Under the pieces are notes generated by a model. It had not been told where the DNA came from. It saw nothing but the letters and a program-made list of their open reading frames with translations, and did no database searches. A stretch of 32,000 bases of DNA from Methanocaldococcus jannaschii DSM 2661 (lineage in GTDB: Archaea; AGJL01; Methanococci; Methanococcales; Methanocaldococcaceae), in NCBI RefSeq assembly GCF_000091665.1, contig NC_000909.1, forward strand, positions 1,026,629-1,058,628, given 5' to 3'. Numbering within the stretch: position 1 is the stretch's first letter; each line of letters begins with the position of its first letter. Shown in pieces: positions 1 to 32,000 of the stretch. Both the position numbers and the translations under genes were made by a program.

Positions 1-2
1 AA

Positions 3-503
3 ATCCAAGGTAAGGCAAGCATTACAGACACTTCGACAATAACGTATAAAGGTATCTTAGAAATAAAAAACAACAAGTTTAGAAAAATTAAAGGAGAGTT
101 TGAAGAATTTTTAAAAAATTGCAAGTTTTTAATTGTTTATGCTGAAAAAAGGAAGAAAAAAACTGCTGAGTTAGTTAATGAAGTTGCCAAGATTGAAAAT
201 AAAGATGAGATATTTAAAGAGATAGACAAAGTTATTGATGAAGCTTTAAAAATCAAAAATAAAGAAGATTTTGGGAAATTGATGACTAAAAACCACGAGT
301 TGTTAAAAAAGCTAAATATCTCAACACCAAAACTTGATAGAATTGTAGATATTGGGAATAGATTTGGTTTTGGGGCAAAATTAACTGGAGCTGGAGGGGG
401 AGGATGTGTAATAATCTTAGTTAATGAAGAAAAAGAGAAAGAGCTTTTAAAAGAACTAAATAAAGAAGATGTAAGGATTTTTAACTGCAGAATGATGAAT
501 TAA
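3..503 (+). CDS. mvk: Mevalonate kinase, C-terminal part (5' end outside window)
   Basis: The frame is open from the window edge and continues the listed ORF 279..503. GHMP-kinase motif KLTGAGGGGCVI is present. Stop TAA at 501-503. Confidence 0.85.
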   Translation: MQGKASITDTSTITYKGILEIKNNKFRKIKGEFEEFLKNCKFLIVYAEKRKKKTAELVNEVAKIENKDEIFKEIDKVIDEALKIKNKEDFGKLMTKNHELLKKLNISTPKLDRIVDIGNRFGFGAKLTGAGGGGCVIILVNEEKEKELLKELNKEDVRIFNCRMMN

Positions 504-504
504 A

Positions 505-1344
505 TTAACATTTCTCTTTTAGATAATTTACAATATTCCTCCTAACCTCTCCAATTGTAAATCCCCATTCAATTGGAATATTATCCTTTTTATTTAAAAT
601 TTCAATTAAATGAGCTACCCTTGGTAATCTTAAATTTGCCTTTCTTATAGTCTCAACATCGCTAAAAACTTCTTTTGGTGTTCCCTCCTTCAAAATTTTT
701 CCATCATACATAACATAAACTTTGTCAGCATAGACAGGAACTAAATCTACATCATGCGTTGAGATTATTATGGTCATGCCCTTTTTATTCAAATCGTATA
801 GAAGTTTCATTATTTTTGATGCTCCAACAGGGTCTAAGCCAGCTGTTGGTTCATCCAAAACAATAACCTCAGGCTGCATAGCTAAAATACCTGCTATAGC
901 CACTCTCTTTTTTTGTCCTCCACTTAAATGATGAGGAGGTTTATTTTCAAAACCTTCCATTCCTACAGCTTTTAACGCCTCTTTAACTCTCTTCTCAACT
1001 TCTTCTTTAGGCAAGCCAAGATTTAAAGGTCCAAATGCCACGTCCTCCTTAACTGTAGGGGCGAATATCTGATCATCGGGATTCTGAAACACCAATCCAA
1101 CCGTCTTTCTAACTTCCACCAAGCTTTTTTTATCATATTTTATTGGCTTGCCTTTTATTAAAACCTCTCCTTTTGTAGGTCTTAGAATTCCATTGAAGTG
1201 TAAAAATAAGGTTGATTTTCCAGCTCCATTAGGGCCGAGTAAAGAGACCATTTCTCCTTTTTTTACTTTAAAATTTATTCCTTTTAAAACCGCTGTTCCA
1301 TCAGGATATCTAAAATATAAATCCTTTGTTTCAACTATATACAT
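505..1344 (-). CDS. cbiO: ECF/ABC cobalt transporter ATPase CbiO
   Basis: Walker A GPNGAGKST, ABC signature LSGGQKKR and Walker B VIVLDEPTAGLD. Last gene of a cbiM-N-Q-O string on the minus strand. Confidence 0.9.
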   Translation of the reverse strand: MYIVETKDLYFRYPDGTAVLKGINFKVKKGEMVSLLGPNGAGKSTLFLHFNGILRPTKGEVLIKGKPIKYDKKSLVEVRKTVGLVFQNPDDQIFAPTVKEDVAFGPLNLGLPKEEVEKRVKEALKAVGMEGFENKPPHHLSGGQKKRVAIAGILAMQPEVIVLDEPTAGLDPVGASKIMKLLYDLNKKGMTIIISTHDVDLVPVYADKVYVMYDGKILKEGTPKEVFSDVETIRKANLRLPRVAHLIEILNKKDNIPIEWGFTIGEVRRNIVNYLKEKC

Positions 1345-1353
1345 TTATTCCAC

Positions 1354-2151
1354 CTAAATTTTTATGTATGATGTTAGTGTAAAGTCCTTTGTTAAATAAG
1401 CCAATATTATTAAAAATATATCGAATATTGCAATGAATAAGATATATTTAATTGAGGGATTTTCAATTGTTTGCAATAACTTTATTTTTCCATCATAACA
1501 TCTTGACATCATTGTAATATTTAGTTTTTCTCCCTTTTCCCATGCTCTAATAAACAAATGAGCGGCTAAGGCACCAAGAGATTTGTATGTTGATTTTAAG
1601 TTTGAGGTTCCTAATCTTGATTCCTGAGCAAATTTCATCTTTTCATATTCTTCATATAAAACAAAGATGTATCTATATATAAGCATCATCATATCAACTA
1701 AAACATCGGGCATCTTCAACTCTCTAAATATATAAAATAATTCAACCATTGGTGTTGTAAAAGCCAAAAATAACATGCTACTAACTCCACCAAGCATTCT
1801 TCCAAATAATAAAAGTCCTAATTCAATCCCATCTTTATACACAGGAATTTCAAAGCCAAAAACATTTATTTTAAACCATTCAACTGTCCCAAATAAAAAT
1901 GCAAATATTACTAAATTTAATATACCGAATCCAAGAGGAATACCTACAAACACGGCATAAATCTTCTTTGGGACTTTTGCTTTAAACAGTAGTAGTATTG
2001 AATTTATAAAAAATATTATTAATGGAACTATAAACGAAGTTGAAAAAACAGATATTAAAAGTAAAGATAGGGCAAATATAACCTTTAATTTTGGATTAAC
2101 ATGCCTCAATTTGTTACTAAAAGCAACATTATCAACAATGTTATGCTTCAT
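1354..2151 (-). CDS. cbiQ: ECF transporter transmembrane (T) component CbiQ
   Basis: Polytopic membrane ORF between cbiN and cbiO. The track start at 2160 is a GTG lying inside AGGTGG. The ATG at 2149-2151 sits 5 nt after that SD-like GGTGG, so I prefer 2151. Confidence 0.8.
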   Translation of the reverse strand: MKHNIVDNVAFSNKLRHVNPKLKVIFALSLLLISVFSTSFIVPLIIFFINSILLLFKAKVPKKIYAVFVGIPLGFGILNLVIFAFLFGTVEWFKINVFGFEIPVYKDGIELGLLLFGRMLGGVSSMLFLAFTTPMVELFYIFRELKMPDVLVDMMMLIYRYIFVLYEEYEKMKFAQESRLGTSNLKSTYKSLGALAAHLFIRAWEKGEKLNITMMSRCYDGKIKLLQTIENPSIKYILFIAIFDIFLIILAYLTKDFTLTSYIKI

Positions 2152-2200
2152 AAAACCCACCTTTAAATTTTAAAATTTAAAAAAGTAAAAAATTAAAGAA

Positions 2201-2488
2201 TTAAGCAGCTACTTGTCTTTTTGCGTTGTAATAGCCGATATAGTAACCGATAATTATTGCTCCAATAGCTGCTTGTAAAGCAAACAATAAACTTTCAATT
2301 TCTCCGCTTGGTGGTTCCCATATTGGATGGAACCATGGTTTATATCCTAATTCCTCCACAACTTCACAACCCTGGTCGTCAGAACCACCAAAGTATCCTT
2401 CTTCTTCACCTTTACCTGCATAGATTATTAAAGGTAAGGCAATAATTATTGCAACTATTGCCAATAAAATTATATGTTTTGTTTCCAT
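2201..2488 (-). CDS. cbiN: Cobalt transport protein CbiN
   Basis: 95-aa protein with two TM segments, directly after cbiM. The cbiM end GGAGGTGAGTAA immediately precedes the ATG, so the SD lies inside the cbiM 3' end. Size and position are typical of CbiN. Confidence 0.8.
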   Translation of the reverse strand: METKHIILLAIVAIIIALPLIIYAGKGEEEGYFGGSDDQGCEVVEELGYKPWFHPIWEPPSGEIESLLFALQAAIGAIIIGYYIGYYNAKRQVAA

Positions 2489-3190
2489 TTACTCACCTCC
2501 TGCAGGAGAGGGGGTTAAATATGGTTTTAACTCCTCTTCTGGAACTACTCCTAACTTCAACAATAAGTCAGGTCTTAATTTCTTAATGTAGTCCCATATT
2601 ATAACTGTCAATATACCTTCTGCAATTGCCAATGGAACTTGTGTATATGCATAAATTACAATGAATTTTGTAAATGCCGCTGTGAATGAAGGGATTGGGA
2701 ATGCAAGTGCTAACTGAACAGCAGTTGTGACATAAGTTAGCCAGTCTCCAAACAATGCCGCGAAGAATATTCCAACTGTAGAGCTTAAACCTGCCTTCAT
2801 ACATAATCTATATACAATCACTGCGGCGGCAGGTCCAACAATACCCATTGAGAAATCGTTAGCTCCAAGTGTTGTTAAACCTCCATGAGCTAAGAATAAC
2901 GCTTGGAACAATAGAACAATAGCCGCTAACACAGCAGTTATTGGAACACCGAATAACACTGCCCCTAAACCGTTACCACATGGGTGAGAACAACTTCCAG
3001 TAACTGATGGCATCTTTAAGGAACTCAATATAAACATGTATGCCCCAGATATTGCAACTAATGGCTTCATTTCTGGACTTTCTTCAAGTAGTTTTTTTAA
3101 TTTAACAATACCGTAGGCAATTACAATACCTGAGAGAACCCACCAAACTGCACACCACATTGGTGGGAGATATCCCTCCATTATGTGCAA
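2489..3190 (-). CDS. cbiM: Cobalt ECF substrate-capture component CbiM
   Basis: The N-terminus MHIMEGYLP is the characteristic CbiM/NikM metal-binding N-terminus. Multi-TM protein and first gene of the operon. Confidence 0.9.
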   Translation of the reverse strand: MHIMEGYLPPMWCAVWWVLSGIVIAYGIVKLKKLLEESPEMKPLVAISGAYMFILSSLKMPSVTGSCSHPCGNGLGAVLFGVPITAVLAAIVLLFQALFLAHGGLTTLGANDFSMGIVGPAAAVIVYRLCMKAGLSSTVGIFFAALFGDWLTYVTTAVQLALAFPIPSFTAAFTKFIVIYAYTQVPLAIAEGILTVIIWDYIKKLRPDLLLKLGVVPEEELKPYLTPSPAGGE

Positions 3191-3471
3191 GTTATCACCC
3201 CTGAATATAATTCAAAAAAACTTAACACATTTATAGTACTCTTTATCTTATATAAATTTAACGGTATTTTATTATTAATAAAATAAACTTTAATTTTGTT
3301 ACTATTAATGAGTTATTTTGTTTTTTTCATATTTTTTATTACTTATTTAAATTAAAGACATTTTTAATAATGATTAATTTTTCTTTTTTAGTAATAAACT
3401 ATTTAAATAGTAAGGCAACTTAGGTAATATTAAGTATTACTAAAAATAAAGATATATAAAAAGTAGTTATT

Positions 3472-4116
3472 ATGGTGATGATTATGGAACTTTTATACGC
3501 AATCACTGCATTCATACTCGGAATGTTGCATGCTTTAGAGCCAGGACATGGAAAAAGTGTTGTTGCCGCCTATATATTGGGAACTAAAGCAGATTTAAAA
3601 GATGCCATCCTATTAGGAACTACAATAACCATATCCCACACAGCAGTAATATTTTTATTAGGAATCTTATCAATTTATTTATTGGAGAGCTTAAATGTTG
3701 ATGTAGTTCATGATATGATGAGCGTTGTTGGAGGTTTAATATTAATTGCCGTAGGAATTTGGATAATAAGAAGTTATCTTCACCCACATGAACATAAAGT
3801 AGATACAAAAAAGGGAGTTATCACTTTAGGATTATCTGCTGGCTTAGTTCCATGCCCAGCAGCTTTAGCGGTTTTATTATTATCAATATCATCAGGAAAT
3901 TTAATTGATGGCTTAATTTATGTTGCGATATTTAGCATTGGGCTGGCAATCTCATTAACTGGCTTAGCAGTTGCCTTTGTTGAAAGTAAGGAATTGATTA
4001 AAAAATATGTTGGAAATAGAAAAGTATCAAAACTTCCTCTAATAAGTGGCAGCATTATAATATTGATTGGATTATATACTATAGCCCATCCAATTCTTGA
4101 ACATGCGATTGTTTAA
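3472..4116 (+). CDS. NicO/RcnA-type nickel/cobalt membrane permease (direction of transport unknown)
   Basis: HALEPGHGK motif near the N-terminus, a His-rich loop (HPHEH) and about 6 TM segments. The start could instead be the ATG at 3484, which is preceded by GGTGATGA. Confidence 0.65.
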   Translation: MVMIMELLYAITAFILGMLHALEPGHGKSVVAAYILGTKADLKDAILLGTTITISHTAVIFLLGILSIYLLESLNVDVVHDMMSVVGGLILIAVGIWIIRSYLHPHEHKVDTKKGVITLGLSAGLVPCPAALAVLLLSISSGNLIDGLIYVAIFSIGLAISLTGLAVAFVESKELIKKYVGNRKVSKLPLISGSIIILIGLYTIAHPILEHAIV

Positions 4117-4247
4117 TTGTTTATCTATTTTTTATTTTAGAAATACAAATTTGTATATTCAAATGTATATTAGAAATTGCATAGATTAATATATGTCCTT
4201 TTCCAATTTAGTAATGTTCAAAAAATGAAAATTTATGCAGTGATATT

Positions 4248-5150
4248 ATGGACAAAAATAAAATGTCAAAATTTGCCCATATAACAAAAGTTCATCCCTG
4301 CTTTAACGAAAAAATTCACGATAAAGTTGGAAGGGTTCATCTCCCAGTTGCTCCAAGATGTAATATTGCATGTAAGTTCTGCAGAAGGAGTTTGGGCAAA
4401 GAAGCATGTGAGCATAGACCAGGTGTGGCTTTATCAGTATTAAAACCAGAAGATGTTGAAAGTTATTTAAACAAGGTGTTGAAAGAGATTCCAAACATTA
4501 AGGTTGTTGGTATTGCTGGACCTGGAGATAGTTTATTTAATAAAGAGACATTTGAGACCTTAAAAATTATTGATGAAAAGTTCCCAAACCTTATAAAATG
4601 CCTCTCTACAAACGGTTTGCTTTTAAATAAATACTATAAAAAATTGGCTGATTTAAATGTAAAGACAGTTACTGTAACTGTGAATGCTATAGACCCAGAG
4701 ATTTTGAAGGAAATAGTTGAATGGGTTTATTATGATAAAAAAGTCCATTATGGGATTGAAGGGGCAAAGATATTGATAGAGAATCAAATAGATGGGATAA
4801 AAAAAGCTTATGATGAAGATTTAATAATAAAGATTAATACCGTCTTAATTCCAGAGATAAATATGAATCATGTGGTAGATATAGCTAAAGAGTTGAAGGA
4901 TTTTGTTTATATACAAAATATCATCCCTCTAATCCCCCTATATAAAATGAGCCATTTAAGACCTCCAACATGTGAAGAGCTAAAAAAAGTTAGAGAGGAA
5001 TGTGAAAAATACATTCCACAGTTTAGAGCTTGTGGGCAGTGCAGAGCTGATGCAGTTGGTTTAATAAAAGAGAGGAAAATATTAGAAGAGTTCTTTAAAG
5101 AAAAAAACAAAAAACTCAATGTTTTTGAATTAAAGCACTTTTCTCATTAA
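4248..5150 (+). CDS. NifB-like radical SAM protein (radical SAM core only)
   Basis: CNIACKFC (CxxxCxxC) cluster motif, a TNGLLL segment and the C-terminal CGQCRADAVG motif typical of the NifB family. SD-like GTGAT lies upstream of the ATG. Confidence 0.75.
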   Translation: MDKNKMSKFAHITKVHPCFNEKIHDKVGRVHLPVAPRCNIACKFCRRSLGKEACEHRPGVALSVLKPEDVESYLNKVLKEIPNIKVVGIAGPGDSLFNKETFETLKIIDEKFPNLIKCLSTNGLLLNKYYKKLADLNVKTVTVTVNAIDPEILKEIVEWVYYDKKVHYGIEGAKILIENQIDGIKKAYDEDLIIKINTVLIPEINMNHVVDIAKELKDFVYIQNIIPLIPLYKMSHLRPPTCEELKKVREECEKYIPQFRACGQCRADAVGLIKERKILEEFFKEKNKKLNVFELKHFSH

Positions 5151-5154
5151 TTAG

Positions 5155-5223
5155 TGTCTTTCAAAAGTAATTAAAAATAATAATGAAAATTTGAACGTCT
5201 TCTATAAGAAGGCGTTCATTAAG
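5155..5223 (+). repeat. About 70-nt intergenic repeat with 11-bp hairpin, copy A
   Basis: About 85% identical to 13770-13837. Stem TGAACGTCTTC (5192-5202) pairs with GAAGGCGTTCA (5208-5218), including one T.G pair; loop TATAA. Confidence 0.6.
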
Positions 5224-5263
5224 TCCATACTTAATCCAAAATATTTTGAAATATACTAAAATT

Positions 5264-6421
5264 TTAATAATAAAGCTTTTTAACCCTTTCAAAAGCTCTT
5301 CTTGATAATCTATCCCTATCTATGGTGTAAACTTCCATTTTTGGGATTATTACTCTTACAGCATCTACCCCAACCTTATTTAAATCTACATATATCAATT
5401 TATCAAATCCAAATTCTGAAAGTTTATCTTTTATAAACTTTAAATCCTTCTTTAAATCATATCTTGCATTGTTTGGCATATCTGCAATATTTATCTCCCC
5501 CTCAAACTCAAACCACTTTCTATGTATTCTTTTCAATCTCTCATAAGGAATTTTTGATGTAAATTCTTCTCTCAATTTAGCGTCTCTCCTAAACCCGTGT
5601 AATTGAGAGGCTCTACTTTGAGCCACTTCAGTCAAAGCTCTCAAAATAGCTATCTCTGGATGTAAGTGGCATCCAACACCAACACACAGCATTAGAGGGT
5701 TTTTACTTAAATCATCACTTATTGCAGCAACAACTGGAATCTCAAACTCTGATGTTAAATCCTTTAAAATTATCTTAACACCAGCTTTTTCATATTTCTC
5801 AATCAATTCATGGATTAATGGGTTTTTTGCATCTTCAGGATTTATCTTTGTTGGGATTTTTCTTGCTAAATCTGCCAAACTCCATGCATCCCTTTCAATA
5901 ATCTCCAGAGTAGCATGTAAAATTGCCTCATCTAAGTTGTTTCCACTTGCTAAGCCGTTAGTGTTGCCTCTAAATAATTTTCCAGATGTTGGGTAGAAAA
6001 CAGCGTCTGCTGGGACATCTATAGTTTCATTATTTATGATATCAATCCCTTCAACCCATTCTTTAACATTTTTATCTGCATATTGGGGCAATATTAAATC
6101 TTCAACATTTATTGGATTATCTGGCTTTTCTTTAACTTTATTTTTATCATAACTTGCTGAAAACCTCTCTATCGCCTCCATGCATGCAGAGACCTTTGCC
6201 TGGATATCATTAGCCCCCTTTCCATAGTGTATGGCTATTCCCTCTTTCCCATCTACAACAACTCTCCTTTTTAAATAATAGACAGGGATATTTACTTTAT
6301 CTAAATGCTGTATATTTTTAATTTCTACTGTCTCAATCTTTTTCAATGCCTCTTGAATTTTTTCAAATGTCTCTTCTGGGGAGCAAATTCTATAACTTGC
6401 TAATTTATATTTTATATCCAT
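5264..6421 (-). CDS. ycaO: YcaO-family ATP-dependent amide-activating enzyme (methanogen type, candidate McrA thioamidation enzyme)
   Basis: 385-aa ORF with YcaO-like motifs ([24 protein letters not shown]). No TfuA-like ORF is adjacent. Confidence 0.8.
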
Positions 6422-6454
6422 ACTAAAAACCTCTAAGATTTTTAAATTATTTAA

Positions 6455-7720
6455 TTAAATTAAATCTATTAACTGTATTGGCTTACTTAAATGCCTTCGT
6501 GCAGAGCCAGGCACTTCATAAAATCCAGTTTTTAAATCTCTCTCAACCTCTATCATTTTAATTTCATCATAGGCAATAGTTTTTTTACATTTTTTGCATT
6601 TGTATCCAGCTTTTTTACCCTTTGCTTTTAACGTGCCTCCACAGTATGGGCATCTCTTATCTTTAACAAATTTCTTCTCCAACTTTAAGATTTTTATTTT
6701 TTCAATATTTATCCCTAATGGCTTCTCCCTCACAGTTCCATAAACAGCTATGTAATCACCAACTATCAGCTTTCTTATAATATCTCTAAATCCTTTTGTT
6801 GGTTCATAAGCCATACAATCGATTTCTCCAGTTCCATCTGAGAGTTTAAATATTACATGTCCTCCCTCTATATCTCTCGGCTCCTCTACAACTCTTCCAT
6901 AAACAATAACTCCAGTGTTTGGGTAGATGTCTTTAATATTCATCTTCCTTAAATGCACGTCGGTTCCATGATTTGTTTTAAAAATCATAAATCTTTCAGG
7001 TTTTTCTCCTTCAATTTTATGCATGGCCTTTAATAGGATTTCAGCATCAATTCCTCTAATTCCAAATAAAACAGGGCATGGTGTGTTTGGAGCTATTAAG
7101 ATTTTTTCATTCTCATAATCATAGTTGTCAAAGGTATAAGGAAAAGTTTCCTTATCCATTTCTATGACACTTTTTTCATCAATCTCTCTCTTTTTTCCCC
7201 ACATCTCTTTTTTTCTATAAGCTAAAAGCTCATATGTGTATGGGGGAGTTGATGATATAGCCCCCAAAGCTCCAATTATACCCCTCCCTAACTTATATTT
7301 TATAAACTCCCCTCCAACTTTTAAGATAAATTTTTCAGCATAATCAACGCTAACTATGTCATAAAGAACTTTTTTGTAATAGTTGGTAAGTTTTTCTCTA
7401 TTTTCTTTGTATTTTGCTTCGTCTAAAAATACAATGCCTGGGTTTGTATTTTCACATTCAAAATCTGTATATTTCTCAACCAAACTAATGGTTATATTTT
7501 TAATCTCCTCTTTATCTTTTGAATATAACTCATCTAATATATGTATTGCCACTCCTCCGTTACCTCTTGTCTTATATTTGACCATTGGATTCATTCTGAT
7601 GAGTTTTGGCATATCTACGCTATAGCCACAACCTTTTAACTCCTCTATTAATAATGTCGCTATATAAGTAGTGCAGTATTTATTTGGGCTGTCTGTATCA
7701 TCAATGCCAATAAACATCAT
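6455..7720 (-). CDS. tiaS: tRNA(Ile2) 2-agmatinylcytidine synthetase TiaS
   Basis: N-terminal GIDDTDS motif, a central OB-like region and a C-terminal CPYCGG...CKKC zinc ribbon. The track start 7726 is a GTG inside AGGTGG, and ATGs at 7720/7717 are more likely. Confidence 0.8.
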   Translation of the reverse strand: MMFIGIDDTDSPNKYCTTYIATLLIEELKGCGYSVDMPKLIRMNPMVKYKTRGNGGVAIHILDELYSKDKEEIKNITISLVEKYTDFECENTNPGIVFLDEAKYKENREKLTNYYKKVLYDIVSVDYAEKFILKVGGEFIKYKLGRGIIGALGAISSTPPYTYELLAYRKKEMWGKKREIDEKSVIEMDKETFPYTFDNYDYENEKILIAPNTPCPVLFGIRGIDAEILLKAMHKIEGEKPERFMIFKTNHGTDVHLRKMNIKDIYPNTGVIVYGRVVEEPRDIEGGHVIFKLSDGTGEIDCMAYEPTKGFRDIIRKLIVGDYIAVYGTVREKPLGINIEKIKILKLEKKFVKDKRCPYCGGTLKAKGKKAGYKCKKCKKTIAYDEIKMIEVERDLKTGFYEVPGSARRHLSKPIQLIDLI

Positions 7721-7782
7721 AACCACCTTTAAGTTATTACGAAGTGTGGCAAATTACTTATAGAAGTCTGTTTATAATTTAT

Positions 7783-8191
7783 TATTTGGGTTTTAGGATT
7801 TTTAATTTTGTTGTTTGGTTAATGGATTGTCTTGTTGAATATGTTTGGATTTTGAAAATAAGAGTATTTAGAATTTATTAATTAGTTCAAAGGATTTTTA
7901 TTTAATTTCTAAGGGTTAGCTGGTTTGATTGTTTAAAATATTTGAGTTTATTGAATTATTCAGATTTTTAAAAATTAGGATTAATTAGGTAAGTAAATAA
8001 GATTTCTCTAACAGACAAGTTAAATTTTTGAATTTAAGGAGATAAAAATACTCTGTTTTAGTAAAGAGATAAAATTTTAAATACTAAAAGGTTTATATTG
8101 TAAGATGGTTATTTATCCTTAGAAAAATATGGTATAGAAAAGCTTAAATATTAAGAGTGATGAAGTATATTATGTTGTGAATGATTGCCCT
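7783..8191 (+). promoter_or_regulatory. CRISPR leader (long-repeat element), copy 1
   Basis: About 410 bp alignable end-to-end with 22341-22750. It includes a 59-nt perfectly identical block (7995-8053 = 22554-22612) and an identical 3' junction GTGAATGATTGCCCT. A BRE/TATA-like AAAGCTTAAATATT lies about 40 nt before repeat 1. Confidence 0.85.
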
Positions 8192-9125
8192 GTTAAAATC
8201 AGACCTCTTGGAGGATGGAAATCCTTTATATTTCTCTTTCAAATAATCAACCCTTTTTAAACCTAGTTAAAATCAGACCTCTTGGAGGATGGAAATGAGC
8301 TTTTTATTATCAGATATAGTTAGAGAGTTATTTGTTAAAATCAGACCTCTTGGAGGATGGAAATAAAGAATAAAATCTCGTTTTTAGTGCTATTTATTGA
8401 GTTAAAATCAGACCTCTTGGAGGATGGAAATACTGCTTGGGGAGATGCTGAGAGAAAAGCAATGAAAGATGGTTAAAATCAGACCTCTTGGAGGATGGAA
8501 ATTCATATAAAAATTCATCACTATATTTTTCAATTAAATGTTAAAATCAGACCTCTTGGAGGATGGAAATTTAACAGTATATTCAAACCGTGAATATTCC
8601 GTTTCATCAAATGTTAAAATCAGACCTCTTTGAGGATGGAAATCTTTTTTACAGTTGTATATCGATAGATTTAAATTTAGTTAAAATCAGACCTCTTGGA
8701 GGATGGAAATTTGAATCCTGTTTTTTTAAGTTCTTCTATGAATATGTTAAAATCAGACCTCTTGGAGGATGGAAATGGGGGTCTTTGAAATTAAGAGGGT
8801 GGGGCGTGGAATTCAGTTAAAATCAGACCTCTTGGAGGATGGAAATTTTTTCTACAGTTGTAGGTAATGCAGATTTGTTTATTCCTTTATTTGTTAAAAT
8901 CAGACCTCTTGGAGGATGGAAATATTCTGATTTTCAATTTATGTTCAGCTCTTAATTTCATGTTAAAATCAGACCTCTTGGAGGATGGAAACTTTATTTT
9001 TTAACCTTCTCCGCCTCCTCTGGAGAGGATTAAAATCAGACCGTTTCGGAATGGAAATAAAATTGAGAGATTATTAGAGGAATTATATCCAGATGATTAA
9101 AATCAGACCGATTCGGAATGGAAAC
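8192..9125 (+). CRISPR. CRISPR array 1 (14 repeats, 13 spacers)
   Basis: Twelve copies of the 31-nt repeat GTTAAAATCAGACCTCTTGGAGGATGGAAAT start at 8192, 8266, 8334, 8401, 8472, 8540, 8613, 8680, 8746, 8816, 8893 and 8962. The repeat at 8613 has a G>T change and the one at 8962 ends AAAC. Two 30-nt repeats ATTAAAATCAGACCG(T/A)TTCGGAATGGAAA(T/C) follow at 9029 and 9096. Spacers are 35-46 nt and unique. Confidence 0.97.
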
Positions 9126-9219
9126 TTGTTGTAGTGGTAGCAATTATAAAATAGGAGTTATTTTCTTAATATTGAAGATAAAATATACTTAATACATCGC
9201 CAAAAAATATTAAAAATAA

Positions 9220-10245
9220 TTATGGATTTAACCCTACATCAAATAACCCCTCTTTTTCATCAAATCCAAACATTATATTCATGTTTTGTATTGCTTGCCC
9301 ACTCGCTCCTTTAACTAAATTATCTATTGCTGAGATAACTACCAATCTACCATGCTCATCAATCTCAAATCCTCCGATATCACAGAAGTTTGTTCCTCTA
9401 ACCCATGTTAATTTTGGAATCTCTTCTGAAAATATCCTAACAAAAACCTCACTCCCATAGAATTTTTCATAAATCTTAATTATCTCCTCTCTATCAACAT
9501 CTTTAGCTAAGAATGTGTGTGCAGTTGTTAAAATTCCTCTTGTTATTGGAGCTAAGTGAGGAGTGAATGAAACCTTAGCCTTTCCAAGCTTTTTTAACTC
9601 CTTCTCAATCTCTGGAGTGTGTCTGTGGGTTGTTATTTTGTATGGGTTTATATTTTCATTTACATTTGGGAAGTGGGTTGTTTCCGTTGGCTTTATTCCA
9701 GCTCCACTAACTCCCGTTTTTGAATCAAATATAATCCTTTCCTCTATAATATTCTCTTTAACTAATGGAGCTACTGCCAAAATAGCTCCAGTTGGGAAAC
9801 ATCCAGGATTTGCTACAAGTTGAGCTTCTTTTATTTCCTCTCTATGTAATTCTGGCAATCCATAAGCAATTTTTACATCAGGTAATCCTTTATGTTTTAT
9901 CTTATAGTATTTTTCATACAAGCTTAAATCCTCAAATCTATAATCTCCACTTAAGTCAATAACTTTCATCCCTCTCTCAATAAAATCTGGAACTATATCC
10001 ATTGAAGCTCCGTGTGGAGTTGCAGTAAATACCAAATAAGCATCAACCTTATCAATATCTCCAGTAAAACATAGGTTTTTATACTTTTCAATACCTTTTA
10101 AATGAGGATGAACTTTAAAAACATGCTTTCCAGCTTCTTTTCTTGAGGTTATATATGTTACATTAACTTTTTCATGATTTGCTAATAATCTCAATAACTC
10201 TGCCCCAGTATAGCCAGTAGCCCCAATTATAGCAACTTCTTTCAT
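9220..10245 (-). CDS. argC: N-acetyl-gamma-glutamyl-phosphate reductase
   Basis: [14 protein letters not shown] Rossmann motif and active-site [10 protein letters not shown] place the start at the ATG 10243-10245 (MKEVAIIG), which is preceded by GGTGAAAGG. The 34 codons upstream in the track look like a non-coding extension. Confidence 0.9.
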
Positions 10246-10374
10246 CCTTTCACCAATTTTCTTTTTATTATTAGGATTTTCTTTGGGAATAAATATCCTA
10301 ATTAATATTAATAATATTTCCAGACTTAACTTAATTATAATTCTCAATGTATAATTTAAGATTTTTTATAAAAC

Positions 10375-10436
10375 CTTTGAACGAACCTTATAGTAAGAGG
10401 AATATAATGAATGGCTTCTATAGGAAGGCGTTTAGA
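10375..10436 (+). repeat. Degenerate copy (C) of the hairpin repeat seen at 5155 and 13770
   Basis: TGAATGGCTTC-TATAG-GAAGGCGTTTA (10408-10434) resembles the A/B hairpin but has mismatches. A second weaker half-copy, TTGAACGAACCTTATAG, lies just upstream. Confidence 0.35.
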
Positions 10437-10568
10437 TTTTATTAGTTTTTAATAAACTTTTTGTAAAAAAACAGGATTTTAGATGGATTCCTTTTAAATC
10501 TAATAGATGCTCTTTATAATATTTTCAGTTTAAAAAATAAAAGAATAGATAAAAAATTAAAGATTGGA

Positions 10569-11885
10569 TTACAATAAATGTGGTGGAACTATATCCTTAG
10601 CAATTAAATCAGCATAAGTTTCCCTCTCTCTAATTAAGAATACTCCCTTCTTACTTGTTAAAACCATTCTTGGTCTTCCTCTTGCGTTATAGTTGTTAGC
10701 CATACTAATTCCATAAGCTCCAACATCAAATATAGCCAATACATCACCAACCTCTACTTTGTCAAGCTCTCTATCTCTACCAAAAACATCACTACTCTCA
10801 CATAAACCTCCTGCTATGCTTACAACCTCTTTTTCATTCTTAACTTTGCAGTTTATTATATGATGATATGCCTCATACATTGCCGGTCTCATCATGTCAT
10901 TCATTCCAGCATCGATCATAACCCATTTTGTTACTGGTGTTTCTTTTATGTGATGAACTTTTCCTAATAGATAGCCAGCAGTAGCTACCAAACTTCTTCC
11001 AGGCTCTAAGATGAGATTTGGCATCTCTACTTTATCTTTGTATTTTAACATTGTGTTTATTATTGCATCAGCTAAATCTTTTTGAGTAGGGATTTGTTTA
11101 TCTTTGTAGTAGGGAATTCCTAAACCTCCCCCTAAATTGACATCTTCAATCTCAATGCCCTCTTCTTTTAATTCAACAACAAAATCCATAACTTTCCTTG
11201 TTTCTTCAATAAATGGGCTTATATCTGTTAATTGAGAACCAATGTGGCAATGAACTCCAACAACATTCACATACTCCATCTCTAAAGCCATTTTTATTGC
11301 TTTCATTGCAATTCCTGATTCAACATCCAAACCAAACTTGTTTTTCTTTAAACCAGTTGAAATCTTTGGATGTGTCTTTGGATTGACATTAGGGTTTATT
11401 CTGAAAGCTACATTAGCAGTTTCTCCCAACTCTTTTGCTGTCTCATTTATTAAGATTAATTCGCTTATACTATCAACATTGAAAGCCCTTATATTTGCTT
11501 CAATACCCATTATAATTTCTTCTTTTGTTTTACAATTTCCGTTGAAAACAATTTTCTTTGAAGGAACGTTTGATAGCTTTGCTATATACAACTCTCCTCC
11601 ACTAACAACATCTGCTCCACAGCCAAGTTTAGCTAACAATCTTGTTATAGCTAAGTTTGCATTTGCTTTATATGCATAGGCAACAATAAACTCCTTCCCA
11701 GTCTCTTCTTCCCATCTTTTGAAAGCTTCAATGTATCTGTTGTAATTTATCTTTATTTGCTCTTCTGACATCACATATAAGGGGGTTCCAAACTTCTCTG
11801 CTAATTCAATTGCATCATACCCATCTATGAAGAATCTTCCATCCTTTATCTCTACTGTGTCATTACCTAAAAACATTATTTTCAC
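10569..11885 (-). CDS. lysA: Diaminopimelate decarboxylase
   Basis: PLP-lysine region AYAYKANAN, GGGLGIPY and CESSD motifs. The track start is a GTG at 11885. The ATG at 11876 lies 5 nt after GGTGA and is an alternative start. Confidence 0.92.
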   Translation of the reverse strand: MKIMFLGNDTVEIKDGRFFIDGYDAIELAEKFGTPLYVMSEEQIKINYNRYIEAFKRWEEETGKEFIVAYAYKANANLAITRLLAKLGCGADVVSGGELYIAKLSNVPSKKIVFNGNCKTKEEIIMGIEANIRAFNVDSISELILINETAKELGETANVAFRINPNVNPKTHPKISTGLKKNKFGLDVESGIAMKAIKMALEMEYVNVVGVHCHIGSQLTDISPFIEETRKVMDFVVELKEEGIEIEDVNLGGGLGIPYYKDKQIPTQKDLADAIINTMLKYKDKVEMPNLILEPGRSLVATAGYLLGKVHHIKETPVTKWVMIDAGMNDMMRPAMYEAYHHIINCKVKNEKEVVSIAGGLCESSDVFGRDRELDKVEVGDVLAIFDVGAYGISMANNYNARGRPRMVLTSKKGVFLIRERETYADLIAKDIVPPHLL

Positions 11886-11915
11886 CCAATTCTTTATATG
11901 ATAAAATAAAAATAA

Positions 11916-11992
11916 CGCCCGGGAGGGGATTTGAACCCCTGAAAAAACTGGCTCCGCAGGCCAGCGCCCTATCCTGGCTAGGCGACCCGGGC
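11916..11992 (-). tRNA. tRNA-Arg (anticodon GCG), no encoded CCA
   Basis: Hand fold of the minus strand: GCCCGGG-TC-GCCT-AGCCAGGATA-GGGC-G-CTGGC-CTGCGGA-GCCAG-TTTTTTC-AGGGG-TTCAAAT-CCCCT-CCCGGGC-G. All stems pair, the D loop has GG and the T loop is TTCAAAT. The variable region is unusually 7 nt. Confidence 0.85.
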
Positions 11993-11993
11993 T

Positions 11994-12758
11994 CTATATT
12001 ACATCCCATGATTTCAACCATTGGTAATCATGTAAACATCTTACTTTATTCCTATATGAAGGTGGTATAAATGGTTCAACTATACTACAAAAAGCATGCA
12101 CTTGCTTACTTTTAAATAACCTCAAATATCTGTATTGATGTTTCTTTGAAATACGAAAATCAAATCCATACAATAATTTTAGTTTTTGTTGCAAAAACTT
12201 ATTTTCATCCAATGTAAAGCCATGTGTAGATAATTCTAACTTATAACCATTTTTCTGTTTTGTTAAGCTTCCATCACCAAGATACCACTGTGCTAATCCT
12301 TCATCATTTATTACCAAATCATTCGGTATCCTTTTTATTCCATCTGGATACCATCTTTCCCTTAATTGCCTAAACAATTCATACCTACTCGTTGATAAAA
12401 CATATAAATCAGCAATTACCTCAGAAGTTCTACGCTTATACTTATAACAGTGAAAATATACATTAAGCCCAAATTGTTGGAATCGATGTTTGACATATTC
12501 TAACCAATCATATCGCTTATTCTGTGTAATCAATAAGTTTCCTTTTTCCGTAATACATGCGTCACCAAGTAACAATCCATCGATAAATGTACGCAAATCT
12601 TCAGAAATGTTATCTAAAGTATAATCATCACACATTTTTACATCTTCCCTATATATACCATGCTTTTGCCTTGCTCGCACAACTGTTGCCTTACCACAAC
12701 CAATCAAATATGCAATTTCCCTATCACTCAGACCTTCAACAATATACTTTTCATACAA
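11994..12758 (-). CDS. Double-motif LAGLIDADG-type homing-endonuclease-like protein with N-terminal HTH
   Basis: Two LAGLIDADG-like motifs (FIDGLLLGDACI and LAQWYLGDGSL). The second is followed by the typical STHGFTLDENKFLQQKLKLLYGFDFRI segment. N-terminal HTH-like LSDREIAYLIGCGKATVVRARQKHGI. The only in-frame start before the HTH is a TTG at 12756-12758 with a weak SD. The stop TAG is 1 nt from the tRNA 5' end. Confidence 0.7.
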   Translation of the reverse strand: MYEKYIVEGLSDREIAYLIGCGKATVVRARQKHGIYREDVKMCDDYTLDNISEDLRTFIDGLLLGDACITEKGNLLITQNKRYDWLEYVKHRFQQFGLNVYFHCYKYKRRTSEVIADLYVLSTSRYELFRQLRERWYPDGIKRIPNDLVINDEGLAQWYLGDGSLTKQKNGYKLELSTHGFTLDENKFLQQKLKLLYGFDFRISKKHQYRYLRLFKSKQVHAFCSIVEPFIPPSYRNKVRCLHDYQWLKSWDVI

Positions 12759-12824
12759 CCAACCATAAGGAATAACCCATTCTTTTTTTATTCTTCTTAT
12801 ATGGATGCAACATATTCATCATCT

Positions 12825-12856
12825 CGCCCATGCTATCTGGCTAGGCGACCCGGGCT
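12825..12856 (-). pseudogene. Duplicated 5' fragment of tRNA-Arg (acceptor 5' strand plus D arm)
   Basis: Minus strand AGCCCGGGTCGCCTAGCCAGATAGCATGGGCG versus intact gene AGCCCGGGTCGCCTAGCCAGGATAGGGCG. Twenty nt are identical (12837-12856 = 11974-11993) and the match then diverges. No anticodon or T arm follows. Confidence 0.8.
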
Positions 12857-12872
12857 TTATCATTTCTACGCC

Positions 12873-12881
12873 TATTAATAA
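12873..12881 (-). promoter_or_regulatory. TATA-box-like element upstream of the tRNA 5' fragment
   Basis: Minus strand TTATTAATA spans about -26 to -18 relative to the first base of the fragment, with an A-rich stretch upstream. No comparable element lies at the right distance before the intact tRNA. Confidence 0.4.
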
Positions 12882-12985
12882 GCAATTTTTGTTCTTTTAT
12901 ACTTCTTTTCTATTGATACTCAATCATACTTAATAAAATTTCCCTAACATTATAAAAAGAAAACAAAATTAAAAATTATAAAAAT

Positions 12986-13693
12986 TTACTTACAAAGCTC
13001 CTTTAACTCTTTAACTAACTCTCTATCTATCCTGCCGTTATTTCTATCCCCTCCTTTACAAGCTGCTCCTCTAACACCAACTATGTCAGTTCCAATCTCT
13101 TTTAAAATTGGGATGTGTTCTTTTTTTATTGAACCAGCCAAAGCACACTTCAATCCATAGCTGTGAGCTTCATCAACAAACTCTGCTAAAATCTCTTTAC
13201 TTTGGAAATCAAATAATGTTTTTCCATCCTTTATTGCAGTATCTAACATTGCAACATCACAACCTGCATCTCTCGCAATTTTTGGGACTATTAATGGCTC
13301 AACAGCTCCAACTCTATAGGCATCAGCATAACCAGCTGCTACAACTATCTTATTTTCATCAATATCCTTAACAGCTCTAACAACATTTTTCATTAACTCA
13401 ACTGCCTGATAGTAGTTTTTAACTCCATACAATCCAACTTTTATATAGTCAGCTCCACTTATTGCTGCTCCAACAGCAGCTAAAGAAATTGTTCCTGGCT
13501 TATAAGGGACGTCTCCAACTGTAGCACTCACCAATAAATCTTTTGGTGTCACTTCCCTAATTGCCTTAATCATCCATGGAAAGTTAGCTCCTAAAGAACC
13601 TTCTTTTGGGTTTTTCACATCTATAATGTCTGCTCCTCCAGCTATTGCCTCTTTTGCTTCTTCAACATCTATAGGGCTTACTAATAGTATCAT
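12986..13693 (-). CDS. mfnB: (5-formylfuran-3-yl)methyl phosphate synthase (methanofuran biosynthesis)
   Basis: 235-aa TIM-barrel-like ORF starting [36 protein letters not shown]. It matches my recollection of the MfnB/UPF0264 family. GGGTG SD upstream. Confidence 0.8.
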
Positions 13694-13769
13694 ACATTAC
13701 ACCCATGATATTGATTTCAAAAATGATTAATGACAATATATATAAAAACTTAATGTTTTAAAATTTTAA

Positions 13770-13837
13770 TGTCTTTCAAAAGTATTAAAATTAATAAGGA
13801 ACACTTGAACGTCTTCTTATAGAAGGCGTTCATTAAT
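13770..13837 (+). repeat. About 70-nt intergenic repeat with 11-bp hairpin, copy B
   Basis: Aligns with 5155-5223. Stem 13806-13816 pairs with 13822-13832; loop TTATA. Confidence 0.6.
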
Positions 13838-13898
13838 ACCTCAATTATTACAAAATGTTTTGATTATTATCTTTAATGATTATAGCAAAGGTGATTAA

Positions 13899-15245
13899 AT
13901 GGGAAGATTATTTGGGACTTCTGGAATAAGAATGAAAAATTTATCTCCAAAAATTGCCTATAAAGTTGGATTAGCAGTGGCAAAAAAATATAAGAAAGTT
14001 GTAGTTGGGAGAGATACAAGGACTACAGGAAAATTAATTGAAACTGCATTAACAGCAGGAATCTTAAATGGTGGGGGGGAAGTTACAACTATAAACATAG
14101 TCCCAACACCAGTTTTAGGTTTTAATGCACGAAATTATGATGTTGGCATAATGATTACTGCCTCTCACAACCCTCCAGAATACAATGGAATAAAGCTCTT
14201 CAATAAAAATGGTTTAGCTTTTAATAAAAAAGAAGAGGATGAGATAGAGGAGATTATATTTAAAGAAGATTTTATTGAAGTTGAGTGGCATAGTGTTGGC
14301 GAGATTTGGGAAGATAGCAGGGCGATAAGGAACTATATGGAACATATTCTTAAAAATGTTGAGATAAATGAAAAATTTAATGTGGTTATTGATTGTGCAA
14401 ACGCCTCTGCTTGTTTAGTATCTCCATATTTATTTACAGATTTAGGATGTCATGTTATCTCAGTTAATAGTCACATGGATGGGAGATTTATTGGTAGATT
14501 ACCAGAGCCAGATGAAAAAAACCTCAAAAAAACTATGGATATGATTAAAGGCCTAAATATGAGTGGAGATAACTACATTGGCATAGCACACGATGGAGAT
14601 GCAGATAGAATGGTAGCAATAGATGAAAAGGGAAGATTAGCTGATTTTGATAAGCTATTAGCTGCTTTCTCAAGATATATGGTTGAAAAAACTGGAAACA
14701 AAAAGATTGTTACAACAGTTGATGCTTCAATGATTATTGATGAGTATTTAAAAGATTTAGATGTTGAGATAATAAGAACAAAAGTTGGGGATGTGGCGGT
14801 TGCTGAAGAGATGATTAAAAACTCTGCTGTTTTTGGTGGAGAGCCAAGTGGAACGTGGATTCATGCTGATATCCATCTAACTCCAGATGGAATTTTGAGT
14901 GGGCTGAGAGTTTTAGAGATGTTAGATTTCTATAACAAAAAATTATATGAAATATTGGATGAAATCCCATCTTATGTAAATTTAAGGGAGAAGATTCCAT
15001 GTGAAGATGATAAAAAAGAAAAAGTAATGAGTTATGTTATTGAAAATGGAGAGAGTTTATTTAAAACAGTTCCTGAGACCGTTGATGGAGCAAGATTTAA
15101 CTTAGAGAATGGATGGGTTTTAATAAGACCTTCGGGAACTGAGCCATACATAAGGGTTAGAGTTGAGGCAAAAAATAACAAAGATGCTAAAGAGTTGTTA
15201 GAAAAAGGGATAAAGTTAGTTAAAGAAGCTTTAAGTGCTTTATAA
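13899..15245 (+). CDS. glmM: Phosphoglucosamine mutase (phosphohexomutase family)
   Basis: Active-site TASHNPPEYNGIK and metal-binding DGDADR. Immediately upstream of glmU. GGTGA SD. Confidence 0.88.
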   Translation: MGRLFGTSGIRMKNLSPKIAYKVGLAVAKKYKKVVVGRDTRTTGKLIETALTAGILNGGGEVTTINIVPTPVLGFNARNYDVGIMITASHNPPEYNGIKLFNKNGLAFNKKEEDEIEEIIFKEDFIEVEWHSVGEIWEDSRAIRNYMEHILKNVEINEKFNVVIDCANASACLVSPYLFTDLGCHVISVNSHMDGRFIGRLPEPDEKNLKKTMDMIKGLNMSGDNYIGIAHDGDADRMVAIDEKGRLADFDKLLAAFSRYMVEKTGNKKIVTTVDASMIIDEYLKDLDVEIIRTKVGDVAVAEEMIKNSAVFGGEPSGTWIHADIHLTPDGILSGLRVLEMLDFYNKKLYEILDEIPSYVNLREKIPCEDDKKEKVMSYVIENGESLFKTVPETVDGARFNLENGWVLIRPSGTEPYIRVRVEAKNNKDAKELLEKGIKLVKEALSAL

Positions 15246-15272
15246 AACTATTTTTAAATTTTGGTGATATAA

Positions 15273-16499
15273 ATGGATGCCATAATATTATGTGCAGGGA
15301 AAGGGGAGAGATTAAGACCTCTAACAGAGAACAGACCAAAACCAATGATTCCTATAGCTGGAAAGCCAATTTTACAACATATTATTGAAAAAGTTGAGGA
15401 TTTGGTAGATAATATTTACTTAATTGTTAAGTATAAAAAAGAAAAGATTGTTGATTATTTTAAAAACCATCCAAAAATCAAATTTTTAGAGCAGGGAGAA
15501 ATAGATGGAACTGGACAGGCAGTTTTAACAGCCAAGGATTATGTAGATGATGAATTTTTAGTTATAAATGGGGATATTATCTTTGAAGATGACTTAGAAG
15601 AATTTTTAAAATACAAATATGCTGTTGCTGTTAAAGAGGTAAAAAATCCAGAAAACTTTGGAGTTGTAGTTTTAGATGATGAAAATAATATTATAGAACT
15701 CCAAGAAAAGCCAGAAAACCCAAAATCAAATTTAATAAATGCCGGAATATACAAATTTGACAAAAAGATTTTTGAATTAATTGAAAAAACAAAGATTTCT
15801 GAAAGAGGAGAGAGAGAACTTACAGATGCAATAAAACATCTTATTAAAGAAGAAAAAGTTAAAGGAATTAAGTTAAATGGTTATTGGAACGATGTTGGAA
15901 GACCATGGGACATTTTGGAGGCAAATAAATATCTCCTGGATAAAATAAATACAGATATCAAGGGGAAAATTGAAGAAAATGTTGTTATTAAAGGAGAGGT
16001 TATAATAGAAGAGGGAGCAATTGTTAAAGCAAATTCAGTTATTGAAGGGCCTGCAATTATTAAAAAAGGGGCTGTTGTGGGGCCGTTAGCTTATATAAGA
16101 CCATATACTGTTTTAATGGAAAATACTTTTGTTGGAAATTCATCTGAAGTTAAGGCAAGTATAATTATGAAAAATACAAAAATTCCACATCTATCTTATG
16201 TTGGAGATAGTATAATTGGAGAGAACTGCAATTTTGGTTGCAATACAATAACTGCCAACTTAAGATTTGATGATAAACCAGTTAAAGTCAATATAAAGAG
16301 TAAAAGGGTTGAGAGCGTTAGAAAATTGGGAGTTATAATGGGAGATAATGTTAAAACAGGTATTCAAGTCTCTTTTATGCCAGGGGTTAAAGTTGGAAGT
16401 AACTGCTGGATTGGGGCAAGTTGTTTAATTGATAGAGATATAGAAAGTAATACATTTGTTTATAAAAGAGATGAGCTGATATTTAGAAAATTGAAATAG
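15273..16499 (+). CDS. glmU: Bifunctional sugar-1-phosphate nucleotidylyltransferase/acetyltransferase (GlmU type)
   Basis: N-terminal ILCAGKGERLRPLT NTP-transferase motif plus a C-terminal left-handed beta-helix with hexapeptide repeats. GGTGA SD. Confidence 0.85.
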   Translation: MDAIILCAGKGERLRPLTENRPKPMIPIAGKPILQHIIEKVEDLVDNIYLIVKYKKEKIVDYFKNHPKIKFLEQGEIDGTGQAVLTAKDYVDDEFLVINGDIIFEDDLEEFLKYKYAVAVKEVKNPENFGVVVLDDENNIIELQEKPENPKSNLINAGIYKFDKKIFELIEKTKISERGERELTDAIKHLIKEEKVKGIKLNGYWNDVGRPWDILEANKYLLDKINTDIKGKIEENVVIKGEVIIEEGAIVKANSVIEGPAIIKKGAVVGPLAYIRPYTVLMENTFVGNSSEVKASIIMKNTKIPHLSYVGDSIIGENCNFGCNTITANLRFDDKPVKVNIKSKRVESVRKLGVIMGDNVKTGIQVSFMPGVKVGSNCWIGASCLIDRDIESNTFVYKRDELIFRKLK

Positions 16500-16509
16500 A
16501 AGAGTGTTA

Positions 16510-16604
16510 TGCCCTATATTGGTATATCTCCAAGAGACATTAAAAGGGGCTGTAAGCCCCTTCTTAATGTATCCCGGGTATACCAATAGGGCAGAGCCCT
16601 ATGG
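16510..16604 (+). repeat. GC-rich hairpin element, copy E1
   Basis: The outer stem TGCCCTATATTGGTATA (16510-16526) pairs with TATACCAATAGGGCA (16579-16593). It encloses the hairpin CATTAA..GGGGC-TGTAA-GCCCC..TTAATG. The terminal hairpin is CCAATAGGG-CAGAG-CCCTATGG (16583-16604). Confidence 0.7.
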
Positions 16605-16615
16605 TGGTGAAATTA

Positions 16616-17086
16616 ATGATTATAGGAGCTAATACATCAAAAAACTTTTTTGATAATTTAGAAGAGGAGCAGATTCAACAATGTGGGATAGATTTGAGAG
16701 TTTGGAAGATATTTAAAATAGAGGGAGAAGGGGTTATTGATTTCTCAAATGAGAAAAGAAAGCTACCAAACTACATAGAGATATTCAACTCTGAAAAAGA
16801 TGAACACATAAAATTAGATAGAGGAGTTTATATTGTAAAGGTAGCTGATTATATAAAAATCCCAGAAAATGTAGCTGGCTTTGCATATCCAAGGAGTTCT
16901 CTGCTAAGAATGGGGGCAACTTTATACTCTGCAGTTCACGACCCTGGCTATGAAGGAAGACCAGAATATTTAATGCAAGTTTTTAATCCAATAACCATCT
17001 ACAAATATGCAAGAATTGCCCAGATTGTTTTTGTTGAGTGTAGAGATGTTAAAGGAGTTTATGAAGGAATTTATAAAGGGAGATAA
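16616..17086 (+). CDS. dut: dUTPase / dCTP-deaminase-fold nucleotidohydrolase
   Basis: GFAYPRSSLLRMG and HDPGYEGRPEY motifs of the trimeric dCTP deaminase/dUTPase fold. The ATG at 16616 is preceded by GGTGGTGA. The track start at 16601 lies inside element E1. Confidence 0.8.
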   Translation: MIIGANTSKNFFDNLEEEQIQQCGIDLRVWKIFKIEGEGVIDFSNEKRKLPNYIEIFNSEKDEHIKLDRGVYIVKVADYIKIPENVAGFAYPRSSLLRMGATLYSAVHDPGYEGRPEYLMQVFNPITIYKYARIAQIVFVECRDVKGVYEGIYKGR

Positions 17087-17093
17087 GATAAAA

Positions 17094-17360
17094 TTATGGG
17101 AAATAATCATATATGCTTTTTCTATGCAATACTCTTCTAAAAATAATCGTATCTCCATTAACCTCAATACCTATTCTATAATTTCCTACTCTAATCCTAT
17201 AATAATTGTGATAGCCCTTTATTTTCTTAATATCTAACTTTAAATCATTTAATGAGTTAGAATTTTGACATTCTTCAATTATTAGCTTTATTCTTTTTCT
17301 TATATGCCCTGGAACATGCTTTAAATCCTTAACAAATGTTTTAGCAAATAACACTTTCAT
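17094..17360 (-). CDS. relE: RelE/ParE-family toxin
   Basis: 88 aa with the pattern YRIRVGNYRIGIEVNGDTIIFRRVLHRKSIY, typical of RelE. Its ATG overlaps the stop of an upstream small ORF. Confidence 0.85.
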   Translation of the reverse strand: MKVLFAKTFVKDLKHVPGHIRKRIKLIIEECQNSNSLNDLKLDIKKIKGYHNYYRIRVGNYRIGIEVNGDTIIFRRVLHRKSIYDYFP

Positions 17361-17518
17361 TTATCTCCCAATAATTCCTTTATTTCATCATAAGTCAATA
17401 ATTCATCATCTTTTGTTTCCTCCATAGCTTTAGCCAAGCCAATATCTAAAATTTCCTCAATCTTTTCATATTCTTTTCTGCTGATGAAAAATTTTTTAAA
17501 TCTCTTTTTGAGCCTCAT
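17357..17518 (-). CDS. relB: Putative RelB-like antitoxin (53 aa, not in ORF track)
   Basis: My translation is MRLKKRFKKFFISRKEYEKIEEILDIGLAKAMEETKDDELLTYDEIKELLGDK. Its stop TGA overlaps the relE ATG (ATGA). Size, position and the acidic C-terminus fit an antitoxin. Confidence 0.6.
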   Translation of the reverse strand: MRLKKRFKKFFISRKEYEKIEEILDIGLAKAMEETKDDELLTYDEIKELLGDK

Positions 17519-17599
17519 ATTATCCTCAAATTAACGTTTTATAATTGTCTTACCGCATTTTAATATATATAATTTTAAGTATATATACCTTATCCAAAA

Positions 17600-19167
<1,568 letters not shown>

Positions 19168-19221
19168 AGTTTGACACCAAAAAACTTTAATTATAGGATT
19201 ATTTTTTCATAATATTCATCA

Positions 19222-28576: not shown

Positions 28577-28585
28577 AATTAACCC

Positions 28586-29164
28586 TTATTCATTTTCCTC
28601 ATTTTTTACTGACTTTTCTAATGCTTTTTCTAATTTTTCTGTAGCTATTCTAATGCCTTCTTCAATTTCTTCTGAGAATATATGTCCTATATTTATAAGC
28701 ACAGTAACTGCCCATAAAACTAATATTATAAGCACTATTCCAGCCAATACTGGAGTTATTCCTGAAATTACAGGCAAGAAGAATAAATAAGCTATTATAG
28801 CAACGATTAAGTATGCTAATCCTCTTAAGCCCCTTCTGTATTTTTTAAGTTTTTCTTCATTTACCCTACTTCCTGCTAATTTTACAGCAATTATATCTGC
28901 TATTCCATCCATTAACTCCCCAAAGTCTTTAGTAACTCTTAGCAAGACAATAATTAAAGCTATGGTTATTATTGCTGAGATTATTGGCTTTAAAGCAGTT
29001 AATCCAAATAAATATGGATTTCCAAGCATATCAGCAATTGGAATAAACACTAAAATGCCAAATACCCAAATTAAACCTGCAACTACTAAATTGATTATTA
29101 TTTGAGGAATGTTTTCTTTCAACTTCAATATCCCCTCTTTATATACTTTCTCAACTATGTCCAT
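28586..29164 (-). CDS. Membrane protein (192 aa, about 4 TM, acidic C-terminal helix), unknown function
   Basis: ORF with coherent hydrophobic periodicity and an EKLEKALEKSVKNEENE tail. Confidence 0.6.
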   Translation of the reverse strand: MDIVEKVYKEGILKLKENIPQIIINLVVAGLIWVFGILVFIPIADMLGNPYLFGLTALKPIISAIITIALIIVLLRVTKDFGELMDGIADIIAVKLAGSRVNEEKLKKYRRGLRGLAYLIVAIIAYLFFLPVISGITPVLAGIVLIILVLWAVTVLINIGHIFSEEIEEGIRIATEKLEKALEKSVKNEENE

Positions 29165-29247
29165 AATATCACCATTATCCTACTTTTGTTCATTTCTTGT
29201 CAATAAATAAAAATATTAGAACTTCTATATATAACTTTCTATCAAAA

Positions 29248-30033
29248 TTAGCACATTTTTAATTTATTAGCTAAATTTACAATCTTTTTAGCCCTATCAA
29301 TATCAATCTCATTATTGGCTTTCCCATCTTTCTTTATCCATGTCCCAATTATAAAACCATCTGCATAGCTCCAGAGGATTCTTAGGTTGTTATAATTTGT
29401 TCCAGAACCAACAATAACTGGAACATCAACCAATTCCTTAGCTAATTTTAGCTTTTCAATATCAACCTCCTTTCCCGTTCTCTTACCGCTGATAATTACA
29501 GCATCAGCTAAACCTCTCTCAACGGTATCCAACAATGAGCTTTCAAAGTCTATAAAATGATATGCATGCTTTACATGAACATCTGCAAAAACCTTTATCT
29601 TACTTGGAAGCAACTTTTTTAGCTTGGCTAATTCATAAGCTTTGCCTTCGATAATCCCTTGGTCTGTAAATGCAACACCAGATAAGACATTAACTCTAAT
29701 AAAATCTGCTTTAACAACATAAGCTATGGAGTAAGCCCCTATAGCATCGTTTCTTAAGATATTTATTCCCAATGGGAGAGATACCTCCTCTTTTATAGCT
29801 TTTGCTATTACAGCCATTGATGCAATGGTTATCTTATCAGCCTCTTTTTTAAATGGAGCATCTCCAAAGTTTTCTATCATTACAGCATCAAATCCAGCTT
29901 CTTCAAGTTTTTTAGCTTCTTTTATAGCAAAATCTACAATATCATCAAAGTTGTCATTGTAATGATAACTACCAGGCAATGGTTTTAGATGAACCATCCC
30001 AATCAATGGTTTTTTCTTAAACATAGGTATCAC
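29248..30033 (-). CDS. BtpA/SgcQ-family TIM-barrel protein
   Basis: N-terminal PLIGMVHLKPLPGS motif typical of the BtpA family; 261 aa. Confidence 0.75.
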   Translation of the reverse strand: MIPMFKKKPLIGMVHLKPLPGSYHYNDNFDDIVDFAIKEAKKLEEAGFDAVMIENFGDAPFKKEADKITIASMAVIAKAIKEEVSLPLGINILRNDAIGAYSIAYVVKADFIRVNVLSGVAFTDQGIIEGKAYELAKLKKLLPSKIKVFADVHVKHAYHFIDFESSLLDTVERGLADAVIISGKRTGKEVDIEKLKLAKELVDVPVIVGSGTNYNNLRILWSYADGFIIGTWIKKDGKANNEIDIDRAKKIVNLANKLKMC

Positions 30034-30047
30034 ACTAGCTTATAATT

Positions 30048-31673
30048 TTAAAATTCACTAACAATCTTCCTCTTCAACATATCTAAAAACTCATTAATTC
30101 TCTTCTTTGAAAATCCATATTTCTTAGCAACCTTATAAATCATCTTCTCCCCACCACTTCCATACTGTGCGGCTTTCTTTGGTCTATAGGCAATATAATC
30201 TGGCAAATACTGGGAAGCAACATCCCTCAAAATCTTCTTTCTAACAGACCTTACGCACTTTATATTTAAATTGGTATTTTTGAGCCCATTTATGGGCTCA
30301 CTTTTCAATGAAATATTAGACTCTGCGTAAGGTCTGTTACTAAGTTCAGACATCTTATATTCAATAGGAATTGATAAAGCAATTTCAACAACCTCCTCAT
30401 CTAAGAAAGGAACTCTCAACTCAACACCATTAGCCATTGTACAGTGGTCATCTCTCTCTAAATTTACCTTATATAAATTATAAACATCCTTCAATAGCTC
30501 TTTTTTCAGCTCCTCCTCCCCTCTCTCCCTATAAATTCTCTCATGCCTTGCATAGCCTCCAAATAACTCATCAGCTCCTTGCCCAGATAGAACAACCTTT
30601 AATCCATCCTCATTTGCCATCTCTGAAGCTACATAGATAGGGATTCCAACTCCAATCTTCATTAAATCAACTTCATCTATTGCCTTAGCTACCTTAAACA
30701 CATACTCCTCATACTCCTCTTCTGAAATAATCTTCTTCCTTAGCTTTAAATTTAAATCTTTAGCCAATCTTTCAGCATAGATTAAATCTTCACTATTTTC
30801 AGTTCCAACGGCATACAATATAACTTCACAGTATAGAGATGCTAATTTAGCAATCAATGAGCTATCAACTCCTCCAGAGCATATAATTCCAACTTTGTCC
30901 AAACCCCTGACCCTCTTTAAAACAGAGTTTTTCAATGCTCTATCTAAATACTCCTTAGCCTCCTCATAACTCCTCTCTTTCATGTAATTTAACTCCAACT
31001 TTTTAAAGCCTTCAATAATTTCAAACCTATTATCATCTAAATAATAAATCAACTGTGAATTTGGCTTCAATGTTTTGATTTTGCTATTTAGCTCATCTAA
31101 ATCTCTCTCACAGCCATCGATATTTATAAGTAGATGCCACAACGCCTTTCTTTCAGAGGCAAAGGCAAAGTATTTATCCCTATCTACATAAAATAATGGC
31201 TTAACTCCAAACATATCCCTTGCCAACCTCACAACATTCTTAGATTTATCATATATGGCAAAGGCATAGTCTCCATCCAACTCTTCCAACTTCTCCTCTT
31301 CATATAGATGAATTATAACCTCATTATCACTGTCTGTCCTAAATTCATGATTTTGTTTTAGATATTCCCTCAACTCAATATAATTGTAAATCTCTCCATT
31401 ACAAACTAACCATATAGTTTCATCCTCATTTGGAATAGGTTGAACTCCATACCTCCCAACAATTGCCAATCTATTATGAGCCAAGCTTAAGTTTCCAATC
31501 ATCTCCTCCTCTAAATCCTCAACATCCTCAAAATCGTTAAAATATATAACTTCATCATCCAACAACAGCCCAGAGTTATCTCTCCCTCTGTGCTTTAAAA
31601 TCTTCATCATATCTATGGAGTATTTAGCAGATATTTGATTGTCTTTAACAATTATTCCACTTATAGAGCACAT
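30048..31673 (-). CDS. asnB: Asparagine synthetase (glutamine-hydrolysing)-like amidotransferase
   Basis: The N-terminus MCSISG supplies the Cys2 nucleophile required for Ntn amidotransferases, so the start is the ATG at 31673 rather than the track GTG at 31682. PP-loop SGGVDSS. Confidence 0.85.
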   Translation of the reverse strand: MCSISGIIVKDNQISAKYSIDMMKILKHRGRDNSGLLLDDEVIYFNDFEDVEDLEEEMIGNLSLAHNRLAIVGRYGVQPIPNEDETIWLVCNGEIYNYIELREYLKQNHEFRTDSDNEVIIHLYEEEKLEELDGDYAFAIYDKSKNVVRLARDMFGVKPLFYVDRDKYFAFASERKALWHLLINIDGCERDLDELNSKIKTLKPNSQLIYYLDDNRFEIIEGFKKLELNYMKERSYEEAKEYLDRALKNSVLKRVRGLDKVGIICSGGVDSSLIAKLASLYCEVILYAVGTENSEDLIYAERLAKDLNLKLRKKIISEEEYEEYVFKVAKAIDEVDLMKIGVGIPIYVASEMANEDGLKVVLSGQGADELFGGYARHERIYRERGEEELKKELLKDVYNLYKVNLERDDHCTMANGVELRVPFLDEEVVEIALSIPIEYKMSELSNRPYAESNISLKSEPINGLKNTNLNIKCVRSVRKKILRDVASQYLPDYIAYRPKKAAQYGSGGEKMIYKVAKKYGFSKKRINEFLDMLKRKIVSEF

Positions 31674-31818
31674 GTCTCTCACATTTTTAAATATACCTTA
31701 TTTTTTAATATTAGCTAACACAACTTAACATTTTATGCTAAATATTTGCAAAATTTTAATTTAAATATCTTAATAAAGATTAAATCAATTTATTATAAAT
31801 AACCTTAGAGGTTTTAAA

Positions 31819-32000
31819 ATGGATGCTCTAATTATGGCTGGTGGTAAAGGAACAAGAATGGGTGGAGTTGAAAAGCCGTTGATTAAGCTTTGTGGTAGAT
31901 GTCTTATAGATTATGTTGTCTCTCCCTTATTAAAATCAAAGGTAAATAATATATTTATCGCTACCTCTCCAAATACACCAAAGACAAAGGAATATATAAA
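31819..32000 (+). CDS. cobY: NTP-transferase, CobY-like (adenosylcobinamide-phosphate guanylyltransferase), 5' part only
   Basis: MDALIMAGGKGTRMGGVEKPLIKL nucleotidyltransferase N-terminus. AGAGGT SD. The ORF runs off the window. Confidence 0.65.
   Translation, partial: MDALIMAGGKGTRMGGVEKPLIKLCGRCLIDYVVSPLLKSKVNNIFIATSPNTPKTKEYI

What the first reader, a model, noticed from the sequence alone, without database searches (positions are those of the whole stretch)
11916..12881. LAGLIDADG-like ORF wedged between a promoter-bearing 5' tRNA-Arg fragment and a complete tRNA-Arg gene
Reading the minus strand, the order is:
1. A TATA-like TTATTAATA (12873-12881).
2. The first ~30 nt of tRNA-Arg, of which 20 nt are identical and the rest diverged (12825-12856).
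3. About 65 nt of spacer.
4. A 254-codon ORF with two LAGLIDADG motifs and an HTH (12758-11994).
5. One nucleotide.
6. A complete tRNA-Arg(GCG) (11992-11916).

This looks like an ~0.85-kb mobile insertion into the D-loop region of the tRNA gene that carried its own replacement 5' tRNA segment, so gene function is preserved.

It is unusual in three ways. First, the duplicated and targeted part is the 5' end rather than the 3' end used by most integrases. Second, the cargo is a homing-endonuclease-type gene and not an integrase. Third, the intact tRNA has no obvious promoter of its own. It would then be transcribed from the old tRNA promoter through the ORF and released by RNase P right after the stop codon, making a dicistronic mRNA-tRNA.

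The ORF has only a TTG start and a weak SD, so it may be poorly expressed or decaying.
Basis: partly seen in the sequence, partly recalled or inferred. Interest (0 to 1): 0.75.

Follow-up and report, generated by a model that had tools for sequence, protein, structure and literature searches.

The report
Endonuclease gene inserted at tRNA-Arg start
In Methanocaldococcus jannaschii a virus-type "selfish" DNA-cutting enzyme gene has landed between the promoter and the body of a rarely used arginine tRNA gene, and a 20-base copy of the tRNA's start keeps the tRNA whole. It is a tidy and apparently undescribed variant of a known kind of mobile-gene insertion, and the enzyme gene already carries a frameshift.

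Summary
The window is M. jannaschii DSM 2661 and the ORF is MJ1098.

**What the ORF is**
- It is an I-SceI-like, two-domain LAGLIDADG homing endonuclease (Pfam 5e-34; AF2 model matches I-WcaI and I-SceI). Both catalytic Asp residues are kept.

**The arrangement**
- An exact 20-bp direct repeat (tRNA −1 to +19) brackets an ORF-only cassette.
- A complete tRNA-Arg(GCG) starts 1 nt after the stop codon.
- Every relative recovered with the same tRNA type (L003; L024–L027, of which L024 and L027 are probably the same sequence as L003) has the empty site.

**Evidence that the gene is foreign**
- No protein above 41% identity (best-scoring hit 37%) was found among 1.84 billion cluster representatives.
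- The closest relatives sit in phage or archaeal-virus-like contigs.
- The ORF uses CGN arginine codons, which host genes almost never use.

- The TTG start is an artefact. The ancestral ORF is 278 aa and starts at ATG 12831, at the fragment junction. It is broken by a +1 frameshift in an A7 run.
- Similarity beyond the 20 bp is not significant.
- "No own promoter" cannot be claimed. A 7/8 TATA match lies inside the ORF.
- The intact tRNA would still carry any D-loop target, which is a problem for simple homing.

**Verdict:** a new variant of known kinds (SegB–tRNA in phages; fungal mitochondrial endonuclease genes with partial duplication of the target gene). It is seen in a single genome, and I rate it of moderate interest.

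The parts
12873..12881 (-). TATA-like box (TTATTAATA; TATTAATA is 6/8 of TWTATATA) of the former tRNA promoter. Predicted transcription start is about 12849 +/- 2, inside the tRNA fragment.
   Evidence: Sequence. TATA scan. The spacing rule of 23 +/- 2 nt comes from PMC2699501. It aligns with the promoter-proximal region of empty-site relatives.
12837..12856 (-). Direct repeat copy 1: A plus tRNA positions 1-19 (AGCCCGGGTCGCCTAGCCAG). This is the orphan 5' tRNA fragment.
   Evidence: Exact second copy of the 19-mer, with 0.00 matches expected by chance. Read.
12811..12831 (-). Original translation start region of the endonuclease gene: in-frame ATGs at 12831, 12822, 12819 and 12813, and an SD-like GAGATGAT before the last one.
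   Evidence: Translations. P0017, the 278-aa form, starts MGEMMNM.
12783..12789 (-). A7 run. One A too many relative to the intact 278-aa reading frame (a +1 frameshift site).
   Evidence: A7 in the window and 9 assemblies; A6 in 2 noisy assemblies.
11994..12831 (-). Ancestral endonuclease ORF (278 aa if the run is A6): an N-terminal three-helix HTH plus two LAGLIDADG domains. It fills the whole interval between the repeats except for 5 nt.
   Evidence: The C-terminus aligns to the end of homologue P0021.
11994..12758 (-). ORF as annotated (MJ1098, 254 aa, TTG start).
   Evidence: 100% identity to AAB99101/Q58498.
12053..12060 (-). TTCATATA, a 7/8 TATA match inside the ORF. It is a candidate internal promoter for the tRNA, with a predicted start at about 12029.
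   Evidence: Matches of 7/8 or better occur 4.5 times per kb per strand, so this could be chance.
12089..12197 (-). Interval bounded by two T5 runs (12197-12193 and 12093-12089) on the sense strand inside the ORF. They are possible partial archaeal terminators for read-through transcription.
11974..11993 (-). Direct repeat copy 2: the last base before the tRNA plus tRNA positions 1-19.
11916..11992 (-). Complete tRNA-Arg(GCG), 77 nt.
   Evidence: ARAGORN. Rfam RF00005 at 54.2 bits. Cloverleaf minimum-free-energy fold.
11942..11947 (-). T6 run in a 7-nt variable loop (TTTTTTC). Relatives have TTGTC. This is the only difference between the M. jannaschii tRNA and the empty-site alleles.
   Evidence: The Rfam score is 6 bits lower than for the L003 allele.
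11908..11912 (-). T5 run just after the tRNA 3' end, the likely terminator of the tRNA unit.

Best explanation
MJ1098 is a horizontally acquired, virus-type, free-standing I-SceI-like LAGLIDADG homing endonuclease gene. It entered the M. jannaschii chromosome as an ORF-only cassette (5 nt plus an 838-nt ORF) at position 19/20, in the D-loop, of the tRNA-Arg(GCG) gene.

A 20-bp direct duplication (tRNA -1 to +19) flanks the cassette. The native promoter plus the first 19 tRNA nucleotides now lead into the endonuclease ORF, and a complete tRNA is rebuilt 1 nt after its stop codon.

**Shown**
- the fold and the catalytic residues;
- the exact repeat;
- the empty sites in relatives;
- foreign codon usage;
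- the absence of close relatives;
- the frameshift.

**Inferred**
1. The cassette leaves no room for a promoter, so the endonuclease mRNA starts from the old tRNA promoter, at about 12849.
2. The tRNA is produced in one of two ways. RNase P may cut it out of that read-through transcript, or it may be transcribed from a fortuitous TATA inside the ORF. I rate these as roughly even.
3. The most likely origin is repair of a double-strand break in the D-loop region against a foreign (viral) template that carried endonuclease gene then tRNA-Arg. Homology would have been available only on the tRNA-body side, with a non-homologous join on the promoter side ('one-sided' or illegitimate homing). That leaves the 5' stub.
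4. The rebuilt tRNA still contains the junction sequence, so an active enzyme would be self-harmful. This fits the +1 frameshift in the A7 run, which now separates the original start and ribosome-binding site from the body. Present-day activity is probably low or nil.

The tRNA reads CGU/CGC codons, which the host almost never uses. That probably made the locus tolerant of the insertion.
For: **Fold and catalytic residues**
- Pfam LAGLIDADG_2, E = 4.9e-34.
- phmmer against PDB finds I-SceI at 1.7e-6. GLLLGDA and WYLGDG align to the I-SceI motifs that carry its catalytic Asp44/Asp145; the residue numbering is from my own knowledge and offset counting.
- AF2 model has pLDDT 90.4.
- Foldseek: I-WcaI 2.7e-11, I-SceI 2.7e-10, archaeal I-Tsp061I 2.8e-7.

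**Repeat**
- 20-bp exact repeat, 0.00 expected by chance.

**ORF-only cassette**
- The C-terminus aligns to the last residues of homologue P0021. The N-terminal motif YINNKWLIEKYEIEKLS aligns with IPYGWLYEKYIVEGLS.
- The 278-aa form P0017 starts 5 nt after the repeat.

**Empty sites**
- L003 and L024-L027 carry the identical tRNA type directly after mfnB.
- Other relatives also have mfnB followed directly by the tRNA.
- Every contig that carries the endonuclease gene is M. jannaschii itself, with 0-4 differences.

**Foreign origin**
- No protein above 41% identity (best-scoring 37%) among the 150 best of 1.84 billion representatives, in a family of 3772 hits.
- That hit sits between a family-B DNA polymerase, a primase large subunit, QueC and a PD-(D/E)XK nuclease on a 25% GC contig.
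- 33 relatives were found in IMG/VR viral contigs.
- PHROG 'homing endonuclease with LAGLIDADG motif', 6.2e-22.
- Arginine codons: 6 CGN of 19 in the ORF against 3 of 289 in host ORFs, Fisher p = 1.8e-6. There are 3 CGT in the ORF against 0 CGY in 7,800 host codons, p = 3e-5.

**Frameshift**
- A7 in the reference and 9 assemblies.

**Precedents**
- SegB is a free-standing endonuclease that cuts inside phage tRNA genes. It drives duplications by recombination between the tRNA 5' end and the segB 3' end (PMC13096335).
- Partial duplications of cob and atp6 lie next to LAGLIDADG and GIY-YIG ORFs in fungal mitochondrial DNA (PMC6279837).
Against: - No cleavage activity or target is known.
- The rebuilt tRNA is identical to the empty-site allele around the junction. 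A D-loop target would therefore persist in the host, which ordinary homing avoids.
- No donor allele with the same architecture was found anywhere.
- The 20-bp repeat has sharp edges, and that is equally what an att core or a Campbell-type crossover would leave.
- Family members are only rarely next to tRNAs: 3 of 33 viral loci, and one directly adjacent.
- The 254-aa TTG product keeps all domains. It could be made by termination-reinitiation, because the 26-codon upstream frame stops 5 nt after the TTG. 'Inactive' is therefore not shown.
- Two assemblies show A6. They also carry other homopolymer deletions, so this is probably noise, but real heterogeneity or transcript slippage is not excluded.
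Confidence: 0.6

Rival explanations
1. Site-specific or Campbell-type integration. A small circular DNA (about 863 bp: the 20-mer plus the ORF), or the last remnant of a larger integrated virus or plasmid, recombined with the chromosome through a 20-bp core identical to the tRNA 5' end. That would leave the core as a direct repeat on both sides.
For: The exact 20-bp repeat has sharp boundaries, and the flanks are not significantly similar. tRNA genes are the classical attachment sites (my own knowledge: Williams 2002; She et al.). The locus is recombination-prone: relatives carry different tRNA-Arg(GCG) types and different cargo downstream of the tRNA.
Against: There is no integrase or any other element gene. 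The ORF fills the interval to within 5 nt and 0 nt of the repeats, and the flanks are housekeeping genes. Known tRNA-targeting integrases use the 3' part of the gene, not the 5' end. The 19-mer is absent from 2.9 million viral contigs. A decayed large element would not be expected to end exactly at an intact ORF's start and stop.
Confidence: 0.17
2. Tandem duplication first. The tRNA-Arg gene was duplicated, the endonuclease gene lay or landed between the copies, and the upstream copy was later deleted down to its first 19 nt. A segmental amplification of the kind SegB drives would fit.
For: SegB-driven tandem tRNA-segB repeats form through microhomology between the tRNA 5' end and the segB 3' end, and they collapse again. 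In viral locus L037 a family member starts 16 nt after a tRNA-Lys.
Against: It needs at least two further precise deletions. No trace of tRNA positions 20-77 follows the fragment. No relative has two copies.
Confidence: 0.1
3. The tRNA has its own promoter inside the ORF (TTCATATA at 12060-12053). On this reading there is no obligatory dicistronic mRNA-tRNA precursor, and the upstream promoter serves only the endonuclease ORF. This is a rival to the expression part only.
For: The 7/8 TATA match predicts a start at about 12029. It lies downstream of both T5 runs in the ORF. The 'old' box matches only 6/8.
Against: Matches of 7/8 or better occur 4.5 times per kb per strand by composition alone. 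The upstream 9 nt (tataccacc) are not A-rich as a BRE (TFB-recognition element) should be. In M. jannaschii only 23 of the tRNA genes are predicted to have their own promoter (PMC2602779), so co-transcription is common.
Confidence: 0.45
4. An intron: the ORF is carried by an archaeal bulge-helix-bulge (BHB) intron or a group I intron in the tRNA, as with I-DmoI and I-PorI in rRNA genes.
For: LAGLIDADG ORFs in archaea are classically intron- or intein-borne. Joining fragment positions 1-19 to tRNA position 20 onwards would also give a correct tRNA.
Against: A complete tRNA follows the ORF, so no splicing is needed. No bulge-helix-bulge appears in folds of the junctions. There is no group I or group II intron hit in Rfam even at E <= 10.
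Confidence: 0.02
5. A domesticated host protein: a LAGLIDADG-plus-HTH DNA-binding regulator (WhiA-like) or an RNA maturase, kept for a host function rather than as a selfish element.
For: The original annotation was 'RNA maturase isolog'. WhiA and the bI3 maturase appear among the structural matches.
Against: It is present in one species only, and relatives lack it. Both catalytic Asp residues are retained. It is frameshifted. Its codon usage is foreign.
Confidence: 0.04

Closest known systems
Phage T4/T6 SegB (free-standing GIY-YIG homing endonuclease in the tRNA gene cluster)
   Same: A free-standing endonuclease gene lies directly beside tRNA genes. It cuts inside tRNA genes. Recombination between the tRNA 5' end and the endonuclease gene's 3' end creates duplicated tRNA-endonuclease units (PMC13096335).
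   Different: Different nuclease family (GIY-YIG versus LAGLIDADG). It sits in a phage genome, not a cellular chromosome. There it makes whole-unit tandem repeats, whereas here there is a single 20-bp stub. Cleavage is shown for SegB and untested here.
Fungal mitochondrial free-standing LAGLIDADG/GIY-YIG genes with partial duplication of the host gene (atp6, cob; Allomyces atp6)
   Same: The endonuclease ORF is inserted at the end of an essential gene, and a duplicated gene segment keeps the gene functional while leaving an orphan fragment (PMC6279837; Paquin et al. 1994, from my own knowledge).
   Different: There the 3' (C-terminal) part of a protein gene is duplicated and the endonuclease is often fused in frame. 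Here the 5' end of a tRNA gene is duplicated and the endonuclease captures the promoter.
I-SceI / I-WcaI (monomeric two-domain LAGLIDADG enzymes, Pfam PF03161)
   Same: Same fold, same Pfam family, and the catalytic Asp pair is kept.
   Different: Those enzymes are encoded in mitochondrial group I introns of rRNA genes. MJ1098 is not in an intron, has an extra N-terminal HTH, shares only about 20% identity, and comes from a hyperthermophile.
Archaeal intron-encoded LAGLIDADG endonucleases (I-DmoI, I-PorI, I-Tsp061I)
   Same: An archaeal host and the LAGLIDADG fold (I-Tsp061I at 2.8e-7).
   Different: They sit in bulge-helix-bulge introns of rRNA genes and are removed by splicing. No intron is present here.
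tRNA-gene-targeting integrative elements (tyrosine-recombinase att sites)
   Same: A direct repeat that overlaps a tRNA gene, with the gene restored after insertion.
   Different: There is no integrase, the 5' rather than the 3' part is duplicated, and the cargo is a single ORF.

Membership tests
LAGLIDADG homing endonuclease (PF03161, I-SceI-like monomer) | Two LAGLIDADG motifs, each with the catalytic acidic residue | tested here: met
   FIDGLLLGDA and LAQWYLGDG align to the two I-SceI LAGLIDADG motifs (GLILGDA and WFMDDG), which carry its catalytic Asp44/Asp145 by my own numbering. Pfam E = 4.9e-34. G-D is invariant in the 15-sequence alignment.
LAGLIDADG homing endonuclease (PF03161, I-SceI-like monomer) | Tandem alpha-beta-beta-alpha-beta-beta-alpha domains forming a DNA-binding saddle | tested here: met
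   AF2 pLDDT 90.4, pTM 0.80. Foldseek: I-WcaI 2.7e-11, I-SceI 2.7e-10, TM about 0.65-0.74.
LAGLIDADG homing endonuclease (PF03161, I-SceI-like monomer) | Site-specific double-strand cleavage of a long target | not testable with these tools
   Needs purified protein and substrates.
Homing endonuclease gene as a mobile element | Presence/absence polymorphism at the same locus in related genomes | tested here: met
   Empty sites in L003 and L024-L027 (same tRNA type) and in L001, L004, L005 and L007-L009. The endonuclease gene is found only in M. jannaschii.
Homing endonuclease gene as a mobile element | The insertion destroys the target, or the host allele carries a resistant variant | tested here: inconclusive
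   The rebuilt tRNA is identical to the empty allele across the junction. The only difference is the variable loop, TTTTTTC against TTGTC. The target is unknown.
Free-standing homing endonuclease (SegB/Mob type, intronless homing) | Not embedded in an intron or intein | tested here: met
   No intron family in Rfam at E <= 10. No BHB. The ORF stands alone between mfnB and the tRNA.
Free-standing homing endonuclease (SegB/Mob type, intronless homing) | Cuts the endonuclease-less allele near the insertion point, with co-conversion of flanks | not testable with these tools
   The variable-loop difference could be a co-converted marker. This is not tested.
tRNA-targeting integrative element | Integrase (tyrosine or serine recombinase) encoded by the element | tested here: not met
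   The only ORF between the repeats is the LAGLIDADG gene. The neighbours are mfnB (PF04476) and lysA (PF00278/PF02784).
tRNA-targeting integrative element | Direct repeat (att core) overlapping the tRNA gene | tested here: met
   20-bp exact repeat. It lies at the 5' end, which is atypical.
Archaeal BHB intron carrying a LAGLIDADG ORF | Bulge-helix-bulge at the exon-intron junctions, and a gene that needs splicing | tested here: not met
   No BHB in cofolds of the junctions. The tRNA is complete without splicing.

The most novel reading that the evidence does not exclude
The arrangement is a functional 'promoter-trap' module rather than a dead insertion.

- The endonuclease mRNA and the tRNA are made as one precursor from the tRNA promoter.
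- RNase P cleavage 1 nt after the stop codon creates both the mRNA 3' end and the tRNA 5' end.
- Slippage at the A7 run (transcriptional or ribosomal) throttles synthesis of the full 278-aa enzyme.
- The enzyme's own three CGU codons are read by the rare tRNA-Arg(GCG) released from the same transcript.

That would be an endonuclease that brings or secures the tRNA it needs, and whose 7-nt U6 variable-loop allele is the immunity mark against self-cleavage.
Probability: 0.1. Interest if true: 0.8.

Novelty: new variant of a known kind. Interest (0 to 1): 0.5.

Why it matters
- Free-standing LAGLIDADG endonuclease genes are, to my knowledge, uncommon in archaeal chromosomes, where these genes are classically intron- or intein-borne. 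This one sits in the first archaeal genome ever sequenced, and I found no paper that mentions it.
- It shows how a selfish ORF can enter an essential, probably single-copy RNA gene without an intron. It duplicates 20 bp of the gene's 5' end and takes over the promoter. This is the mirror image of the 3'-end duplications known from fungal mitochondria.
- It is direct evidence for gene flow from a virus to Methanocaldococcus, a group for which few viruses are known.
- If the enzyme is active it would be a thermostable I-SceI-type meganuclease with a conserved tRNA-gene target.
- The locus offers a natural test of whether an archaeal tRNA can be matured from the 3' end of an mRNA.

Tried and rejected
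**Searches for more copies, a donor or existing literature**
- The first genome-contig scan with the ORF found nothing.
- Scanning metagenome contigs with the 19-mer gave only empty sites plus two GC-rich chance hits.
- The same scan on viral contigs gave nothing.
- The two closest relatives (37% identity) sit in virus-like contigs with no tRNA nearby.
- Searches for 'MJ1098', and for LAGLIDADG with jannaschii and maturase, found no paper.

**Extending the repeat**
- Similarity after the core (p about 0.16) and in the leaders (best p about 0.055) is not significant. I dropped my earlier idea of a duplication from -10 to +26 with a CATG insertion.

**Fragment hairpin or mini-helix**
- The fold is -12 to -13 kcal/mol with z about -1, so not significant.

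**Intron**
- No BHB or intron evidence was found.

**Promoter assignment by TATA matching**
- It is uninformative, because 6/8 matches occur 36.6 times per kb per strand.

**Transcript evidence**
- The M. jannaschii promoter papers do not mention this tRNA, and none of the four papers whose supplements I tried has any held as text.
- Yu et al. 2019 and Dalgaard et al. 1997 are not held.

**A6 versus A7**
- The two A6 assemblies also carry other 1-nt homopolymer deletions. I treat A6 as probable noise.

**CRISPR spacers**
- No spacer in the window matches the endonuclease gene.

**Family tendency to sit by tRNAs**
- Only 3 of 33 viral loci have a tRNA within 2.5 kb.
Full report
**Identity of the window and check of the observation**

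The ORF at 12758-11994 (minus strand) is 100% identical to MJ1098 of Methanocaldococcus jannaschii DSM 2661, annotated in 1996 as 'RNA maturase isolog' and in UniProt as uncharacterized. Reading the minus strand, the order is as follows:
- mfnB, 13693-12986;
- a 130-nt spacer ending in TTATTAATA, 12881-12873;
- AGCCCGGGTCGCCTAGCCAG, 12856-12837;
- the ORF;
- one nucleotide;
- tRNA-Arg(GCG), 11992-11916 (ARAGORN; Rfam 54.2 bits);
- lysA, 11885-10569.

The 19-mer that starts the tRNA occurs exactly twice in the window, and dinucleotide shuffles expect 0.00 occurrences. With the preceding A, the repeat is 20 bp and exact.

**What the ORF is**

- Pfam gives LAGLIDADG_2 (PF03161) at 4.9e-34 over residues 57-223.
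- phmmer against PDB finds only I-SceI, at 1.7e-6. GLLLGDA and WYLGDG align to the two I-SceI motifs that carry its catalytic Asp44 and Asp145 (residue numbering from my own knowledge), so both acidic residues are kept.
- An AlphaFold2 model from a 15-sequence alignment has mean pLDDT 90.4 and pTM 0.80. It shows three N-terminal helices followed by two alpha-beta-beta-alpha-beta-beta-alpha units.
- Foldseek against PDB ranks I-WcaI (2.7e-11), I-SceI (2.7e-10) and the archaeal intron enzyme I-Tsp061I (2.8e-7) at the top. WhiA and the bI3 maturase follow further down.

It is a monomeric, two-domain, I-SceI-type LAGLIDADG protein with an N-terminal HTH-like module. That module has no Pfam hit of its own, but homologues carry HTH families there.

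**The real reading frame**

Homologues conserve a W-L-x-x-K/Q-Y motif before the HTH, for example NKDWLYQKYIVEGLS in P0010 and YINNKWLIEKYEIEKLS in P0021. In M. jannaschii the corresponding IPYGWLYEKYIVEGLS begins upstream of the annotated TTG, and that TTG encodes the L of 'WL'. No start codon lies in that frame upstream.

In the +1 frame, however, there is an ATG cluster at 12831, 12822, 12819 and 12813, preceded by GAGATGAT. That is 7/8 of the SD core GAGGTGAT, judged from my knowledge of the 16S 3' end. This frame reads MGEMMNMLHPYKKNKK and runs into an A7 tract at 12789-12783. Removing one A joins the two frames into a 278-aa protein.

Exactly that protein (P0017) is in the 90% cluster of MJ1098, from two Logan assemblies. 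The reference and nine independent assemblies have A7. The two A6 assemblies come from a series of runs that also show other 1-nt deletions in A/T runs inside lysA-flanking DNA, mfnB and glmM. I therefore take A7 as the true genome state and the gene as frameshifted.

The upstream 26-codon frame stops at 12753-12751, 5 nt past the TTG. Reinitiation at the TTG is therefore conceivable, and the 254-aa product would keep all domains. 'Inactive' is not proven.

**ORF-only cassette**

The 278-aa frame starts 5 nt after repeat copy 1 and stops immediately before repeat copy 2. The C-terminus RCLHDYQWLKSWDVI* aligns to the very end of P0021, RCLYDEEWVNKWGK*. So the ORF is complete at both ends, and the inserted DNA is essentially the ORF alone (843 nt, plus one 20-bp repeat copy).

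There is no room for a promoter of its own. The endonuclease gene must therefore be transcribed from what was the tRNA promoter. By the published M. jannaschii rule (TATA TWTATATA; 23 +/- 2 nt from its 3' edge to the start; PMC2699501), TATTAATA at 12880-12873 predicts a start near 12849, inside the tRNA stub.

**Empty sites**

A genome-contig scan with mfnB returned nine loci.
- In L001, L003, L004, L005 and L007-L009, mfnB is followed within 30-140 nt by a tRNA-Arg(GCG) with no ORF between them.
- A metagenome scan with the 19-mer returned four hydrothermal-vent contigs (L024-L027) with mfnB, about 63 nt, and then the tRNA. L024 has the same length as L003 (6,648 nt) and shows the same flanking sequence, and L027 matches them, so these are probably not independent observations.
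- The tRNA in these and in L003 is identical to the M. jannaschii tRNA except for the variable loop, TTGTC against TTTTTTC.
- Every contig that carries the endonuclease gene (L013-L023, L030-L032) differs from the window by 0-4 bases, so it is M. jannaschii itself.

mfnB is about 88% identical at the DNA level between M. jannaschii and each relative group. These are therefore different species, and whether their sites are pre-insertion or post-excision cannot be told.

**Foreign origin**

- The word-indexed search found nothing closer than 26-36% identity.
- The exhaustive HMMER scan of 1.84 billion cluster representatives found a large family: 3772 hits at E <= 1e-3 and 710 at <= 1e-10. The best-scoring non-self hit is 37% identical, and none of the 150 best listed exceeds 41%.
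- That hit (P0021) lies between a family-B DNA polymerase, a primase large subunit, QueC and a PD-(D/E)XK nuclease on a 25% GC contig. I read this as an archaeal-virus-like context.
- The second-best hit sits among small unannotated ORFs.
- Thirty-three relatives are in IMG/VR viral contigs and 13 in cultured phages.
- The best PHROG is 'homing endonuclease with LAGLIDADG motif', 6.2e-22.
- GC content of the ORF (31%) is host-like, but arginine codons are not. The ORF uses 3 CGT and 3 CGA among 19 arginine codons. The 24 host ORFs of the window (7,800 codons in the count) use 0 CGT, 0 CGC, 2 CGA and 1 CGG against 286 AGR (Fisher p = 1.8e-6; CGY p = 3e-5).

**What this says about the tRNA**

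tRNA-Arg(GCG) reads CGU and CGC, which the host hardly uses. That low demand plausibly explains three things:
- the locus tolerated the insertion;
- the gene carries an odd 7-nt, U6 variable loop, 6 bits lower in Rfam than the L003 allele, with a T6 run that would look like an archaeal terminator;
- relatives with about 88% identical mfnB carry tRNA-Arg(GCG) genes that are only 54-68% identical to this type.

**How the tRNA is expressed**

Sequence cannot decide this.
- The old box is a 6/8 TATA match. Such matches occur 36.6 times per kb per strand.
- Inside the ORF there is a 7/8 match, TTCATATA at 12060-12053, with a predicted start near 12029. It lies downstream of two T5 runs at 12197-12193 and 12093-12089.
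- Matches of 7/8 or better occur 4.5 times per kb per strand.
- In M. jannaschii only 23 of the tRNA genes are predicted to have their own promoter (PMC2602779), so co-transcription is ordinary.

I rate read-through plus RNase P processing and an internal promoter as roughly equally likely.

**How it got there**

The robust footprint is a 20-bp exact direct repeat with sharp edges. Extensions on either side are not significant. The junction falls after tRNA position 19, in the D-loop.

The preferred scenario has four steps:
1. A double-strand break forms in or near the D-loop, possibly made by the incoming enzyme.
2. The break is repaired on a foreign template carrying endonuclease gene then tRNA-Arg.
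3. The tRNA-body side uses homology, and so copies the donor's tRNA 5' end, its leader and the ORF.
4. The promoter side is joined non-homologously.

This leaves promoter, tRNA 1-19, ORF, then full tRNA, and it could co-convert the variable loop. Illegitimate homing with one-sided homology, leaving duplicated exon sequence, was described for phage T4 (Parker et al. 1999, from my own knowledge). SegB-driven recombination between a tRNA 5' end and the segB 3' end is documented (PMC13096335).

The scenario has an awkward consequence. The rebuilt tRNA keeps the junction sequence, so an enzyme that recognises it would keep cutting its host. The A7 frameshift would then be the expected outcome. Alternatively, the target includes the variable loop, and TTTTTTC is the resistant allele.

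**Rivals**

- An att-type or Campbell-type integration of a small circle or decayed element fits the sharp 20-bp repeat. Against it: there is no integrase, the 5' end is the atypical end, and the ORF fits the interval exactly.
- Tandem tRNA duplication followed by decay needs several extra precise deletions.
- An intron is excluded. The tRNA is complete, no BHB forms and Rfam finds no intron family.
- Domestication is unlikely, given the single-species presence, the frameshift and the foreign codons.

**Comparison with known systems and novelty**

In function it resembles free-standing phage endonucleases next to tRNA genes (SegB). It also resembles fungal mitochondrial endonuclease genes that insert at a gene's end and leave a partial duplicate (cob and atp6, PMC6279837).

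It differs in four ways:
- it is an I-SceI-type LAGLIDADG gene in an archaeal chromosome, outside any intron or intein;
- it duplicates the 5' end of a tRNA gene;
- it captures the tRNA promoter;
- it abuts the tRNA by 1 nt.

No paper in the searchable library mentions MJ1098. I class it as a new variant of a known kind, seen in one genome and probably decaying. Interest is moderate (0.5). It would be higher if the co-transcription, slippage and immunity reading proved true.

Noticed in passing
window 11994-12758 versus all other long ORFs: Host ORFs in the window contain no CGT or CGC codon in about 7,800 codons. The endonuclease ORF has three CGT codons (12593, 12434, 12155) and three CGA codons. 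The inserted gene therefore needs the rare tRNA-Arg(GCG) that it sits next to.
   Followed up: partly
window 11942-11947; L003 3272-3346: The M. jannaschii tRNA-Arg(GCG) has a 7-nt variable loop with a T6 run, which looks like an archaeal terminator. Relatives have a normal 5-nt TTGTC loop. This is the only difference, and it costs 6 bits in Rfam.
   Followed up: partly
L001 5737-5810, L004 5749-5822, L005 5841-5917, L007-L009: At the same mfnB-linked locus, species with about 88% identical mfnB carry tRNA-Arg(GCG) genes only 54-68% identical to the M. jannaschii type. The M. jannaschii/L003 type is the outlier, which suggests replacement or very fast evolution of this little-used tRNA.
   Followed up: partly
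L003 3328-6513; L001 5811-5938; L004 5823-6025; L006 5709-6170: The DNA downstream of the tRNA is variable among relatives. L003 has an HExxH protein and a 939-aa type I restriction subunit. L001 and L004 have hairpin-rich inserts of 120-200 nt before lysA. L006 has no tRNA and different genes. The locus looks like a recombination hot spot.
   Followed up: partly
window 12783-12789, 13121-13127, 13982-13988, 10262-10266, 14937-14942: Several Logan assemblies of M. jannaschii runs (ERR97657xx) carry 1-nt deletions in A/T homopolymers, including the A6 form that restores the 278-aa ORF. I cannot tell whether this is sequencing noise, culture heterogeneity or RNA-derived slippage.
   Followed up: partly
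L032 1-30: This JGI contig begins with a Nextera transposase adapter (AGATGTGTATAAGAGACAG) fused to window position 12838, and runs through the endonuclease gene, the tRNA and nearly all of lysA to 10592. The library type is unknown, so no transcript inference was drawn.
   Followed up: no
window 8169-9135 and 22745-23618; 7781-8080 and 22340-22639: There are two CRISPR arrays, each next to an approximately 300-nt leader-like repeat (87% identical to each other). The first array switches repeat type near 9029 (GTTAAAATCAGACCTCTTGGAGGATGGAAAT to ATTAAAATCAGACCGTTTCGGAATGGAAAT). No spacer matches the endonuclease gene.
   Followed up: partly
window 5170-5249 and 13784-13863: An 80-nt intergenic repeat (81% identical) contains the hairpin GAACGTCTTC...GAAGGCGTTC. 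One copy lies in the mfnB/glmM divergent region. There is no Rfam match.
   Followed up: no
L037 2346-3400: In a GC-rich viral contig, a 29%-identical family member (ORF 2435-3400) starts 16 nt after a tRNA-Lys(ttt), with a second tRNA-Lys upstream. L034 has three tRNA-Lys genes 1.6 kb upstream. No repeat of tRNA sequence flanks them.
   Followed up: partly
window 2489-3190 (-) and 3472-4116 (+): These two ORFs fit the window's codon usage worse than the endonuclease gene does. They were not examined further.
   Followed up: no
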